A stretch of DNA of 64,000 nucleotides from Vicinamibacterales bacterium (lineage in GTDB: Bacteria; Acidobacteriota; Vicinamibacteria; Vicinamibacterales; Fen-181), in contig JBHGBL010000011.1 in the NCBI GenBank assembly GCA_041947015.1, positions 59,915-123,914 of the forward strand. Direction: 5' to 3'. The translations under genes and the position numbers were made by a program. Under the pieces are notes generated by a model, which worked only from the letters and a program-made list of their open reading frames with translations, was not told the origin of the DNA and searched no databases. Shown piece by piece: positions 1 through 64,000 of this stretch (positions within the stretch are counted from its first letter, which is position 1; each line of letters begins with the position of its first letter).

Positions 1-1
1 G

Positions 2-967
2 AAGGGCGGCGACTTTGCGGTGTGCCCGGCCTTCGAGGAAGACCGTGCCCGTGAGCAGCTGACGACCGGGCCGCTCGACAGCATACCTGTGCTGACGTGG
101 CACGAGCACGAAGATCCGTACGCGGTTGCCGCGAAGGGGCTGAGGGACCGCGGCCTTGGAACAGGCAGACTTGGCATCGAGGAAACGGTTCGGTTCGTCT
201 TCTTTGACGGGATGGCCAAGGCCTTGCCGTCTGCCACGCTCGTGAGCGGCACGCCGGTGACGGCAGGTTGCCGCGGCGTGAAGGACGCGCACGAAATAGC
301 TCTGATGCGGCTCGCCGCGGACGTCACGCTGAAGGCCTACACGGCTGCATGGAAGGCGCTTCGCCCCGGCATGACACAGTCCGATTTCGCGGGTCTCGTC
401 TCTGCAGCCCACAGCAGGCTCGGGTTCAGCGGGTCTGCGGGTGTCCAGATCGGCCAGTACTCCGCCCTCCCACACGGCTCGGTCAAGCCGCAGACGATCT
501 CCGAGGGCAGCATTCTCCTCATCGACGGCGGCTGCAGCGTCGAAGGCTACAGGTCCGACATAAGCCGTACCTTCGTGCTGGGCACGCCCACCGACAAGAT
601 GAAGAAGGTGTTTGCGGCCGCGCGGAAGGCGCAAGACGCGGCGCTCGCGGCCGCGCGCCCGGGTGTTTCCGCAGAGTCGGTTGACGCTGCTGCGCGGAAG
701 GTGATCGAGGAGGCGGGTTACGGGCCCGGCTACACCTACTTCACGCACCGCGTCGGGCACGGCCTCGGCATGGACGGCCACGAGTGGCCGTACCTGGTGA
801 AGGGCAACACGCAGCCGCTCGTTGCCGGCAACACGTTCAGCGACGAGCCGGGAATCTACATCCCCGGCGAGTTTGGCGTGCGCGTGGAGGACGACATGCT
901 GATCACGCCGGACGGCGCCGAGCTCCTCACGCCGCAGAGCCCGTCGCTCGAAGAGCCATTTGGATAG
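2..967 (+). CDS. M24 family metallopeptidase (Xaa-Pro amino/dipeptidase-like), 5' end off-window
   Basis: The frame is open to the window edge. It carries the pita-bread motifs HRVGHGLGMDGHEWPY, SDEPGIY and VRVEDD. Confidence 0.85.
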   Translation, partial: KGGDFAVCPAFEEDRAREQLTTGPLDSIPVLTWHEHEDPYAVAAKGLRDRGLGTGRLGIEETVRFVFFDGMAKALPSATLVSGTPVTAGCRGVKDAHEIALMRLAADVTLKAYTAAWKALRPGMTQSDFAGLVSAAHSRLGFSGSAGVQIGQYSALPHGSVKPQTISEGSILLIDGGCSVEGYRSDISRTFVLGTPTDKMKKVFAAARKAQDAALAAARPGVSAESVDAAARKVIEEAGYGPGYTYFTHRVGHGLGMDGHEWPYLVKGNTQPLVAGNTFSDEPGIYIPGEFGVRVEDDMLITPDGAELLTPQSPSLEEPFG

Positions 968-1113
968 GCGGGCTGCTGGCCAAGGACTGGCTGCTGCAGA
1001 CTACCGACTGCGGGATGGTGGCTGCTTGTTCGTCGCGCCTCGCCGAGGTCGAGCGAAGGTGGACGGGTGCTGCTTCTGGAGGCGCCCGGTTGACCCGAAC
1101 CTGCCGGCGGAAA

Positions 1114-1151
1114 CACCAAGGGGGGCCGTGGAGGCGGCCCTCCCCTTGGTG
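1114..1151. terminator. GC-rich hairpin between convergent genes
   Basis: CACCAAGGGGGG (1114-1125) pairs with CTCCCCTTGGTG (1140-1151), including one G-T wobble, and there is an inner 3-bp stem. On the minus strand the hairpin is followed by TTTCC. It lies between the stop at 967 (+) and the stop at 1195 (-). Confidence 0.55.
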
Positions 1152-1194
1152 ATCCATCCAGTCGCCACGCCGAAGCGGGCCGCTTCTCGGCCCG

Positions 1195-2568
1195 TCAGTC
1201 CTGACCCCGCCCGCCCCGCCCGCCGGGCCGGGCGTTTGCCTCCTCTATCGCCACCGGGCGGCCGTCCACGAACACCTGCCTGATCCTCATCCTCTCCCCG
1301 AAGATGTCTCCTTCGACCAGCAGCAGGTTCGCGATCTTGCCCTTCTCGACCGAACCGACCCTGTCCGAGGCGCCGGCAATCACCGCAGCATTGATGGTCA
1401 TCGCCTTGATGGCCGCCTCAGGAGACAGGCCTGCGCTCACTGCCTTCGCGGCGTTCCTGACGAAGTCTGACGGCTCGCGGAGGCCGCCCGACTCGAACGC
1501 GAAGAGCACTCCCGCCTTTTCGAGCGCCGCAGGCACCTTCGGCGCGTTGGCGCGCGCCCGCAGGGTTTCGAGCGTCTCGTCAGCGTCAGGAGCCAGAGTG
1601 CGCGGCCTGACCGGGAAGTCGAGCGTCACGACGACCGGTGCCTTGGCGGCCTTCAAGTCGTCTACTACTTCGTCGGCTTCGCGCGCGCCCGTCACGATCG
1701 GGACGAGGTCGAACTCCTTCGCCAGGTTCAACGCCCGCCGGATCTCGACTGCCGAAGCTGCCTCGAGCGCCACCGGCTGGCGCGCGGCGAAGCTGGCCGC
1801 AAGCGCCTCGAGCGCCCGATCGTGAACCGGGCGCGGCGCAGCATGCGGCGCCCGCTCGTAACGATTCAGCGCAAGGCGATAGTGGCTGGCGTCGAAGAAA
1901 GCTTGGCGGACGAAACCGATCACTCCCATCAGTGAAACCGGATAGCCATCACCCCTCGGTCTGGCCGGGAACGCCACGTGCAGGGCCACCGGGCTCTTGA
2001 CGACGTACAGCCCGCGCCGTTCGTCGGCGATGTTGCCGATCTGCGGCGCGTCTTCCGCGGCGGCAAGGTTGACGAGGGAGCTCTGGCCCCGGACGACGTC
2101 GCCGGGCGGGACGGCCAGCATCGAGGTGATTCCCGCGGCGAGCAGGCGCGCGAACTCCGGCGCGTCCGGCCTGAGGTACTCCGCGGCCTCGACCTGAGGC
2201 CTCAGGATCTGGTTGCGCTTCCACCGCTCGAGCTCCATCCGGGTCTGGGGGTTCGCGGGCGGCTGGCTCGCAGGGAGCTCTATGCCGGACGTCCTCCCCA
2301 TGTCGATGAAGCCGGGATAGACCGTGAGGCCCTTGCCATCGACGACCGCTGCCCCCGGTGGGGCGCTGACGCCCGCCCCGACTGCTTCTATCCGGCCGTC
2401 GCGTATGACTACCGTACCCGATTCGATTGCAGGCCCGACGGCGGTCACGATGCGCGCGCCGGTGATCGCGTAGATGTGCGGCGCTTCGGCCCTCGCAGAG
2501 GCCGCAAGAACCGCTGCGCCCGCCAGCGCGAGGAGGATGAGCGTGGGACGGTTGTTTCTGGCTCGCAT
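1195..2568 (-). CDS. Secreted amidohydrolase-superfamily protein lacking the HxH metal motif
   Basis: It has an N-terminal signal peptide (MRARNNRPTLILLALAGAAVLAASARAEA). It is alignable with the C-terminal module of the upstream 938-aa protein. It reads YPGFIDMGRTSG where PGxIDxHxH is expected. Confidence 0.8.
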   Translation of the reverse strand: MRARNNRPTLILLALAGAAVLAASARAEAPHIYAITGARIVTAVGPAIESGTVVIRDGRIEAVGAGVSAPPGAAVVDGKGLTVYPGFIDMGRTSGIELPASQPPANPQTRMELERWKRNQILRPQVEAAEYLRPDAPEFARLLAAGITSMLAVPPGDVVRGQSSLVNLAAAEDAPQIGNIADERRGLYVVKSPVALHVAFPARPRGDGYPVSLMGVIGFVRQAFFDASHYRLALNRYERAPHAAPRPVHDRALEALAASFAARQPVALEAASAVEIRRALNLAKEFDLVPIVTGAREADEVVDDLKAAKAPVVVTLDFPVRPRTLAPDADETLETLRARANAPKVPAALEKAGVLFAFESGGLREPSDFVRNAAKAVSAGLSPEAAIKAMTINAAVIAGASDRVGSVEKGKIANLLLVEGDIFGERMRIRQVFVDGRPVAIEEANARPGGRGGRGQD

Positions 2569-2577
2569 GTCGTCCTC

Positions 2578-5394
2578 CTACTGCCGCTTCGAGTAGCGCT
2601 CGTAGAGCGCCAGGTGCTTGTTCGACATGTCCACGTCCCGCCCGTTGATGAAGACGTGGGTCACCTCGGTTCTGACCTCGAGCGGGTCGCCTTTGGCGAC
2701 GAGAAGGTTGGCGACCTTGCCGGGCTCTATGCTGCCCATGACATCGGCGACGCCGAGGATCTCAGCGGCGTTGATCGTCAGCGCCTTCAGCGCTTCGTCT
2801 CGTGGGAGCCCCCAGGCGATCGACATGGCCGCCTGGTAGGGCACCTGGCGGACGTTTGCGTGGTCGCCGGTTGCGAAAGCGAACTTGACGCCAGCCCTGG
2901 CGAGCTCGCCCGCCGCCATGTAGCTCGCGGCATGGAACATGTCGTCGCGGGTGGGCAGGGCCAGAATCGGCCCCAGGATGACGGGGATCTTCTTCTCTGC
3001 GAGAAGCGGGGCGACCAGCGCGGCCTCCGGGCCGGCCATCATGACGACCCTGACGTTCGCCTTCTCGGCGAAGGCCACCGCGTCCTTGATGTCCTGCTCG
3101 CGCGCAGCGTTCGTGAACAGCGGGATCTTGCCTTCGACGACCGGCACCAGCGCGTCGAGCACCCAGTCCACCTCGCGGTCCGGCCCCGCGGCCTTCGCAT
3201 AGGCCCTGGCCCGATCGAAGAGCCGGACGAGGGCTTCGAGCCGCTGGTCGCGCTGCCTCTTCATGTCCTCGTAGGTCTGCTCCGCTCCCGGTGCTCCGCC
3301 TGGCGCCGCGCTTCCTCCCCGCCCTCCGCCGCCTACCGACGGGAACTGGAAGGTGATGCCCGATGAGCGTCGGACCATGCTCTCTTCCCACGTCCACCCG
3401 TCCAGGTTCATCACCGGCACCTCGCCTCCGAGAATTCCCCCCGACGGCATCACGGCAACCGTCGTCACGCCGTTCGCCCTCGCCACGGGGATGGACTCGC
3501 TGTCGTTGTGATAGGCGACAACGGTCCGCATCTGCGGGTTGTAGTCGAGCATCTCAGAGGTGTCCTGGTACCCGCCGGCGCCGGGCTCGGCGAGGCCGAT
3601 GGTCGTCCTGGCGTTGATCCAGCCCGGGTAGACCTCGCCGCCTGCCGCGTCGATGACCCTTGCCCCCGCCGGGGGCTTCACGTCCGCGCCGACCGCCTCG
3701 ATCTTCCCGTCGCGGATGACGATGGTGCCCCGCTCGATGACGGGCCTGGTAACTGGAACGATCCTGGCATTGGTTATCGCGATGACGCCCTGGCCCATGA
3801 GCGGCCGCGGCTTCGGGCCGGACTGCGGTTCATAGCGCGGCGCTTCTGGCAACGGTCCAAGCTCCGGCTCATCGCCGTCAGCCCGGCCGGCCAATCCTGC
3901 CTCGTGCTCGGGCACCGTCGTCGTCGGCTTCCTTTCAGCCTTCTCGGCCGCAATCAGCCGCTGCTTCTCCTTGACGACGTCCGCCGCACGCGCAAGGTCC
4001 TTCTCGCGATCGTAGTAGAGCGTGCCGTCGATGTAGGTGCGCTCCACCGTCGCGTATGAACTGAGCGGGTGGCGGTTCCAGATGACGACGTCCGCGTCCT
4101 TGCCCACTTCGAGGGAACCGACGCGCTTGTCGAGCTTCAGCTGCTTCGCCGGGTTGATCGTCACGAGCGCGAGCGCCTGGTCCTCCGTCAGCCCGCCCCA
4201 GTGCATCATCTTGGCGGCCTCGCTGGGAAGCCGGCGCGCATGCTCGGCGCTGTCCGAGTTGATCGAAACGACGACGCCGGCCCTCATCATCAGGGCGGCG
4301 TTGTACGGGATGGCATCGATCGCTTCAATCTTGTACGCCCACCAGTCGGAGAAGGTGCCGACCCCGGCGCCGTGCTCGGCAAGCTCTTTGGCGATCTTGT
4401 AGCCCTCCAGACCGTGTTCGAAGGTGTTCACCTTGAAGCCGAACTCCTCGGCGAGGCGGAGCGACATCAGCATCTCGTCCGACCTGTAGGCGTGTACGTG
4501 GGTCAGGCGTTTGCCCTCGAGGACTTCGACGAGTGGGTCGAGCTGGAGGTCGCGCCGCGGCGGGATGACGTCCTCGCCCGCCTTCCTGCGCCGCTCGTAC
4601 TCCTGCCAGGCGCGCTGGTAGGCCTTCGCGCGGGTAAACGCGTCGCGAATGACGAACTCGACGCCCGGGCGGCTCGCCGGGTATCGGCGAGGGCCGGTTG
4701 CCCGCCCGCCCGTCTGCATGTCCTTGGGGTTCTCGCCGAGCGCGAACTTCAATCCAGGCAGCGCCGCGTCGAAGAGGAACTCCTCCGGGCGCGTCTTTCC
4801 CCACCGGAGCTTGATGACGGTGTTGGTGCCACCGATCGGGTTCGCGCTGCCGTGGTAGACGCTCGCCACCGTCAGGCCGCCCGCCAGGTCTCGGTATATG
4901 TTCACGTCACGCGGGTTGAAGACGTCCTCGATGCGGGTCATCGAGCTCACCGTCGTCCCGCTCTCGTTGATCGAGTCGGCCGCGATGTGCGAGTGCTCGT
5001 CGATGATGCCGGGGCTTACGAACTTGCCGGTTGCATCGACGACCTCCGCGCCCGGTGGCGCCTGGATGTTCGCGCCGACTGCCGCGATCTTCCCGTCGCG
5101 AAGCAGGATGGACCCGTTCGGAATCGTCCCTTTCGTAACGGTAAGTATCGTGGCGCCTTTGATGAGCACGGGCGGGCCCGGCTTCTGTGCCACCGGCCGC
5201 AGCGTGGCCGGCGTCATCTCTGTGGCGGCGGGAGCGACCGCGCCAGCCTGCTTGGGCGCGGCCGCGCGAGGCGCCTGCTGCGTCGAAAGATTCGATCCCT
5301 GGCTGCCCAGGACAGGCACTTGCAGCGCCAGTGCGATGGCCAGACAAGCACAGGCCATCGGCCACTTACGAGTAGAGAGAAATGGACGTTTCAC
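2578..5394 (-). CDS. Secreted two-module amidohydrolase-superfamily protein
   Basis: GTG start at 5394 with SD AAGGAGGG. It has a signal-like N-terminus. The first module carries [11 protein letters not shown] (HxH). The second module ([12 protein letters not shown]) lacks HxH. Confidence 0.85.
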
Positions 5395-5404
5395 AGTTCC
5401 CTCC

Positions 5405-5625
5405 TTGATGAAGGACTGAGGGCGGAGGACTGACTGAGGACTGAGTAAAATGAGTGATGGGGACTACGGGGCCGAAACCTAGGCGCAAATCTCAAACCTC
5501 GAACCGCGAACCTCGAGACTCACAACTCGTAACTATCTCAGTCCCCGATTCTCATCCCTCAGTCCTTACCCCAGTCCCCATACCTCAGTCCTCGCACCCC
5601 GGTCCTCATACCTCAGTCCTGCCCC
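5405..5625. repeat. Inverted/direct repeat array built on GGACTGAG / CTCAGTCC
   Basis: Left arm: GGACTGAG at 5413 and 5438, with degenerate copies at 5427 and 5461. Right arm: the reverse complement CTCAGTCC at 5537, 5558, 5584 and 5612, with degenerate copies at 5570 and 5598. The 14-mer CATACCTCAGTCCT occurs at 5579 and 5607 (28-bp period). The lower-GC core (5472-5536) has AACCTCGA at 5495 and 5509. Confidence 0.7.
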
Positions 5626-6446
5626 GGTGCGCTCCTTGGTTTGTCTTCCTCGAACACCCAGTCTTCGATCGCTTCGTCGTACTTCACGGAAGTTTGCGTG
5701 ATGGGCAGCGCCAGTGTCTCGACCACCTTATCGCCGCGGACGCTGATGTTGAACTCGTTCACCTTCGTCGCGAAGGTGACGCCCCCGAAATCCTTGAAGT
5801 TCCAGTACACGCGGCGCACCTGCGGTGCCCCCTTCAGGTAATGGATCTCCTGAAGGAGGTGGAAGCTTTCCTTGTCGAAGTAGAGGTCCGTCTGCTCTTC
5901 GCCTTCAGTCACGCGCACGACCCAAGCGGGCCGGCTGCCCATCACCTTCAGCACGCGGGACCCAGGCTCCTCGGGGACCTTCCACTCGACGACGGCGTCC
6001 GGCTGAAGGGTCATCTCGCCCGGGTGCCCGACGTAGTGTGCGGGTCCGTAGCACTGGTCCAGCCACCGCCGGAGCCTCGCCGCATCTGCGCGACGGACGA
6101 TGAGCGAGGTGCGCGACCAGGCGGTGCCATCGTTCAGGAAGTACTCGTCGAAGCGGCGGCCCCGGTCGGCCGTGAGATCGTGCTCGACGCGGAGCTTGCC
6201 CGGTGACTTCGCCTGCACCCTGTACGCGGCCATGTAGGCGATACCGTCCTGCATCTCCACGGTGCCGTCGATCGTGATTGTCTTCCAGTTCGACAGCCTG
6301 TCGCCTCCGTGGGCTCGTACCGAGCGCTCGATGACATCCTGGGCGGTCCTGGGCGTACGCGAGCAGGCGACACTGCCGCCAAGAGCGACCGCCAGGCCGA
6401 GTGCAATTGTGCTTCTCATGACGGCGACCCCGTCTCTTCCGAACAT
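5613..6446 (-). CDS. Lipoprotein of unknown function (LolA-like size and composition)
   Basis: Lipobox LGGSVAC after MRSTIALGLAVA. The alternative start at 6419 gives a canonical lipoprotein signal. ATG 6446 directly abuts the upstream stop. Confidence 0.6.
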   Translation of the reverse strand: MFGRDGVAVMRSTIALGLAVALGGSVACSRTPRTAQDVIERSVRAHGGDRLSNWKTITIDGTVEMQDGIAYMAAYRVQAKSPGKLRVEHDLTADRGRRFDEYFLNDGTAWSRTSLIVRRADAARLRRWLDQCYGPAHYVGHPGEMTLQPDAVVEWKVPEEPGSRVLKVMGSRPAWVVRVTEGEEQTDLYFDKESFHLLQEIHYLKGAPQVRRVYWNFKDFGGVTFATKVNEFNISVRGDKVVETLALPITQTSVKYDEAIEDWVFEEDKPRSAPGQD

Positions 6447-7651
6447 CTACACCATCCGCAACTGGCTGTCGGCGCCGAGCAGGCGCTCCTTGATCCGCAC
6501 GCCGTAGGGGCACGCCCTCTCGCAAGGCGCAGAGCAGCGGGCGCAGCGCGACGCGCGGTTCGCTGCCGGGACCTGGCAGTACTCGATCATCGCGCGCTTC
6601 TCCTCGCCGTAGTGCTCGAAGTACATCCGGTACCGGAGAATGTCGGCAATCGGCACGCCGCGCGGGCACGCCTCCGCGCAGCCTGCGCAGCCCGGCCGGC
6701 AGTACTCGTGGCTGATGTGGCTGGCGAGAATCTCGAGGTACTTCTCGTCGCTCGCGTTCAGCGACGTCGTGCCCGACACCGCCAGGTACTCGGCCACCTG
6801 GTCGTAGTTCGCCATGCTGACGATCATCGTGTCGAAGAGATCGGAGGCGAGGACCCATTTGATGACGGCCTGGCGGGCGTTGGTCTGCTCGTTCTGCAGC
6901 TCCCGTATGTTCAAGTCCGACTTGTAGATGGTCATCGTCTTCATGGCCATCGTCGCGACGCCCTTGGCCCGGGCCTTCTTCAGCACGGGCTCGAGGCCGT
7001 GCGTGAGGAAGTTCGCACCGAGCAGGATGACGTCGAAGCGGTCGTTGTCGATACCCCAGCTCATCTCTTCGATGATCCGGACGCCATGGCCCGAAGCGCC
7101 GGTAAACCTGACCTTTTTCAGGCGCTTGGCCTCGTCCCAGGCCTCGTAGATGGCAGGGTTCTGGATTCTCTCGATGCCGCCGTAGCGCGGGTGGCCGATC
7201 GAGTGGAGCATCATGCAGTCCACGTAGGTGGTGTTCAGCCGCTTCAACGACACATCGAGCGCCTCAAGGAGAGTCGCCTTCGAAACGGTCGCCGTGACGA
7301 GCGGCGGGTCCCACTTGCCGACAACGAAGACCTTGCTGCGCCACCTGGGAAGCACCTTGCCGAGCGTTTCCTCGTGGCCCACGTACTGGAAGCCCGTGTC
7401 CACGAGGTTTATCCCGCACCGGAACATGTGTTCGACGAGCGCCGGCTTGTCTCGTTGTCCCGACCCGGCCGATATGTCGCCCACCATCCAGCCCGTCTTG
7501 CCGAACGGCTTGTAGCGCTTCACGCGCGGCGCCTGCGCGGGTGGCCCGCCCTGCCCGCCCTGGACGTGCCGGCCTTTCCGCCGGGAATGGTCGTTGCCGC
7601 CACTGCAAGCCCGGAGGTGCGGAAGAAATCTCGGCGTGAGAGCCTGTCCAT
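6447..7651 (-). CDS. Aldo/keto reductase with C-terminal Fe-S-type Cys motifs; the Tat signal lies in a different frame (1-nt frame break)
   Basis: AKR body: KRYKPFGKTGWMVGDISAGSG. C-terminal CAGCAEACP and CARCSAPCERACP. ATG 7651 (SD GAAGGGA, 2 nt after the upstream stop) encodes MDRLSRRDFFRTSGLAVAATTIPGG. That reading stops at TGA 7522-7520, which overlaps the in-frame GTG 7523 of the AKR frame. Confidence 0.75.
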
Positions 7652-7653
7652 CT

Positions 7654-8643
7654 TCAATCCCTTCGCTGGTTGACTCTTGCCAGGAACTCGTCCATGAGCG
7701 TGATGCCCGCGGCGTCGGAAGAAGCGCCGAAGACGAACACGAGCCTGCTCGCGCCCCTGACGGCCGCCACGCGGCCGTAGTAGTTCTCGTCGCCGACAAA
7801 GCCGCCGTCGCCGGGCTTGCCTATGTCGCTCCTCACCTTGCCGCTCGACGCGATGAACGCCCTGTAACGGGCGAGCGCCTCGCGCGCATCGTCTGGGCTG
7901 TCGAAGCTGGCCGTGGCGAGCTTGACGGTGGCCTGGCCGTCGCGGTACTCGGCCTCGAACACCCGTTCAAGGTAGCTTTGGCCGACGAAGTCCTTCGGGA
8001 CGTACTTGACCGACTGCGCGACCTGGTTTGCCGGAGGGAAGAATGCGACCTCGCTCGGGAGGTCCTCCCGGTCCGGGATCGAGGCTGCTACATGGTCCGC
8101 TAGGCCGCGCATCTCCGCGAGCATGCTGTCCGCCGTCCCAAGCGCGGTGACCTTCACGTAGTCGCGTCCCTTCCAGAAGTTCAGAACGTTGGTGCCGGTA
8201 CAGCCCTCGGTCCCCACAGGAACGGGCTTCGCTGTCGGGTTCATCTCCTGTCGGAAGATGCCGAAGGCGTTTACTGCGTCCGCCATCCTGAACACGTCGA
8301 GCGTCACCTCGAGCCCGGAGACGCTCCGGTAACCGGCCGAAGCCGCTTCCTGGAAGCCATAGGCGAGGTAGGTTTCGGCTGCCCCGTCAATGAACTCCCA
8401 GAGGTTGCCCGGGCCGTAAACCTTCCGGCTCCATCCGGCGAGAGACTTCCCTGACGGAAGAAGTGCCGCAACCTCGCTGGCAGGAGCCGGGCCCGTTGGC
8501 GGCGCCTCGGATGCCAGGGGGGCGGGTCCTCCGGTTTCGCTGCCACCGCCGCACGCAGCGACGAGGAACGCCGCGAGCAGAGAGGCTGCGACAACCAGTC
8601 TGGCGGCCAGGGGGCTGCAAGTCGGCTTCATAAGACTGCTCAT
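7654..8643 (-). CDS. Lipoprotein of unknown function
   Basis: Signal plus lipobox (LLAAFLVAACGGGS). It is first in a same-strand run with the Tat-AKR and the next lipoprotein. Confidence 0.65.
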   Translation of the reverse strand: MSSLMKPTCSPLAARLVVAASLLAAFLVAACGGGSETGGPAPLASEAPPTGPAPASEVAALLPSGKSLAGWSRKVYGPGNLWEFIDGAAETYLAYGFQEAASAGYRSVSGLEVTLDVFRMADAVNAFGIFRQEMNPTAKPVPVGTEGCTGTNVLNFWKGRDYVKVTALGTADSMLAEMRGLADHVAASIPDREDLPSEVAFFPPANQVAQSVKYVPKDFVGQSYLERVFEAEYRDGQATVKLATASFDSPDDAREALARYRAFIASSGKVRSDIGKPGDGGFVGDENYYGRVAAVRGASRLVFVFGASSDAAGITLMDEFLARVNQRRD

Positions 8644-8855
8644 GGCTTGCAGGTCTCGTGACCCTTGAAATCCCGGGGCTGCTTGGGGGCCATGGTGTGG
8701 GACCCGGGCCGTCCCGAGGGCGCAGGATTGCCCGAAAGCGGCGGAGGATGCAAGAACTTTCGGCGTGCACCGGACTTCTGCGACTCAGGTAGCGGATAGA
8801 GATTTCGTTCGGGGACCTGTAGCCGGATAATGGACCACCTGGGGCTGCGTGGAAA

Positions 8856-8894
8856 GGAAGGGCCTGGAAGGAACCCGGAAGGAAGCGGAAGGAA
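8856..8894 (+). repeat. Four phased GGAAGG(A/G)A repeats in the decarboxylase leader
   Basis: GGAAGG at 8856, 8866, 8877 and 8887 (spacing 10, 11, 10 bp). The array ends 15 nt before ATG 8909. Confidence 0.5.
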
Positions 8895-8908
8895 GAAGAG
8901 GGGCGAGA

Positions 8909-10372
8909 ATGGACGAGCGACGCGCCAACCTCGGCGACATGGACGGCGAGGCGTTCCGCCGCCACGGTCATCAGCTGGTGGAGTGGATTGCGGCCTACCT
9001 GGAGAGGGTCGAGCAGTACCCGGTGCTGTCGAAGGTCGGACCCGGAGACGTGAGGCGCTCGCTTCCACCCGAAGCTCCCGTGCAAGGCGAGCCGTTCGAG
9101 TCGATACTCGATGACTTCGAGCGCCTGATCTTGCCGGGTATCACCCACTGGAACCATCCCGGGTTCTTCGCCTACTTCGCCATCACTGCGAGCGGGCCGG
9201 GCATCCTGGCCGAGTTCCTGTCGGCCGCGCTCAATGCGCAGGGGATGCTCTGGCGGACCTCGCCGGCGGTGACCGAGCTCGAAGAGGTGGCCCTCGGCTG
9301 GCTGCGCCGCCTGATCGGCCTGCCGGACACTTTCGGAGGCGTGATATACGACACGGCGTCGATTGCAAGCATGCACGCTCTCGCCGCCGCGCGCGAGCAG
9401 GCGGTTCCGGGTGTACGTGAGCACGGGCTCGCCGGGCGGCCCGAGGTTGGCCACCTCCGCGTCTACTGCTCGGAGCACGCGCACTCGTCGATAGACAAGG
9501 GCGTCATAGCGATCGGGCTCGGGCACTCGGCTCTCAGGAAGATCCCCGCAGACGAGGAGTTCAGGATGCGCCCGGACCTCCTGGAGGCGGCGATTGCCGA
9601 GGACCGCTCGGCCGGCCTCAGGCCGATTGCCGTTGTGGCTACCGTCGGAACGACCTCGACGACGAGCGTGGATCCCGTGCCGGCGATTGCCGCCATATGC
9701 GCGCGCGAGAGGCTGTGGCTCCACGTGGATGGCGCCTACGCAGGCGTCGCGCCGATCATGCCCGAGTTCAGCAGCGTCCTCGCCGGTTGCGAGTTGGCCG
9801 ACTCGGTGGTGGTCAACCCGCACAAGTGGCTCTTCACGCCCTTCGACCTGAGCGCGTTCTTCTGCCGGAGGATGGATGTCCTCGAGGCTGCCTTCTCGCT
9901 GGTCCCGGAGTACTTGCGAACCTCGGACCCTTCGAGCGTTCGAAACCTGATGGACACTGGCGTGCAGCTCGGGCGCCGGTTCCGGGCGCTCAAGCTGTGG
10001 ATGATCCTGCGCTACTTCGGTGCCGAGGGTCTGAGGGTCCGGCTGGCCGAGCACGTCAGGCTGGCGCACTTGTTCGCCGGGTGGGTCGACGAGAGCCCCG
10101 ACTTCGAGCGCCTTGCGCCGTCACCGTTCAGCGTTGTGTGCTTCCGCGCAAAGCCAGCGGGACGCGACTGGACCGAGGCTGAACTGGAGGACCTGAACTC
10201 GCGGCTGCTCGATGCGGTGAATCGGACCGGCGAGGTGTTCATCTCGCACACGAAGCTGAACGGCCGCTTCACGCTCCGCCTGGCTGTGGGCAACATCCGC
10301 ACCGAGGAGAGGCACGTCCGGCGGGCCTGGGAGATCCTCAGAGAAAAGCTGTCGGGCTTACGGGGTCGGTGA
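8909..10372 (+). CDS. PLP-dependent group II (aromatic-L-amino-acid type) decarboxylase
   Basis: NPHKWL PLP-lysine motif, and an N-terminus MDGEAFRRHGHQLVEWIAAYLE typical of DDC-type enzymes. I chose ATG 8909 over the track start 8849 because the extension is only the purine repeat and has poor third-position GC. Confidence 0.9.
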   Translation: MDERRANLGDMDGEAFRRHGHQLVEWIAAYLERVEQYPVLSKVGPGDVRRSLPPEAPVQGEPFESILDDFERLILPGITHWNHPGFFAYFAITASGPGILAEFLSAALNAQGMLWRTSPAVTELEEVALGWLRRLIGLPDTFGGVIYDTASIASMHALAAAREQAVPGVREHGLAGRPEVGHLRVYCSEHAHSSIDKGVIAIGLGHSALRKIPADEEFRMRPDLLEAAIAEDRSAGLRPIAVVATVGTTSTTSVDPVPAIAAICARERLWLHVDGAYAGVAPIMPEFSSVLAGCELADSVVVNPHKWLFTPFDLSAFFCRRMDVLEAAFSLVPEYLRTSDPSSVRNLMDTGVQLGRRFRALKLWMILRYFGAEGLRVRLAEHVRLAHLFAGWVDESPDFERLAPSPFSVVCFRAKPAGRDWTEAELEDLNSRLLDAVNRTGEVFISHTKLNGRFTLRLAVGNIRTEERHVRRAWEILREKLSGLRGR

Positions 10373-10445
10373 CTTGCCGCCGGTATGCAGGTCCTGGCGA
10401 ACGAAATCGCTCGCGGGAAGGCGCGAAGAAGCCTGAAGCCGCCAG

Positions 10446-11459
10446 TTACCGCCGCACCACGATCCCGACGGGCGTCAGCAGCCGTACTGTCAGAATCGTG
10501 CCGGCCGCCAGGTCTACGACCTGCTCGTTTCCCGCCATTACAACCGCGGTGCCGCCTGCCGCGCCGAGCGTGCCGCCAATCACCGCACCCTTCTTGCCGC
10601 CGAGGATCGCTCCGAGCACCGCACCCCCCGCAGCCGCGCCGCCGATTTTCGCGGCGCTCTTCTTCGCGGGTGAAGCACTTTCGCGGTAGACCGTCTCCGT
10701 GTTGATCGACGTGCGTGTGCCGTCTGGGAGCACAACGGTGTGGAACCGGATCCCGATGCGGCCGCGCTCCTTCATCTTGCCGCCGTGCTCGACGAGGGTT
10801 ACCGACCCGATCACCCGCGACCCGGCCGGGATGGCAGCCTCCTCGCCGGCAACAACGTCACGCGTCACCCGCGCCTCGACCACGTCCTCGATCGCAGCAG
10901 TCGCGCTGGAAACCCCTGTGTCCAGCTGCAGGCCAATGACAGACTCCGCCGGGACCACGAGCTCGTCGTATTCGGGCTCCTCCGGAACTGACCGAACCTG
11001 CTCCGATTGAAGGGGCGTGAGGTTGGCCGGCTCCCCCTTGGACTCAGTGCGCACCGCCTCGGGCGGCGCGGCCGCGACACCCGCCTCAGACGATTCTGCT
11101 CCGCCAGCGCGCGGGGCCGGGGTGTTCGCTTCGGCCCCTTCCTCAGTCCCGCGTCTGGAAACCTCGCCGGCCGACCGCTTGCCTGACTTCGAGCGGTTGT
11201 CCGCGGTTCGCTCCGGGGATGCCGTCCGGTCGGACACGGGCCTGAGTATCGGGTCCATGGTCGGCCTCTCCTCGGCCTTGGGGAGAGCCACCGAGGGTGC
11301 TGGTCGGGAGGCCTGCTGCCGGGCACCCTCGGCCGGAGCCGCAGAAACGCCTGCCGTGCCGGGGACCGCGCCGTGCCTGGTAGCCAGGTATCCGCCGCCG
11401 GCGGCGGCAGCCATTGCCGCGAGGATTACTACACCGAACACGAGGGGTCGCCGGTTCAT
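10446..11459 (-). CDS. Membrane-anchored protein with a TrbI/VirB10-like beta domain and a C-terminal glycine zipper
   Basis: ATG 11459 with SD AGGAGA. It has an N-terminal TM segment (LVFGVVILAAMAAAAGGG) and a Pro/Ala/Glu-rich linker. IPAGSRVIGSVT...GRIGIRFHTVVLPDGT resembles the TrbI pattern (from memory). The tail reads GGAAAGGAVLGAILGGKKGAVIGGTLGAAGG. Confidence 0.6.
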   Translation of the reverse strand: MNRRPLVFGVVILAAMAAAAGGGYLATRHGAVPGTAGVSAAPAEGARQQASRPAPSVALPKAEERPTMDPILRPVSDRTASPERTADNRSKSGKRSAGEVSRRGTEEGAEANTPAPRAGGAESSEAGVAAAPPEAVRTESKGEPANLTPLQSEQVRSVPEEPEYDELVVPAESVIGLQLDTGVSSATAAIEDVVEARVTRDVVAGEEAAIPAGSRVIGSVTLVEHGGKMKERGRIGIRFHTVVLPDGTRTSINTETVYRESASPAKKSAAKIGGAAAGGAVLGAILGGKKGAVIGGTLGAAGGTAVVMAGNEQVVDLAAGTILTVRLLTPVGIVVRR

Positions 11460-11600
11460 GTCACTCTCCTGACATACCGGCGCTGAGCAATGGTCGTGCC
11501 TGCGCCACAGGCGTGAGATTGGGCGAAAACAAGCGCAGTTACGTGCCCTTGCGGCGGCGGTTTGGCGGAAGAGCTGGTCTCGTCCGTGGACACCTGTCCT

Positions 11601-11650
11601 GAAGGTCGACCGCCCGTGCGAGGCCAACGCTTCTGCCGGGCTCGACCTTC
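11601..11650 (-). terminator. Hairpin immediately after the ADOP permease stop
   Basis: GAAGGTCGA (11601-11609) pairs with TCGACCTTC (11642-11650), and GCCCG (11612-16) pairs with CGGGC (11637-41). There is no U-tract. Confidence 0.35.
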
Positions 11651-14339
11651 AGCCCAGCCGGAGCGCCTCCGTTGGCTGGATCGACAACGCGCGTCGGACT
11701 GGGACGATGCAGGCGAAGAGTCCGACGAGCGTCATCAGGCCAGAGATTGCCAGCATGGCCGACATGGCGGTCGCCGACACCGTCCCGTCAGCGAACAAAA
11801 GCAAGAGCACGACGAGCAGGTTGCCGGCAAGGATGCCCAGGAAGAGCTCGACCGCGGCCCGCCCGAAGACGGCCGCAAGCACGTTGCGCCTCGTAGCTCC
11901 GAGCGTCAGTCGAATCGCGATCTCCCGAGAACGGCGGGCTACCGCCACCGCCATGAGCGCGAACAGGCCGGCGGCCGACAGCAGCAACGCTATGGCCACG
12001 ACGAGCGTGGCGAGGAACGTCAGCACGATCATTCCCATGAACCGGCGCCATATCACTTCGTCCATCGGCAGGATCCTGTAGATGCGCAGGCCGGGATCGA
12101 CTCGTCGTGCGATGGCGCTCACCACCGGTCCGAGCGCTCCCGGGTTGCCGTTGACGCGGACCGCCACCATGAGAGGGCGTGCCGTTGCAGGCGAGGCGGG
12201 TCGATAGATGAAGTCCGCCTCCCCGCGATCGGTTGGCTCCATGTTCAGGTTGCGCGACACTCCGACGATCTCGTACCAGGGACCCGGCGGCTCGCCCTCG
12301 CGGGCCACGTTGCGCACCCGGACGCCGAGGGGACTTCCGCCCTCCAGGTTGCGCACGAACGACTCGTTGACGATGACCGGCAGGTTCGGGGCGCCCTGAT
12401 CCCCGGGTTGGAATCCCCGGCCGGCCACGATCGAGACGCCAAAAGTGTCGAAAAATCTCTCGTCCACCGAAGCGATTGCCACCATGCCGTCGAGGTTGCC
12501 GCGGTGGATGGCTGGCGGCTCCGACCCCCGCTGTGTCTCGACGATCCGGAGCGGGTGGTTCATTGCGGGAAGGCGGTCGGCGAACGTCACGCCGGTCACC
12601 CCCGGCGATTCGGCCAACCTCCGCTTCACTTCCTCGTACACGGCCGTGAGGCGAGCCTCGTACTCCTCGTCGCTCATCTCGGTTTCTCCCCCGAGTCCGG
12701 CTTCGCGATCGAGCTCCATTCGAAACGTGAGGTAGTCGTCGCCGGGAAACGTCGCACGGGCCTGGTAGTCGCTGAGGGTTTCGCTCGAGATGCCGATGGC
12801 CAGCGGCAAACACAGCACCGTCAACGCGACCTGGGCCACTATGATGGCCGACCACACCCCGCCGAACCTCATCGTGGTCTGGCCGCCGCCCAACTGTTGG
12901 AGGCTGGCGCGCAGGCGGGGGCCGGTCGCTTTGAGCGCAGGCAGTAGCGCGACCAGCACGGCGCCGATCACGGCCAGAACCGCCGCGAACACCACGGTGG
13001 AGGGCTCTATGGAGTCGTTCAGCCAGAAGGCAGGCGGCGCATCGGTGAACCGCACGTCGTACCACCAGACAATCTTGATGGCGGCAGCGGCGAGAGCGAG
13101 GCCTGCCAGCGCTGATGCGCCGGCAAGGACGAACGCCTCGGCCGTGAGCTGTGCTATGACCCTTCCGCGAGTCGCGCCGAGCGCCGTGCGAACGATGATT
13201 TCGGACTCGCGCAGGGCCGTGCGCCCGAAAACGAGCGTCGCTACGTTGGCGCACACGGCGGCGAGGATCGACAGGATTGCGGCGTGGCCGATCAGCACGT
13301 ACAACGCGGGGCTTTCCCCTGGCGCCGGGCCCGCGAACGGCCGCACCCGGGGCTGCAAGCGTCCCCGGCTCGCAGACGCAGGCTCGGCGAGGCCCCTGGC
13401 GCCCACCTCCGCCTGGGCCGATTCGAACGTCGCACCGGGCGCCAGTCGCCCGACGATGTCGAGAGGCTGCGCGTTGGTTGAAGGCGCGCCAGAGAGTCGA
13501 AGCGGCGACCATGCCTCCTGGTTGAAGGGGAAGCCGAACCCCTCGGGCATCACGCCTGCCACAGTCGCTGTTGTACGTCCGACCTGCACAGTGCGCCCCA
13601 CGACGGCCGGGTCGCGGAAGAAGCGCCGCTCCCAGAGGTCGTGACCGATGAGAACGACGTCGGGAGACGCCATCTGTTCATCTTCCGGCAGCAGCGGGCG
13701 CCCGAGTTCGGGGGCCACTCGTGTCAGGGCGAGCGCCGACACGCTCATCTCGGCCATCCGCACCGGCTCGGCGATGCCGTCGGCGGCCACGAGGTTTCGC
13801 TCGAATACGCGGTAGGCGCCCAGCTCGACGATTGTGGTCAGGCTGCCGCGCCACGCCAGGAAGTCGCGAACCGAGGGCCGCTCGGCCGCCAGCCGCGCCG
13901 CGTCCCAGGCCTCGATCCGGACGATGCGCCCGCCGTCATCGAACGGCAGGGTGGGGTAGAACCGCATGCCCGCAATCTCGAACCACGCCGTGCCGATCGC
14001 GATCGCGATTGCCAGCGCGAGGCCGCTGACGGCCGATACGAACGGGTACTTGGCGAGCATCCGGGCGCCCAGCTTGACATCGAGCCAGGAGAACCGCAGC
14101 GCGTCGACGTGCCACAATCCGCGCGGCGCGCGCGCTTCTTCCGCGTAGCGCGCGGCGCTGCCGAATTCGAGCCGTGCCTGGCGGAGCGCTTCTTCTCGCG
14201 AGAGACCCGAGCGGGCGAGATCGTCGGCGCGCATCTCGACGTGCTGCCGGAGCTCCTCGCGCATCTCGGTTTCGACCTGGTCGTGGTGCCGGAAACCGCG
14301 CCAGAGGACCCGCAGTCGCGCAATCAATCCGGTGAACAT
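11649..14339 (-). CDS. ADOP-type duplicated FtsX/MacB-like ABC permease (orphan; no ATPase gene nearby)
   Basis: N-terminus MFTGLIARLRVLWRGFRHHDQVETEMREELRQHVEMRADDL. It has two FtsX-like 4-TM blocks with large extracytoplasmic domains. The start ATG 14339 shares one nt with the PadR stop. Confidence 0.9.
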   Translation of the reverse strand: MFTGLIARLRVLWRGFRHHDQVETEMREELRQHVEMRADDLARSGLSREEALRQARLEFGSAARYAEEARAPRGLWHVDALRFSWLDVKLGARMLAKYPFVSAVSGLALAIAIAIGTAWFEIAGMRFYPTLPFDDGGRIVRIEAWDAARLAAERPSVRDFLAWRGSLTTIVELGAYRVFERNLVAADGIAEPVRMAEMSVSALALTRVAPELGRPLLPEDEQMASPDVVLIGHDLWERRFFRDPAVVGRTVQVGRTTATVAGVMPEGFGFPFNQEAWSPLRLSGAPSTNAQPLDIVGRLAPGATFESAQAEVGARGLAEPASASRGRLQPRVRPFAGPAPGESPALYVLIGHAAILSILAAVCANVATLVFGRTALRESEIIVRTALGATRGRVIAQLTAEAFVLAGASALAGLALAAAAIKIVWWYDVRFTDAPPAFWLNDSIEPSTVVFAAVLAVIGAVLVALLPALKATGPRLRASLQQLGGGQTTMRFGGVWSAIIVAQVALTVLCLPLAIGISSETLSDYQARATFPGDDYLTFRMELDREAGLGGETEMSDEEYEARLTAVYEEVKRRLAESPGVTGVTFADRLPAMNHPLRIVETQRGSEPPAIHRGNLDGMVAIASVDERFFDTFGVSIVAGRGFQPGDQGAPNLPVIVNESFVRNLEGGSPLGVRVRNVAREGEPPGPWYEIVGVSRNLNMEPTDRGEADFIYRPASPATARPLMVAVRVNGNPGALGPVVSAIARRVDPGLRIYRILPMDEVIWRRFMGMIVLTFLATLVVAIALLLSAAGLFALMAVAVARRSREIAIRLTLGATRRNVLAAVFGRAAVELFLGILAGNLLVVLLLLFADGTVSATAMSAMLAISGLMTLVGLFACIVPVRRALSIQPTEALRLG

Positions 14340-14680
14340 CACATCTCCTGGGGCCGGGCCGCGAGCGACCGGCCTATCGCCTCGGCAAGCCGCTTCCAGC
14401 CTGCCGTCTCCTCGTCCAGCCTCCGCCGCCCGGCGGCGGTGAGGCGGTAGTACTTTGCGCGGCGGTTGTTCTCGGAGGTCCCCCACTCACCGGCGATCAA
14501 CCCCTGCCGCTCGAGGCGGTAGAGCGCTGGATAGAGAGCGCCCTGCTGGATCTGAAGAGCGCCGCCGGATATCTGCTGGATGCGAAGAAGCACCCCGTAG
14601 CCATGCAGCCGGCCCAGCGAAACGGCGTTGAGGATGAGGAGATCGAGCGTCCCGGGGAGGAGCTCGGCGTGGACTGCCAT
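14339..14680 (-). CDS. PadR family transcriptional regulator
   Basis: LHGYGVLLRIQQISGGALQIQQGALYPALYRLERQGLIAGEWGTSENNRRAKYYRLT winged-helix signature. Confidence 0.9.
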   Translation of the reverse strand: MAVHAELLPGTLDLLILNAVSLGRLHGYGVLLRIQQISGGALQIQQGALYPALYRLERQGLIAGEWGTSENNRRAKYYRLTAAGRRRLDEETAGWKRLAEAIGRSLAARPQEM

Positions 14681-14685
14681 CGGCT

Positions 14686-14704
14686 CTCCTATATAGGCTA
14701 GGAG
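14686..14704. promoter_or_regulatory. Palindromic element in the PadR / methyltransferase divergent region
   Basis: CTCCTA (14686-91) and TAGGAG (14699-704) are inverted repeats. They overlap the perfect 10-bp palindrome CCTATATAGG (14688-97). The element covers the PadR SD (AGGAGA on the minus strand). Confidence 0.3.
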
Positions 14705-14776
14705 TATCTCGGAACTCTCCTAAGCTGTCAAGGAGACGTTGCAAAACCGCACTCCAGTGCCGCAGAATACCCGCCA

Positions 14777-15514
14777 GTGAAGCTCCTCGACCACTTCACC
14801 CGATCCGGGGACCTGTTCTTTCGTTGGCGAAGCTACCTCCCGCTGCTGTTGTTGCCGGCGTTCTTCCTCGCGGCGGCCGCCCCGCCGGAGGACTGGAGCA
14901 AGACCGCGGAGACGGCCTGGGAGCTTGCGTGCTTCGGCATCGCCCTTGGCGGCCTGGCAATCCGCGCCTGGACGGTCGGGACCGCGCCGGCCGGAACCTC
15001 GGAGCGGAGCACGCGCGAGGCGCGCGCGGCCTCGCTGAACACGACGGGCCCTTACTCGGTGGTCCGCCACCCTCTCTACCTCGGCAGTTCGGTTGTGGCT
15101 TTCGGGCTGTCGCTGTTCCCGGCCGAATGGTATCTGCCGGTGATAGTCATGATGGCCGGGCTCCTCTACCACGAGCGGATTGCGGCGCGCGAGGAGGCGT
15201 TTCTCGAAGAGCGGTTCGGAGACGAGTTCCGCTCGTGGGCGGAGCGCGTCCCCGCGATGGTGCCCGCGATCGGGCGCTACCGCGCGCCCGGCATGAAGTT
15301 CATGTGGGGGAACGTCATCGGACGGGAGTTCCACGGGCTGTCCGCCGCAGGCGCTGGCTTCTTCGCCCTCGACACGGTGCAGGAATCGTCTCGGTCCGGC
15401 AGCTTCGCCGTGAGCCGGCTCTGGGCCATGGTGTTTGCGGTCACTGCGGGGCTGTTCGTCCTGATGGTCGTCCTGAAGCGCGTCTTCGGCTTCTTCCGGA
15501 CCAGGACGGTCTGA
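14777..15514 (+). CDS. ICMT/PEMT-family membrane methyltransferase
   Basis: GPYSVVRHPLYLGS motif, polytopic hydrophobic profile, GTG start. Confidence 0.8.
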   Translation: MKLLDHFTRSGDLFFRWRSYLPLLLLPAFFLAAAAPPEDWSKTAETAWELACFGIALGGLAIRAWTVGTAPAGTSERSTREARAASLNTTGPYSVVRHPLYLGSSVVAFGLSLFPAEWYLPVIVMMAGLLYHERIAAREEAFLEERFGDEFRSWAERVPAMVPAIGRYRAPGMKFMWGNVIGREFHGLSAAGAGFFALDTVQESSRSGSFAVSRLWAMVFAVTAGLFVLMVVLKRVFGFFRTRTV

Positions 15515-15569
15515 ACGCGCGGGCTTTCGACACCAACCCGCTCTCCGTCGCTGCTGTCCGCGCAACAGT

Positions 15570-16118
15570 TCAACGTTGGCCGCGTTCGGCCGGTGCTGAG
15601 GCGGGCTCCGGCACGGCAGGGCCAGGCTGGGCCTCGCGTTTCCGGGGGGCGCGGGATGGCTGCGGGCGAGGGGTCGAGCGCCGGCGGTGCACGCGCGCCT
15701 TGATCTCTCGCAGCCGACCCTCGCTGCCTATGACGAGCAGCGGCTGGTCAGGCGCCCGGAGGTTGTAGAACTCGCCTTTCTCGGTGCGCACGAAGACCTC
15801 GCTGCCGTCGGTGAGGAGCTGGAGCGGGCCGTCGCCGATGGCGTCGAAAAGCCGCACGCGGAAGCGCTCGCGCAGGGTCTCCACGAGCTGGCGTATACGG
15901 CCCACGGTGAAGCCGCGCCTTCGAAGGTCCGCCATCACGAGAAGCTCGTACAACTCGATCGGCGAGTAGCGCCGCTCGGTGTAGCCGCCCGCCTCGGTCC
16001 GCCTCGAGGCGATCGACGACGGCGCGACGCGGCGCGCATCCCACCACCGGAGCTGCCTTGCCGTGAGGCCGGTCAGGGCCGTCACTTCACGGGCGCTGTA
16101 GTGCTTCTTCAGGCGCAT
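15570..16118 (-). CDS. MerR family transcriptional regulator with an atypical basic, Pro-rich C-terminus
   Basis: YSAREVTALTGLTARQLRWWDARRV helix-turn-helix. ATG 16118 overlaps the PCD stop by 10 nt. Confidence 0.8.
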   Translation of the reverse strand: MRLKKHYSAREVTALTGLTARQLRWWDARRVAPSSIASRRTEAGGYTERRYSPIELYELLVMADLRRRGFTVGRIRQLVETLRERFRVRLFDAIGDGPLQLLTDGSEVFVRTEKGEFYNLRAPDQPLLVIGSEGRLREIKARVHRRRSTPRPQPSRAPRKREAQPGPAVPEPASAPAERGQR

Positions 16119-16387
16119 CTGTCCGCCGCTCGCGCGCCCTCGAAGTCCTTCTCGGTCACGCCACCCTCGGTGTGTGTCCAGTAGGAGAGCGTCACCCGCC
16201 TGTAGCGAATGTCGATGTCCGGGTGATGGTCCGAGGCTTCGGCGGTGTCCGCGACGCGATGGACGAAGGATATCGCCTCGGGGAACGAAGAGAACGTGAA
16301 CGTCTTCGTGATGGCGTCGCCCTGCCGGCGCCACCCCTCGAGCGATCGAAGCCGCGACTCGATGGCCTCCTCGGACAGCTTGGGCAT
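16109..16387 (-). CDS. 4a-hydroxytetrahydrobiopterin dehydratase (PCD/DCoH family)
   Basis: EGWRRQGDAITKTFTF...HHPDIDIRYRRVTLSYWTH signature. SD GAGGAGG. Confidence 0.9.
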   Translation of the reverse strand: MPKLSEEAIESRLRSLEGWRRQGDAITKTFTFSSFPEAISFVHRVADTAEASDHHPDIDIRYRRVTLSYWTHTEGGVTEKDFEGARAADRCA

Positions 16388-16432
16388 TGCCGGCCTCCTC
16401 GGCAGGTCGTTCTTCTCCAGGTTTCTCGGCCC

Positions 16433-16438
16433 ATTATA
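16433..16438 (-). promoter_or_regulatory. Candidate -10 box (TATAAT) for the PCD-MerR operon
   Basis: A perfect TATAAT on the minus strand, 45 nt upstream of ATG 16387. The -35 is weak. Confidence 0.3.
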
Positions 16439-16511
16439 GAAGGTTCGCGCGCCTTCGCACCCCCGCGGGAGGCCACTCCAGCGGAAGAGGACCGCTCCGG
16501 GGCTGGTTTTG

Positions 16512-16520
16512 TGTTATAAC
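16512..16520 (+). promoter_or_regulatory. Candidate extended -10 (TGTTATAAC) for the M14 peptidase gene
   Basis: TG-n-TATAAC lies 27 nt upstream of ATG 16547, followed by SD AGGAGGGG. There is no convincing -35. Confidence 0.35.
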
Positions 16521-16546
16521 GCGCCGGTCCAGCACAGGAGGGGAAC

Positions 16547-19489
16547 ATGGCATTTCGTCCGAACTGGCGGCCCGGCCGGCGTCTGGCAGCAGCTTTGGCG
16601 TCCGCGGCCTTCGCCGGCTTTGCGCTCCACGCGGCTGTCGCCGCTGCGGCGCCGCAGCGGGGTCGGCAGCCGGCGCAGAAGATAGACGCCGAGTACACGG
16701 CCAAGATCAAGGAGTACACGCAGGATCCGCGCGTCATCACCGAGCTGGTCGATCACCTGCCTGCCTCCGACACCATCCCGTCGCCGCTCGAGTTCCTGGG
16801 CCGCGTCGCCGGAACGCCGGACGAGCTCACGTACTACAAGGACATGGTGCGCTATTTCGACGAGCTCGACAGGACGTCGAACCGGATGACCGTCTTCCGC
16901 ATCGGCAAGAGCGAGGAGGGCCGCGACATGATAGTCGCGGCGATTGCCGACGAGGCGACGATTAAGGCTCTGGACAAGTACAAGTCGATCACGGCGCAGC
17001 TCACCGATCCGCGCAGGCTGACCGAGGAGCAGGCAAGGCAGCTCATAGCGACCGGGAAACCGATCTACTGGGCGACGGGCAACCTGCACTCCGGCGAGAC
17101 CGGGAGCGCCGAGATGCAGATGGAGCTTGCCTTCCGCCTCATCGTCGAGGAGACGCCGTTCATCCAGAACATCAGGAACAACGTGATAACGCTGCTCACT
17201 CCGGTGGTCGAGGTGGACGGGCGCGAGAAGGTCGTGGACAACCTCTATTACCGGAAGAAGACCGGCCGGCAGATGCCGCTCGTCTACTGGGGGCAGTACG
17301 TTGCGCACGACAACAACCGCGACGGTCTCGGGGTCGGGCTCAAGCTGACCCAGAACATCCTGAAGACGTTCCTCGACTGGCACCCGCAGGTTCTCCACGA
17401 CCTCCACGAATCGGTGCCGTATCTCTACGTGTCGACGGGCGCCGGCCCCTACAACACCGAGATCGATCCGGTGCAGGTGGACGAGTGGTGGCTGCTCGCG
17501 AAGTACGAAGTCGCCGAGATGACCAAACGGGGGGTGCCCGGCGTATGGACCGGCGGCTTCTACGACGGGTGGACGCCCAACTACCTGTTCTGGATCGCCA
17601 ACAACCACAACTCGATCGGCCGCTTCTACGAGACGCAGAGCTACGGGCCGCAGAACCAGACGCTCAACACCGCCGCCACCGCGACGAGCAAGGAGTGGTA
17701 CCGGCCGAACCCGCCGCTCCCCCAGATCAAGTGGGGTCCGCGGAACAACGTCAACATCCAGCAGTCGGCGCTGCTTTTCGCTCTTCAGTTCGTTGCGAAG
17801 AACCGCGAGATGTTCCTGGAGAACTACTACCTGAAGAACAAGCGCGCGATCGAGCGCGGCAGGAGCCAGGCGCCCAACGCGTGGGTGATCCCGGCCTCGC
17901 AGCGGAGGCGCGCCGATGCGGCAGCACTCGTCAACCTGCTGAGGCTGCAGGGCGTGGAAGTCCACACGGCGAACGCAGCGTGGAGCGGCTCGGGTGTCCA
18001 GGTGGCGCCGGGTGACTACGTGGTGCGGATGGACCAGCCGTTCAGCAACCTGGTCGACATTTTCCTGGGAACCCAGTACTTCGCGCCTGCCAACCCCAAC
18101 CCGTACGACGATACGGGATGGTCGCTGCCGCTGCTGCGCAACGTCAAGGCCCACAGCGTCGACAACACCGCTATCCTCGACCAGCCGATGACCCTTTTGA
18201 CCGCGGATGCGGCAGTGCCTGGCGCGATAAACGGCAGCGGCAGCGTACTGATCGTGGAGCACACCGGCGAGATGACGATCGCCCCGTTCCGGTTCGCAAA
18301 TGCGAAGGTGAAGATGCTGGCGGCCGAAGAACCCTTCGATGCGGCGGGACGCCGGTTCGTGGCCGGCTCCATCATCATACCGAACGCTGACCGCGCGGCG
18401 CTGGAGCCGTCGATCCGCGAGCACGGGTTGACGGCCTGGGCGGTCGCTTCGCAGCCGGCCGTGGCCACGCACGACCTCGACGTGCCCCGCATCGGCTACG
18501 TCCACTCGTGGTCTCGCACGCAGGACGAGGGCTGGGTGCGCATGGCCTTCGACAAGCTGAAGATCCCCTACACGTACTTCGGTGACACGAAGCTGCGCGA
18601 GCCGAACCTGCGGCAGAAGTTCGACGTCATCATCTTCCCGCACGTTGGAGGGACCGCACAGTCCCAGGTTGCCGGCGTGGCTATGACGGGCGAGCCGATC
18701 CCGTACAAGAAGACGGAGCTGACGCCCAACCTCGGCGTCCAGGACTCGGCCGATGACATTCGTGGGGGGATGGGCTTCGAGGGCCTGGTGAACCTGATGA
18801 AGTTCGTCGAGGAGGGCGGCCTGCTCATCACCGAGGGATCGACATCGCTGATCTTCCCGGGCTACAACCTGCTGCCTGGCGTGACGATCGAAGAGCCGGC
18901 AGGCCTCTTCGCGCGCGGCGTGGTGATGAAGGGCATCTTCGCCGACCGGCGGAGCCCGATTGCCTACGGGTACGACAACGACAACCTCGCTGTCTATTTC
19001 AGCTCAGGTCCGGTCATCAACGCGGGCGGCGCCGGCTTCGGCGGGCGCGGCGGCGGCGGGATCCCTGGCGTCGGCCAGAACCTCACGCCGAACGCAACGC
19101 CTCCCACGCTGACGACGCTCGAGGGCAAGCCTTCCGGGCGCGGCACGGGCGCACAAACCGGGCCCGGTGCGCCGGCGGGGCGAGGCGCTGGTGCCGGCGG
19201 CGGCCGAGGCGCGGCGGGAGGACCTGCTGCCGGCCCGCGCGTCATCCTGCGATTCCCGACCGACCCGGATGACATGCTCTTGAGCGGCGGCCTCGTCGGA
19301 CAGGAGGCGCTGGTCGGCCGCGCGCTGGTTGTGGACTCGCAGGTCGGGAAGGGGCACGTGGTCTCATTCGCCAACCGGCCGTACTGGCGGATGCAGACCT
19401 ATGGCAGCTTCAACCTCGGGTTCAACGCGATCCTCAACTGGAACGACTTGAACGCGGGTCGCGGTGCGGCGACCGGACCGACGAACTAG
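16547..19489 (+). CDS. Large secreted M14-family zinc carboxypeptidase-like protein
   Basis: Signal peptide. HxxE zinc motif in GNLHSGETGSAEMQMELAFRL. It is a paralog of 28751-31780. Confidence 0.85.
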   Translation: MAFRPNWRPGRRLAAALASAAFAGFALHAAVAAAAPQRGRQPAQKIDAEYTAKIKEYTQDPRVITELVDHLPASDTIPSPLEFLGRVAGTPDELTYYKDMVRYFDELDRTSNRMTVFRIGKSEEGRDMIVAAIADEATIKALDKYKSITAQLTDPRRLTEEQARQLIATGKPIYWATGNLHSGETGSAEMQMELAFRLIVEETPFIQNIRNNVITLLTPVVEVDGREKVVDNLYYRKKTGRQMPLVYWGQYVAHDNNRDGLGVGLKLTQNILKTFLDWHPQVLHDLHESVPYLYVSTGAGPYNTEIDPVQVDEWWLLAKYEVAEMTKRGVPGVWTGGFYDGWTPNYLFWIANNHNSIGRFYETQSYGPQNQTLNTAATATSKEWYRPNPPLPQIKWGPRNNVNIQQSALLFALQFVAKNREMFLENYYLKNKRAIERGRSQAPNAWVIPASQRRRADAAALVNLLRLQGVEVHTANAAWSGSGVQVAPGDYVVRMDQPFSNLVDIFLGTQYFAPANPNPYDDTGWSLPLLRNVKAHSVDNTAILDQPMTLLTADAAVPGAINGSGSVLIVEHTGEMTIAPFRFANAKVKMLAAEEPFDAAGRRFVAGSIIIPNADRAALEPSIREHGLTAWAVASQPAVATHDLDVPRIGYVHSWSRTQDEGWVRMAFDKLKIPYTYFGDTKLREPNLRQKFDVIIFPHVGGTAQSQVAGVAMTGEPIPYKKTELTPNLGVQDSADDIRGGMGFEGLVNLMKFVEEGGLLITEGSTSLIFPGYNLLPGVTIEEPAGLFARGVVMKGIFADRRSPIAYGYDNDNLAVYFSSGPVINAGGAGFGGRGGGGIPGVGQNLTPNATPPTLTTLEGKPSGRGTGAQTGPGAPAGRGAGAGGGRGAAGGPAAGPRVILRFPTDPDDMLLSGGLVGQEALVGRALVVDSQVGKGHVVSFANRPYWRMQTYGSFNLGFNAILNWNDLNAGRGAATGPTN

Positions 19490-19623
19490 GTGGAAAGAGA
19501 GACGCGGGCGCAGTGGCGGACAGGGCTTTTCAGCCGATACGCGGGGTGTCGGCTGCCGGGCGGCCGGCAACAGCACATCTCATCTTGACTAGCGGTTGGG
19601 ATTCGTAAGATAAGACCCTAGCC

Positions 19624-20715
19624 ATGCTGACGCCGCTCGAAGCCATCATGGGTCTCCTGCTGGCGATGTCGCCGGCCTGGGACGGCCTTCCGCCCGCGTT
19701 TCCCCCTCCTGAAGCCACGGCAAGCGGTTCCGTCGAGCGGGCCGCGATACCGTCGTCGTTCCTCGAGCTGAGCGACGAAGAGCTCCGGAGGGTAGTCGCA
19801 GCCGACCCGTCGTCGCTCGGTTCGCTGTCGATCGGCGCACCCGGGGGCGGCATTCTGCTGAACCCGGTCAGCCTTCCCGAAAGCCCGCGCTGGCAGGTCG
19901 CGCCGGGCGCCGAGTTGTGGGGGACTGCGGAGACGATTTCTGCGATCAAGGTGGTCATCGACACCGTCCACGAGCTTTTTCCCGGGACGCAACCTGTCTA
20001 CGTCGGTGACATCAGCGACTCGGATGGCGGGCGGCTCAAGCGGCACGAGACGCACCAGGCCGGGCGCGACGTCGACTTCGGCTTCTACTACAAGGACAGG
20101 ACCGGCCCGTGGTACGCGCCGGGCACGGCTGCCAACCTGGACCTGCCTCGCAACTGGGCCCTTGTTCGCGCGCTCCTGACGCGCACCGACGTCGAGACGA
20201 TCCTGCTGGACACGAGGATCCAAAAGCTGCTCCACAAGTACGCGCTCTCGATCGGCGAGGACAGGGAGTGGCTGGATAGGGTCTTCCAGTTCCCGCGCGG
20301 CTCCAAGGACGCGATCATCCGCCACGTACGCCTCCACAGGACGCACTACCACGTTCGGTTCTACAACCCTGTCGCGCAGGAGCTCGGGCGAAGGGCGCAC
20401 CCCATGCTCGTCGAGGCCAAGGTGATCGAACCACCCGTCTTCTCGGTACGGCACGTCGTCCGTAACGGGCAGACACTCGGGCACCTTGCCAGACTGTACG
20501 GCACATCCGTGCGAGCCATCCAACAGGCCAACGGGTTGCGCGGCACGATGCTGAGGGCGGGACGCGCGTATCGAATCCCGGTCCGCGGCGTCGCGCCGCC
20601 TTCGCAGCGGCTCGTCGTTCCTCGCAGGATGCTCCCGCCGACGACGCCCGAGGCGGTTGCAGCCGTAGACTGGCCGACGGTCGATTCCCTGTACGGCCCG
20701 GACGCGGGTCGCTGA
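19624..20715 (+). CDS. mepA: Penicillin-insensitive murein endopeptidase (M74, MepA-like) with a C-terminal LysM domain
   Basis: HETHQAGRDVDF and HRTHYHVRF metal motifs. LysM-like segment HVVRNGQTLGHLARLYGTSVRAIQQANGL. Confidence 0.8.
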   Translation: MLTPLEAIMGLLLAMSPAWDGLPPAFPPPEATASGSVERAAIPSSFLELSDEELRRVVAADPSSLGSLSIGAPGGGILLNPVSLPESPRWQVAPGAELWGTAETISAIKVVIDTVHELFPGTQPVYVGDISDSDGGRLKRHETHQAGRDVDFGFYYKDRTGPWYAPGTAANLDLPRNWALVRALLTRTDVETILLDTRIQKLLHKYALSIGEDREWLDRVFQFPRGSKDAIIRHVRLHRTHYHVRFYNPVAQELGRRAHPMLVEAKVIEPPVFSVRHVVRNGQTLGHLARLYGTSVRAIQQANGLRGTMLRAGRAYRIPVRGVAPPSQRLVVPRRMLPPTTPEAVAAVDWPTVDSLYGPDAGR

Positions 20716-20733
20716 CAGCAGCGCGAAATCGAA

Positions 20734-20798
20734 AAGGCTCGGAACCCCGGAACGAAGAGGCGGCCCCGCGCCGCGTTTCGTCCCACGCGCCGAGCCTT
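20734..20798 (+). terminator. Structured element after mepA
   Basis: AAGGCTCGG (20734-42) pairs with CCGAGCCTT (20790-98). It encloses an inner GCGGC/GCCGC stem followed by GTTTCGT. Confidence 0.3.
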
Positions 20799-20865
20799 CC
20801 GGCCGAACGCGCTAGAATGGACGCGGGCGCTTTCCGCAGGAAAGGTCGGGCATGAGGAGGTTCAC

Positions 20866-21405
20866 ATGAAGCGATGGGTGCTCGTGTGCCTGTGGTTGCT
20901 GGCGACGGGATTCGTCTCCGGCAGTATCGCCGCGGCCCAGGAGAAGCCGGCCGGCATGGGCGGTTCCGCGATACATCAATCGCCAGAGTGGCGGAAGATC
21001 AAGTCGCTCGTCGGTGAATGGGAGAGCTCAATCGATCTCGATGGCAAGAAAGTGCCGACCCGAATCGAAGTCCGACTGACCGGCGACGCTTCGGCGGTGA
21101 TGCACGTCATCGACAGGGACACGCCGCACGAGATGGTCACGATGTTCCACCCGGACGGCAAGCGGTTGATCGCCACGCATTACTGCTCGGCCCACAACCA
21201 GCCGCGAATGGAGCTCGTCCCATCTCGAGACCCGAACAAGGTGGCGTTCAGGTTCTTCGATGGCACGAACATCGCGCCGGGTGACGGGCACATGAGCGGG
21301 GTGGTCATCACGTTCATCGACGCCAACCGGCACGACGAGACGTGGACGTTCCTTTCGAAGGGCAAGGAAGAGAGCACCACGTTCAGTTACACGCGGAAGA
21401 AGTGA
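20866..21405 (+). CDS. Secreted protein of unknown function
   Basis: Signal peptide MKRWVLVCLWLLATGFVSGSIAAAQE, SD GAGGAGG, and high third-position GC. Confidence 0.6.
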   Translation: MKRWVLVCLWLLATGFVSGSIAAAQEKPAGMGGSAIHQSPEWRKIKSLVGEWESSIDLDGKKVPTRIEVRLTGDASAVMHVIDRDTPHEMVTMFHPDGKRLIATHYCSAHNQPRMELVPSRDPNKVAFRFFDGTNIAPGDGHMSGVVITFIDANRHDETWTFLSKGKEESTTFSYTRKK

Positions 21406-21488
21406 TTCGGCCGGGCGATTCGCCCCCGCCAGACGAGGCCACGAAGATACCGAGGCACGAAGCGACCCTGCGGGATTCGCCTGCTCGG

Positions 21489-21842
21489 ATGCGAACTGGA
21501 CGAGGTGTTGCCGTGAGAATCGAGGACGTTCCCTTCGAAGTGACCGACTGGAGCAGCGTGCCGCGGACGGAGCACCGCGGCGAGACCGGCACGGCGTGGT
21601 GGCGCACGCGCGAAATTGGAAACATCCGCGTGCGAATGGTCGAGTACTCCCCGGGATACCTGGCCGACCACTGGTGCTCGCGCGGGCATGTGCTCCTCGT
21701 GCTCGAAGGGGAACTCGTCACGGAACTGCGGGACGGCTCCGTTCACACGCTCAGCGCGGGGCAGAGCTATCAGGTGGCCGACGCCGTGGCCCCGCACCGG
21801 TCGCGCACCTCGACCGGTGCAAGGCTGTTCATCGTCGATTGA
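21489..21842 (+). CDS. Cupin-fold protein (DHCW-motif type)
   Basis: YLADHWCSRGHVLLVLEGEL and SYQVAD cupin strands. Start uncertain (ATG 21489 or GTG 21513). Confidence 0.7.
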   Translation: MRTGRGVAVRIEDVPFEVTDWSSVPRTEHRGETGTAWWRTREIGNIRVRMVEYSPGYLADHWCSRGHVLLVLEGELVTELRDGSVHTLSAGQSYQVADAVAPHRSRTSTGARLFIVD

Positions 21843-22079
21843 AGACGGGCTGCGGCCTTCCTCCGCCTTCACTTCGAGGGGGCAGCGGGAGGTATCCCAT
21901 GCTTGTCGTTGCTCGGACGTGGCCTCGAGCGCATCGCCGCGGAGCTACCTCTTGCGCCGCCCGGGTGTCTCCAATCGTGCGAACGAACCACGGCGTGGCA
22001 GTCGTTCAGATTGTGCGTCGCAGGAGACCGGGCTGCGGGACAGGTCGCCTCGGGGGTTTCAAGTTTAGAGGAGGCATGC

Positions 22080-23636
22080 ATGGCGGGACAGGCGACTGGC
22101 GGGGCCGGCGCGCACATCGAGGCGGGAGGTCGGGCGGCCGGCGTGCGCATACTCGACAACTACGTCGGCGGCACGTGGGTCGCCTCATCCGCGCTCACGC
22201 TTTTCGATGTGGCGAACCCTGCCAGCGGCGAGGTCATTGCCCGGGTGCCCATGTCGGGCTCCGCAGAGGTGGCTGCCGCAGTCGCTGCGGCCAGCGCCGC
22301 GCTGCCGGCCTGGCGATCGGCCCCGGTGAGCGAGCGCACCGGGCTGCTCTTCGCTCTGCGAGAGCGGTTCCGGGCGCGGCTCGAGGAACTGGCCTTTTCG
22401 ATCACGCGCGAGGCCGGGAAGACGCTGCCTGACGCGAGGGCCGAGGTTGTTCGGGCGGTCGAGGTTCTCGAGGCCGCGTGCGCCACCCCGATGACCATCC
22501 AGGGCCGTGTTCTCGAAGGTGTTGCGAAAGGAATCGACACAGAGACGGTGCGGCAGGCGGTTGGCGTGGCGGCGGCAATCACGCCGTTCAATTTTCCGGT
22601 GATGGTTCCCATGTGGTTCCTCCCGTTCGCCATCGCATGCGGCAACACGTTCCTGCTCAAGCCTTCCGAGCAGGCACCGCTCTCGGCTGCCCTCGTCGTG
22701 CAGATGCTGGAGGAGTGCGGCCTTCCGGCAGGCGTGGTCAACCTCGTGAACGGTGGTGCGGACGCCGTCGACGCGATCCTCGACGATCCCGGCGTCTCCG
22801 CGGTGTCCTTCGTGGGTTCGGTTGCGACCGCCAGGTATGTCTACCGCCGGGCGGCCGAGCGCGGGAAGCGCGTCCAGGCGCTCGGCGGTGCCAAGAACTT
22901 CATGGTGGTGATGCCGGACGCTGTCGTCGACAAGACCGTCTCGAACATCATCGGCAGCGCCTTCGGCAACGCCGGTCAGCGGTGCATGGCCGGCTCCGTG
23001 CTCCTGACGGTGGGCTCGGCGCGCGAGGCAGTCCTGCCGGCCGTCGTGGCGGCTACGCGCAGACTGACGGTCGGCGATGGAGCCCTCCCCGGAGTGGACG
23101 TCGGCCCAGTGATCTCGCGGGCGGCCTGCGACCGCATACATGGTTGCATCGATCGCGCAGAGGCAGAGGGAGCGCGAGTGCTCGTGGACGGCCGGCGGCC
23201 GCCGGGCGTTCCCGAAGGAGGCTTCTTCGTCGGGCCCACGATCCTCGATGGTGTACGGCCCGGGATGTCCGCCGCCAAGGAGGAGATCTTCGGTCCGGTT
23301 CTGTCCCTGATGCACGCGGGGACTCTTGACGAGGCAATCCGCCTCGTCAACTCGGACGAGCGCGGCAACGGGACGTCCATCTTCACCGAGAGCGGGGCCG
23401 CAGTCAGGGAGTTCACGAGGCGGGTGGAGGTGGGGATGATCGGCGTGAACATCGGCGTTGCAGCCTCGCCGGCGTTCTTCCCGTTCTCGGGGTGGAAGGA
23501 TTCCTTCTTCGGCGACCTGCACGCCCACGGCCTCGACGCGGTCGAGTTCTTCACGCGCCAGAAGACGATCACATCGCGCTACTTTTCGAAGGGTGCGGCC
23601 GGGGCGTACTTCGTGGAACACGGCGAGAAGCGCTGA
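22080..23636 (+). CDS. mmsA: CoA-acylating methylmalonate-semialdehyde dehydrogenase
   Basis: ALDH fold with FGNAGQRCMA catalytic Cys context, ending in the KTITSRYF tail. SD AGAGGAGG precedes ATG 22080. Confidence 0.9.
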   Translation: MAGQATGGAGAHIEAGGRAAGVRILDNYVGGTWVASSALTLFDVANPASGEVIARVPMSGSAEVAAAVAAASAALPAWRSAPVSERTGLLFALRERFRARLEELAFSITREAGKTLPDARAEVVRAVEVLEAACATPMTIQGRVLEGVAKGIDTETVRQAVGVAAAITPFNFPVMVPMWFLPFAIACGNTFLLKPSEQAPLSAALVVQMLEECGLPAGVVNLVNGGADAVDAILDDPGVSAVSFVGSVATARYVYRRAAERGKRVQALGGAKNFMVVMPDAVVDKTVSNIIGSAFGNAGQRCMAGSVLLTVGSAREAVLPAVVAATRRLTVGDGALPGVDVGPVISRAACDRIHGCIDRAEAEGARVLVDGRRPPGVPEGGFFVGPTILDGVRPGMSAAKEEIFGPVLSLMHAGTLDEAIRLVNSDERGNGTSIFTESGAAVREFTRRVEVGMIGVNIGVAASPAFFPFSGWKDSFFGDLHAHGLDAVEFFTRQKTITSRYFSKGAAGAYFVEHGEKR

Positions 23637-23693
23637 CGCGGTCGGGCCCTCGATGAAGGCCGGCAACAGAACGACCAGAGCCGACCGGTCCCT

Positions 23694-23885
23694 CTAATGG
23701 CTGTACTTCGTCAGGCCGTACTTCTGTGCCAGGGCGCGGCGCTCGCTGTCCGGCAGCGAGAGCATGTATGCCTTGAACCCTGGACACCACCCCGCGTGCC
23801 AGCGCCACAGCCTTCCGAGCAGCGAGGTGGGCCTGTTGTCGTACTTCGCCCTGAACTTGCAGCTCGCGCACGCTTGTTCCGCCAT
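23694..23885 (-). CDS. Small conserved Cys-containing protein of unknown function (63 aa)
   Basis: MAEQACASCKFRAKYDNRPTSLLGRLWRWHAGWCPGFKAYM. SD GGAAGGGAGG. It lies downstream of the aminotransferase on the same strand. Confidence 0.55.
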   Translation of the reverse strand: MAEQACASCKFRAKYDNRPTSLLGRLWRWHAGWCPGFKAYMLSLPDSERRALAQKYGLTKYSH

Positions 23886-23993
23886 TTCCGCGCCTCCCTT
23901 CCGGGGGTTGCCGCTCGCGCCAGCCAGGTCTCGAAGCTCGCGTCCAGCGGCGAAAGGCACTGAAGGGCGCCCACTCTGTCGACGGCGGCCCGA

Positions 23994-25115
23994 TCAGGCC
24001 AGGGACTGAAGTTCGCTGCCCAGCCGGTCCATCTCTTCCTGAAGGCCGATGCTCGCGCGGATCCACTGCCTGCCGCCGAACTCGTACGGCCGGACCAGGA
24101 TACTGCGCGCGCGCAGTTCTTGGGCGAAGGCTGTGGAGGGGCGGCGGACCTGGAACAGGACGAAGTTCGTCTGTGAAGGTATCCACGAGTAGTGGAGGCG
24201 GTCGAGAAGGCCGCAGAAGCGCGCCTTCACCTCGAGGTTGTTGCGTTTGTACCGCTCGACGAAAGCGGTGTCGCGATAGCTCGCCAGTGCGGCGGCAAGG
24301 CTCAGCTCGCTGATGGGAGCGAAATTCGTCTGAATGCGGCGCAGGCTCGCGACGACCTCCGGCGGAGCGATGCCGTAGCCAATCCGCAAACCCGCCAGGC
24401 CGTAGACCTTCGAGAAGGTGCGCGTGACGATGACCTTCCGCCCGGCACGGACCTGGTCGATCATGGACGCGTGGCTCGGGTCGTCCACGAGTTCGAAGTA
24501 GGCCTCATCTACAGCCACTACGGCTTGCCGCGCTACCTCCTGGCAGAATTCGCGCAGGCGGCCGCCGGGGACGATCGTCCCGGTGGGATTGTGGGGGTTG
24601 CACACATAGACCAACCCGGTCCCGCGGCCGCACCGGCGCTCCATCGCCGAGAGATCATGACGATGGTCGGCATCGACGGCGACGCTCTGCAGCTTCCCCC
24701 TGGCGCTGCGCACGAAGTCCACGAAGTCGAAATAGCCCGGATCGGCCGCGACCACTTCCTTGCCCTCCGAACCGTACGAGAGCGTCGCCAGGCTCAGGAT
24801 TTCGGCCGAGCCCGCACCGAGGATGACGTGCTCCTTCGTGACGCTCTCCCTTTCGGCGATCGCGTTCCTGAGCTTCTCGTAGCTCTCGGCGGGGTATCGG
24901 TGGGCCCATCCTAGTGCATCCACGATTGCCTGCTCAGCAGCCTCGGAGATGCCATAGGGATTCTCATTCTGGTTCAGAAGCAGCACGCCGGCCGGCGCCG
25001 AGCCGGGCCTCGACGATTGCGCACGGCTGCGAACGCAGCCGAGGGCGGCGCCCGCCAAGGCGGCCGATCGCAGGAATTCGCGGCGCTGTATCCGAAATGC
25101 GGTCTTCGTTTCCAA
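23994..25115 (-). CDS. Class I/II PLP aminotransferase (HisC-like) with a twin-arginine signal
   Basis: N-terminus METKTAFRIQRREFLRSAALAGAALG. PLP lysine context TFSKVYGLAGLRIGY. Confidence 0.85.
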   Translation of the reverse strand: METKTAFRIQRREFLRSAALAGAALGCVRSRAQSSRPGSAPAGVLLLNQNENPYGISEAAEQAIVDALGWAHRYPAESYEKLRNAIAERESVTKEHVILGAGSAEILSLATLSYGSEGKEVVAADPGYFDFVDFVRSARGKLQSVAVDADHRHDLSAMERRCGRGTGLVYVCNPHNPTGTIVPGGRLREFCQEVARQAVVAVDEAYFELVDDPSHASMIDQVRAGRKVIVTRTFSKVYGLAGLRIGYGIAPPEVVASLRRIQTNFAPISELSLAAALASYRDTAFVERYKRNNLEVKARFCGLLDRLHYSWIPSQTNFVLFQVRRPSTAFAQELRARSILVRPYEFGGRQWIRASIGLQEEMDRLGSELQSLA

Positions 25116-25159
25116 GGCGGCCTCTCGAGCGCGCTTCGACGCGCGCCCGCTGCGTCCGG

Positions 25160-25873
25160 CTATTTCAGGTTCCGGACCCGGACCTCGATTCCGGAATCGG
25201 CCAGGAGCGCCCTCAGTTTCGACGTATCGGACGAACCGTAATGGTACGGGTAGAGCACCTTCGGCGAGAACGACTTCGCGGCCTCGGCCACCATCTCCGG
25301 TGTCATCGTGTAGGGGAGGTTCATCGGGAGGAACGCAACGTCTATCTTCTGCAGTGCTGCCATCTCCGGGATGTTCTCGGTGTCTCCAGCGACATAGACC
25401 CTCTTGTCGCCGAACGTGATGACGTACCCGTTCCCGTCTCCCTTCGGGTGGAACGGTTTGCTCACGTTGTAGGCGGGGACCGCTCCTACTCGTACTCCAG
25501 CCGCGACGCGCTCGTCGCCGTTCTTCATCGCCTCCATGCCGGCGACCTTCGATGCCGATGAGGCGTTGCCGATGAGCAGCGTGCCGGCCTTGCGCACCGC
25601 CTCGAGCGCCTTAGGGTCGAGGTGGTCGCCGTGCGTGTGCGTCACGAGGACGACGTCCGCCTTCGGCAGCGAGGCGTAGTTCGCGTACTGCGACACAGGA
25701 TCGACGTGAATGACCTTTCCGGCGTGCTCGAACATCAAAGTACCGTGCCCGATGAAGGTGATACGCAGTTCGCCGGACGAGGTCGGGAATGTGTCGGTCT
25801 CGAACGGCGCCTGGGCGAAGGCGGAAGCGACGGCGACAACCAACAGCAACGAGAGAAGGACGATCTGGCGCAT
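25160..25873 (-). CDS. Secreted MBL-fold metallo-hydrolase
   Basis: Signal MRQIVLLSLLLVVAVASAFA, THTHGDHLD motif, and SD GGAGGAA before ATG 25873. Confidence 0.8.
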   Translation of the reverse strand: MRQIVLLSLLLVVAVASAFAQAPFETDTFPTSSGELRITFIGHGTLMFEHAGKVIHVDPVSQYANYASLPKADVVLVTHTHGDHLDPKALEAVRKAGTLLIGNASSASKVAGMEAMKNGDERVAAGVRVGAVPAYNVSKPFHPKGDGNGYVITFGDKRVYVAGDTENIPEMAALQKIDVAFLPMNLPYTMTPEMVAEAAKSFSPKVLYPYHYGSSDTSKLRALLADSGIEVRVRNLK

Positions 25874-26106
25874 TGGTTCCTCCAGGTTTCGTATATCACA
25901 CATCGCGCGTGCAGGGGTGCTCGCGTCTCGAGCCGGGTGACAGCGACCCGGCCACCCGCGCGTCCCGCGTGCTATCCTTCTGGCGCTCTGGACGGGCGGA
26001 CGCCGGGAAGCGGACGCCGGCCGGACTCGCGCGGCGCATGCAGGACTGGCGACGCCGGGCCGACGACACCGAAGTGAAACCGAGCGGAGGTCAAAGGAAG
26101 GACCCG

Positions 26107-28071
26107 ATGCGACTCTCGAACTTGCATGCCGCCGCAGCCGCTGCCATTGCGGCCGCCGCCCTCTCGGCCATCGCCGGCGCGCAGGCGCAGCCGCCCGCGC
26201 CGGGACCCGCCCGGCCGGTCTTCGCCAACGGCCAGGCACAGGTGGTTCCCGCTTTCGAGGACCCCGAGCAGTGGATTAGGCAGACTTTGTGGGTCGAAAC
26301 CGAGTTCGATTCCGACGGTGACGGCCGGCGGGACCGGGTCTTCGTCGGCGTCACCCGCCCGCGCCAGACAGAGACGGAAGGGTTGAAGGTCCCGGTGATC
26401 TACGAATCGTCCCCTTACTTCGCCGGCACCTCGGGCCCTCGCGAGTACCTGTGGGACGTGAGGCAGGAAGTGGGCGCGCCGCCGCCGCCGAGGAAATCCC
26501 AGCCGCCGATCAAGTTCCAGCCAGAGCGGCCGTTCGTCTCGAAGTCCCAGGTCAGCACCTGGGTGCCGCGCGGCTTCGCCGTTGTCCACTCGGATGCGCC
26601 CGGTACCGGACTATCCGAGGGGTGCGTCACGGTGGGCGGCCCGCCAGAGGCGCTTGCGCCGAAGGCCGTCATCGACTGGCTGAACGGGCGTGCGAAGGGG
26701 TTCACCACGATCGACGGGACGGAACAGGTGTCTGCGACGGCCTGGTCCACAGGGAAGGTCGGAATGACGGGGACCTCTTACAACGGCACGATCCCGGTTG
26801 CGGCGGCAACGACGGGAGTCGAGGGACTCGAGGCGATCATCCCGATCGCGCCGAACACGTCCTACTACCATTACTACAGGAGCAACGGGCTCGTACGCCA
26901 CCCGGGAGGATGGCTCGGGGAGGACATCGACTTCCTCTACGACTTCGTCAACAGCGGTGATCCCGCCCGTCGCGAGGCGTGCAACCAGCGCTACCGCGAC
27001 GGCGAATTCGCCAGGGGACGCGATCGCGCCAGCGGCGACTACAACGACTTCTGGGAGTCGCGCGACCTGTTGCGGAAGGCGAAGCGAATCAAAGCCGCTG
27101 TTCTGATGGCGCACGCTTTCAACGATTGGAACGTGGTGCCCGAGCACAGCGTTCGCTTCGTGCAGGCGCTCAAAGGGAGGGTCCCGCTCCAGGTCTATTA
27201 CCACCAGGGCGGGCACGGCGGGGCCCCTCCTCTCGAGATGATGAACAAGTGGTTCACGCGATACCTTTACGGGGTCCCGAACGGCGTAGAGCGCGAGCCG
27301 AGGGCGTGGATCGTTCGTGAAGTGGCGCCGGAGCAGGCTCCCGCAGCAGCGGCTGCTTCCGCCTCCGGGACGCCCCCTCCGTCGACTGCGGCGGGCGGTC
27401 GCGGCCGGGCGCCCCAGCCTCCGCCGACGCCGTACGCCGACTATCCCAATCCCGGGGCCTCGATGGTGGTGCTGCGGCCGCGGAGTGGGGGCAGATCGCG
27501 AGGAGACCTTGCTTTCGAACCGGCGCGGATGCAAGGCACTGAGAGGCTCGTCGACAACGTGGAGATGAGCGGCGCCGACCTCGCGAAGGTCGAGCAGTCG
27601 CCGCACCGGTTGCTTTACGCGACGCCCGAGCTGACGCAGCCCGTCCACATCTCGGGGACCCCGCGCGTCACGCTCAGACTGGCGTCGAGCAAGCCCGCGG
27701 CCAATCTCTCCGTCTGGCTCGTGGTGCTGCCGTGGACCGACGGCCCGATCGGCCCGGCGAACCTGATCACGCGCGGCTGGGCCGATCCCCAGAACCACGC
27801 TGCCCTGAAGAAGGGCGGCGATTACCACTCGAAGGACCGCGGTCAGCCGCTCGAGCCCGGCCGGTTCTACACGCTCACGTTCGACCTGCAGCCGGACGAT
27901 CAGATCGTGCCGGCCGGCCGCCGCATCGCGCTGATGATTTTCTCGAGCGACCGCGACTTCACCCTTTGGCCCAGACCCGGCACCGAGCTCACAATCGATC
28001 TGGACAAGACGACGCTCCGGTTGCCGGTGGTGGGCGGGCTGCCCCACTTCAGGAAAGCGGTGGGAGGTTAA
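26107..28071 (+). CDS. S15 family Xaa-Pro dipeptidyl-peptidase (CocE/NonD-type hydrolase), secreted
   Basis: Signal MRLSNLHAAAAAAIAAAALSAIAGAQA. Nucleophile motif GMTGTSYNG. The C-terminal beta-sandwich region is present. Confidence 0.85.
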   Translation: MRLSNLHAAAAAAIAAAALSAIAGAQAQPPAPGPARPVFANGQAQVVPAFEDPEQWIRQTLWVETEFDSDGDGRRDRVFVGVTRPRQTETEGLKVPVIYESSPYFAGTSGPREYLWDVRQEVGAPPPPRKSQPPIKFQPERPFVSKSQVSTWVPRGFAVVHSDAPGTGLSEGCVTVGGPPEALAPKAVIDWLNGRAKGFTTIDGTEQVSATAWSTGKVGMTGTSYNGTIPVAAATTGVEGLEAIIPIAPNTSYYHYYRSNGLVRHPGGWLGEDIDFLYDFVNSGDPARREACNQRYRDGEFARGRDRASGDYNDFWESRDLLRKAKRIKAAVLMAHAFNDWNVVPEHSVRFVQALKGRVPLQVYYHQGGHGGAPPLEMMNKWFTRYLYGVPNGVEREPRAWIVREVAPEQAPAAAAASASGTPPPSTAAGGRGRAPQPPPTPYADYPNPGASMVVLRPRSGGRSRGDLAFEPARMQGTERLVDNVEMSGADLAKVEQSPHRLLYATPELTQPVHISGTPRVTLRLASSKPAANLSVWLVVLPWTDGPIGPANLITRGWADPQNHAALKKGGDYHSKDRGQPLEPGRFYTLTFDLQPDDQIVPAGRRIALMIFSSDRDFTLWPRPGTELTIDLDKTTLRLPVVGGLPHFRKAVGG

Positions 28072-28445
28072 GGCTTCTTCCGCTCGCCGCAGGGCCGGGC
28101 AACCCACCGGAGTGATTGCGCCGGACGCGCGCTTACGAGTTCAGGGCTACTGTGCCAGAAGCGTGAGCCGCGCCCTGTCATGGCCTGCCTGCGTTCCGGA
28201 CGCTTCCTTCAACGTTCTTCCCGCAAGTTCGCGCCGCTGCGCGATCTGGGCAGGCTGCGGCGGCGCGCCCGTTGGCATCGCCCTTGTCCCGGCGTCGCAC
28301 GGCGGGCCGCGCGCCGTGCCAAGTATCCGTGCGTCATGATGGACCCGTCACCGAGCCGCCCCGCCGGCAGTTGCCGCTGCCCTGCTGGGAGTGGTGTCGA
28401 TTTCGCTGATCCTGGTGGCCGTTGCGGGGACGCACGTCCGACCCC

Positions 28446-28683
28446 ATGAGCACGATCGAGAACTTGAGCCGGTGGGGGAGCATGAGAGCGGCGCGGCGGA
28501 TGTCGCGCTCGGTTCCATTCGTGGGTGCGCTCATGGCGTTCGGGGCTGTCGCCTCGTCCATCCGGAGCAAGGGGCACCCTCGACGCGGCGCTGACGGCAA
28601 TCCCTGTCGTGGGCGGCGCGAAGACCGTTTACGAGGTGGTGCGGGGCCGCGACATCATCGCCGATCGGCCCCACGCCACTTGA
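28446..28683 (+). pseudogene. Small ORF split by a 1-nt frame break at a G4 run
   Basis: Third-position GC is high in frame 0 for 28446-28574 (MSTIENLSRW...FVGALMAFGAVASSIRSKG). It then switches to frame 1 for 28576-28680 (TLDAALTAIPVVGGAKTVYEVVRGRDIIADRPHAT). The break is at GGGG 28571-28574. Confidence 0.35.
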
Positions 28684-28750
28684 TGCTCACCGGATGACGT
28701 ACTTGACAGTCGGCTTCCGCCGATGGTCGACCATGCGTCTTTCTCGATTA

Positions 28751-31700
28751 CTACCTGACGCCCCCGGAGCCGCCTGAAGATGTCGTTGCCGGTGGCGCGT
28801 TCCTTCCGGCGTCCAGGTCGTTCCAGTGCAGGATGGCATTGAACGCGAGGAAGAAGCTCCCGTGGGTCTCGTAGCGCCAGAACGGACGTACCCCGAACAG
28901 CACAAGGTGGCCCTTGCCGAGCGGAACGTCAACTAGCGCGGGCCGCCCTGCCAGGTTCTCGCCTCCGACGAGCGCGCCGGACAGGAGCAGGTCGTTCGGG
29001 TCGTTGGGGTAGGTGAGGAGCACGCGCGGGCGTGTGGCCAGCGGAGCTTCGAAGCCGCCCCTGCCGGCGCCTCCGCCTGCACCGCGGCCGGCACCCGCGC
29101 CGCGAGCTCCGGCCGCTGGCGGCGGGCCCTCCAACGTTGTCAGTCGCGAAGGCGTTGCCATCGGCTGGAGGTTGGGCTGCACTCCAGGCGGCAGTCCGCC
29201 CCGCCCGCCGCCCCGCCCGCCACCCGCCGCCGCAGCGAGCGCCAGCACGGGGCCGTTCCTGTACATGACGCCCAATGCCTTCTGGTCGTACCCGTAGAGG
29301 ATGGGGCTGGTGCGGTCTGCAAGAAGCGCTTTCAGGATCGAACCGGGTGCCCACAGGACTTCCGGTTGTTCGACCGTTATCCCTGGTACGAGCCGGTAGT
29401 CAGGGAAGATTGTGGCAGGCGTGCCCTCGGCGATCAGCGCGCCTCCCTGCCGTACGAACTCTTCGAGGGCGCTCATGCCGTCGCGGCCCAGGCTCCCGCG
29501 GCGATCTTCGGTCGTGTCTGGCGCGGTCCCGATGTTCGGCGTGAGTTCGGTCTTCTTGTAGGGCAGAGGCGTACCGGTCGCCGGGATCTCTCCACCGTCG
29601 ATCTGCACCGGCCCGTTCGGGTAGACGATCACGTCGAACTTCGCCCGCAGGTTGCCGCGCCTGACGATGTTGTCTGCGAAGTAGGTGTAGGGGATCCTCA
29701 GGTTGTCGAACGCCATCCGCACCCATCCTTCGTCCTGCGTGCTCGACCAGGAATGGATGTATCCGACGCGCGGGACGTCGAGTTCGTGCATCGGGACGTT
29801 CGGGACGGTGTCGGTAGCCCACGCCGCGAGGCCGAGTTCGCGAATCTGGGGTTCGAGCGCAGCGCGGTCGGCGTTCTGGATTATGAAGGCGCCGGGCGCG
29901 AAGCGGTGTCCCGCCAGGTCGAACGCCTGCTCTGCGGCGGACATCTTCACGGCGGCGTTGGCGAACCTGAACGTGGCCAGCGTGTTGTCGGTCGTGTGAT
30001 CGATGACGAGCGTCCGGCCGGTGCCTTCTATGGTTCCGACAGCCTCGAAGTCGGCCGCAGCGAGCGCCATCGGCTTGTCGAAGATGTCCTTGTCGTCTAT
30101 CGGGTGGACCTGCAGGTTGCGAAGCAGGGTCAACGACCATCCCGTGTCGTCGTACGGTCTCGGGTTCTGCTCGGGGAACCACTGCACACCGAGCATCATG
30201 TTCACGAAGCCGCCATAAGGCTGATCGAGCCGGATGATGTAATCGCCGGCCGCCACCTTGATGCCTCCGACCTCGAAGGCGGACGTGGCGGTGTGGACTT
30301 CGACCCCGTCGCGGCGGAAGTAGTTCATCAGGTCGGCGGCGTCGGCGCGCCTGCGCTGGCGAGCGGGAACCACGTAGGCATGAGGTGCCCGGGTCTTACC
30401 CTTCTCGATCATCATCTTGTTCTTGACGTAATAGTTCTCGAGGAAGAGCTCGTGGTTCTTGGCGACCGTGTTCAGCGCGATGAGCAGCGCCGACTGCTGC
30501 ATGTTGATGTTCGCCCGGCCGCTCCACTGCACGCCTTCGGGCGGCACGGGGTACGGGCGGTACCACTCGCGGCTCTGGCCGCCGGCGACCGTCCTCCCAG
30601 CAGCCGCGGGAGCGGTGCCGGCTCCCGCTGCCCGGCCAGCTGCCGCTGCCGCGGGAGGCGTTCCCGGTGCGCCCGCGCGCCCACCGCCCCCGTAGCTTTG
30701 AGTTTCGTAGAACCTTCCGATCGCGTTGTGGGTCACCGCGATCCACAGCAGGAAGTTAGGCGCCCAGCCGTCCCAGTAGTTGTAGGTGTAGACGCCAGGC
30801 ACGCCGCGCTTGGTCATCTCCATCAATTCGGTCTGCGACAACAGCCACCACTCGGAGGCGAGCACCGGCGGGATGTCCACGTTGTACGGGCCGGTTCCGG
30901 CCGAGGTGTAGAGCAGCGTCACGGATTCGTGCAGGTCGTGCAGCACCTGCGGGCGAAGGTCCAGGAACAGCTTCAGCATGTTGTGGGTGAGCGCAAGGCC
31001 CTTGCCGATCGTGTCCCTGTTGTTGTCGTGCGCGACGTACTTGCCCCAATAGGTCATCCCGGGTTGCGGCTGGCCCGCGTCGGCCGCGCGCCGGTTGTCG
31101 ACGTAGCGCTCATGGCCGTCGACTTCGGCGACCGGCGTGATGACGACTATCGAGTTGTTGCGGATCTGCTGGATGAACGGCGTCTCCTCCACGGCCAGCC
31201 GGAAAGCGAGCTCGACGAGCATCTCGGGGCTGCCGGCCTCGCTCGAGTGGAGGCTCCCGCTCACCATGTAGATCGGCTTCCCTGTCTGAATCAGCTGCCG
31301 GGCCTGGACCTCGGTGAGCTTTCGGGGATCGGTAAGCTGATACGTGATCGCCTTGTACTTGTCGAGCGACTCGATGGTCGCTTCGCTTGCGACGGCCAGC
31401 GCCACCATCGGGCGGCCTTCTTCGGTCTTCCCGATCTCCCACATCTTGACGCGCTCCGACGCCTTGTCGAGGGCCTGATAGTAGGCGACGATGTCCTTGT
31501 GGTAGGTGACCTGGCTGTTCTCGCCCGGAACATACCCGAAGAACTTCAGGGGAGACGGCACCGTCGGCGACGCCGGCATGTGATCGACGAGCTCTGTGAG
31601 GATGCGCTTGTCGGGCGTGGCGTCCAGGATGCGCTTCGTGTAATCCCGGTCGATCTGCTGAGACCGCGCGCTCGCCATCTTGCCGGAGGTCTGCTGCGCC

Positions 31701-31780
31701 TGCGCGCTCGACACGAACGTGAGCGCAACGAAGACGACCGACACTCCACCCGCGACCGCCCGCAACGCATTCCTGTCCAT
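28751..31780 (-). CDS. Large secreted M14-family zinc carboxypeptidase-like protein (paralog 2)
   Basis: ATG 31780 with SD GGGGAGG. Signal MDRNALRAVAGGVSVVFVALTFVSSAQA. GSLHSSEAGSPEMLVELAFRL. It is colinear with 16547-19489. Confidence 0.85.
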   Translation of the reverse strand: MDRNALRAVAGGVSVVFVALTFVSSAQAQQTSGKMASARSQQIDRDYTKRILDATPDKRILTELVDHMPASPTVPSPLKFFGYVPGENSQVTYHKDIVAYYQALDKASERVKMWEIGKTEEGRPMVALAVASEATIESLDKYKAITYQLTDPRKLTEVQARQLIQTGKPIYMVSGSLHSSEAGSPEMLVELAFRLAVEETPFIQQIRNNSIVVITPVAEVDGHERYVDNRRAADAGQPQPGMTYWGKYVAHDNNRDTIGKGLALTHNMLKLFLDLRPQVLHDLHESVTLLYTSAGTGPYNVDIPPVLASEWWLLSQTELMEMTKRGVPGVYTYNYWDGWAPNFLLWIAVTHNAIGRFYETQSYGGGGRAGAPGTPPAAAAAGRAAGAGTAPAAAGRTVAGGQSREWYRPYPVPPEGVQWSGRANINMQQSALLIALNTVAKNHELFLENYYVKNKMMIEKGKTRAPHAYVVPARQRRRADAADLMNYFRRDGVEVHTATSAFEVGGIKVAAGDYIIRLDQPYGGFVNMMLGVQWFPEQNPRPYDDTGWSLTLLRNLQVHPIDDKDIFDKPMALAAADFEAVGTIEGTGRTLVIDHTTDNTLATFRFANAAVKMSAAEQAFDLAGHRFAPGAFIIQNADRAALEPQIRELGLAAWATDTVPNVPMHELDVPRVGYIHSWSSTQDEGWVRMAFDNLRIPYTYFADNIVRRGNLRAKFDVIVYPNGPVQIDGGEIPATGTPLPYKKTELTPNIGTAPDTTEDRRGSLGRDGMSALEEFVRQGGALIAEGTPATIFPDYRLVPGITVEQPEVLWAPGSILKALLADRTSPILYGYDQKALGVMYRNGPVLALAAAAGGGRGGGRGGLPPGVQPNLQPMATPSRLTTLEGPPPAAGARGAGAGRGAGGGAGRGGFEAPLATRPRVLLTYPNDPNDLLLSGALVGGENLAGRPALVDVPLGKGHLVLFGVRPFWRYETHGSFFLAFNAILHWNDLDAGRNAPPATTSSGGSGGVR

Positions 31781-32148
31781 GATGCCTCCCCGCTTGTGGC
31801 GCTCAGTCTCTACGCGGATCGTGTGGGTGTCAAGCGGGCAGGGACCGTATCTGTCAGGACCGAGGTGCGAGGCTGAGAGCTGGCGCCCGGCGCCGCCTCT
31901 CGACGCGTCCGGAACTAGCCGTTGCAAGGAGGATCCGAAACCTGCCGGGCGATCCGTTCGACGCATACGACGCCGCCGCGCGCGCAGACGTCGCCGGAGG
32001 CGAAGGCAGACCAGACATCGAGGCGCGATGTCAGAGCGCCGGCCGGCAAGACAGCGGCCGCCACCTGCACATGGCGATTCCCCTGAGAGAAGGCTGCCGG
32101 GGAGGCCATAGAATAGGCACAATCACCGGTAGACACGGGGGTTGCGGC

Positions 32149-33174
32149 GTGCAAACGACCTTTCCTGCCGGCAAGCTGCCGGCTGCCTGCCTCGAAGAGA
32201 TCCTCCAGGCACTGAGGGGCGATGATCCGCGACTGCTCGTCGGGCCGCGTCCCGGCGAGGACGCGGCCGTACTCGACGTGGGAGGAGGCAGGTGCCTCGT
32301 CGTGACTACCGATCCTGTGACGTTCGCTACGGAAAAGATCGGGTCCTACGTCGTGCACATCAACGCGAACGACGTGGCAGTGATGGGGGCCATGCCGCAG
32401 TGGTTCTTCCTGGTCCTGCTGCTTCCGGCCGGGCGGGCGGACGAAGTGCTGCTGGACCGGATCACGAGGGATGTCCGTTCCGCCTGCGACGCCCTGGGCG
32501 TTGTCGTATGTGGCGGCCACACGGAGATCACATCTGGCATCGACCGGCCCGTTGCCATCGGCCAGATGATGGGCGAGGTCGAGCGTGACCGGCTGATACG
32601 CAAGGAGTCCCTGCGGCCCGGTGACCTGGTCGTCCTGACGCAGGCGGCAGGTATCGAGGGGACGGCCATACTGGCGCATGAGAAGCGCACCGAACTGGCC
32701 GTCTCTGTCTCGACTTCGGTGCTCGATCGAGCTGCCCGTTACCTCGAAGATCCCGGCATAAGCATCGTCCGCCCTGCGCTCGCCGCCGCCGCGACCGACA
32801 CGGTCACTGCCATGCACGACCCCACGGAGGGAGGCATTGTCACGGGCCTCCTGGAGCTTGCCGCGGCTTCGGGGCTCGGCATCGCGGTAAACGGGGACGA
32901 GATTACGGTGCGACCCGAAACCGAAGCCATCTGCCAGGCGCTCGGCGTCGATCCTCTGCGCCTGATCGCATCCGGCGCTCTTCTCATCGGCACGCCACCC
33001 GAGAGCGCGCCGCGAATCGTGAGGGCGCTCCGAGGGATCGGGGTGCCAGCAAGGGTCGTCGCAGAAATGCGGCCGGAGGAAGAAGGGATGGTCATCACCC
33101 GGCGCGGCCGTGCGACCCATCTCGAACTTCCTGCCCGCGACGAGATAGCGAGGATCTTCGAAGGAACGACTTAG
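32149..33174 (+). CDS. AIR synthase-related (PurM/HypE-like) protein
   Basis: GKLPAACLEEIL...GPRPGEDAAVLD...TTDPVTF...NDVAVMGA...VCGGHTE pattern. Start uncertain (GTG 32149, or 32071 from the track). Confidence 0.8.
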   Translation: MQTTFPAGKLPAACLEEILQALRGDDPRLLVGPRPGEDAAVLDVGGGRCLVVTTDPVTFATEKIGSYVVHINANDVAVMGAMPQWFFLVLLLPAGRADEVLLDRITRDVRSACDALGVVVCGGHTEITSGIDRPVAIGQMMGEVERDRLIRKESLRPGDLVVLTQAAGIEGTAILAHEKRTELAVSVSTSVLDRAARYLEDPGISIVRPALAAAATDTVTAMHDPTEGGIVTGLLELAAASGLGIAVNGDEITVRPETEAICQALGVDPLRLIASGALLIGTPPESAPRIVRALRGIGVPARVVAEMRPEEEGMVITRRGRATHLELPARDEIARIFEGTT

Positions 33175-33353
33175 GGTCCGCAGGGCGCAAGTTGCCGAGT
33201 CTGTTGTCGCCGGACCGGGCCGTGAGGCTGCGCGGAAGGCCGAGGCTGAAGGCTGGTCGCCGCAAGCTGCAGGCTGATGACTCAGCCTGGTGGCTGAAAG
33301 CGGAGAGCTCTTGTAGTAGAGTGCCTTTGGTTTGGCCCTGCTGGAGGCAAGCG

Positions 33354-35201
33354 ATGAGGCTGCAGTTTTTCCTGATACTTGGATTCGTCGCGGTCGTGGG
33401 CATCGTGGTGGACGCTCAGCGCACCGTGAAGCCGGTGCTCCACGGACGCCACTGGGTCGCCATAACCGGCAAGCCGCTCGGCGCCACAGCCGGCGCGATG
33501 ATCTTCTCGAAAGGTGGAAACGCCGTTGATGCCACCTGCGCGATGCTCGGGGCGGTCTCGACGATGTGGGACACGCTTGGCTGGGGCGGCGAAACGCAGG
33601 CGCTCATCTACAACCCCAGGACGAAGAAGGTAATCGGCATCAATGCGCTCGGCGTCGCGCCGACCGGCGCCACCCCCGAGTTCTACAAGAAACAGGGGAT
33701 GGACTATCCGCCCGAGTACGGGCCGCTCGCGGCTGTCACGCCGGGTACGCCCGGCGGCCTCATGGTAATGCTGGCCGAGTACGGGACCATGAGCCTGAAG
33801 GACGTTCTCGCACCGTCTATACAGATGGCCGATGGCTACCCGATGGAGGCGGCGGCCGCAAGCACAATCGAACGGCAGAAGGCGGAGATAAAGAAGTGGC
33901 CGCCGTCGGTGAAGGTGTTCTTGCCCCATCTGGGACAGGAACGAGAGGCGCCGGAGCCCGGAGAGGTGTTCAAGCAGCCGGACCTAGCGGCAACTTTGCG
34001 CAAGCTCGTCGAAGCGGAGCAGCAAGCGCTGGCGGCGGGCAAGAGCCGCAAAGAGGCAATCTACGCAGCCTACGATCGCTTCTACAAGGGCGACATCGCC
34101 CGCGACTTCGTTGCCGGCTCGCAGGCTCTCGGGGGCCAGCACACCGTCGAGGACCTCGCGACGTGGAAGGTGAAGATCGAAGAGCCCGTGATGACCAGCT
34201 ACAAGGGCATCGACGTCTACAAGCTCACCACGTGGACACAGGGCCCAGCGATGCTCCAGGCGCTCAACATGCTCGAGGGGATGGACCTGAAGGGCATGGG
34301 CTACAACAGCGCGAAGTACATCCACACGCTCTACCAGGTGATGAACCTCGCCTTCGCCGACCGCGACTTCTACTACGGGGACCCGGACTTCCCTCCCGAG
34401 GAGCCGATCGAGGGCCTTTTGTCGAAAGAGTACGCGCAGGCTCGCGTGAAGGGGATCGATTGGGAGAAGAACGATCCCGATGCGAAGCCCGGCGACCCGT
34501 ACCCGTACCAGGGAGGCACGAACCCGTTCAAGAACTACCTCGAGCGGTGGACAAATCTCCCCGTTGGTCCCCGTCAGAACAACCAGGACATAATCCGCTC
34601 ATTCGAGGAGGGCTTCAAGGCTGGAACGACTTCCATCCAGGCAGCGGACGAAGAGGGCTGGGTGGTCTCGGTGACGCCGAGCGGAGGATGGATTCCCGCT
34701 GTCATCGCGGGGTCTACCGGGATCGGCATGAGCCAGCGCATGCAGAGCTTCGTGCTGGACGCGGCCGACGGGCCCTATAACGTCCTCGAGCCGCGAAAGC
34801 GCCCGCGGGTCACGCTGACGCCGACGCTGGCAATGAAAGACGGCCGGCCATTCCTCTCCTTCAGCGTCCAGGGCGGCGACACGCAGGATCAGAACCTCCT
34901 CCAGATGTTCCTCAACATCGTCGAGTTCGGGATGAACGTGCAGCAGGCGGCAGAGGCGGCCAACATCAACTCGTACCAGATGCGGAGCTCATTCGACCTT
35001 CACAGGACCGAGCCGGGGCGCCTGACGCTCGCGCAGTCGACGCCGGAGGACGTTCGCAACGCGCTTGCGAAGATGGGCTACAAGCTCGACTACGCCCGCC
35101 TGACGTCCGGGCCGCTCAACGCAATCTTCCTCGACTGGGCGCATGGGACTATGTGGGGCGGATCGAGCAACCACGGGGAGGATTACGGAATCGCCTGGTA
35201 G
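33354..35201 (+). CDS. ggt: Gamma-glutamyltransferase family protein, exported
   Basis: Signal-anchor MRLQFFLILGFVAVVGIVV. Autoprocessing Thr context KAGTTSIQAADEEGWVVSVTPSGG. SD GGAGG. Confidence 0.9.
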   Translation: MRLQFFLILGFVAVVGIVVDAQRTVKPVLHGRHWVAITGKPLGATAGAMIFSKGGNAVDATCAMLGAVSTMWDTLGWGGETQALIYNPRTKKVIGINALGVAPTGATPEFYKKQGMDYPPEYGPLAAVTPGTPGGLMVMLAEYGTMSLKDVLAPSIQMADGYPMEAAAASTIERQKAEIKKWPPSVKVFLPHLGQEREAPEPGEVFKQPDLAATLRKLVEAEQQALAAGKSRKEAIYAAYDRFYKGDIARDFVAGSQALGGQHTVEDLATWKVKIEEPVMTSYKGIDVYKLTTWTQGPAMLQALNMLEGMDLKGMGYNSAKYIHTLYQVMNLAFADRDFYYGDPDFPPEEPIEGLLSKEYAQARVKGIDWEKNDPDAKPGDPYPYQGGTNPFKNYLERWTNLPVGPRQNNQDIIRSFEEGFKAGTTSIQAADEEGWVVSVTPSGGWIPAVIAGSTGIGMSQRMQSFVLDAADGPYNVLEPRKRPRVTLTPTLAMKDGRPFLSFSVQGGDTQDQNLLQMFLNIVEFGMNVQQAAEAANINSYQMRSSFDLHRTEPGRLTLAQSTPEDVRNALAKMGYKLDYARLTSGPLNAIFLDWAHGTMWGGSSNHGEDYGIAW

Positions 35202-35310
35202 GTATCGGAGAGGATCGAGAGGGCTGAGAGCACGAGGACCCGGAGGCCGTGGCGCGATGCGGCTGAAGCCATGACAGAGTCCTTGGCGGGGGCATAACCG
35301 AAAGCCGCTC

Positions 35311-35352
35311 GCTGCCCGCTGATCGCTGAAAGCTGTTCGCTGATCGCTGCTA
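35311..35352 (+). repeat. Six GCTG motifs at an exact 7-nt period upstream of ATG 35359
   Basis: GCTG at 35311, 35318, 35325, 35332, 35339 and 35346 (units GCTGCCC, GCTGATC, GCTGAAA, GCTGTTC, GCTGATC, GCTGCTA). There is no obvious SD between the array and the ATG. Confidence 0.6.
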
Positions 35353-35358
35353 ACCACT

Positions 35359-36516
35359 ATGTCGCACAAGTTCGTTTTGCTGGGATCGGGCAGGCAGGCT
35401 GTTGCTGCTGGATACGACTTCGCGCGGTTTGGAGACGCATCGGAGATCGTGATGGCGGACATCGACGAAGCTGTTGCCGAGGCAGCCGCTTTGAAGATCA
35501 ACCGCCTCGCCGGCCGGGCAGTGGCTCGCGGGCAGCGGCTGGACATCCGCGACACCGCCGCGGTTGGCAGGCTGCTCGAGGGCGCTTCGGCCTGCGTGAG
35601 CGCCGTCCATTACACCTACAACGTGGCGGTAACACGGCAGGCAATCGCCAGCCGGGTTCACATGACCGACTTCGGCGGAAACACGGCGGTCGTCCGCGAG
35701 CAGCTCGGCCTTGACGAGCAAGCGAGGCGGGCAGGGGTGACGGTAGTGCCGGACTGCGGGATGGGGCCCGGCCTCAACGTGTCGCTCGCGATGCACGTCA
35801 TGTCACGAGTCGAGAAGCCGCGCCAGGTGCGAATCTGGGACGGGGGTCTGCCCCAGGATCCGGAGCCTCCGTGGAACTTCGCGCTCACCTTCGCGGTGGC
35901 CGGACTGACCAACGAGTACGACGGTGTCGCGACGTTCATCCGCGAGGGGCGGTTGACCGAGGTCCCGTGTTTCTCGGACCTGGAGGAACTCGAGTTTCCG
36001 GAGCCAGTCGGGCGCCTGGAAGCGTTCGTGACCTCCGGAGGCCTCTCGACCGCCCCTTGGACGCTGCTGGGCCGCCTGGAGCGCCTCGAGAACAAGACGC
36101 TGCGCTATCCTGGCCACGCCGCCCGGTTCAAGGCGTTTTCGGATCTCGGCCTGCTCGACCAGAGGCCCATCAAGGTGGGGGGGATCGAGGTGGCGCCGCG
36201 CGACGTCTTCCACGTCCTGCTCGAAGCTCGCCTGGGGATGAGCGAAGTGAAGGATGTGTGCGTGATGCGGGTGACCTGCACCGGAGAAGCAGGCGGCCGG
36301 CCTGCCGCTCAAACCGTTCAGCTCATCGACCGCTACGATCCGGCGACCGGGTTCATGGCCATGCAGCGCCTGACGGGGTGGCATGCATCGATCATGGCAA
36401 TCGCCGCCTGCCAGGGCCGGGTGCGGCGCGGGGTCGTGTCGGTGGAGAACGCGCTGCCTGGAAGCGAGGTGGTCGCTGACGCGCGGAAGCGCGGCATCGA
36501 GATCGTGGACCTGTAG
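35359..36516 (+). CDS. Saccharopine dehydrogenase family NAD(P)-binding oxidoreductase
   Basis: N-terminal Rossmann segment FVLLGSGRQAVAAGYDF, and length and layout typical of the Sacchrp_dh family. Confidence 0.8.
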   Translation: MSHKFVLLGSGRQAVAAGYDFARFGDASEIVMADIDEAVAEAAALKINRLAGRAVARGQRLDIRDTAAVGRLLEGASACVSAVHYTYNVAVTRQAIASRVHMTDFGGNTAVVREQLGLDEQARRAGVTVVPDCGMGPGLNVSLAMHVMSRVEKPRQVRIWDGGLPQDPEPPWNFALTFAVAGLTNEYDGVATFIREGRLTEVPCFSDLEELEFPEPVGRLEAFVTSGGLSTAPWTLLGRLERLENKTLRYPGHAARFKAFSDLGLLDQRPIKVGGIEVAPRDVFHVLLEARLGMSEVKDVCVMRVTCTGEAGGRPAAQTVQLIDRYDPATGFMAMQRLTGWHASIMAIAACQGRVRRGVVSVENALPGSEVVADARKRGIEIVDL

Positions 36517-36612
36517 GCGTGACCGGACCAGGATGACCAGGATCGAGGGGCCGGGAGGCGGCGAAGGGACCCGGGCAGAGCGCCCCAGGCGCAGCCAGGA
36601 AGCGCTCGCCGG

Positions 36613-36810
36613 TCAGCCGCCGCTCATCATGTGAATCACCTGAACGTCGGCACCGTCGGGCACCGGGGTGGTCTTGTAGGCCCTGCGCGGGACGAGCTCA
36701 CCGTCGACCGACACCGCCAGCATCCGGAAGATGTAGTTCTTCGCCTTGAGGACGTCGTCCACCGTCATGCCGTCTCTGTGCTCGAGCGGTTCGCCGTTGA
36801 CGGTGATCAC
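36613..36810 (-). CDS. ThiS/MoaD-family ubiquitin-like sulfur-carrier protein (65 aa, C-terminal GG)
   Basis: It ends ...VQVIHMMSGG then stop. It lies immediately downstream of the AOR on the same strand. Confidence 0.75.
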   Translation of the reverse strand: MITVNGEPLEHRDGMTVDDVLKAKNYIFRMLAVSVDGELVPRRAYKTTPVPDGADVQVIHMMSGG

Positions 36811-36860
36811 GGTTCTATTCTAATGGACGCCGGCAAAGGCCTGAAAGCCGACGAGGGAGA

Positions 36861-36899
36861 GCATCGGGGATCGGGAGCACGGTCCCGGATCCCCGATGC
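36861..36899 (-). other. Intercistronic stem-loop between the AOR and the MoaD/ThiS-like gene
   Basis: GCATCGGGGATC (36861-72) pairs perfectly with GATCCCCGATGC (36888-99), and there is an inner 4-bp stem. Confidence 0.5.
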
Positions 36900-36911
36900 G
36901 GGATCCCGGCC

Positions 36912-39110
36912 TCAAAGGTACTTCGAAACCACTTCGACGACCTCGGGGAAGTCGATGCGGAACCTCTCGAGCGTTTCGAGCGTGGGGATGCCGTTGGTGT
37001 TCCAGCCGCGCCGCTTGTAGACCGCGTCGCACAGCTTGCGGTAGCGGTCTTCGCGCCACTCGCGGTGGAGCGCCATCTTCTCCTCTGTGGTCTTGCCTTC
37101 CGGGTCGATTCCGATCAGTTCCTTCAGTTGCTTGTCGTAGCGTTCGGCGCGCGATTCGTACTCTTCCTTCGTCACCGGACCGACCGAACGGTAGGGCGGC
37201 CAGTCGCTCTGCCGCCCGCCGACACCCATGCGGAGGTTGAAGACGCGCTGGAAGTTGTAGACCGCTTCGGACTGCTCGATGAGCGTCTGCGGCGTCAAGT
37301 CCTTGCCGGTGATTCCCGCATAGAGCTCGAGGTAGTTCTGGACGTGCTCGGGGACCTTCGCGGCATCCTTGCCGTACTTCGCGTTGTCCTCCGGTTCGAT
37401 GTCGTTCCACGGCAGCTTGCAGAGACCCATCAGGCCGAACCAGGTCCGGAACAGGGGGAAGTAGTGGAGTGCTTCCGCCTTGTCCTCGAAGGTTGGGATC
37501 TGGTTGTTGACCATGTCCATGAAGATGAGCCACGCCTCGTCGTGCTGCGGCCCCTTGTTCGTGAGCGCGTAGCCGCCCTGCTGCGCGAGCGACTCCTTCG
37601 ACTGGTACTGCGAGTATTCGAGGCCCTTCACCTGCATGCCGATGTCGCGCATGAACTGCCTGTCGCCCCAGCCCTTCTCCGCGAAGTAGTCCTGCATGTA
37701 CTTGACGCCCTGTCCCACGATGACGCCGAAACCTTCGCCGCGGGCCATGTCGTGCAGGAGCTGCACCTGCGCCTCACCGTTGCCCCACGTGAGATCCAGC
37801 CCGCCCGTCCGCTCCTTGTTCAGTATGCCTCTCTGGTAGCACTCCATGGCGAACGCGCAGGCGGTTCCGAACGAGATGGTGTCGACGCCGTAGGTGTCGC
37901 AGTAGAAGTTGGACTCGAGGACCCAGTCGGGGTCGAAGATGCCGCAGTTCGAACCGAGCCCCGCGGCCGTCTCGTACTCTGGGCCGTCGACCGTGACCAC
38001 GTGACCCTTGTACGGGCCGGTCATCACCGTGTGCCCGTCCGCGCCCTTCGAGCACGACATGTGGCAGCCGTACCAGCAGCCATCGAAGATGCCCTGGGTG
38101 AAGCGGGCCTCCCAGACCGGCGAGGCAATCTTCGGCGTGTCGGGGTGGTTGCCGTACTGGAAGTTGTGCACGGGCAGCAGGTCGTAGGCATCCATGATCT
38201 CGACCAGGTGGGCGGTGCCGATCTTGCGCATCTTGCACTGCTGGTCGTCGAAGTCGTGGATCTCCTTCGCTATCCTCCGGCCGACCCGCGCCGTCCTCTC
38301 GAAGTTGGCTGCGTGGTTCATGTCGGCCTTGATCTTCGGGCCGTGGACTACCAGCGCCTTGAGGCCCTTGTCGCGGAATACGCGCCCTATGCCGCCGCGT
38401 CCGGCCTGCTTCAGCCGCGCCGCGCCGCGCTTCGGGTCCCACCAGGAGAAGTTCAGGCACCCGATCCGGGAGTGATCGGCGGCCCGACCTGCGGCGACCA
38501 CCGACACGTTGACCAGGTCTTTCTCGTTCTCCGCGTACTCGTGGGTGAATTGCTCGGCCGCGACGTGGCTGTCGACGTTCTCTGCCGGCGCCTGCTCGAT
38601 GGTTATCTTCTTGCGCGGGCCGTCGATGACGACTATCACGTCGCCTGCGGCCTTGCCCTGGATTTCCAGCGCGTCGAACCCGCAGAACTTCATGAGCGGG
38701 CCGAAGTAGCCGCCGACGTTGCTGTCGATCGGGATTCCGGTGAGCGGTGACAGCGTTACAACGAGCGACTTGCCGGAGCCCGCATACTGGGTATTGCCGG
38801 CGAGCGGACCCGGGCTGATGACGATCTCGTTCTCGGGGTCGTTCCACTTGGTCGCGGGCGTTATCGCGTGCCACAGGTAGTAGAGGCCGAAGCCACGGCC
38901 GCCCACGAAGATGTCCTTCATCTCTTCGGTCACGCGCTTTTCGGTGACCTTCAGATTGGTCAGGTCTACGTGGAGCGTCCGGTTCGTGTAGCCGCGCTCG
39001 GGCAGGCTGGGTTCGAAGGCCACCTCCAGCAACACTTTGTGCTCCCGCTTCTTCTCTTCGACGTCATCCGTGTACGAGGTGCGCACTCTGTAGTCGTAGG
39101 TCACCGCCAT
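36912..39110 (-). CDS. aor: Aldehyde:ferredoxin oxidoreductase family (tungsto/molybdopterin enzyme)
   Basis: N-terminal AFOR domain (GYTNRTLHVDLTN...FVGGRGFGLYYLW) and a large C-terminal AFOR domain. SD GGAGGG precedes ATG 39110. Confidence 0.9.
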   Translation of the reverse strand: MAVTYDYRVRTSYTDDVEEKKREHKVLLEVAFEPSLPERGYTNRTLHVDLTNLKVTEKRVTEEMKDIFVGGRGFGLYYLWHAITPATKWNDPENEIVISPGPLAGNTQYAGSGKSLVVTLSPLTGIPIDSNVGGYFGPLMKFCGFDALEIQGKAAGDVIVVIDGPRKKITIEQAPAENVDSHVAAEQFTHEYAENEKDLVNVSVVAAGRAADHSRIGCLNFSWWDPKRGAARLKQAGRGGIGRVFRDKGLKALVVHGPKIKADMNHAANFERTARVGRRIAKEIHDFDDQQCKMRKIGTAHLVEIMDAYDLLPVHNFQYGNHPDTPKIASPVWEARFTQGIFDGCWYGCHMSCSKGADGHTVMTGPYKGHVVTVDGPEYETAAGLGSNCGIFDPDWVLESNFYCDTYGVDTISFGTACAFAMECYQRGILNKERTGGLDLTWGNGEAQVQLLHDMARGEGFGVIVGQGVKYMQDYFAEKGWGDRQFMRDIGMQVKGLEYSQYQSKESLAQQGGYALTNKGPQHDEAWLIFMDMVNNQIPTFEDKAEALHYFPLFRTWFGLMGLCKLPWNDIEPEDNAKYGKDAAKVPEHVQNYLELYAGITGKDLTPQTLIEQSEAVYNFQRVFNLRMGVGGRQSDWPPYRSVGPVTKEEYESRAERYDKQLKELIGIDPEGKTTEEKMALHREWREDRYRKLCDAVYKRRGWNTNGIPTLETLERFRIDFPEVVEVVSKYL

Positions 39111-39439
39111 GGTGGCCCTCCAAGCAAGAACGATTGTGAAACTGTTCGGGATCGCGCAGGTGGGGCAGCCGGCGACCGACACTATCGTCTCAACAGGTGG
39201 TGACCGGCGTCAAGCGCGGGAGCGCGGCAGGGGGGCTCCACTCCGAGGGGCGGAACTGGCCGGTGCCAGGCAGGTGTCCGAGGGCCGTTCTCGCCTACAG
39301 CTCGGCAGATGGCGTAACCCCACGCGCACAGCACGCGCCGCAAACCCACCGGTGTCTCATCCGCGCGAGAAACCTGGCATTATCGCGGCCCAGCCTGCTC
39401 AGGTCCGGGCTCTCGAATCCAGCCTCGAAGCTGCTCCCG

Positions 39440-41023
39440 TCACCGTACGCGCGTTCGGCTCTGCTCGCGCATGAACTGCTGCAGGTAGTGCGGGCCGCCG
39501 GTTCCCCGTCCCGTCGACCCGCTGGCCTTCCACCCGCCGAACGAGTTGCGGCCCGGCCATGCGCCGGTCGTCGCGCCCCCGCGCCGGTTCGCGTAAGTGA
39601 CGCCTGCCTCGATTCGGTCGAAGAACTGCGCCATCTCCCGCTCATCCTCGGTGAAGATGCCGGCCGTCAGCCCGTAATCCGTCCGGTTCGCCAGCTCGAT
39701 CGCCTCGTCGAGAGTCATGACCTCGGCGAGCACTGTGATCGGAACGAAGAGCTCCTCTTCGAAGAGGCGGTGATCGCAGGGCAGCCCGTCGATCAGGGTC
39801 GGCTCGACGTAGTAGCCGTGGTTGAACGGTTCGTCGTTGATTCGCCGGCCGCCGACCAGTATCCGGCCGCCGTCGCTGCGTGCGAGGGCGACCGCCTCCT
39901 CGTACGTCTTGACGGCCGCCTCGTTGATGACGGGGCCCATCCACACGTCGCGTTGGAGCGGGTTGCCGACCTTGATCTTCTGCGTTTTCTCCACGAGCAT
40001 CTCGACGAAGCGGTCGCGGATGCTCTTCTCGACGTAGACGCGAGAGCACGCCGAGCACTTCTGACCCTGCGCGCCGAAGGCAGACCTCATCACACCGTCC
40101 GTCGCCTTGTCGAGGTCGGCTGAACGCATGACGAGCGCCGGATTCTTCCCGCCCATCTCTATCACGACTGGCCGCGGGATGCGGCGCTGCGCGTTCTCCC
40201 TGATGAGCTTCATGCCCACTTCCATGGAGCCTGTGAACACGATCCCGTCGATGCCTTCGTTGTCCAGGAGTTCCTGGCCGACGGTGCTGCCGCCGCCGGT
40301 CACGTAGTTGAAGACACCGGGCGGCAGCGCCTTCGACAGCAGCTCGTACAGCTTCAGGCCCGACCACGGCGTGTCGGTTGCCGGCTTCGATACGACGCTG
40401 TTGCCTGCGAGGATGGCTGCGCACGCAGGGCCGGCCGCAAGGGCGATCGGGAAGTTGAACGGCGCTATCACGGCCCAGACGCCGAGCGGCCTCAGCACGC
40501 TGACAGACTCCTCGGCGCCGCCCGGCTCGCCCATGGGCCGCGCGTAGCCATCGTTGGCTTCCATCTGGTCACAGTAGTAGTCGAAGAAATCCGCCACCTC
40601 CTCGACCTCGCCAACGGCCTCGAGGCGGTTCTTCCCGACTTCGTAGCCGATGACTGCCGAGATGTCCCACTGCATCCGGCGCAGCTCGCGCGTGGCCTTG
40701 CGCATCACGTCCACGCGCTCCTCCCAGGGCACCTGGCTCCACATGCCGTAGGCGTCGCGCGCCGCGGCTATCGCCTCGCGAACCTGGTCGCGCGTGCCCT
40801 TCTGGAACCTGCCCAGCAGGACGCGCGTGTCGATGGGGCTCCGGTCCTCGAACTCCGCCGGGCCCATCACCGGGCGGCCGCCGATGTACATGGGATGAGC
40901 CTGCCCGAGGACGGACTCGACCCGCTGGAGGCCCGCATCGAACTCTCGATGGAGGTCCTCCATCTGGTCGGCGGTCATCGTGGCGTAGGTGATCTTGAGG
41001 GGCGGCTTCATGTCGGTCTGCAT
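39440..41023 (-). CDS. Aldehyde dehydrogenase, 1-pyrroline-5-carboxylate dehydrogenase-like
   Basis: ALDH fold with GQKCSACSRVYV catalytic Cys context. The N-terminal region has the Thermus-type P5CDH style (HPMYIGGRPV). Confidence 0.85.
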   Translation of the reverse strand: MQTDMKPPLKITYATMTADQMEDLHREFDAGLQRVESVLGQAHPMYIGGRPVMGPAEFEDRSPIDTRVLLGRFQKGTRDQVREAIAAARDAYGMWSQVPWEERVDVMRKATRELRRMQWDISAVIGYEVGKNRLEAVGEVEEVADFFDYYCDQMEANDGYARPMGEPGGAEESVSVLRPLGVWAVIAPFNFPIALAAGPACAAILAGNSVVSKPATDTPWSGLKLYELLSKALPPGVFNYVTGGGSTVGQELLDNEGIDGIVFTGSMEVGMKLIRENAQRRIPRPVVIEMGGKNPALVMRSADLDKATDGVMRSAFGAQGQKCSACSRVYVEKSIRDRFVEMLVEKTQKIKVGNPLQRDVWMGPVINEAAVKTYEEAVALARSDGGRILVGGRRINDEPFNHGYYVEPTLIDGLPCDHRLFEEELFVPITVLAEVMTLDEAIELANRTDYGLTAGIFTEDEREMAQFFDRIEAGVTYANRRGGATTGAWPGRNSFGGWKASGSTGRGTGGPHYLQQFMREQSRTRVR

Positions 41024-41237
41024 GGCTGAGGGCCTCGCTCCGTCGCAGGGGTTCAGTTTGTCCGGATGATTCGATCATAGCATGCAGGAAATGCCTCTAC
41101 GCCGCCGTTGCCGGGCGTCCGCGCACCGGGCTGAGGCGAGCAGGCGCGGGCGGACAGGTGCCTCAGGCACAGCCGTGGTGCGGTCGCGTGCACTCCGTTG
41201 TACGATCCGGGGTGCACCTTACGAGCCAGGAGCGACC

Positions 41238-42059
41238 ATGCGCATTGCACTCGTCCAGCAGAAGGCAGGCACCGACAAGGCGGAGAACGTGGAACGCGGT
41301 CTGGCCGCCCTCGAGACCGCAGCCGGCAACGGGGCGAACCTGGTGTGCTACGCGGAGCTCGCCTTCGAGCGCTTCCACCCGCAGTACCCCGCCGGCCCGG
41401 CCTCGTGGAGGCTCGCCGAGCCCGTCCCCGGGCCGACGACGGAGGTCTTCGCCAGGGCGGCGGCAAGGAGCGGTGTGGTCGCGGTGATCAACCTCTTCGA
41501 ACGCGACGGCGAGCGTACGTTCGACTGCTCACCGGTGATCGACGCCGACGGTACCCTGCTGGGCAGAACGCGCATGGTGCACATCACCGACTACGCCTGG
41601 TTCCACGAGAAGGGCTACTACCACCCAGGCGACACCGGGGCCCCGGTCTACAGGACGAAGGCCGGTCGCGTCGGAGTCGCCATCTGCTACGACCGCCACT
41701 ACCCGGAGTACATGCGCGCGCTCGCGCTCGGGGGAGCGGAACTGGTCGTCGTGCCGCAGGCAGGCTCGGTCGGCGAGTGGCCAGATGGTCTCTACGAGGC
41801 GGAGATGAGGGTGGCCGGCTTTCAGAACGGCTACTACGTGGCACTGTGCAACAGGGTGGGCGCGGAAGACCATCTGGAATTCGCGGGAGAGTCGTTCGTC
41901 ACGGACTTCGACGGCAGGGTAGTTGCCAGGGCGCCGCGAGGAGAGGAAACGATCCTGTACGCGGACATCGAGCCGGCGAACGTCGGCTGCTCGTACGCGC
42001 GGAAGCTGTTCCTGCGCGATCGCAGGCCGGAGCTCTACGCGGCATGGTTGGGTCGTTGA
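41238..42059 (+). CDS. Carbon-nitrogen hydrolase (nitrilase superfamily amidase)
   Basis: MRIALVQQK...CYAELAF (Glu), and AICYDRHYPE (Cys) triad context. SD AGGAGCG. Confidence 0.85.
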   Translation: MRIALVQQKAGTDKAENVERGLAALETAAGNGANLVCYAELAFERFHPQYPAGPASWRLAEPVPGPTTEVFARAAARSGVVAVINLFERDGERTFDCSPVIDADGTLLGRTRMVHITDYAWFHEKGYYHPGDTGAPVYRTKAGRVGVAICYDRHYPEYMRALALGGAELVVVPQAGSVGEWPDGLYEAEMRVAGFQNGYYVALCNRVGAEDHLEFAGESFVTDFDGRVVARAPRGEETILYADIEPANVGCSYARKLFLRDRRPELYAAWLGR

Positions 42060-42075
42060 AAGCCGATCGGTCGGA

Positions 42076-43494
42076 TCACCGCTGCGTCGCCAGCGACTCC
42101 ACCATCTTTTCGAGGTAGGCTGGCGGGAACACGTCGCCGTTCTCCAGGTCGGCGCGCGCCTTTGCGAGCTCTGCCGAGACTTCCACGAAAGACCTGGGCA
42201 CAGAGAACCGCCGCGGCAGCTCCCCTTCGGTCGCGGCCGTCGCCTCCAGGACCTCTTCGAGGTCTTCGGCGTCACGGCCTCTCAGCATGGCCTGCGCCAC
42301 GCCGGCAAGGACAAGGTGCGGGTGAGCCGAACCGTCGGGGAGCCGGAATTCGACTGTCTCGGGACCCACTGGCCGGCCCTTCTCGTCGGTTGCGACGATT
42401 GGCAGGCGCACCAGGGCCTTGCGGTTGAAGCGCCCCCAGGTGATGCTCTCCGGTGCTTCCTTTGCCTGGCTGAGGCGGAGGAAGGAACTCGGCGCGCGGT
42501 TGCCGAAAGCCATGAGCGCGCCCGCGGTCGTGACGAGGCCGCCTATCAGCCACCGCGCCTCGGGAGCGATGTCGCCCGCTGCCGCGGTAACACGCTGGTG
42601 GACTCCGCCAACGACGGGTGAAAGGTGGAAGTGCATGCCGCTGCCGGCGTGGCCCTTCCGCAAGACCGGCTCGAAACTGCACCGAAGCCCTTGCTGTCGT
42701 GCCAGGTTGCGCAGCACCCACTGAGTGAGAAGCACCGAGTCGGCCGCCAGCGGCAGCGGTTGGAGCGCCAGTTCGATCTCGTGCTGCTCCCAGACGCGGG
42801 CGTCGACTTCGTCCGCGTTGATGTGGCCGCACTCGCTGTGGCCGTACTTGATCGGGACGCCGATCTCGGCCAGGAGCACCAACGCTTGGCGCCTGGTCGT
42901 CTCGCCGAAAACGAAGGGCGACGTGGCGTGGTAGCCGCGGTCTGCCGATGCGTGCAGGTCGTGCTCTTCCGGCCTGCGGCCGACGAAGTACTCGACTTCG
43001 CCGAGGGCGTGAAGGTCCACGCCCATCTCTGCTCTCAGGCGCTCCCACGCCCGCTGGACGATGGTGGTGGGCGACTGCGGCAGCGGGCGCCCATCGCGCC
43101 CATGGTGTGCCGCCAGCACGGCGAGAGTCGGGTGCGGGGAGAAAGGATCGAGGAAAGCTGTGGAGAGCCGCGGCCGGAGCACGATATCGGAAGCGCCGAC
43201 CGGGACTCCCATGCCGGGGAACACGCTCGACCCGTCGGCGCGCTCGCCCGCCGTCAGTATCTCCCGGAGGTGCTTCTCGTCGCTCGGCACGAAGTCGAGG
43301 GTCTTCAAGGTCCCGTCACCGCCCACGTGCATGAGACTGACCATGCGCACGCCAATCTGCCCGCACAGATTGACGAGGTCGTCGAGCGTCCACTCGCTCG
43401 GAAGTTTGCCGAGCAGGCGTGCCAGTCGGGACGCAGGCAGAAGCGCCGCGGTTGCGGCGACGCCGCGGGCGGCGGGTTCGGTCGAAGGCGTCAT
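42076..43494 (-). CDS. Glutamine synthetase family protein (GS-like ligase)
   Basis: KYGHSECGHIN...WEQHEIELAL and GSGMHFHLS motifs of the GS catalytic domain. Confidence 0.8.
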   Translation of the reverse strand: MTPSTEPAARGVAATAALLPASRLARLLGKLPSEWTLDDLVNLCGQIGVRMVSLMHVGGDGTLKTLDFVPSDEKHLREILTAGERADGSSVFPGMGVPVGASDIVLRPRLSTAFLDPFSPHPTLAVLAAHHGRDGRPLPQSPTTIVQRAWERLRAEMGVDLHALGEVEYFVGRRPEEHDLHASADRGYHATSPFVFGETTRRQALVLLAEIGVPIKYGHSECGHINADEVDARVWEQHEIELALQPLPLAADSVLLTQWVLRNLARQQGLRCSFEPVLRKGHAGSGMHFHLSPVVGGVHQRVTAAAGDIAPEARWLIGGLVTTAGALMAFGNRAPSSFLRLSQAKEAPESITWGRFNRKALVRLPIVATDEKGRPVGPETVEFRLPDGSAHPHLVLAGVAQAMLRGRDAEDLEEVLEATAATEGELPRRFSVPRSFVEVSAELAKARADLENGDVFPPAYLEKMVESLATQR

Positions 43495-43630
43495 CGGGAG
43501 GATTCCTGTCGGGGGACGACTGGTCGGTCGAGAGGGCTGACAGCCTGACAAATCTAACACTTTCGGGGCGCAAGAACCAAGTTGGGGCTCGATTGTCGTA
43601 TATCGTATGCCGTACATCAGGGGTTGGACG

Positions 43631-44569
43631 ATGCGATTCGCAGTAGTTGGTTCGGGTGCGGTTGGAGGGTATTACGGCGCAAGGCTCGCCAGGGCCGGCC
43701 ACGACGTCGCGTTTCTCGCCCGGGGCGCCCACCTCGCTGCCATACGCGAGCGTGGCCTGGAGATCCGCAGCCCCCTCGGTGACTTCGTAACCCGGGCGCC
43801 GGCAACGAACGACCCCACGGAAGTGGGCCCCGTTGACGTCGTGCTGTTCGCGGTGAAGGCGTACGACAATGACACGGCGCTGCCGATGCTGCCGCCACTC
43901 GTCGGCTCGCCGACCATGGTCCTGTCGCTTCAGAACGGGGTCGACAGCGTGGAGGAGCTGGCGGCTGTCGTTGGCGAGGCGGCAGTCGTGGCCGGCCCGA
44001 CCTACATAGCGACCGAGGTCCAGTCGCCAGGCCTCATCGTTCAGACAGGCACCCACCGGCGAATCGTTTTCGGCGAGGTGTTCGGCAGGCGCGAAAGGGT
44101 CAGCGACCGCGTCGCCGCTCTCCAGGCTGCCATGCTTTCCGCGGATATCCAGGCAGAGGCGGTCCCGGACGGCCGTGTGCCGCTCTGGAGCAAGTTCGCC
44201 TACCTGGCCCCATTTGCCGGTTTCACGGGCGCCGCACGGCTCCCGATAGGGCCGCTCTGGTCGCAGCCCGGTTTCAAGCCGCTGTTCCTCGCGGCAGTCT
44301 CGGAGATTGCGCAGATCGCCGCGCGCGAAGGCGTGGCTCTGGCCCCGACGCTTGCCGAGGACGTGACGCGCTACATCGACTCGATTCCCCCGTCCACCCG
44401 CTCGTCGCTCCTTATCGACCTCCAGGCCGGCAAGCGCATCGAAGTGGAGGCGCTCCCCGGGTCCGTTGTTCGGCGAGGCCGTGCCGAGGGCATCCCCACG
44501 CCGATCATGGAGGTGCTCTACGCGGTGCTCAAGCCGTACGAGAACGGGCCGGCCGGGACAGGACGATGA
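43631..44569 (+). CDS. panE: 2-dehydropantoate 2-reductase family (PanE/ApbA) oxidoreductase
   Basis: MRFAVVGSGAVGGYYGARLARAGHDV Rossmann N-terminus and a C-terminal ApbA-like region. Confidence 0.8.
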   Translation: MRFAVVGSGAVGGYYGARLARAGHDVAFLARGAHLAAIRERGLEIRSPLGDFVTRAPATNDPTEVGPVDVVLFAVKAYDNDTALPMLPPLVGSPTMVLSLQNGVDSVEELAAVVGEAAVVAGPTYIATEVQSPGLIVQTGTHRRIVFGEVFGRRERVSDRVAALQAAMLSADIQAEAVPDGRVPLWSKFAYLAPFAGFTGAARLPIGPLWSQPGFKPLFLAAVSEIAQIAAREGVALAPTLAEDVTRYIDSIPPSTRSSLLIDLQAGKRIEVEALPGSVVRRGRAEGIPTPIMEVLYAVLKPYENGPAGTGR

Positions 44570-44840
44570 ATGGACAGACCTGCAGGACAACCAGACAGGA
44601 CGATGATTGACCGGAACGGGTGTCTGAGCTAGGCTGCCGCCGCGTTGAAGCCCCCTCGTCTTTGGCCTGTCCCCGGGAGCCTGACCGGGAGACCCGTGGA
44701 CAATGCTGCTGGCCCTGCAGGCGCTGGTCGCCGGACCAGCGCGCGGCGGGGCGGCGCCGGCTTCGGCCGTCGACACGTTCAACTTTGCGGAGGCCGCCCG
44801 GTGCAGGCTCAGGACGGGCTCCGCGCCCGATTGGTGCCGA

Positions 44841-46340
44841 ATGGTGGTCGAAACCGTCACCGGACAACTCACGTCCCGCGAGGCCCGCTTCGAGTGGTGG
44901 CGGCGGACGGTTGGCCTCTTCCTGGGCCCCGCCGCGTTTCTCGTCCTGCTCCTTCTGCCGCTCGACGGGCTTTCCCAGGATGCCCATCGGCTGGCTGGCG
45001 TCGTTGCGCTCGTCGTTGTCTGGTGGATCACGGAAGCCATCCCCATTGCAGCGACCGCGCTGGCCGGGGCCGCGCTGACAGTGGTTCTCGGAGTCGCATC
45101 CGCCCAGGAGGCGCTGGCACCGTTCGCAAGCCCCACCATCTTCCTTTTCCTCGGCAGCTTCATTCTGGCTGAGGCCATGGCGGTCCACGGGCTCGACCGC
45201 CGGCTTGCTTTCGCCCTTCTCTCGCGGCGCGCGGTTCGGGGGCGTCCCGCGCGTCTTCGAGTGGCCATCGGCCTGACAACGGCAGCAATCTCGATGTGGA
45301 TGAGCAACACCGCGACTGCAGCCATGCTGCTGCCCGTGGCCCTCGGCATCCTCGGCGCGGTGGCCACCGAGTCGGAGCGGCGCGGCCGCGCGGGTTTCCT
45401 GCTAGTTCTCGCCTACTCGGCGTCAATCGGCGGCATCGCCACCCCCGTGGGGACACCGCCGAACCTGATAACGATCGGGATGCTCGACCAGCTGGCGGGA
45501 CGTGACATCGACTTCTTCCGCTGGGTTGCAGTCGGGCTGCCGCTGGCGCTCGCAATCTACGGAGCTCTCACCCTCATCGCGCGGTGGCTCTACCCGCTCC
45601 CCCGCGCGCGAGGTTCCACCGAAACCGAAGACTACACGGGACCCACGCTGTCTGCCTGGAGCCGCGGCGAGACGAACTGCCTCGTCGCCTTCTCCCTCGC
45701 GGTGTCGCTCTGGATTGCGCCCGGCGTCGTCGCAATCGTCGCCGGCCCCTCGTCACCGGCTTACAGGTTCGTCGCAGCACGCCTGGACGAGGGGGTGGTC
45801 GCGCTGCTGGCCGCATCGCTTCTCTTCGTCTTGCCCGTGGACTGGAAGAACCGCGCGTTCACGATCACCTGGTCGCACGCGAGCCGCATCGACTGGGGCA
45901 CGATCCTCCTCTTCGGCGGGGGCCTGTCACTGGGCAGGATGATGTTCACCACGGGTCTGGCCGAGCTCATCGGGAAGGGCCTGGTTGCCGCGAGCGGCGC
46001 GGAGTCGCTTTGGGCGGTTACCGCTGTCATGGCCGCTGTCGCCATCCTCACAACGGAGGTCGCCTCGAACACTGCCGCGACGAACATGCTGGTCCCGGTC
46101 GCGGTTGCGATCGCCAGCGCTGCGGGGGTCAGCCCGGTCCCGCCCGCAATGGCGGTGGCCTTCGGCGCGAGCATGGCCTGCATGCTGCCGATATCGACCC
46201 CGCCGAATGCGATCGTCTACGGTACCGGGATGGTGCCCGTGACGGCGATGATCAAGTTCGGCGTGCTCCTGGACTTCCTGTCGTTCGTGGCCATCGTTGC
46301 GGGCCTGCGTCTGCTATGCCCTCTGCTCGGTTTGGTATGA
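44841..46340 (+). CDS. DASS/SLC13-family anion (di/tricarboxylate or sulfate) symporter
   Basis: Polytopic. WWITEAIPIAATAL and SNTATA(A/T)ML repeated hairpin motifs. Confidence 0.8.
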   Translation: MVVETVTGQLTSREARFEWWRRTVGLFLGPAAFLVLLLLPLDGLSQDAHRLAGVVALVVVWWITEAIPIAATALAGAALTVVLGVASAQEALAPFASPTIFLFLGSFILAEAMAVHGLDRRLAFALLSRRAVRGRPARLRVAIGLTTAAISMWMSNTATAAMLLPVALGILGAVATESERRGRAGFLLVLAYSASIGGIATPVGTPPNLITIGMLDQLAGRDIDFFRWVAVGLPLALAIYGALTLIARWLYPLPRARGSTETEDYTGPTLSAWSRGETNCLVAFSLAVSLWIAPGVVAIVAGPSSPAYRFVAARLDEGVVALLAASLLFVLPVDWKNRAFTITWSHASRIDWGTILLFGGGLSLGRMMFTTGLAELIGKGLVAASGAESLWAVTAVMAAVAILTTEVASNTAATNMLVPVAVAIASAAGVSPVPPAMAVAFGASMACMLPISTPPNAIVYGTGMVPVTAMIKFGVLLDFLSFVAIVAGLRLLCPLLGLV

Positions 46341-46344
46341 AGCT

Positions 46345-46601
46345 GTCGACGCCGGACGATGACCCGATCGCGACGTCGGCGCCCTTGCGCGCGACATGAC
46401 GGCGACCGAACGCCCCATGCCTTGGTCACCTCCTGTGACCGGCTCGACCTTCCCCTCCAGCTTGCCGGCGGCTTTGTAGCGTGGCGCCTGGTAACGGGGC
46501 CTGGGCTCGAGCTCCGACTCCAGCTCGGGCTTTTCGAGCTTCCGCTTCGGATACTGCGGAGCCGGCTCGGACGCAATCTGCGGTTTCTCGCTCGCCTTCA
46601 A
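46345..46601 (-). pseudogene. N-terminal remnant of a YghA/YdaD-type short-chain dehydrogenase
   Basis: TTG 46601 with SD GGAGGA. QYPKRKLEKPELESELEPRPRYQAPRYKAAGKLEGKVEPVTGGDQGMGRSVAV resembles the SDR N-terminus (TGGDSGIGR). ARKGADVAI continues in another frame. There is no room for the remaining roughly 200 codons, because the DASS gene occupies the other strand. Confidence 0.5.
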
Positions 46602-47124
46602 CGTCCTCCATCTGCCGTCCCGGCGCGCGCTCCACGTAGATCTGGGTCACGTGGTATCCGCCCTGCCGGTCGACCGCAACGCCTATACCGGTCATATCGA
46701 AGCGGCCGAGGAGAAGTCGGCGGTGCCCTGGGCTGTCGAGCCACATCCGCAGCCAGCGTGCGGCCGGAGGGCCGGCCGTCGGGTCCACGACCGCAACGTT
46801 CTCTGCGACCGCGCGGCACGCGAACATCCGCTCTATACGGTCCGCGCGCTCGTTGAAACCCGAGTGCCCGGGCCTTCGTTGGCCGCTCGCCCTGCGCCCG
46901 CCGCGATCCAAGGCGATGTCACCGACCGCATCGTCGATCTCCAGCGGCGCGAGGCCGCGGCTCCTTCGGTAACCGTTCACCTGCTGGAAGACCGCACCGG
47001 CGACGGCCTCGGGAGGGACAGGCGGGCGCCGCCGTGCTGAGCATGGCATGATGGAGAGAGCCAGGGTGCAAGGAAGCAGGATCAGGTGAGCGTGGCGCGC
47101 GTGAACGCATGGAGGCAGCTTCAT
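46426..47124 (-). CDS. CAP/SCP (PR-1-like) domain protein, exported
   Basis: FNERADRI...AENVA...WLDSPGHRRLLLGRFDMTGIGVA...YHVTQIY. The last roughly 60 codons have poor third-position GC and overlap the SDR remnant. Start uncertain. Confidence 0.7.
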   Translation of the reverse strand: MKLPPCVHARHAHLILLPCTLALSIMPCSARRRPPVPPEAVAGAVFQQVNGYRRSRGLAPLEIDDAVGDIALDRGGRRASGQRRPGHSGFNERADRIERMFACRAVAENVAVVDPTAGPPAARWLRMWLDSPGHRRLLLGRFDMTGIGVAVDRQGGYHVTQIYVERAPGRQMEDVEGERETADCVRAGSAVSEAEARKARAGVGARAQAPLPGATLQSRRQAGGEGRAGHRR

Positions 47125-47635
47125 GAGAATCGTATCGGGCTTCGTAGCCGCATCCGCCATCGCGGCGGTCGCCGTGGCCGGGCCGCAGCGCGAGGCGGTG
47201 AAGGCGGAACTGCACGACGCCGGGGGCAAGCTGGTCGGTCAGGCGCGGCTGACCGAAACGCCGCACGGCTTGATGCTGATGGTCGAGGTGAACGGTCTGC
47301 CGCAAGGTGAACACGCGATTCACATCCATGAGATCGGCAAGTGCGAGCCGCCAGCCTTCCAGTCCGCGGGGGGGCACTACAACCCCACAGGCGCCCAGCA
47401 CGGCTTCGACAACCCGAAGGGTCCTCACGCTGGCGATCTGCCAGATCTCCACGTGCCCGAAAACGGGCGCCTGACGGTGGAGTACATGCTCCCGGGGCTG
47501 AAGCTCTCCGGTGACAAGGGATTGCTGGACGCGGACGGTTCGGCCCTGGTCATCCATGCGAAGCCCGATGACCATCACTCGGACCCCGCCGGGATGGCCG
47601 GCGATCGCATGGCGTGCGGGGTCTTCCGGCGCTGA
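47123..47635 (+). CDS. sodC: Periplasmic Cu/Zn superoxide dismutase
   Basis: HAIHIHEIGKCE...GGHYNP...GPHAGDLP...LVIHAKPDD...AGDRMACGV. Signal peptide. SD GGAGG. Confidence 0.9.
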   Translation: MRIVSGFVAASAIAAVAVAGPQREAVKAELHDAGGKLVGQARLTETPHGLMLMVEVNGLPQGEHAIHIHEIGKCEPPAFQSAGGHYNPTGAQHGFDNPKGPHAGDLPDLHVPENGRLTVEYMLPGLKLSGDKGLLDADGSALVIHAKPDDHHSDPAGMAGDRMACGVFRR

Positions 47636-47765
47636 GCCAGCGCTCGGTCGGCACTCCACGAAATACCAATGTCCAAGGCCGGGCGATTCTCGCCGATTGC
47701 CGCGGCCCGCTTGACGCTGCCGGGCCGCTGATCAAGGATTCGGGCGCGAACAGGGAGGCCAGTCC

Positions 47766-49640
47766 GTGCCCGACGTCTTCCGACAGGTGTACGACCCGGT
47801 TGCCGGCAGCATCCTCTTGTCGGCTCTCGCTGCCGCGGCGCCGCTGGCCGTCCTTGCGGTACTTCTCGCCGTTTTCCGAGTCGCGCCCTGGAAGGCCGCC
47901 GTCGCGGGTGCCGCAACCGCCTTCGGGCTCGCATGGTTCGTCTGGGGTGCGCCATTCGAGGTTGCCGTCGCGACCCTGACCCACGGCATGGCCTTCGGTC
48001 TCTGGCCGATCAGCTGGGTTGTCATCTGCGCCGTCTTTTTCTACAACCTGTCGGTCGCAAGCGGCGACTTCGACGTGATACGCCGGTCGCTTTCGAGGCT
48101 GACATCGGACCGGCGGATTCAGGTCCTGCTCGTCGCGTTCTGCTTCGGCGCGCTCATCGAGGGCATTGCGGGTTTCGGAGCCCCCGTTGCCATAACCGCC
48201 TCGATGCTGGCCGGCCTCGGCTTCGAGCCGATCGCGGCGGCGGTGCTCGCGCTCGTGGCCAACACTGCGCCCGTGGCTTTCGGATCGATCGGCATCCCGG
48301 TGACCACGCTCGGCGGCCTCGTGGCGCCGATCCTGGGCCGGGACCCGCAATCCACGACCCTGGCGCTGTCGGCGATGGTGGGCCGGCAGCTTCCGTTCTT
48401 CTCGCTCCTCGTTCCGGCTTACCTGATCGTGCTCCTCTCCGGGTGGCGCGGCATGATCGGTGTCGTTCCCGCTGTCGCTACCGCCGGCGTGAGCTTCGCG
48501 GTCGGCCAGTTCCTGGTTTCGAATCTCATGGGACCCGAGCTTACCGACATCCTGTCGTCGCTCATCTCTCTCGGTGCGACGGCAATCCTGCTCCGGGTGT
48601 GGCAGCCCCGCGATCGGCCTGGCGACGCGGACGCGTCCGCCAACCCGTTCGCGAGCCGGGCGCCGCTTCCTGCGGAGGCCCGCGGCCAGAGGCCGGCCGT
48701 TGAGCCACTGGCTCAGGCAACGCCGGAAGACTCGGGTAATCGAGTCGTTCGTGCCTACGCGACCTACGCGATCCTCGTGGCGGTCGTGCTCGGCGGGCAA
48801 GTGGGCAATTTCGCGGGGCTCAAAGAACTTCCGCCGCCTGTGAACGTCACCGCGCTCCTGCGGTGCGGCCAGGCCGGCAACCGACTCTGTCCGGATCCGT
48901 GGGTCGGCCGGCGAGCAGCGGAAGCCCCCCAAGCTTTCCGCTTCCCGGTCTGGGACTTCAACTGGCCGGGTGCATACAGGCTTGAAGACGGGCGACCGGT
49001 TGCCCTCGTGCGTCGCGAGCCGCCGACAGCTGCGGAGGCGAGCCCCTACCCTCTCACGTTCAGGCTCGATTTCCTGGCCTCGGCCGGAACGCTGGTGCTG
49101 CTCGCGGCAGCAGTCGCCTTCATACCGATGATGGCGCGCGGCCTGGCCCCCGCCGCGTTCCTCGTCATCTTCGGGAGGACGCTGCGCCAGCTTCGGCTGC
49201 CGATAGTGACCATCTCCTTCATCCTCTCGATTGCCACCGTGATGAACTACTCCGGGATGACTTCGTCGATGGCCCTCGCTCTCGCCGGGACGGGTGTTCT
49301 CTTTCCATTCTTCTCGGCGTTCCTCGGGATGCTGGGTGTCTTCCTGACTGGAAGCGACACCTCGTCGAACACTCTCTTCGGCCCTCTCCAGGCGATGACC
49401 GCGCGCGTTTCGGGAATCGACCCGGTGCTCATGGCCGCGACCAACAGCTCAGGGGGTGTGATGGGGAAGATGATCAGCCCGCAGAACCTCTCTGTGGGAG
49501 CGGCGGGCGTGGGCGCCGTGGGCAGCGAAGGGGCCATCTTCAGACGCGTCGTCGGGCACAGCCTGATACTGACGGCCCTCATGGGCGTGCTCGCGATGCT
49601 GCAGGCCTACGTCGTCCCCTGGATGGTGCCGGCGCTGTAA
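47766..49640 (+). CDS. L-lactate permease (LctP family)
   Basis: The N-terminal YDPVAGSILLSALAAAAPL and FGAPVAITASML motifs are typical of LctP/LldP. GTG start. Confidence 0.85.
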   Translation: MPDVFRQVYDPVAGSILLSALAAAAPLAVLAVLLAVFRVAPWKAAVAGAATAFGLAWFVWGAPFEVAVATLTHGMAFGLWPISWVVICAVFFYNLSVASGDFDVIRRSLSRLTSDRRIQVLLVAFCFGALIEGIAGFGAPVAITASMLAGLGFEPIAAAVLALVANTAPVAFGSIGIPVTTLGGLVAPILGRDPQSTTLALSAMVGRQLPFFSLLVPAYLIVLLSGWRGMIGVVPAVATAGVSFAVGQFLVSNLMGPELTDILSSLISLGATAILLRVWQPRDRPGDADASANPFASRAPLPAEARGQRPAVEPLAQATPEDSGNRVVRAYATYAILVAVVLGGQVGNFAGLKELPPPVNVTALLRCGQAGNRLCPDPWVGRRAAEAPQAFRFPVWDFNWPGAYRLEDGRPVALVRREPPTAAEASPYPLTFRLDFLASAGTLVLLAAAVAFIPMMARGLAPAAFLVIFGRTLRQLRLPIVTISFILSIATVMNYSGMTSSMALALAGTGVLFPFFSAFLGMLGVFLTGSDTSSNTLFGPLQAMTARVSGIDPVLMAATNSSGGVMGKMISPQNLSVGAAGVGAVGSEGAIFRRVVGHSLILTALMGVLAMLQAYVVPWMVPAL

Positions 49641-49760
49641 GACAACGACGAAGAGAGCTTGTGAAGGAGCCGGGGGCACCTGGCGGGAGTGTGACCGACA
49701 ACCTGTAACCTGCGGCACCTATAACTGCCAGCGCACATTTCGAACGTGTCCCTGTCCCCG

Positions 49761-51275
49761 TCACCCTTCCAGCAGGTTCCTCGTCGGCATCGCCGGCTCG
49801 CTGGTGAGGTTCACGCCCAGCCTTCTCAGCCCGGCCTCGTCACCGCGCGTGGGTATGTGGGTCATGTGGACGTCGCAGCCTGCGAGCTCGGTGAGCTTCT
49901 CCATCGCGAGCTGCGCCGTCGGGTTGGTCGTGGCGCTGACGGTGAGCGCGATGAGGGTTTCCTCGAGGTCGAGGCTCACGGTGCGCGCGGCGAGGATCTT
50001 CTGCTTCAGGTGCGCCACCGAAACGAGGACCGTGGGCGAGAGCAGGTGGAGCGAATCGGGAAGGCCAGCGAGCTCCTTGATGGCGTTCAGCACGAGGCTG
50101 GACGAGGCGTGCATGAGGGGGGAGTTCTTTCCCGTTACGATTCGACCGTCCGCGAGCTCGATGGCAGCCCCGCAGTAGATGCCATCGTTTCCCTTGCCCG
50201 TTTCGCGCGCGTCGCGCGCGGCCGCCAGGGCCGGTTCGACAACCCGCCGGTCCCGCGGCCCGACGCCGAGTTCCTCCATCAGCAGCTCCGTGCGCTGCAC
50301 GGTGTCGCTGTTGACAAGGCCGAGAAGGTATTCCGTGGCGCTCCGGTAGTAGCGCCGCACTGTCTCCTGGCGGGCGGCCTCCTTGACGACCTCGTCGTCC
50401 ACAATGCCGAACCCGGCTCGGTTCACGCCCATGTCCGTGGGGGAGCGGTAGCAGTTCTCGCCCTGGATCCGCTGGAGGATCCGACTGAGGACTGGGAAGA
50501 CCTCGACGTCGCGGTTGTAGTTGACGGCCCGCTGGCCGTATGCCTCGAGGTGGAACGGATCGATCAGGTTGAAGTCCTTGATGTCGGCCGTCGCCGCCTC
50601 GTAGGCGACGTTGACGGGGTGCTTCAGAGGCAGGTTCCAGATCGGAAAGGTCTCGAATTTCGCGTAGCCCGATGGCAGCCCTTGCCTGTGCTCGTGGTAG
50701 AGCTGCGAGAGGCACGTCGCAAGTTTCCCGCTCCCCGGGCCGGGCCCCGTCACCACGACGATGGGGCGAGTTGCCGGGATGTAGGTATTGGCTCCGTAAC
50801 CGGCTTCGCTGACGATCGTTTCCACGTCGGTCGGGTAGCCCTTGGTGTAGCGGTGGGTGAAGACCGGCAGGCCCTGGCGCTCGAGCTTGTTCCTGAAGAC
50901 GCGCGCCGCAGGCTGCTCGTCATAGCGCGTTATCACAACCGCCGCGACTTTCACCTCCCACGCCCTCAGGTCATCGATCAGTTTCAAGGCGTCGGCGTCG
51001 TAGGTTATCCCGAAGTCGGCCCGGATCTTCCGCCGCTCGATGTCGCCTGCGTAGATGCACAGGATGACCTCAGCCTCGTTTTTCAGCCTCTGGAGCAACC
51101 GCATCTTCACGTTCGGGTCGAAGCCCGGGAGGACGCGGGCGGCGTGATAGTCGAAGAGCAGCTTGCCGCCGAACTCGAGGTAGAGCCGGCCGCCGAAGCG
51201 GCCGACGCGATCGAGGATCGCGGCCGATTGTTCCGCCAGGTACTTCTCGTTGTCGAAGCCAATTCGACGAGGCAT
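49761..51275 (-). CDS. DUF1846 (UPF0371) family protein
   Basis: MPRRIGFDNEKYLAEQSAAILDRV...LYLEFGGKLLFDYHAARVLPGFDPN. The alternative upstream ATG 51305 has a GGAG SD. Confidence 0.8.
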   Translation of the reverse strand: MPRRIGFDNEKYLAEQSAAILDRVGRFGGRLYLEFGGKLLFDYHAARVLPGFDPNVKMRLLQRLKNEAEVILCIYAGDIERRKIRADFGITYDADALKLIDDLRAWEVKVAAVVITRYDEQPAARVFRNKLERQGLPVFTHRYTKGYPTDVETIVSEAGYGANTYIPATRPIVVVTGPGPGSGKLATCLSQLYHEHRQGLPSGYAKFETFPIWNLPLKHPVNVAYEAATADIKDFNLIDPFHLEAYGQRAVNYNRDVEVFPVLSRILQRIQGENCYRSPTDMGVNRAGFGIVDDEVVKEAARQETVRRYYRSATEYLLGLVNSDTVQRTELLMEELGVGPRDRRVVEPALAAARDARETGKGNDGIYCGAAIELADGRIVTGKNSPLMHASSSLVLNAIKELAGLPDSLHLLSPTVLVSVAHLKQKILAARTVSLDLEETLIALTVSATTNPTAQLAMEKLTELAGCDVHMTHIPTRGDEAGLRRLGVNLTSEPAMPTRNLLEG

Positions 51276-51511
51276 CGTCTGAAACCAAGTGGAGGGGCAG
51301 AGCATTGTAACTCCGCGCGGATCGATTCATCGAAAGGCCTGAGTGTGGGGGACGCAGACTGGAGGCCGGTTCCGCGCAGGCTGAGGCAGGGCCTCCCGTG
51401 ATGCAACCAGGCCCGTGCCGAGCCATCTCGGGCGCCTGTTTTCTTCGCATGGACCGAGCGGTTGAAATGCTGCGAATGCCGCGGGCGTATTCGATGAGAA
51501 AGGGGGCATCC

Positions 51512-52174
51512 ATGAGCCGGACAGCTGTCAGAGCCATCCTGATGCTCGGTGCGGCAGTCGCTGCCGGTGGCGCCGTGCAGTCGATCAATCAAGCGCAGGA
51601 TCTCGACTCGCGAATCGCGCGCTACCTGGAAGCCAACCGCTTCGCGTGGCGGGACATGAACGTGCCGGCATCCGACGGGAAGCTGCTGCACGACATCATC
51701 GTCGAGCGCGGCTACAAACGCGCGCTCGAGATCGGCACCTCGACCGGCCATTCCGGAATATGGATCGCCCGGGCGCTGGCGAAGACGGGCGGTCGACTCA
51801 TCACGATTGAAATCGACGCGGGGCGCCACCGCGAGGCGGTCGCCCACTTCGAAGAGGCAGGGGTCGCCTCCCTGATCGATGCCCGGCTGGCCGACGCGCA
51901 CGACCTTGTTTTGCGCCTCGAAGGTCCCTTCGACTTCGTTTTCATCGATGCGGACAAGGACTGGTACACGAACTACGCGAAGGCCGTTGTGCCGAAGCTC
52001 GCGGCAGGGGGCTGCATCACCGCGCACAACGTCTACGTCGGCCAGCGGGGCAGCCGCCGGCGCGGCGGCTGGGGAACGGGAAACGACTACTACGACTACG
52101 TGGCGGGCCTGCCGTATCTCGAGACGACGGTCACGCCGGGCGGGATGGCGATCAGCTACAAGAAGAAGAACTGA
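51512..52174 (+). CDS. Class I SAM-dependent O-methyltransferase (caffeoyl-CoA OMT-like) with a signal peptide
   Basis: ALEIGTSTGHSGIWIA and FDFVFIDADKDWY motifs. N-terminal MSRTAVRAILMLGAAVAAGGAV. Confidence 0.8.
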   Translation: MSRTAVRAILMLGAAVAAGGAVQSINQAQDLDSRIARYLEANRFAWRDMNVPASDGKLLHDIIVERGYKRALEIGTSTGHSGIWIARALAKTGGRLITIEIDAGRHREAVAHFEEAGVASLIDARLADAHDLVLRLEGPFDFVFIDADKDWYTNYAKAVVPKLAAGGCITAHNVYVGQRGSRRRGGWGTGNDYYDYVAGLPYLETTVTPGGMAISYKKKN

Positions 52175-52340
52175 GAGCCACGCGACCGCGGGGCGCCCGG
52201 TGCCTGTGCCGGCTGAATGTCCCGATTTGGGAGCCCTGCGAGCGCAGCCAACCCGCCGCGGCCGAAGAACTCGGTACACACGCCGGGCCGTCGACGTCCG
52301 TTCCCCGCGGCCCGGCGGAAAGTCACGAAGCGACTGTCGT

Positions 52341-53492
52341 TCACCACACCTTGACGGGCGTGTCCATGCACTTGGACGCCACATCGACGACTATGGGCCC
52401 CGCATCGTGGTTGACGGCCCATACACCCCAGCCGAGGAGAGCCGGTTGCTGCGGGTCTTCCGGAGAGCTCCATTGGTCCACGATCGCGCCGTCGTTGGCG
52501 TTGGTCATCACTTCTCCGCCGACCAGCGTGGTACCGGCGGGGCAGGTTCCGCCGTAAGCGAAGTCCTGGGCCCCGGCTGCGAGCTGGAGCTGGGTGCCCC
52601 AGAAGTTGGTGACGGCGCTGGCCGTGACAACAGCCCTGTCGTAGTAGCCGACAACGTCGATGATCATGTGAGTCCGGGCTGCCGCCTGCACGACGATGTC
52701 GTCAATGCAGCCGGCGCAGCCTGTTAGGACCTGCCCGTTGGCAACCGACGGCATCATGCCCGCTGAGAAGTTGATGATGCTGGAATTGGGCATGGTCCCG
52801 CCGAACGGCCACGCGGTCAGGTGCCCTGAAGTCGAGTAGCCGGTGACGGTCACGTTGACCGCCCACGCCGCCCGGCTGGTGGCCGGCAGGCCTGGGCACG
52901 GCGCGGTCCCGCCCTGGCCCTTTGCGAAGCCGGCGGCGGAGAGGTCGAAGGTCCTGGGCACTCCGACCTCCATCCAGCCCGTCCGCGGACCGGTCAGGCG
53001 CGTGTCCACGACGCGGCACGGAGAGATGGGGGTGAACACCAAGCTGTCAGTGGTGGCGCCGAGGTTCAGAGGATCTGGCACAGCAAGAGCTGCCCACCGT
53101 CCCGTCGCCTGCTTCGCCTGGGGTGTCGTCAGCGTGTTTATGTACGGTCCGGCAGCCCGAACGCCGCGAAGTATGTCGGCCATCGCAGTGAAGTCGCCGA
53201 CGAGCGACGCTCCGTAAAGCTGCCATGCGGGTGCCTCCGCGGCTGCCGGCCCCAGCTCTTCCCAGATGTTGTAAACGTCCGGGTCGAGCACTGCCGCCCA
53301 CTGCGAGAACAGTTCGTTGACGAAGGTCTGGCGGTTGGCCTCGATCTTTTTCAGCTCGACCTGCATTGCGCGCGACCGCTGGAGTGCTGCCGTCGAGCGT
53401 TGAGCATCGCGCGACTGCGCGCCGACGACAACACCTGCGACCACCAGGATCGCGGCAGCGCCCGCGGTGGTTCTTCGAAGGGCCCTGGACAT
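52341..53492 (-). CDS. Secreted protein of unknown function
   Basis: Signal/anchor AAAILVVAGVVVGA, SD AAGGAGGAAGG, and a conserved-looking core FTPISPCRVVDTR...NVTVTGYSTSGHLTAWP...IDVVGYY. Confidence 0.65.
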   Translation of the reverse strand: MSRALRRTTAGAAAILVVAGVVVGAQSRDAQRSTAALQRSRAMQVELKKIEANRQTFVNELFSQWAAVLDPDVYNIWEELGPAAAEAPAWQLYGASLVGDFTAMADILRGVRAAGPYINTLTTPQAKQATGRWAALAVPDPLNLGATTDSLVFTPISPCRVVDTRLTGPRTGWMEVGVPRTFDLSAAGFAKGQGGTAPCPGLPATSRAAWAVNVTVTGYSTSGHLTAWPFGGTMPNSSIINFSAGMMPSVANGQVLTGCAGCIDDIVVQAAARTHMIIDVVGYYDRAVVTASAVTNFWGTQLQLAAGAQDFAYGGTCPAGTTLVGGEVMTNANDGAIVDQWSSPEDPQQPALLGWGVWAVNHDAGPIVVDVASKCMDTPVKVW

Positions 53493-53628
53493 GAACCTTC
53501 CTCCTTGATGCCGACCGATGCGGTCGAACTGCAGCGAGGTTGGTGCCTCGCGGTTGTGCTTGAACGCCCAACCGCTACCGTAACAGCCGCTGGCGGAGGT
53601 GTCAAGAGACCGTATCGCGGCATGTAAA

Positions 53629-55082
53629 GTGTTACCCGGCAGCGGGTCGTCGCGCCAGAAATCGGGTTACCCCAGGATAGGAGGTTGATGTGGGGGGAAC
53701 TCGAGTGGGACCAGCGGCGAAACGTGAGTATTTGAAGCGGATGCGAGAGCGGTACGAAGAGGCTGGCGGCGAAAAGCGGACGGAGTTGCTGGACGAGATG
53801 AGGGCCATGACGGGCTTTCATCGCAAGGCGCTGATCAGGGCGATGAACCGGCGGTCCGTGCCGCCGGGCCAGCGGTGCAAGAAGCGGGGACGGCCGCGGT
53901 TGTACGGCCGGCGAGTGGTGGGGGCTCTGCGGGTGATATGGGAGGCGGCGGACCACCCGTGGTCGGCACGGCTAAAAGCGCTCCTGCCGAGCTGGCTGCG
54001 ACATGCGCGCCGTCACGTGGCGATCTCGGATGAGACCGAGAAGCGGCTCCTGGAGATGGGCCCTCGGCAGATGGACCGATGCCTCGCGCCCTACAAGCGG
54101 GACCTGCGCCGGCGGATGTATGGGCGGACGAAACCGGGCACGTTGCTGAAGCATCACATTCCCCTGAAGACTGACCGCTGGGATGTGACCGAGCCGGGGT
54201 TTACGGAGGTGGACCTAGTGAGCCACAGCGGCGACTGTGCGGATGGCGAGTTCGCCCATTCAGTCAACCTGACGGACATCGAGAGCACGTAGGTCGAGAC
54301 GCGAGCGGTCATGGGCAAGAGCCAGGTGCGGGTCCAGGAGGCGCTGGCAAAGATGCGGGCCGACCTGCCCTTTTCGCTCAAGGGGATCGACTCGGACAAC
54401 GGCTCCGAATTCATCAACCACCACCTCTACCGGTACTGCAAGACGGAGGACATCCAGTTCACTCGGGGCCGGCCGTACAAGAAGGATGACAACGCTCACA
54501 ATGAGCAGAAGAACTGGACGCACGTCCGCAAACTGGTCGGGTACCAACGGCACGACTCGCAGGTGGCGGTCGATGCGCTGAACGACTTGTACGCCGAGGT
54601 CCGCTTGCTCCAGAACCTGTTTCTCCCATCAGTGAAGCTGATCGAGAAGAGAAGAAGCGTGTCGGCTCTCGGCTCCTGCGGAAGTACGACACGCCGCAGA
54701 CCCCGCTCGACCGACTGGTGAGCGGCGGCAAGGGAGACCCCAGGAAGTTACAGGCGCTGATGTGTCAGCGGGAGCGTCTTGAGCCGTTCGCGTTGGCCAA
54801 GCGGATCGATCAGAAGCTGGATCGAGTCTTCGGACTGGCGAACCGCCGCACACGTCCAGCAGACCCCATCAGAGTCTCGGCGGTGGCCCGGGGGCCTGTG
54901 GAAGCTGCCCGACCTGTGGAAGCACATAACGCTTCCACAAGGTCGTTGGAAAACCAAAGAGCGGTTTTTCCACAGCTACGCACAGGCCTGCTGCCAGGGG
55001 AAATCGGGCAAGCAAGAAGAAACACGGAGGCGCCAACCCGGTAACCCGAATATTGGCCCGACGATGAGCCGTTGGGTAACAC
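53629..55082 (+). mobile_element. Decayed IS element with roughly 43-bp imperfect terminal inverted repeats
   Basis: IRL 53629-53671 (GTGTTACCCGGCAGC...CGGGTTACC) matches the reverse complement of IRR 55040-55082 (GGTAACCCG...GGGTAACAC) at about 34 of 43 positions. It encloses an rve-type transposase reading frame. The flanks are AT-rich. I saw no clear target-site duplication. Confidence 0.75.
53690..55044 (+). pseudogene. DDE (integrase-core, rve) transposase, inactivated
   Basis: DDE context: EVDLVSHSG, GIDSDNGSEF, NAHNEQKNW. There is an in-frame TAG at 54290-54292 where relatives have Trp (TDIESTxVETRAV). A frameshift lies in the purine run around 54645-54660, and the continuation GSRLLRKYDTPQTPLDRLV reads in another frame. 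Confidence 0.75.
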
Positions 55083-55184
55083 CTATTTATGGCTTGACAG
55101 GGAGACGATCTCTGCTCGAGCTCACCCGTGCGTTGGCGCTCCGTTCCGTTGCCCTGGACGCCGTTTGACGAAGTCGGGCCTTGT

Positions 55185-56951
55185 CTACTGAATCTGTAGC
55201 GCTGCGTGTGAAAGCGGAACGCCGAGGGCCTCGCACTCTGTCGCCACCCGCCTCAACCTTGCCGGAGAAATGTCCGGGGAGGAAATCAGCACCTCGTCTA
55301 CATGGGCGGAGCGCAGGATGTCTGCGAGATCCTCGTAATCGCCGAGGACCGGGATGCCGAGTATTCTGCGCTTGTGGTTTCTCGGGTCGTCGTCGATGAA
55401 GCCGACGACTGTACGCGCCAGGGACGGGTTGTTCAACAGCCCCCGGCAGACGAGGACCCCCTGGTCGTCGGCGCCGTAGAGCAAAACCCGCCGTGACGTT
55501 CCGAACCGCGGCCGGAAGATCTCCTCGAAGAACCTCATCGAGAGCCGGCTGGCACCGACGAAGAGCATGAGAAGGATCGCGTCGATGAAGAACACGGCGT
55601 GAGAGTAGCCTTCCAGGCCCAATGCGAGTGCGACGACCACCACCGTGAGGGCGGTACCGAGCGCGGCAGCCTTGGCAATGGTGAAGGCGTCTCGGACCCC
55701 GGTGTACCTCCAGACGCCGTGGTGAACCTTGAGCACGAGGAAGCTCAGCGCCTGGCACGCGATCACGATCGGCATCGACTGCAGGAGCCGATCCGCCTGA
55801 GCGGCGAAGGCGTCCTCGAACCTGAGGATGTACGCCGTGTAGTAGGCCAGAGCGATAAGCATGACGTCGAGGGCGAGCGTGGCGACCTGCCTCTGGTGGG
55901 TGATGGTTACGACCAAGCGGAAGAGCCTGCTGTCGTCGATGTTCGCGGCCTCATCAGCCGGGTAGACCTTGATGCGGCTGAGGAACAGGCCGAGAACCGT
56001 GACCGAAAGGCCGAGAAACACCACCAGCACCGCGGTATAGGAGAGACCGTTCAGGTAGGTCACCGTTGCGATGCCGCCCGATGCGGCGGCCACAGCGTAC
56101 ATCGAGACGACCGCCCTTCTCTCGCTGAGTCCCAGTGCGACGAGCCTGTGCGAGGTATGGTCGCGGCCGCCCATCGAGACCGGCCGGCGCGCCAGCGTCC
56201 TGGTTACGGTAACGAAGGTCGTGTCGAAGATCGGGACGAGCAGCAGCAGGACCGGAAAGAGCAGTACCGAGACGACGCCCCGCGAGTACGGGTACCCTCC
56301 GGCCAGGCTCAGGCCCGAGATGAAGAATCCCGTAAAAAGGCTTCCTGCATCGCCCATGAAGATCGATGCGGGGGAGAAATTGTGAAAGAGAAACCCGACT
56401 GCCGCGCCCGCGAAGACTGCCGCCAGCGCCGCTCCGTCGTGGTTGCCGTCGAGGAGGAAGAAGGCAAGCCGGAAGCCGGCGGCTATCGCTGCGATACCGG
56501 CGCCCAGCCCGTCCATGTTGTCGAGCAAGTTGAAAGCGTTCGTGATGCCCACGACCCAGAAGAGGGTTAGCAGGACGTTGAAAACAGGGTAGGGCGTGAG
56601 GCGAAGCTGGAAGCCCATCGCCGCAAGCGAGGCGGCAACCAGGATCTCCACCCCGAGTTTCGTTTGAGGCTTGAGATTGTAAATGTCGTCGATGAGGCCG
56701 AGGAGGAAGATGATCGCGGCTCCAGCGAACAGCCACGACACCTGCGGAGACGAACTGATCGTGAACGGAGCAATGACGAGAACCGTCGCAGCTATGGCTA
56801 CCCCGCCGAGCAGCGGCACAGCCTTGCGGTTCCAGCGATCGTTGCAGGGGCGGGCGACGACGCCGAGGTGGAGGGCGACTCTCTTGGACACCGCAGTCAG
56901 CAGGGCGGAGAGCAGAGCGGCGAGAGCGAACCATGAGACGATGGCCGTCAT
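55185..56951 (-). CDS. WecA/MraY-family polyprenyl-phosphate sugar-1-phosphate transferase fused to a CapD/WbaP-type N-terminal TM + Rossmann-like module
   Basis: N-terminal half: LIDDIYNLKP and NAFNLLDNMDGLG. C-terminal half: 4 TM segments, then RRVLLYGADDQGVLVCRGL...VVGFIDDDPRNHKRRILGIPVLG. Confidence 0.8.
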   Translation of the reverse strand: MTAIVSWFALAALLSALLTAVSKRVALHLGVVARPCNDRWNRKAVPLLGGVAIAATVLVIAPFTISSSPQVSWLFAGAAIIFLLGLIDDIYNLKPQTKLGVEILVAASLAAMGFQLRLTPYPVFNVLLTLFWVVGITNAFNLLDNMDGLGAGIAAIAAGFRLAFFLLDGNHDGAALAAVFAGAAVGFLFHNFSPASIFMGDAGSLFTGFFISGLSLAGGYPYSRGVVSVLLFPVLLLLVPIFDTTFVTVTRTLARRPVSMGGRDHTSHRLVALGLSERRAVVSMYAVAAASGGIATVTYLNGLSYTAVLVVFLGLSVTVLGLFLSRIKVYPADEAANIDDSRLFRLVVTITHQRQVATLALDVMLIALAYYTAYILRFEDAFAAQADRLLQSMPIVIACQALSFLVLKVHHGVWRYTGVRDAFTIAKAAALGTALTVVVVALALGLEGYSHAVFFIDAILLMLFVGASRLSMRFFEEIFRPRFGTSRRVLLYGADDQGVLVCRGLLNNPSLARTVVGFIDDDPRNHKRRILGIPVLGDYEDLADILRSAHVDEVLISSPDISPARLRRVATECEALGVPLSHAALQIQ

Positions 56952-57294
56952 CGCTGTGCCTCGCGGCCGGCGGCCACCTCCATCCGTCCCTGCGACAGGG
57001 GGCCGTCGCGCCTCGCGAACTAGTCCTTCAGCTTTCCACTCTCAGCCATCGGGCGGGGTCCGGAGCACCGTGCCGGAATCGGCACCGCGATCGTCCCCCC
57101 AGCGAAAGGGATGATGGCAGGGGGGCATCGTAGCGCGAAACTCCCCGCCAATCAACCGCAGGCCGGGGCCTGATGTTGCCGATGCACGATCTCCATGTCG
57201 CAGCGAGCCCGACCCTCGCCTTGCAGCCGGAGAGGGGTCCACTCTCCTGGGCACGCGAGCAGGACCCGGAGGGCCCATCACGCCGATGCGCGGC

Positions 57295-58296
57295 TCAGCG
57301 GGGCTTGCCTGACCACCCGCCCTCGAAGAGCGGCGCAGGGTCTTGGGGGGTGGTGCGGCGCGCGCCCGGGCGAATGCCGGCGGTGAAAGAAACGAGACAG
57401 GAGAGGGCGAAAAGGAGCCTGTCGCGCACCCTTCGGCGGCAGTGCGAGGAGTTCAGGGCGAGCCAGAGGAAGCCCGACCGGCCTCCCTCCAACCAGCGCT
57501 TCACGAATTCCGACTCCCGGGCGCCAACGAGATTGGCGATGAGCTCCGCTTGAGCAAAGGCCCACCCGCTGGTCACCGACCGGACGCGGTAGGCGAACGC
57601 CCGCCTGCCGGCGTTCACGCCCAGATGATTGCGATCATGCTGGCGGTAGAGGACCTCGGCATGCCTGTCGATTACCCACCTGTAGCCGTTGGCCCGCGCG
57701 AAAGCGTAGACGAACCAGTCATGCAGCCCCACCGCGCAGATTTCTTCCCAGCGCTGTCTCACCAGGCCCTGGATGGCGCGAGCCAGGTGCGCCCGCATCA
57801 CGTAGGTGCACCCTGGGCCGGCAGCCTCGAAGTGGAAATCCCATCTCCTCTGGGGCTGCGACTTCCTGATTAGCCTGGTACGGCCCGACGGCCAGAACGC
57901 CAGGACGTCGCTGGAGTAGCCGTCACCGCCGGTTTCCTGCAGGACGCGGTGCGCTCGCAGCAGCTTCTCCTGCTGCCAGATGTCGTCCTGGTCCGAGAAG
58001 CTCACGTAGTCGAAGCCGGAGAAGTCGGTGTCGCGGAGGAGACGGAAGAAATTGAGCGCGGCACCGCCGAAGCGGCCGCCGTAGGGCAGGGCGACGATGC
58101 GGCTGTCACCAGCGGCGCGCTCTGCGACCCACTGCTCCGTGCCGTCGGTCGATCGATCGACGCTGACAACGACGGTGACCGAAACGCCCCTCTGCTCGAG
58201 AATCGAGTCGAGTTGCTGAGGCAGCCAGCGGATGCCGTTGAACGCCGCGAGGCACACGGCTACCTCCGGCAGTTCCGTGAGTGACTTGCTGGTCAT
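57295..58296 (-). CDS. Family 2 glycosyltransferase (rhamnosyltransferase-like)
   Basis: VAVCLAAFNGIRWLPQQLDSIL...VVVSVDRSTDGT...FSDQDDIW. Confidence 0.85.
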   Translation of the reverse strand: MTSKSLTELPEVAVCLAAFNGIRWLPQQLDSILEQRGVSVTVVVSVDRSTDGTEQWVAERAAGDSRIVALPYGGRFGGAALNFFRLLRDTDFSGFDYVSFSDQDDIWQQEKLLRAHRVLQETGGDGYSSDVLAFWPSGRTRLIRKSQPQRRWDFHFEAAGPGCTYVMRAHLARAIQGLVRQRWEEICAVGLHDWFVYAFARANGYRWVIDRHAEVLYRQHDRNHLGVNAGRRAFAYRVRSVTSGWAFAQAELIANLVGARESEFVKRWLEGGRSGFLWLALNSSHCRRRVRDRLLFALSCLVSFTAGIRPGARRTTPQDPAPLFEGGWSGKPR

Positions 58297-58572
58297 CGTG
58301 AGCCCTGGGGCTGCCGGCCCGCGCCCATCATCGGCCGGGTCGAGCGGCGGCGTCAAGTCCGACCAGACGAAAACCGCTCGCGCTCGACCTCCCGCCGCGA
58401 TAAAATGACACCTTCAAAGCGCCGATCCGACCGGCTTGACCGCAAGTCCCCATCAGGTCGTTCCGCCCACGGAAGCAGGCCTTCCAGGTCACGGCGCTCG
58501 ATCGGCCAGCGGCCAGTCGGGGCTGGCCGGCAAGGCGCGCATCCATTGGTTGCGCGACATCCGGAGGGTTCG

Positions 58573-58791
58573 ATGGGCATTCTGTCCGTTCTGGTGAGGT
58601 CCGGCGGAGGCGATCTGCTCCTGGCGTACATCGACCCCGGGACGGGCAGCATGATCATTCAGGTCGTGCTGGCCGCACTGGTCGGAGTAGCGCTGTCCGT
58701 GAGGCACTACTGGAGCGCGCTCACCTCGTGGTTCCGAAGGGGCCGGGCCGCGGGCAGCCGGTCGGGGGAGACGGGGGAGCGCAGGGATTGA
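58573..58791 (+). CDS. Small membrane protein (72 aa) with a YIDPGTGSMIIQ motif
   Basis: SD GGAGGG before ATG 58573. It has one TM segment (IIQVVLAALVGVALSV). Its stop overlaps the next gene's start. Confidence 0.5.
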   Translation: MGILSVLVRSGGGDLLLAYIDPGTGSMIIQVVLAALVGVALSVRHYWSALTSWFRRGRAAGSRSGETGERRD

Positions 58792-60188
58792 CCTCCAACG
58801 GGCCGATTGCCTCCTCGTTTCGTGACCCGAGCGGCTTCGTGTTCAGGCTCGATGGCACGCTGTACCGGCAGGTCAACGTCGCCTACCGCGACACCTACCG
58901 CCGCTTGATCGACTCGTCGCTGTACGAGAACCTCGTCGCGGCGCACCTGCTGGTACCCCACGAAGAGGTCGCGCTGGAGCCGGCGAGGCCCACCGAGGCC
59001 TGGAAAGTGATCCGGCCCGAGCCCGTGGACTTTGTTTCGTACCCGTACGAATGGTGTTTCAGCCAGCTCAAGGACGCGGCGCTCGCAACACTCGCGATCC
59101 AGAAGAGGGCACTGGATTTCGGCATGTCGCTCAAGGATGCGAGCGCCTACAACATCCAGTTCCACCGCGGCCGCCCGGTTCTCATCGACACTCTCTCGTT
59201 CGAGCCCTACAGGGAGGGCAGGCCCTGGCCCGCCTACAGGCAGTTCTGCCAGCATTTTCTGGCGCCGCTCGTCCTGATGCGCCGCACCGACGTGCGCCTT
59301 GCCCAGCTGCTGCGGACCAACATAGATGGTGTTCCCCTCGATCTCGCCAGTAGGCTTCTGCCTTTCCGCACGCATTTCACCTTCTCCGCCCTGGCCCACA
59401 TCCACCTGCACGCGAGCACTCAGAAGAGGTACGAGGCGCGGCCGGTGAACACGAGTCGGCTGAAGGTCAGCAGATCAGGAATGCTGGCGCTCGTGGAGAG
59501 CCTCGAGAAGGCCATCGGAAAGCTCGATTGGCGGCCGGGAAGGACGACGTGGGCCGACTACTACGGCGAGACGAACTACTCGAAACCGGCCTTCGAGCAC
59601 AAGAAGCAGGCGGTGGCGGAGTTCCTCGCGCGAGCCAGGCCGGGGATGGTATGGGACCTCGGTGCGAACACGGGCGTCTTCAGCGCGCTGGCAGCGCAGT
59701 GCGGCGCCATGACGGTGGCTTTCGACAGCGACCCGGCGGCCGTGGAGAAGCACTACCGCGAGTGCCGCAGGTCCGGAGCCGCACGTATCCTGCCACTTGC
59801 AGTGGACCTGCTGAACCCGAGTCCCTCCCTGGGATGGCACAATCATGAGAGGATGAGTCTTGTCGAGCGGGGCCCCGCCGACGTCGTCATGGCGCTGGCC
59901 CTGGTCCATCACCTCGCCATCGGCAACAACGTCCCGTTCGACCGGCTGGCGGAGTTCTTCGCAGCTCTTTGCAGCGGCTGGCTGATCGTCGAGTTCGTGC
60001 CGAAGTCCGACTCGCAGGTGCGGAGGCTCCTTGCCAGCCGCGAGGACGTGTTCCCGGACTACGATGAGGGTGTCTTCGAGAAGTCGTTCCGGAGCAGTTT
60101 CACCATAGAGGCTTCGCTGCGACTCCAACAGTCCGAGAGGACTCTGTACCTCATGCGGCGGCTGCCCCGAGCCGGCCAGCCAGCTTAG
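58788..60188 (+). CDS. Two-domain protein: unknown N-terminal domain plus a class I SAM-dependent methyltransferase
   Basis: N-terminal: FRDPSGFVFRLDGTLYRQV...YPYEWCFSQLKDAAL...ASAYNIQF. C-terminal: VWDLGANTGVFS and VMALALVHHL. Start uncertain (TTG 58788, or GTG 58728). Confidence 0.75.
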   Translation: MTSNGPIASSFRDPSGFVFRLDGTLYRQVNVAYRDTYRRLIDSSLYENLVAAHLLVPHEEVALEPARPTEAWKVIRPEPVDFVSYPYEWCFSQLKDAALATLAIQKRALDFGMSLKDASAYNIQFHRGRPVLIDTLSFEPYREGRPWPAYRQFCQHFLAPLVLMRRTDVRLAQLLRTNIDGVPLDLASRLLPFRTHFTFSALAHIHLHASTQKRYEARPVNTSRLKVSRSGMLALVESLEKAIGKLDWRPGRTTWADYYGETNYSKPAFEHKKQAVAEFLARARPGMVWDLGANTGVFSALAAQCGAMTVAFDSDPAAVEKHYRECRRSGAARILPLAVDLLNPSPSLGWHNHERMSLVERGPADVVMALALVHHLAIGNNVPFDRLAEFFAALCSGWLIVEFVPKSDSQVRRLLASREDVFPDYDEGVFEKSFRSSFTIEASLRLQQSERTLYLMRRLPRAGQPA

Positions 60189-60192
60189 GACC

Positions 60193-61629
60193 ATGTGCCG
60201 TCCGGGACGAATGATCGTTCACCCGATCCTCCTCGCGGCGTTCCCTGTGTTGTTCCTGTATTCACGCAACCGCGTGGAGGCCGGGGCAGACCAGGTCCCA
60301 CTTCCCATGCTCCTGTCTTTGGCGGGGGTGTCGCTGTTGTGGCTGCTCTTCGCGGTCCTGATGCGTAGCGCGCGGAAATCGGCCGTCGCGACGACTGTCT
60401 GCCTGTCCTTCTTCTTCGCATACGGGCATCTCCACGATTTGTTCCAGAGGTGGGGCGTTCCGTGGTCGAGGCACAGCCGCCTTCTGCCCGTCATGCTCCT
60501 CGCGTGCGGGTATTCGGTCTACTTCGTTTCCATTGCGAGGAGGAGCTTCGAAAGAACGACGCGCGCTTTGAACGGTGCCGCCGTCTTCCTCGTCGCCATC
60601 AACCTGAGCACAGCGGCCCTTCACTGGATCGGCCAGCCGGCGCTCAGGGCCGATGCTCCCAGAGCCGGCTTGGATGCATCGTCACGCTCGACCGGCGAGT
60701 CCCGCGCAGGCCTCCTGCCGGATATCTACTACATCGTGCTCGACGAGTACGCCCACCCAGACACGATGAGGCGCTTCTACGGGTACGTCGACGCCCCGCT
60801 CGTCGCGCACCTCGAGGAGCGGGGCTTCTTCGTTGCCTCCGCCAGCCAGTCCCCGGCCCACAGCAGCATCCGGTCGATAGCTTCGGTCCTGAACATGGAA
60901 CCGGTTCCGGCCGACGATGCCGACGGCCTGGTATGGGGCCGCATCAGGAACAACCGGGTGACCGCGTTCCTCAGATCTCGCGGATACTCCATCGTCTACA
61001 TCGGATCCTGGTTCGACGACGGAATCTACGAGGGAGGCGCGGACACGTATCGCAATTTCTATAGCTCGGGGGCTGGAGGTAGCCTGTCAGGCGCCTTCCC
61101 ACATACGTTCTGGAACACGACCATGCTGGCGCCTTTCTACGACCGGCTGGTTCGGACCCACTTCGAGACGTACTACCGGGGCGGCCTCATGGCGACAATC
61201 GAGTACCTGAAGGAGCTGCCGCGCGCCCCGGGACCGAAGTTCGTCTTCGCACACGTTCTCTGTCCGCACGAGCCGTTCGTGTTCGGCCGGCTCGGTGAAG
61301 TGGTCAGCCCCACGAACTGGAACAACTACGCCGACAAGCGATACTACCGGGACCAGTACATCTTCATAAGCCACGAGATGTCCAGGGTGGTGGATTCGCT
61401 GCTCGCCCGCTCGGCCGCGCAGCCGATCGTGGTCGTGCAGTCCGATCACGGATTGAGGGCGCACCATCCCGGCATACAGGTCCCGAACGACGAGTGGTTG
61501 AAGATACTCAACGCGTATTACGCCCCCCGCGCAGAGGAGGCGCTCTTCGACGCCGTCTCCCCCATGCAGACGTTTCGCCTGATATTCGAGCGCTACTTCG
61601 GAGCCGGTGAGGTGCCCGGCGAGAGATGA
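60193..61629 (+). CDS. Polytopic membrane protein with an alkaline-phosphatase-superfamily (sulfatase/LTA-synthase-like) ectodomain
   Basis: About 5 N-terminal TM segments, then IYYIVLDEYAHPD and VVVQSDHGLR motifs. Confidence 0.7.
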   Translation: MCRPGRMIVHPILLAAFPVLFLYSRNRVEAGADQVPLPMLLSLAGVSLLWLLFAVLMRSARKSAVATTVCLSFFFAYGHLHDLFQRWGVPWSRHSRLLPVMLLACGYSVYFVSIARRSFERTTRALNGAAVFLVAINLSTAALHWIGQPALRADAPRAGLDASSRSTGESRAGLLPDIYYIVLDEYAHPDTMRRFYGYVDAPLVAHLEERGFFVASASQSPAHSSIRSIASVLNMEPVPADDADGLVWGRIRNNRVTAFLRSRGYSIVYIGSWFDDGIYEGGADTYRNFYSSGAGGSLSGAFPHTFWNTTMLAPFYDRLVRTHFETYYRGGLMATIEYLKELPRAPGPKFVFAHVLCPHEPFVFGRLGEVVSPTNWNNYADKRYYRDQYIFISHEMSRVVDSLLARSAAQPIVVVQSDHGLRAHHPGIQVPNDEWLKILNAYYAPRAEEALFDAVSPMQTFRLIFERYFGAGEVPGER

Positions 61630-62546
61630 AGAGTCAATCGCCAGGCGCGGGGATCCTGAGGTTCCTGGCCACCCGCCGGACGGCGGTGATCGTTCACGGT
61701 GCGATCCTTTCCGCGTTCTTCGCCTTCCTGTTGTTCGGGTCCGACGCCCTGTTCGATAGATTGTCCGGCACGGACGACAGGGCAAGGCGGCAGCGCGTGT
61801 CGCTCCCGAAGGAAACCGAGGGGCTGGAGTGGTCGATAGATCGCGTGGAGGTGCTTCCTGGGGTCATCGAGGTGGAGGGGTGGGCCTTCATAGCCGGTCA
61901 GGACGCTAGCGCGAGCAGGATCTACGTGGTGCTGAAGTCCGCTTCCGACGCCTATGTTTTCGACACGTTTCCGAGGGTGAGGCCCGATGTGCTGCACGCC
62001 TACTCTGCGCTCGGCGAGAACGTGGACCGTTCGGGGTTCGTGACTTTCATTCCTCGCGACGCGGTTCCGGGATCGGGCCTCACCTTGGGCATCTATGTCG
62101 AGGGGAAGGTGCTGTCCACGCTCCAGTACACAGACCGGGTAATCGGGGGCGAATCCAGGCGGCAGCAGGTGGCGCTGCCTCCGCCAGGGACCGGAGCTCT
62201 GAATTACGCCGTGGACACGTGCGCTCCGCGGAACGGCGTCACCGCTGTAGAGGGTTGGGCGTTCATCGAGGGCGCGAACGCGCGGAGCAGCCGCACGTAT
62301 GTGGTGCTTCGATCGGATGCCGATACCTACGTGTTCGACACCTTCTGGCGAAGGAGGCTCGACATAGGCAGATCGTTCGCCGGGCACGGCAGCAATCTGG
62401 GCGCCTCCGGGTTCGTTGCGTTCATCCCGGCGGGAGCGGTCCCGCCCGCGAACTACAGGGTAGGGGTCTACGTCAAGGACGGCGGCACAGAGGCCTTCTC
62501 GTTCGCCGAAGGTCAACCGTGCGAAGCCCTGGCCGCTTCACGGTAG
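61626..62546 (+). CDS. TM-anchored protein with two tandem roughly 95-aa repeats, unknown function
   Basis: ATGA overlap with the upstream stop. Repeat 1 has VEGWAFIAGQDASASRIYVVLKS..YVFDTF and repeat 2 has VEGWAFIEGANARSSRTYVVLRS..YVFDTF. Confidence 0.65.
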   Translation: MKSQSPGAGILRFLATRRTAVIVHGAILSAFFAFLLFGSDALFDRLSGTDDRARRQRVSLPKETEGLEWSIDRVEVLPGVIEVEGWAFIAGQDASASRIYVVLKSASDAYVFDTFPRVRPDVLHAYSALGENVDRSGFVTFIPRDAVPGSGLTLGIYVEGKVLSTLQYTDRVIGGESRRQQVALPPPGTGALNYAVDTCAPRNGVTAVEGWAFIEGANARSSRTYVVLRSDADTYVFDTFWRRRLDIGRSFAGHGSNLGASGFVAFIPAGAVPPANYRVGVYVKDGGTEAFSFAEGQPCEALAASR

Positions 62547-63655
62547 ACTTCACACGTCTCCCGCGCCGTGCGCTCCCACGAGAACTCCCGCGCCCTAGCC
62601 AGGCCGCGCTCGCGAAGGCGCCCGCGCAGGTCTCGATCAGACAGCACGTCCTGCAGTGCCGAGGCCAGGCTGTCGGCACTTCGCGGGTCGGCGAGCCGCG
62701 CCGCGTCACCGGCGATCTCGGCCATGGACGACACGTTCGAGGTCACCACAGGGGTCCCACACGACATTGCTTCGAGAACCGGCAGGCCAAAGCCCTCGTA
62801 CAGTGACGGGTAGGCGAAGACAGCAGCACCGGAGTACAGGGCGGGCAGCGACCGGTCCGGCACGTAGCCCGTGAAGACCACCATGTCAGAAAGCCCCAGC
62901 GAGCGCGCCGCCGCGTACACGTCGCCATATCCCCACCCTGGTCGGCCCGCCATGACGAGCTTCTCGGCAGCCCCGCGATCGAGCAGCGACCTGTAGGCGT
63001 GAAGCAGTGTCACCAGGTTCTTCCGAGGTTCCAGCACGCCAACGTACAGGATGTAGGCGTTTCTCGCCACGCCGTGCTGCGAACAGACCGCGTCGATTTC
63101 ATCGACGTCGGCCACCGGCCGCAGCCACGGTGCCGCGGCGAGCGGGATGGCCCGCACCTTGGCGGGGCCCGCGACCTCCGGCCACAGCCGGGTGAGATCG
63201 TCCGCCGTGCTCTTCGAGATGGTGACGATTACGTCGGCGGTTCGCGCCGAGTGGCGCATTATGCGGGGGAAAAAGGTCCGCTTGACGCGCGTATGTACGT
63301 GCGGAAAGAGCACGAAGATCATGTCACAGAAGGTGACCACGCTCGATGCCGGCTTGAGCAAGGGAGACGTATAGTGCGGCGAGTGCAGCACGTCTATGCC
63401 GAGCCGCCGGACGAGGAGCGGCAGCAGGGATTGTTCCCATGCCATGCGCACGCCGCGAACCCGGCTGCCAGCAGGCACGAACCGGAAGTTCGGACGATCG
63501 ATGGCCCACTCCGCTATGTGCTCGGGCTTCGCGAAGACGATGAACTTGTCGCCCGTTTCCACGGACGAGATGGCGCGCACCAGGTTGAAGATGTAGTTGC
63601 CCGCGCCCACCCGGTTGGGCGGGATTGCGGTAGCGTCGATTCCAATGCACGGCAT
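62513..63655 (-). CDS. GT4-family (GT-B, Glycos_transf_1) glycosyltransferase
   Basis: YPSLYEGFGLPVLEAMSCGTPVVTSNVSSMAEI. Its start shares 1 nt with the upstream stop. Confidence 0.85.
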   Translation of the reverse strand: MPCIGIDATAIPPNRVGAGNYIFNLVRAISSVETGDKFIVFAKPEHIAEWAIDRPNFRFVPAGSRVRGVRMAWEQSLLPLLVRRLGIDVLHSPHYTSPLLKPASSVVTFCDMIFVLFPHVHTRVKRTFFPRIMRHSARTADVIVTISKSTADDLTRLWPEVAGPAKVRAIPLAAAPWLRPVADVDEIDAVCSQHGVARNAYILYVGVLEPRKNLVTLLHAYRSLLDRGAAEKLVMAGRPGWGYGDVYAAARSLGLSDMVVFTGYVPDRSLPALYSGAAVFAYPSLYEGFGLPVLEAMSCGTPVVTSNVSSMAEIAGDAARLADPRSADSLASALQDVLSDRDLRGRLRERGLARAREFSWERTARETCEVYREAARASHG

Positions 63656-64000
63656 CAGTTTCTGTGGCTCCAGGCAGCGGCCGGGCTGCTGCGACCGCTT
63701 GCCGGCAGGATCGCAGCCTCGATGACACGCCGCATCACTAGTTCCTGCGAGTACTTCGTTCGGACCTTCTCGCGGAGTTCGGCCGGGTCGTGCACGGGAA
63801 GCTGCCCGTCGAGGAAGCGGCCGACCAGGCCCGCGATGTCTGCCGCGCTGTTCCCGGACGCCAGCCATGCCGGCTCCAACGGGCCGATTACCTCGGGTAT
63901 CGCACCCACAGGTGTTGCGAGCACCGGGCGCCCGCACGCCAACGCCTCGAGCGCGATGAGCCCGAAGCACTCGAGCTCCGCCGTCGGCAGAACGAAGGCG
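63655..64000 (-). CDS. GT4-family glycosyltransferase, C-terminal part only (continues off-window)
   Basis: ELECFGLIALEALACGRPVLATPVGAIPEV reads in frame to the window edge. Confidence 0.8.
   Translation of the reverse strand, partial: AFVLPTAELECFGLIALEALACGRPVLATPVGAIPEVIGPLEPAWLASGNSAADIAGLVGRFLDGQLPVHDPAELREKVRTKYSQELVMRRVIEAAILPASGRSSPAAAWSHRN

Follow-up and report, generated by a model that had tools for sequence, protein, structure and literature searches.

The REP, BIME and REPIN elements of enterobacteria and pseudomonads are intergenic or intercistronic palindromic repeats that form hairpins in mRNA and can stabilise the upstream cistrons. The REP unit is fixed, measures 20-40 nt and has a conserved head; REP sequences are present in hundreds of copies and are linked to the RAYT transposases. 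Among long simple-sequence repeats (SSRs), heptamers are reported to be the most over-represented in bacteria, an excess that has been ascribed to polymerase slippage (Mrazek et al., 2007), and three tandemly repeated heptanucleotides, the STRR repeats, have been described in Calothrix (Mazel et al., 1990). Heptameric intergenic repeats with the unit GGGAATC in Xanthomonas and GGGGA(C/T)T in Nostoc were reported by Rehm et al. (2015; PMC4692102). The Xanthomonas repeats form 70-75 pairs per genome in 'convergent orientation', with the potential to form stem-loops; within 0-50 bp downstream of a stop codon, or across it, the G-rich strand is the coding one, and immediately before the following ORF it is the non-coding one. 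These repeats are transcribed, their length and sequence differ among close relatives, and the intergenic regions that bear repeats are more conserved than control regions (PMC4692102). In the 5'-UTR of hmw1A of Haemophilus influenzae, an (ATCTTTC)n repeat takes part in a hairpin that is cut by RNase III and controls expression, and whose stem length follows the number of repeats (PMC12721329). Finally, TAACTGA repeats, for which no spreading mechanism is known, occur in marine Beggiatoaceae, Cyanobacteria and Bacteroidetes; in the Beggiatoaceae they are clustered just upstream of start codons, and binding of S1, Csp or CsrA-type proteins has been proposed (MacGregor, 2015; PMC4679880).

The element described here occupies positions 5405-5625 of the window, by which we mean the whole 64-kb stretch of DNA that was analysed. 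It is a decayed example of the heptameric long SSR type, in a phylum from which we found no description of such repeats; a literature search with the exact string (GGACTGA)2 retrieved no relevant paper. It has in common with the Xanthomonas/Nostoc type the tandem 7-nt intergenic units, the paired arms and a G-rich coding strand at the stop codon, and the combination of intergenic site, G-rich strand at the stop and convergent partner array agrees both with the Xanthomonas rule and with the 32:1 ratio of arm orders reported below. It differs from that type in its unit, which is GGACTGA-like and mostly without the G-runs needed for the quadruplexes studied there, in the degeneracy of its copies and in its host, a soil acidobacterium of the Vicinamibacterales. 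The cyanobacterial STRR are also heptanucleotide tandem arrays in non-coding intergenic DNA. The sequence of STRR1, which we take to be CCCCAGT, is one base off CCTCAGT, and CCCCAGT itself is present in the array of the window at 5569. However, the STRR arrays are abundant, near-perfect and dispersed, and were defined in heterocystous cyanobacteria, whereas the window, which belongs to an acidobacterium, contains one decayed inverted pair and one other heptamer array in its 64 kb.

Both the hmw1A repeat and the element of the window (if, as we presume, it is transcribed) are heptamer repeats upstream of a gene that supply one arm of a long RNA hairpin. The hmw1A repeat, however, is located in a 5'-UTR behind its own promoter and not between cistrons, its pyrimidine-rich arm comes first and its second arm is a G-rich non-repeat; moreover, its function has been demonstrated experimentally, whereas a function of the element in the window is only inferred. 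The TAACTGA repeats resemble this element in having a heptamer with an ACTGA core, an intergenic location and a patchy distribution across phyla, but they form 169 direct sets versus one indirect set and lie on the sense strand just upstream of starts, whereas the arrays of the window are inverted and their sense-strand copy is at the stop codon. The element may work as an intercistronic hairpin in the manner of REP sequences; unlike them, it is built of 7-nt slippage units, with no fixed unit and with a locus-specific interior.

A degenerate heptamer array in an intercistronic spacer

The spacer is part of a run of genes that are all located on the minus strand and encode a DUF6599 protein, an aldo-keto reductase, a 277-aa protein and two amidohydrolases. 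The gene boundaries of the original prediction were correct: 218 nt separate the TGA stop codon (5615-5613) of the 277-aa gene (5613-6446) from the GTG start codon (5394-5392) of the 938-aa gene (2578-5394), which encodes two amidohydrolase domains and is preceded by the SD AAGGAGGG at 5405-5398 (SD and start together, 5392-5405). The upstream protein had been called a lipoprotein, a label that agrees with its signal-peptide-like N-terminus containing a Cys (the protein is secreted or lipoprotein-like) but receives no backing from Pfam, in which it has no match. A hypothetical protein from a MAG of the Vicinamibacterales (Acidobacteriota) matches this protein at 100% identity, and an independent Logan contig carries a spacer identical to that of the window. 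As had been noticed for its core, the spacer is less GC-rich than its flanks (0.52-0.57 versus 0.63-0.75) and includes a duplication of AACCTCGA, which the repeat finder placed at 5495 and 5509.

The array of 8-mers on which the original prediction was based is real. A motif search of the 64-kb window located CTCAGTCC on the plus strand at 5537, 5558, 5584 and 5612 and its reverse complement at 5413 and 5438, while a search of either strand gave a single extra copy outside 5405-5625, at 11142. A total of seven copies in the window is reached by 2 of 100 shuffles, yet six of the seven copies are clustered in 210 nt. The 14-mer CATACCTCAGTCCT is found at 5579 and 5607, 28 nt apart, and with one mismatch at 5553 (three matches are reached in none of 100 shuffles); no copy was detected beyond 5405-5625 in the 64-kb window. 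In addition, the repeat finder reported three direct copies of 29 nt, spaced by 26 and 28 nt, and 24 inverted pairings between the left and the right part of the spacer.

The 28-bp period proposed for the 14-mer thus holds for the spacing of the copies at 5579 and 5607, but the fundamental period is 7 nt, and not 8, 14 or 28. Over the whole region, autocorrelation reaches z=8.7 at lag 7 and z=8.5 at lag 14, and the left arm, the core and the right arm each show the 7-nt periodicity on their own (lag-7 z of 3.5-5.6); Tandem Repeats Finder (TRF) gives periods of 7, 14 and 28 on the same stretch. Since the lag-7 signal and the TRF results reveal a degenerate heptanucleotide array, the 8-mer, the 14-mer and the 28-nt period are higher-order features of this array. 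The TRF match level of 59-77% corresponds to degenerate copies, with no run of three or more identical units; the array is decayed and lacks the perfect or near-perfect iteration, longer than expected by chance, of heptameric long SSRs. Read on the mRNA, the 5' arm runs AGGACUG AGGUAUG AGGACCG GGGUGCG AGGACUG AGGUAUG GGGACUG ..., the inner array UCUCGAG GUUCGCG GUUCGAG GUUUGAG AUUUGCG, and the 3' end of the spacer ... CUCAGUC CUCAGUC AGUCCUC CGCCCUC AGUCCUU. The units of 26-28 nt are contiguous, have no spacers between them and resolve into 7-mers, in agreement with the earlier statement that this is not a CRISPR array.

On the minus-strand transcript, the 5' arm (5537-5625) is a G-rich array of degenerate heptamers with a higher-order unit of 14/28 nt, of which the copies of CTCAGTCC are the plus-strand view. 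The TGA stop codon of the 277-aa gene (5613-5615) is located within the first GGACTGA unit and within the basal helix of the predicted hairpin. The core (5471-5536) corresponds to the inner heptamer array, and the 3' arm (5409-5470) to a C-rich inverted array (..AGUCCCCAUCACUCA..CUCAGUCCUCAGUCAGUCCUCCGCCCUCAGUCCUU); the 3' arm stops 5 nt short of the SD and is shorter than the 5' arm (~62 nt versus ~89 nt). The arms are G-rich then C-rich when read on either strand, and the G-rich arm begins inside the upstream stop codon. On the minus strand, a 14-nt superunit AGGACUGAGGUAUG (~5540-5620) consists of AGGA, 7 nt and AUG, and these superunits create three mini-ORFs of 16, 9 and 5 codons, each closing at a UGA of the array, which are probably a coincidence of the repeat. 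Elsewhere in the 64-kb window, comparable 7-nt periodicity is found only at 35291-35350, in another degenerate heptamer array with about five units of a different, CGCTGAT-like sequence; its end is 9 nt upstream of the ATG (35359) of a plus-strand gene (35359-36516).

When folded from 5665 to 5365, the mRNA is predicted to form one imperfect hairpin with a span of ~210 nt. The fold of the minus strand (-109.1 kcal/mol, z=-3.64) is better than those of all 200 dinucleotide shuffles, which supports the multi-register hairpin originally envisaged; the fold of the plus strand also surpasses all 200 (z=-4.25). In the predicted basal helix, AGGACUGA (5620-5613, including the stop codon) pairs with UCAGUCCU (5419-5412); further predicted helices of 9 and 11 bp join other units, and the apex is the 13+4 bp hairpin of the inner array. 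The arms had been said to end a few nucleotides from the SD, and the 3' foot of the predicted hairpin is indeed 5 nt away from it. As the long hairpin leaves the SD unsequestered, outside its stem, there is no obvious direct translational switch. For the SD GGAGGGAA itself, the fold predicts pairing with UUCUCUCU (5381-5374), in codons 5-7 of the gene that it serves, and a probability of being unpaired of 0.13; such a local hairpin would dampen translation without involvement of the repeat stem. Four G-runs that derive from degenerate copies on the minus strand at 5543-5579 (GGGG-ACU-GGGG-UAAGGACUGA-GGG-AUGAGAAUC-GGGG) might, under relaxed loop rules, form a G-quadruplex competing with the hairpin. 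A scan of 5200-5800 detected neither a sigma-70-like promoter site nor a hairpin-plus-U-tract terminator, the hairpin being followed by CAUCAAGGAGGG. In Rfam, the sole match of the spacer region was MIR831, a sub-threshold chance match (27.4 bits versus a gathering score of 100), and ten array-bearing loci gave nothing relevant.

Growth of the outer arms at the stop codon

The two nearest relatives (L002 and L127) have amino-acid identities of 76-77%. The window and both relatives present an inner (NNNYGAG) array ~30 nt past the stop codon, with units that are specific to each lineage: GUUCGAG-like in the window, UYYCGAG-like in L002 and CCYUGAG in L127. The stop context GACUGAGGAC is common to the window and L002; in L127 the stop codon is TAG, and the stop context shared with L002 is limited to GACGGAG. 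The SD and GTG of the amidohydrolase gene are common to the window and L127, the contig of L002 ending earlier. By comparison with these relatives, the window alone has ~78 nt of extra AGGACUG/AGGUAUG units at the stop codon, and it alone has the complementary, C-rich arm. Because the relatives share the inner array and the stop context and lack the outer arms, the outer arms evidently grew in situ from the context of the stop codon, with nothing inserted from elsewhere. The ~78-nt block has altered the C-terminal tail of the 277-aa protein, which is thus remodelled by the expansion of the array. A variant 15-mer is present in both arms, as AGTCCCCATACCTCA and AGTCCCCATCACTCA (form AGTCCCCAT(A/C)(C/A)CTCA), and points to the inverted duplication of a multi-unit block rather than to independent slippage in each arm. 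In the 76%-identical relative, all five independent Logan contigs (L002-L006) stop 175-189 nt past the end of the orthologous gene, counted from its stop codon; short-read assembly thus breaks at one point of the spacer.

More distant orthologous loci were collected in a metagenome scan with an alignment of the 277-aa protein, which yielded 41 loci and 27 non-redundant post-stop regions. Period-7 arrays are present in five of these 27 regions (6/28 when the window's own is counted) and a period-6 array in one (L159); four of the 27 fold exceptionally well (z <= -4.4), and about 20 have neither an array nor an unusual fold. In L140 (3226-3340) and L141 (935-1047), we observed a (GAATTGA)n..(TCAATTC)n hairpin whose first unit holds the TGA stop of the orthologue of the 277-aa gene, and in L146 a heptamer hairpin that starts in the stop codon and is unrelated in sequence to that of the window. 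The unit class AATTCTC, to which L140 and L141 belong, is also found paired at three loci (L021, L031 and L061) of the Blastocatellia MAG SSF51. Judging from these alignments, the habit of forming arrays recurs at the orthologous site and the sequence of the array does not. The hairpin is not conserved among the 27 regions compared, alignable sequence being confined to the two relatives, and no conserved RNA element resides at the orthologous site. As ~20 of the 27 regions lack both an array and an unusual fold, any function is dispensable or lineage-specific. The original prediction was to be given up if the unit proved unique to this locus and orthologous loci showed no conservation: the element is indeed not conserved in the orthologues, whereas its unit is anything but unique among bacteria.

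GGACTGA/CCTCAGT arrays in other bacteria

A scan of one genome per GTDB species with the pattern CCTCAGTCCT N(4-30) CCTCAGTCCT retrieved at least 120 stretches. According to record titles, the matches listed come from at least 15 phyla, and include Acidobacteriota, Chloroflexota, Cyanobacteriota, Gemmatimonadota, Nitrospirota, Planctomycetota, Desulfobacterota and several proteobacterial classes; among them are at least ten loci in one Blastocatellia MAG (SSF51) and the cyanobacterial genomes of Coleofasciculus, Okeania and Egbenema. The spacing between copies, among the matches listed, is 7 nt in 248 cases and 14 nt in 40, followed by 21, 28 and 35 nt, as in perfect (CCTCAGT)n; these perfect arrays reach 17 units among the same matches, and their lengths step by 7 nt. 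Over the 825 kb retrieved, 160 perfect tandem repeats of at least three units have period 7, versus 0, 5, 10 and 3 with periods 5, 6, 8 and 9, respectively.

About one third of the arrays among the matches listed are in inverted pairs, with arms 11-307 nt apart. The arm order of the GGACTGA inverted pairs listed is G-rich then C-rich in 32 cases and the reverse in one; other heptamers of the same loci give 15:0 for G-rich first, plus four zero-skew pairs. The G-rich-first order was observed for inverted heptamer pairs of any unit, in loci L007-L126 and L127-L167. Heuristic ORF calls place the paired arrays mostly between co-oriented (16) or convergent (4) genes and the start of the G-rich arm usually 1-27 nt after a stop codon. 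At the 3' ends of genes, the G-rich strand is the sense strand in a ratio of 54:3; this broader, bias-corrected count replaced a first stop-adjacent count of 66:7, which was biased because GGACTGA itself makes stops. Units with no stop in either orientation are divided 9:9, and those with a stop on the C-rich strand only still favour the G-rich orientation (10:4); the TGA stops present in all three frames account only partly for the orientation rule. The direction of replication or transcription does not explain the order of the arms, because the arrangement is its own reverse complement, and the duplex is the same in both arm arrangements. Candidate explanations are the avoidance of an unpaired C-rich loading site for Rho and seeding at TGA stop codons, the latter only partly supported.

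The interiors of 31 paired (GGACTGA)n loci are unrelated in all-against-all BLAST comparisons, save for two same-genome pairs that share 17-27 nt, so the loci do not represent a single mobile element in several copies. The repeat (CCTCAGT)3 is present in 24 viral contigs, and three composition-matched controls in 6, 7 and 38; the idea of a pan-bacterial factor specific for CCTCAGT was dropped, since one control heptamer is commoner (38 versus 24 viral contigs). Two further observations were made at these loci: in a Thermoanaerobaculia MAG (L108, 1020-1270), a ~250-nt array of GGACTTA/GGACTTG/GGACTCA adjoins a GGACTGA array and forms a very long, drifting tract; and a locus from Chloroflexia (L045, 3210-3451) contains a cobalamin riboswitch (RF00174, 33.9 bits) that is unrelated to the arrays.

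Origin and possible function

The reading that we favour, with a probability of roughly 45%, is that of an SSR hairpin grown by slippage which, if it is active at all, would be an intercistronic element for RNA processing or stability. An older inner heptamer array would have stood at the centre, and the stop context GACTGAG and its neighbours would have been multiplied by replication slippage, adding ~78 nt and a new C-terminal tail to the upstream protein; the opposite arm may have arisen by inverted duplication or by quasi-palindrome template switching. The spacer is presumably transcribed with its neighbours within the operon, given their common strand and the lack of promoter-like and terminator-like sites in between, and its transcript would fold into the imperfect hairpin of ~210 nt. 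The double-stranded stem could be cleaved by RNase III and/or hold back 3' exonucleases, in the manner of REP-type hairpins, and could thereby uncouple the amounts of the two cistrons. The length of the stem, and hence its effect, could drift fast by gain and loss of repeats. The hmw1A hairpin is the best experimental precedent and could be a model for the action of the element in the window. A processing or stability element had been among the functions originally put forward and remains viable, by analogy with such systems.

The same origin may instead have left a sequence with no function, the arrays being neutral debris of heptamer-prone slippage, tolerated since nothing constrains the spacer that separates a stop codon from the SD that follows, with the hairpin as a by-product. 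We consider this a serious, if somewhat doubtful, possibility. It is favoured by the lack of conservation at the orthologous site, where 5/27 regions (6/28 with the window) carry arrays and their units differ, by copies whose degeneracy (59-77% TRF matches) suggests decay rather than maintenance, by the unequal lengths of the arms (~89 versus ~62 nt), by the number of heptamers that form arrays (the controls in 38, 6 and 7 viral contigs versus 24) and by the literature, which blames polymerase slippage for the excess of heptamers. On the other hand, inverted pairing is far above the chance placement of rare arrays and its orientation is near-invariant (32:1 and 15:0), which implies either selection or a specific generating mechanism; the greater conservation of repeat-bearing intergenic regions relative to controls (Rehm et al., 2015; PMC4692102) and the demonstrated role of the heptamer-repeat hairpin of H. 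influenzae (PMC12721329) also argue against pure neutrality. The original prediction had further proposed a REP/MITE-like element. A mobile element of the MITE, REP or REPIN kind that had landed between the two genes, with a transposase acting on it in trans, could explain the long terminal inverted arms, the presence of the arm sequence at at least ten loci of single genomes such as Blastocatellia SSF51, the 17-27 nt of interior shared within two same-genome pairs of loci and the breaks of the nearest relative's assemblies in the spacer. We find it highly improbable nonetheless: there is no second full copy in 64 kb, a reading of the element's two ends showed no target-site duplication, both the interior and the innermost unit have their homologues in the native spacer of the relatives, the interiors of the 31 paired loci are otherwise unrelated, and arm lengths vary by 7-nt steps, as slippage and not transposition predicts. 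The class of MITEs was rejected because no target-site duplication was seen at the ends, the interior is native and the 31 paired loci have unrelated interiors, and that of REP/REPIN on the size of the unit, which is 7 nt instead of a fixed 20-40 nt; outside the element, the window has a single extra 8-mer copy (11142) and no 14-mer.

The array might also consist of binding sites for a sequence-specific DNA- or RNA-binding protein, either a multi-site operator, as had been suggested, or a translational regulator of the TAACTGA kind. Many copies of one 8-mer near an SD, together with the related TAACTGA clusters upstream of starts, for which S1-, Csp- or CsrA-type binding was proposed (MacGregor, 2015; PMC4679880), speak for such sites. 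Their unit, however, changes among orthologous loci, the contiguous 7-mers are not phased with the DNA helix, 5200-5800 contains no promoter-like site, most of the sites are predicted to be base-paired, and the strand beside the start codon carries the complement CUCAGUCC and not the G-rich unit; the operator finds no support, and a binding-site array of either kind is very unlikely. The stable fold predicted directly upstream of the amidohydrolase gene would suit a conserved structured ncRNA, a riboswitch or leader of that gene, or an intrinsic terminator, but Rfam returned only the sub-threshold MIR831 for the spacer and nothing relevant for ten array loci, nothing is conserved across orthologues and there is no U-tract, so that a conserved RNA or terminator is largely refuted and its probability minimal. 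A more ambitious proposal sees the inverted heptamer arrays that extend from a stop codon towards the next gene as a functional class of self-growing RNA hairpins found across bacteria and acting as repeat-number rheostats, with an arm order set by selection and a GGACTGA unit spread to numerous loci, in at least 15 phyla, by some copying mechanism and not by independent slippage; we regard it as unlikely. Selection on the order of the arms, if true, might for example avoid an unpaired C-rich Rho loading site in either direction of transcription.

At this locus the element carries little weight: a fast-evolving, non-conserved structure of the spacer may modestly shift the expression of a secreted protein relative to that of an amidohydrolase. 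For annotation it calls for caution, as heptamer arrays can alter C-terminal protein sequences and interrupt short-read assemblies. The cross-phylum pattern is more useful, with the dominance of period 7 in the loci retrieved, GGACTGA arrays in at least 15 phyla, a near-invariant arm order and arrays that start at stop codons. The rule described in Xanthomonas and Nostoc, on whose published observations this work builds, is now extended to Acidobacteriota, Chloroflexota, Gemmatimonadota, Nitrospirota and others.

Follow-up and report, generated by a model that had tools for sequence, protein, structure and literature searches.

Gene Organisation of the Locus

Four genes (g1 to g4) lie on the same strand of the window (i. 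e., the whole stretch of 64,000 nucleotides that was analysed), and all of them were recovered where the original prediction had placed them. The genes and their principal features are as follows:

58573-58791, + strand: g1, 72 aa, ATG start; also called with 72 aa by NCBI (P0241)
58627-58650, + strand: g1 signature Y-I-D-P-G-T-G-S, residues 19-26
58788-60188, + strand: g2, 466 aa, TTG start; ORF list and NCBI call P0001
59133-59189, + strand: predicted kinase-like catalytic core of g2, with K116-D117-x4-N122 loop and DFG-equivalent D134 (IDTLSF)
59649-59675, + strand: methyltransferase motif I of g2, V-W-D-L-G-A-N-T-G, SAM-binding loop, invariant columns
60193-61629, + strand: g3, 478 aa; 472 aa if the start is ATG 60211
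61626-62546, + strand: g4, 306 aa; ORF list
61776-62150 and 62151-62543, + strand: tandem domains of g4, recognised as sequence repeats

Both proposed overlaps, TTGA between g1 and g2 (58788-58791) and ATGA between g3 and g4 (61626-61629), are present in the sequence. The 4-nt gap between g2 and g3 (60188/60193) holds if g3 starts at ATG 60193, but not for the NCBI call (P0121, 472 aa), which starts at ATG 60211 and thus leaves 22 nt after g2. The TTG start of g2 is shared with the NCBI call P0001 (466 aa; 100 % identity and coverage), and the resulting N-terminus MTSNGPIASSFRDPSGF agrees in the alignment with the N-termini of homologues, for example, MASNGNIASSFRDPSGF in P0083. All motifs that had been quoted for the four proteins were found, namely YIDPGTGSMIIQ, FRDPSGFVF, YPYEWCF, ASAYNIQF, VWDLGANTG, IYYIVLDEY, QSDHG, and two copies of VEGWAF.

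To the left, the expected WecA-like initiator (Glycos_transf_4 match, 7e-32) and GT2 are present, while one of the two GT4 genes on the right lies in the window and the second continues past its end. The decayed IS reported beside the module corresponds to two ORFs in different frames (53690-54721), its assignment being based on a weak rve match below the Pfam cut-off (E = 4e-4). The placement inside a glycan cluster is correct as regards the glycan neighbours, but since metabolic genes lie on the left side of the IS, the module is located near the left edge of the cluster and not deep inside it. The cluster is Wzy-type, as judged from the window and the 7.6 kb beyond it, and the GC content of the cassette is the same as that of the host. 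These data support a co-transcribed, tightly coupled unit that is linked to envelope-glycan genes.

A Conserved Three-Gene Cassette

Searches with g2 recovered more than 8000 homologues, and in a collection of species-representative genomes 590 of 599 candidate stretches could be confirmed. For comparison, 80 loci of representative species, covering more than 15 phyla, were selected and all their ORFs clustered; only three families proved to be widely shared, namely g2 at 77 loci, g3 at 60, and g1 at 52, with the next most shared family occurring at only 11 of the 80 loci. The PGTGS protein, the FRDPSGF methyltransferase, and the sulfatase-like protein hence do occur together across phyla, a result that leaves the original idea unrefuted, the cassette g1-g2-g3 being present in hundreds of genomes of many phyla. 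In contrast to the four-gene module proposed originally, the conserved unit comprises three genes, with g4 at only 3/80 loci and, additionally, at a Dehalococcoidia locus (L081).

The number of g1 genes depends on the method of detection: strict clustering gave 52, tblastn 68, and a motif search 70 sources including the window. By tblastn, g1 is located immediately upstream of g2 at 68/77 loci, and most of the remaining nine carry the g1 motif when inspected, so that g1 directly precedes g2, and usually overlaps its start, at approximately 75 of the 77 testable loci. Between the stop codon of g1 and the FRDP codon of g2 there are no more than 36 nt at 59/64 loci, and at 33 of these the spacing is exactly 19 nt; 14-34 nt separate the g2 stop codon from the N-terminal motif of g3 at 25/26 loci. 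The tight packing of the genes goes beyond chance, recurring in dozens of phyla.

A g3-family gene immediately follows g2 at 43 of 66 testable loci, and seven of eight other downstream neighbours that were scanned encode different membrane proteins of the Sulfatase family, such as the neighbour in Pelotomaculum with a weak LtaS match. At most loci, therefore, the gene after g2 encodes a g3-family or another membrane Sulfatase-family protein. Since at about eight loci g1-g2 occurs without a sulfatase-like gene inside the fetched flank, g3 may not be obligatory to the cassette. Across the same 51 loci, the mean pairwise identity is 61 % for g2 (minimum 52 %) and 35 % for g3 (minimum 20 %), and several loci carry two to four tandem g3 paralogues. 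A conserved g2 combined with a diverse g3 is the pattern expected of a donor-making and an acceptor-specific part, respectively.

The flanking genes are variable and lean towards envelope-glycan functions (GT2, GT4, Wzy_C, PMT_2, STT3/AglB, sugar-nucleotide enzymes, Wzm/Wzt), a weak signal with at most 5-7 of approximately 120 neighbours per family. The cassette turns up in very different genomic contexts and is not an accessory specific to this glycan cluster. No description of it was found among curated families, solved structures, or the literature, and, as anticipated, none of these sources assigns a substrate to any of its parts. Thus, g1-g2-g3 is an autonomous, widely distributed, and so far uncharacterised three-component cassette.

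The Predicted Kinase-Methyltransferase Fusion g2

The N-terminal domain of g2, for which no function could originally be assigned, is predicted to adopt a protein-kinase-like fold in which the catalytic motifs are intact. When its model was searched with Foldseek, the best 50 matches were all protein-kinase-like folds, including PknG (1e-4), RioK1, and PAK1, albeit at medium model confidence (pLDDT 73) and with low TM-scores (0.35-0.43). K116, D117, N122, and D134 are invariant in 15 sequences (alignment A2); in 32 full-length sequences (alignment A1), D117, N122, and D134 are invariant and K116 is replaced by Arg in several. The predicted order of secondary structure elements at this core is strand, catalytic loop, two strands, and Asp. 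The domain would be atypical: Arg27 occupies the place expected for the ATP-binding Lys, the g2 alignment has no invariant acidic residue in the helix matching kinase helix C, and sequence searches gave no tie to kinase families.

The assignment of the C-terminus as a class I SAM methyltransferase agrees with motif I, with a Methyltransf_23 match slightly below the cut-off (25 versus 27 bits), and with the structural matches of the full g2 model to ChlM, NodS, PrmA, and the WbdD methyltransferase (E = 4e-8 to 8e-6). Further downstream, D313 and D340-L-x-N343-P344 are invariant. Because the N-terminal domain has the kinase-like fold, the K-D-x4-N loop, and the DFG-like Asp, g2 is, according to the models, a cytoplasmic protein in which an atypical protein-kinase-like domain (approximately residues 1-250) is fused to a class I SAM methyltransferase (approximately 268-466). 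The AlphaFold model of the whole chain (pLDDT 82, pTM 0.87) indicates, by its pTM, one compact two-domain unit.

The Membrane Components g1 and g3

In the microprotein g1, an N-terminal motif precedes one TM helix, after which the chain ends in a basic amphipathic tail. Upon six-frame translation, the motif Y-[LIV]-D-[PA]-G-[TS]-G-S was detected 71 times, i. e., once in 69 of the 70 sources carrying it and twice in locus L035, always 33-51 residues ahead of the stop codon. Within the motif region, Y1, D3, G7, S8, and Q12 are invariant. The description of g1 as a single-TM protein applies to the mature form, but in most genomes a cleavable Sec-type signal peptide ending in A-x-A precedes the motif, which the copy in the window lacks.

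The protein g3 starts with five TM helices and continues into a domain of the alkaline-phosphatase/sulfatase fold (Pfam Sulfatase, 25.4 bits, 0.4 bits above the cut-off of 25). D184, N234, H359, and D418 are invariant, and S218 and H419 nearly so (at least 90 %). From our own reading of the g3 alignment, the positive loops TM2/3 and TM4/5 suggest that the catalytic domain faces outward. The polytopic architecture and the fold of the predicted ectodomain are thereby retained; since the alignment lacks the C/S-x-P-x-R formylglycine motif, a true sulfatase was rejected and the term "sulfatase" denotes only the fold. Five N-terminal TM helices and an outward Sulfatase-fold domain (PF00884) are likewise found in the membrane phosphotransferases of the LtaS, EptA (MCR), OpgB, and GacH type, which belong to the alkaline-phosphatase superfamily. 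As in this group, which also has no formylglycine motif, the first metal-binding acidic residue is followed by a hydroxyl nucleophile about 35 residues on and by a C-terminal D-H pair. In contrast to these enzymes, the nucleophile is Ser instead of Thr, and g3 is genetically linked to a kinase-methyltransferase, a link not known for LtaS/EptA-type enzymes. Searches against PDB sequences, including the solved LtaS, EptA, and sulfatase structures, gave no significant match, even with the family profile.

Proposed Function and Alternative Readings

The analysis described above shows how the genes are arranged and that they occur together, which folds and catalytic motifs their products have, and how unequally g2 and g3 are conserved. 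We assign a probability of about 0.5 to the reading that the cassette places a phosphate-containing group, possibly also methylated, on the cell envelope by the following division of labour; the originally proposed methylation plus phospho-substituent transfer is still the best reading. A precedent is given by WbdD and K. pneumoniae O7 ORF6, which combine kinase and methyltransferase and put a terminal methyl-phosphate on glycans (PMC11231755). We infer a topology and an order of reactions in which the kinase-like domain of g2 would use ATP in the cytoplasm to phosphorylate an invariant, membrane-proximal substrate, and the fused methyltransferase would then methylate the product at the phosphate or a nearby group. 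The protein g1, translated in fixed coupling with g2, would expose its YxDPGTGS octapeptide outside and its basic amphipathic tail in the cytoplasm, thus tethering g2 to the membrane and/or connecting it with the outer face; we know of no precedent for a single-TM peptide as lipid translocator. As a 5-TM enzyme whose nucleophile is Ser and whose metal site is formed by Asp and His, similar to LtaS and EptA, g3 may move the phospho-substituent onto surface acceptors, presumably from a lipid-linked donor made by g2.

By analogy, this logic may be compared to three-component systems of extracytoplasmic glycan modification, such as GtrABC or polyprenyl-phosphoribose synthase, flippase, and GT-C (PMC11127046). 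In both cases, a cytoplasmic donor-maker and a small or dedicated membrane component would serve a variable outward-facing transferase, which in GtrABC-type systems may carry or recruit a carbohydrate-binding module (PMC11127046), and conserved and variable parts would be distributed alike. Unlike these systems, the cassette has no glycosyltransferase and would transfer a phospho-substituent in place of a sugar, and its membrane component is a single-TM microprotein instead of a multi-TM flippase.

An unlikely alternative, although the most probable of those considered, is that g2 adds methyl-phosphate to the non-reducing end of a glycan polymerised in the cytoplasm, this cap setting the chain length and serving as the mark that an ABC exporter reads with its carbohydrate-binding domain, with g3 as an independent, later decoration enzyme. 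Such kinase-methyltransferase terminators are known, namely K. pneumoniae O7 ORF6 and WbdD, the terminator of E. coli O9a/K. pneumoniae O3 O-antigen chains (PMC11231755). Like WbdD, whose methyltransferase is among its structural matches, g2 belongs to glycan clusters and joins both domains in one polypeptide that would act at the membrane from the cytoplasm. In the cultured Pelotomaculum terephthalicicum JT, the cassette is directly followed by Wzm and a Wzt with Wzt_C domain, and a Clostridia MAG (L013) has Wzm and a long Wzt close by; Wzm/Wzt are, however, near the cassette at only 3/80 loci and absent from the window and the next 7.6 kb. Moreover, the order in g2 is kinase before methyltransferase, opposite to WbdD, the coiled-coil ruler and the C-terminal amphipathic helix (anchor) are missing, sequence similarity is not detectable, and WbdD is not among the best 50 structural matches of the kinase-like domain. 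An identity of 52-65 % across phyla, far above the conservation of WbdD, would not be expected for enzymes acting on lineage-specific glycans. Unlike WbdD, g2 is strictly paired with a microprotein and with a membrane enzyme of the alkaline-phosphatase fold and seldom lies near an ABC exporter, and the capping model gives no account of the strict pairing with g1. In function, g2 resembles WbdD but stands outside the WbdD family.

The strict pairing, overlapping in most genomes, would be accounted for if g1 were itself the substrate or product, phosphorylated and/or methylated by g2 or modified by g3 at its exposed YxDPGTGS end, the modified peptide then acting in the membrane as a structural element or in signalling. 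We consider this improbable. Tyr, Asp, Thr/Ser, and Ser are invariant within the eight-residue motif, the kinase-like domain matches the lanthipeptide synthetase CuvL, which phosphorylates its own peptide, and in L035 the second g1 copy stands ahead of a g3 paralogue without g2. The motif, however, follows a cleavable signal peptide in most genomes and should thus be outside, away from cytoplasmic ATP and SAM; none of the hydroxyl residues in the cytoplasmic tail is invariant, and conserved neighbours of the cassette include no gene for a protease, an exporter, or immunity.

Quite improbable, too, and slightly more so, is a main role in lipid homeostasis instead of glycan decoration, in which g2 would phosphorylate and N-methylate a lipid or head-group precursor and g3 would pass the head group from one lipid to another or to molecules of the envelope. 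If the substrate were a universal lipid, the conservation of g2 would be explained, and LtaS and EptA-type enzymes take phospholipid head groups as donors. The D-L-x-N-P-x-P stretch after strand 4 of the methyltransferase may resemble the (D/N)PP(Y/F) motif of amino-methyltransferases; no lipid-synthesis genes are conserved near the cassette, its recurring neighbours being glycan genes.

Finally, a mobile conflict or defence system akin to BREX type 2/Pgl is highly improbable: the cassette is self-contained, occurs in many unrelated contexts, and combines the same three superfamilies (PglW kinase, PglX methyltransferase, PglZ alkaline-phosphatase fold), but the weak PADLOC match (methyltransferase mad2, 2e-6) spans only the generic methyltransferase core, g1, g3, and g4 have no PADLOC matches, g3 is a polytopic membrane enzyme predicted to face outward, an ATPase, a DNA-recognition domain in g2, and a DNA methyltransferase architecture are missing, the GC content equals that of the host, and no defence genes recur nearby.

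The Accessory Protein g4

As predicted originally, g4 combines one N-terminal TM anchor with two VEGWAF repeats, which form tandem domains of approximately 120 aa and share 48 % identity over 108 aa (E = 3e-33). The protein, an accessory restricted to particular lineages, is probably extracytoplasmic; at this locus, the membrane-anchored double domain is probably glycan-binding and would assist g3 in engaging the acceptor. No match was found in Pfam, NCBIfam, or PDB sequences. In all, 730 representative protein clusters include the domain, and some of these proteins contain several matched stretches (up to six), one being fused to a DUF2142 membrane protein.

Architecture of the Module

The module consists of four consecutive, tightly packed genes on the forward strand:

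58573-58791, +, g1, microprotein of 72 aa carrying the motif YxDPGTGS
58788-60188, +, g2, fusion of a putative kinase-like domain with a methyltransferase, 466 aa, TTG start
60193-61629, +, g3, Sulfatase-fold membrane protein of 478 aa
61626-62546, +, g4, VEGWAF repeat protein of 306 aa

ORF calls reproduced exactly the positions that the original prediction had given for all four, and the overlaps it had described (TTGA between g1 and g2, ATGA between g3 and g4) are both found in the sequence. The proposed 4-nt gap before g3 applies if this gene begins at ATG 60193, but widens to 22 nt with the start chosen by NCBI (P0121, 472 aa, from ATG 60211). The TTG start of g2 is supported, since the NCBI call P0001 has the same length (466 aa, 100 % identity and coverage) and the N-termini of homologues agree, as seen for MTSNGPIASSFRDPSGF in the window and MASNGNIASSFRDPSGF in the homologue P0083.

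Distribution and Conservation of the g1-g2-g3 Cassette

Homologues of g2 number more than 8000 at 90 % clustering, and 590 of 599 candidate stretches in a collection of species-representative genomes were verified to carry the gene. Carriers are mostly uncultured anaerobic lineages, including Chloroflexota, Zixibacteria, Planctomycetota, Aminicenantes, Omnitrophota, candidate phyla radiation (CPR) bacteria, and others, and the label of the family at NCBI is only “class I SAM-dependent methyltransferase”. Gene neighborhoods were compared in 80 fetched loci, with taxon labels as on the MAG records, from Chloroflexota, Zixibacteria, Planctomycetota, Ignavibacteria, Clostridia, Actinomycetota, Nitrospirota, Omnitrophota, Aminicenantes, Krumholzibacteriota, syntrophic Deltaproteobacteria, Armatimonadota, Bipolaricaulota, one CPR bacterium, and others. 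When all ORFs of these loci were clustered, the only widely common families were g2, g3, and g1, the next family being found in just 11 loci. By tblastn, 68 of 77 testable loci have the microprotein gene immediately ahead of g2, with most of the others showing g1 on inspection, and a g3-family gene follows g2 directly in 43 of 66. Seven of eight alternative downstream neighbors that were scanned proved to be different Sulfatase-family membrane proteins of larger size; in approximately eight loci no sulfatase-like gene was found within the fetched flank.

The spacing of the genes is conserved as well. The g1 stop codon precedes the FRDP codon of g2 by at most 36 nt in 59 of 64 loci (by exactly 19 nt in 33), and because about ten residues precede FRDP, g2 starts inside g1 in most genomes. 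From the g2 stop codon to the conserved N-terminal motif of g3, the distance is 14–34 nt in 25 of 26 loci. A Pfam scan of 240 flanking ORFs revealed no fourth conserved partner and only a loose, modest bias in favor of envelope-glycan functions (Wzy_C, PMT_2, GT2, GT4, epimerases, and extra sulfatase-like genes). The settings differ accordingly, with STT3/AglB and sugar-nucleotide genes in Dehalococcoidia, a GT2 in Ignavibacteria, and Wzm/Wzt in Pelotomaculum. Given these varied contexts and the lack of a fourth partner, the cassette is considered autonomous.

Across the same 51 loci, mean pairwise identity amounts to 61 % for g2 (minimum 52 %) as compared to 35 % for g3 (minimum 20 %). Several loci furthermore contain two to four tandem g3 paralogues, for example, L035 (3138-11547) as well as L046, L039, L011, L044, and L075. 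In L035, a second, near-identical copy of g1 is placed ahead of a g3 paralogue without g2, which suggests that g1 may work with g3, too.

Two settings deserve separate mention. In Dehalococcoidia (L081/L082, 6967-9446), an STT3/AglB-type oligosaccharyltransferase is encoded just upstream of the cassette, and many consecutive genes for sugar-nucleotide modification come after it, hinting at a connection with the glycosylation of proteins or the S-layer in these peptidoglycan-free bacteria. The sole archaeal-labelled locus (L040, Methanomicrobia archaeon) has a cassette adjoining heptose-pathway genes, i. e., an HldE-like kinase/cytidylyltransferase fusion, a SIS-domain isomerase, and an epimerase. 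As we take these neighbors to be of bacterial type, the archaeal label is doubtful and may reflect mis-binning or horizontal transfer.

The Fusion Protein g2

Class I methyltransferases have a Rossmann-like fold of seven strands, bind SAM through a glycine-rich motif I, and carry an acidic residue at the end of strand 2. The C-terminal domain of g2 is a member of this class: in the predicted full-length model, which is confident (pLDDT 82, pTM 0.87), Foldseek matched this half to ChlM, NodS, and PrmA (E = 4e-8 to 4e-6) and also to the methyltransferase of WbdD, while VWDLGANTG (motif I) and D313 are invariant in the alignment. The Pfam model Methyltransf_23 scores 25 bits, slightly below its cut-off of 27.

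Foldseek searches with the full model were dominated by methyltransferase matches, and the N-terminal domain was thus modelled (pLDDT 73) and searched alone. All of the top 50 matches were protein-kinase-like folds, with PknG ranking best (1e-4), followed by RioK1, PAK1, and CDK12, at low TM-scores of 0.35–0.43. Such folds are bilobal and contain a catalytic loop with the pattern D-x4-N and a downstream metal-binding Asp, the equivalent of the DFG Asp. In g2, both alignments used (A1, 32 full-length sequences; A2, 15 sequences) show D117-x4-N122 and D134 as invariant, K116 is invariant in A2 and Lys or Arg in A1, and the order strand, loop, strand, strand, Asp in the model puts the invariant residues at the places of the kinase catalytic loop and DFG Asp. 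An invariant Arg27 is located in the strand corresponding to strand 3, which holds the ATP-anchoring Lys in kinases. Neither alignment nor model showed an invariant acidic residue in helix 31-51, the equivalent of helix C, and the canonical Lys/Glu pair is not evident; atypical kinases vary at the strand-3 Lys and helix-C Glu positions. Residues 1-262 gave no Pfam match at E up to 10, the domain had no match among PDB sequences by phmmer or family profile, and NCBIfam matches were restricted to the methyltransferase region. We call the N-terminal half an atypical kinase-like domain whose phosphotransfer core is intact, an assignment that draws on predicted fold and motifs, not on sequence homology.

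The Microprotein g1

The motif Y-[LIV]-D-[PA]-G-[TS]-G-S was detected in 70 sources including the window, essentially once per locus and in every case 33–51 residues before the stop. In most genomes it is directly preceded by a Sec-type signal peptide ending in A-x-A (AHA, AYA, or ALA). In the mature protein of approximately 45–55 residues, the octapeptide is followed by a short TM helix that contains an invariant Gln and a small-xxx-small motif, and then by a conserved Lys and a basic amphipathic helix (xFWKKIKxFFxxLF); by the positive-inside rule, the octapeptide would face outward and the basic tail the cytoplasm. The signal peptide is absent from g1 of the window and from a few others. Upstream, the frame stays open to ATG 58405 (58405-58572, +), which would yield 128 aa, and the extension is Arg/Ser-rich without a hydrophobic signal peptide. 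The 72-aa form is favored, as supported by NCBI and homologues, and hence g1 of the window has no Sec signal, unlike most of its relatives. No curated family in Pfam or NCBIfam covers g1, and a protein homologue search with the 72-aa form returned three matches; the family is described here from the loci instead.

Sorting signals likewise combine a motif, a TM segment, and a basic tail, but they form the C-terminal end of larger cargo proteins and co-occur with a sortase or exosortase. A function of g1 as such a signal (PEP-CTERM, LPXTG-like) was rejected, as the motif resides solely in the microprotein, preceded by no more than a signal peptide, and never ends a larger protein in any of the 70 sources. 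Pfam scans of the flanks, moreover, showed no recurrent sortase or exosortase families near the cassette.

The Membrane Enzyme g3 and the Accessory Protein g4

In g3, five TM helices are followed by a Sulfatase-fold domain, which Pfam Sulfatase (PF00884) matches at a borderline 25.4 bits (cut-off 25, E = 1e-5, residues 178-423); precomputed matches to this model exist for many, not all, of its homologues. Four residues (D184, N234, H359, and D418) are invariant, and two more, S218 and H419, are conserved to at least 90 %. The nucleophile region reads S218-Q-S-P-A-H (family consensus S-x-T-x-x-x-x-T), and the formylglycine motif C/S-x-P-x-R of true sulfatases is absent. Because no x-P-x-R follows the nucleophile, an assignment as a formylglycine sulfatase was discarded. 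Charged loops suggest that the catalytic domain lies outside the membrane. The predicted layout of five TM helices, an extracytoplasmic domain, a hydroxyl nucleophile, and a metal site of acidic and Asp-His residues would then resemble that of LtaS/EptA. A comparison with solved structures (PDB sequences) gave no significant match, the best E-value of a 34-sequence profile being 0.2.

An N-terminal TM anchor, with a topology predicted from charge distribution, and two domains of approximately 120 aa that are 48 % identical make up g4. Searches of Pfam, NCBIfam, and PDB matched g4 to no family and no structure. Its domain is present in 730 representative protein clusters; some of these match over several stretches (up to six), and in one case the domain is joined to a DUF2142 membrane protein. 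Among the 80 loci, g4 is confined to three (L004, L010, and L030), and in a Dehalococcoidia locus a single-repeat version of 184 aa follows g3. The g4-bearing loci belong to the Chloroflexota sub-lineage whose g3 is nearest to that of the window (39–46 % identity), and the pair g3-g4 therefore looks like a lineage-specific extension. We infer that g4 is an extracytoplasmic and probably glycan-binding module.

Proposed Function and Alternative Explanations

With its need for ATP and SAM, g2 is expected to act in the cytoplasm. In the model that we propose, g2 would be held at the membrane by g1 and would phosphorylate and methylate an invariant, membrane-proximal molecule; g3 would perform an outward-facing transfer of a phospho group, and g4 may aid acceptor binding in the lineage of the window. 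The substrate, the order of the reactions, and the use of the g2 product by g3 are likewise inferred. This model is favored because g2 is cytoplasmic and conserved, whereas g3 faces outward and has diversified. The difference in identity between g2 and g3, together with the tandem g3 paralogues, is the pattern of a conserved part working on an invariant substrate and a diversified part working on lineage-specific acceptors. The same conserved/variable pattern is known from Gtr-type and related three-component glycan modification systems (PMC11127046).

The main rival is a chain terminator similar to WbdD. Terminators of this type work with a Wzm/Wzt ABC exporter, in which the Wzt_C domain reads the cap. 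The locus of the cultured Pelotomaculum terephthalicicum JT (L022, 7702-14246) fits and provides the main support: g1, g2, and an 856-aa membrane protein of the Sulfatase family with weak LtaS similarity are immediately followed by Wzm and a Wzt with Wzt_C, and a Wzy_C-TPR protein is encoded upstream of the cassette. However, Wzm/Wzt are close to the cassette in only three of the 80 loci, and none are seen in the window or in the 7.6 kb beyond its end. WbdD-type terminators are furthermore built from a methyltransferase followed by a kinase, a coiled-coil ruler, and a membrane-binding amphipathic helix (PMC11231755), while in g2 the order of the two domains is reversed, a coiled coil is lacking, and the modelled protein ends at residue 466 without a long helix. 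An enzyme that has to read variable glycans would also not be conserved to the degree seen for g2, and the terminator thus fails as a general explanation. Less likely still are the ideas that g1 itself serves as the substrate or that the cassette remodels lipid head groups. A BREX-like defence system is also less likely and was rejected, as PADLOC returned a generic methyltransferase-core match for g2 alone (mad2, 2e-6) and nothing for g1, g3, and g4.

A bolder version of the proposed model, which we regard as rather unlikely, is that the cassette represents an unrecognized multi-phylum pathway adding methyl-phosphate or a related phospho-methyl group to surface molecules from a new non-sugar, lipid-linked donor. 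Here, g2 would add first a phosphate and then a methyl group to a universal carrier, for example, polyprenyl phosphate, at the inner face of the membrane, g1 oligomers would help to present or translocate the small head group, and the diversified g3 paralogues would move it to differing acceptors, thereby freeing the carrier. If true, this would define a new family of atypical kinases and a new functional class of microproteins.

The superfamily of each enzymatic part is already known, as are kinase-methyltransferase glycan modifiers and LtaS/EptA-type transferases. What is new is the kinase-like family itself, for which there is no curated model, its fusion in the order kinase-like domain then methyltransferase, the obligatory pairing of g2 with a conserved microprotein, its link to membrane enzymes of the alkaline-phosphatase fold that form a divergent clade, and the very broad distribution of the cassette, of which no description was found in Pfam, NCBIfam, PADLOC, PDB, or the searchable literature. 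Viewing g2 as a kinase-like/methyltransferase fusion tied to a microprotein and an outward-facing, phosphotransferase-like enzyme gives three large families of hypothetical proteins a concrete and testable function. The cassette speaks for a widespread modification of the envelope, one that model organisms lack and that would affect surface charge, recognition by phages and antibodies, and the interpretation of the envelopes of uncultured phyla. With P. terephthalicicum JT as a cultured carrier, the hypothesis is open to experiment, for which L022 is the best locus.

Genomic Setting in the Vicinamibacterales Genome

The host is represented by a MAG of Vicinamibacterales (Acidobacteriota), and the flanks named in the original prediction (to the left, an initiator of the WecA/MraY type plus a GT2; to the right, two GT4 genes) were borne out by Pfam/NCBIfam and the downstream sequence. 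Of the decayed IS that it had placed nearby, a frameshifted transposase remnant can be located:

53690-54721, +, decayed-IS-like remnant, two successive ORFs of 200 and 136 aa that differ in frame

The backing for its identity is a single weak match of the second ORF to the rve integrase core (E = 4e-4, under the cut-off); the pair looks like a frameshifted or decayed IS at the left border of the glycan cluster. To the left of it lie metabolic genes (lactate permease, aldehyde ferredoxin oxidoreductase, aldehyde dehydrogenase, and glutamine synthetase). Past the window end, a record of the same contig (L087, 3378-12494) shows that the cluster goes on with two GT4, a methyltransferase, a GT2, and a Wzy_C protein, along with proteins of 519, 571, and 351 aa, none of which has a Pfam match. 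The cluster is of the Wzy type, and with metabolic genes on the left and glycan genes beyond the window end, the module sits two genes inside its left border. Recent horizontal acquisition was considered and is unsupported: the GC content of 0.62–0.67 resembles that of the flanks, and the closest g2 homologue is just 65 % identical.

The initiator (55185-56951, −, 588 aa) is chimeric, with an N-terminal WecA/MraY-type Glycos_transf_4 domain and a C-terminal TM and CoA_binding_3 region that matches the N-terminal half of WcaJ/WbaP-type phosphoglycosyl transferases, without the catalytic Bac_transf domain. At the other end of the module, the 3′ ends of g4 (+) and the convergent GT4 gene (−) overlap by 34 nt (62513-62546), and there is thus no space for a terminator between them.
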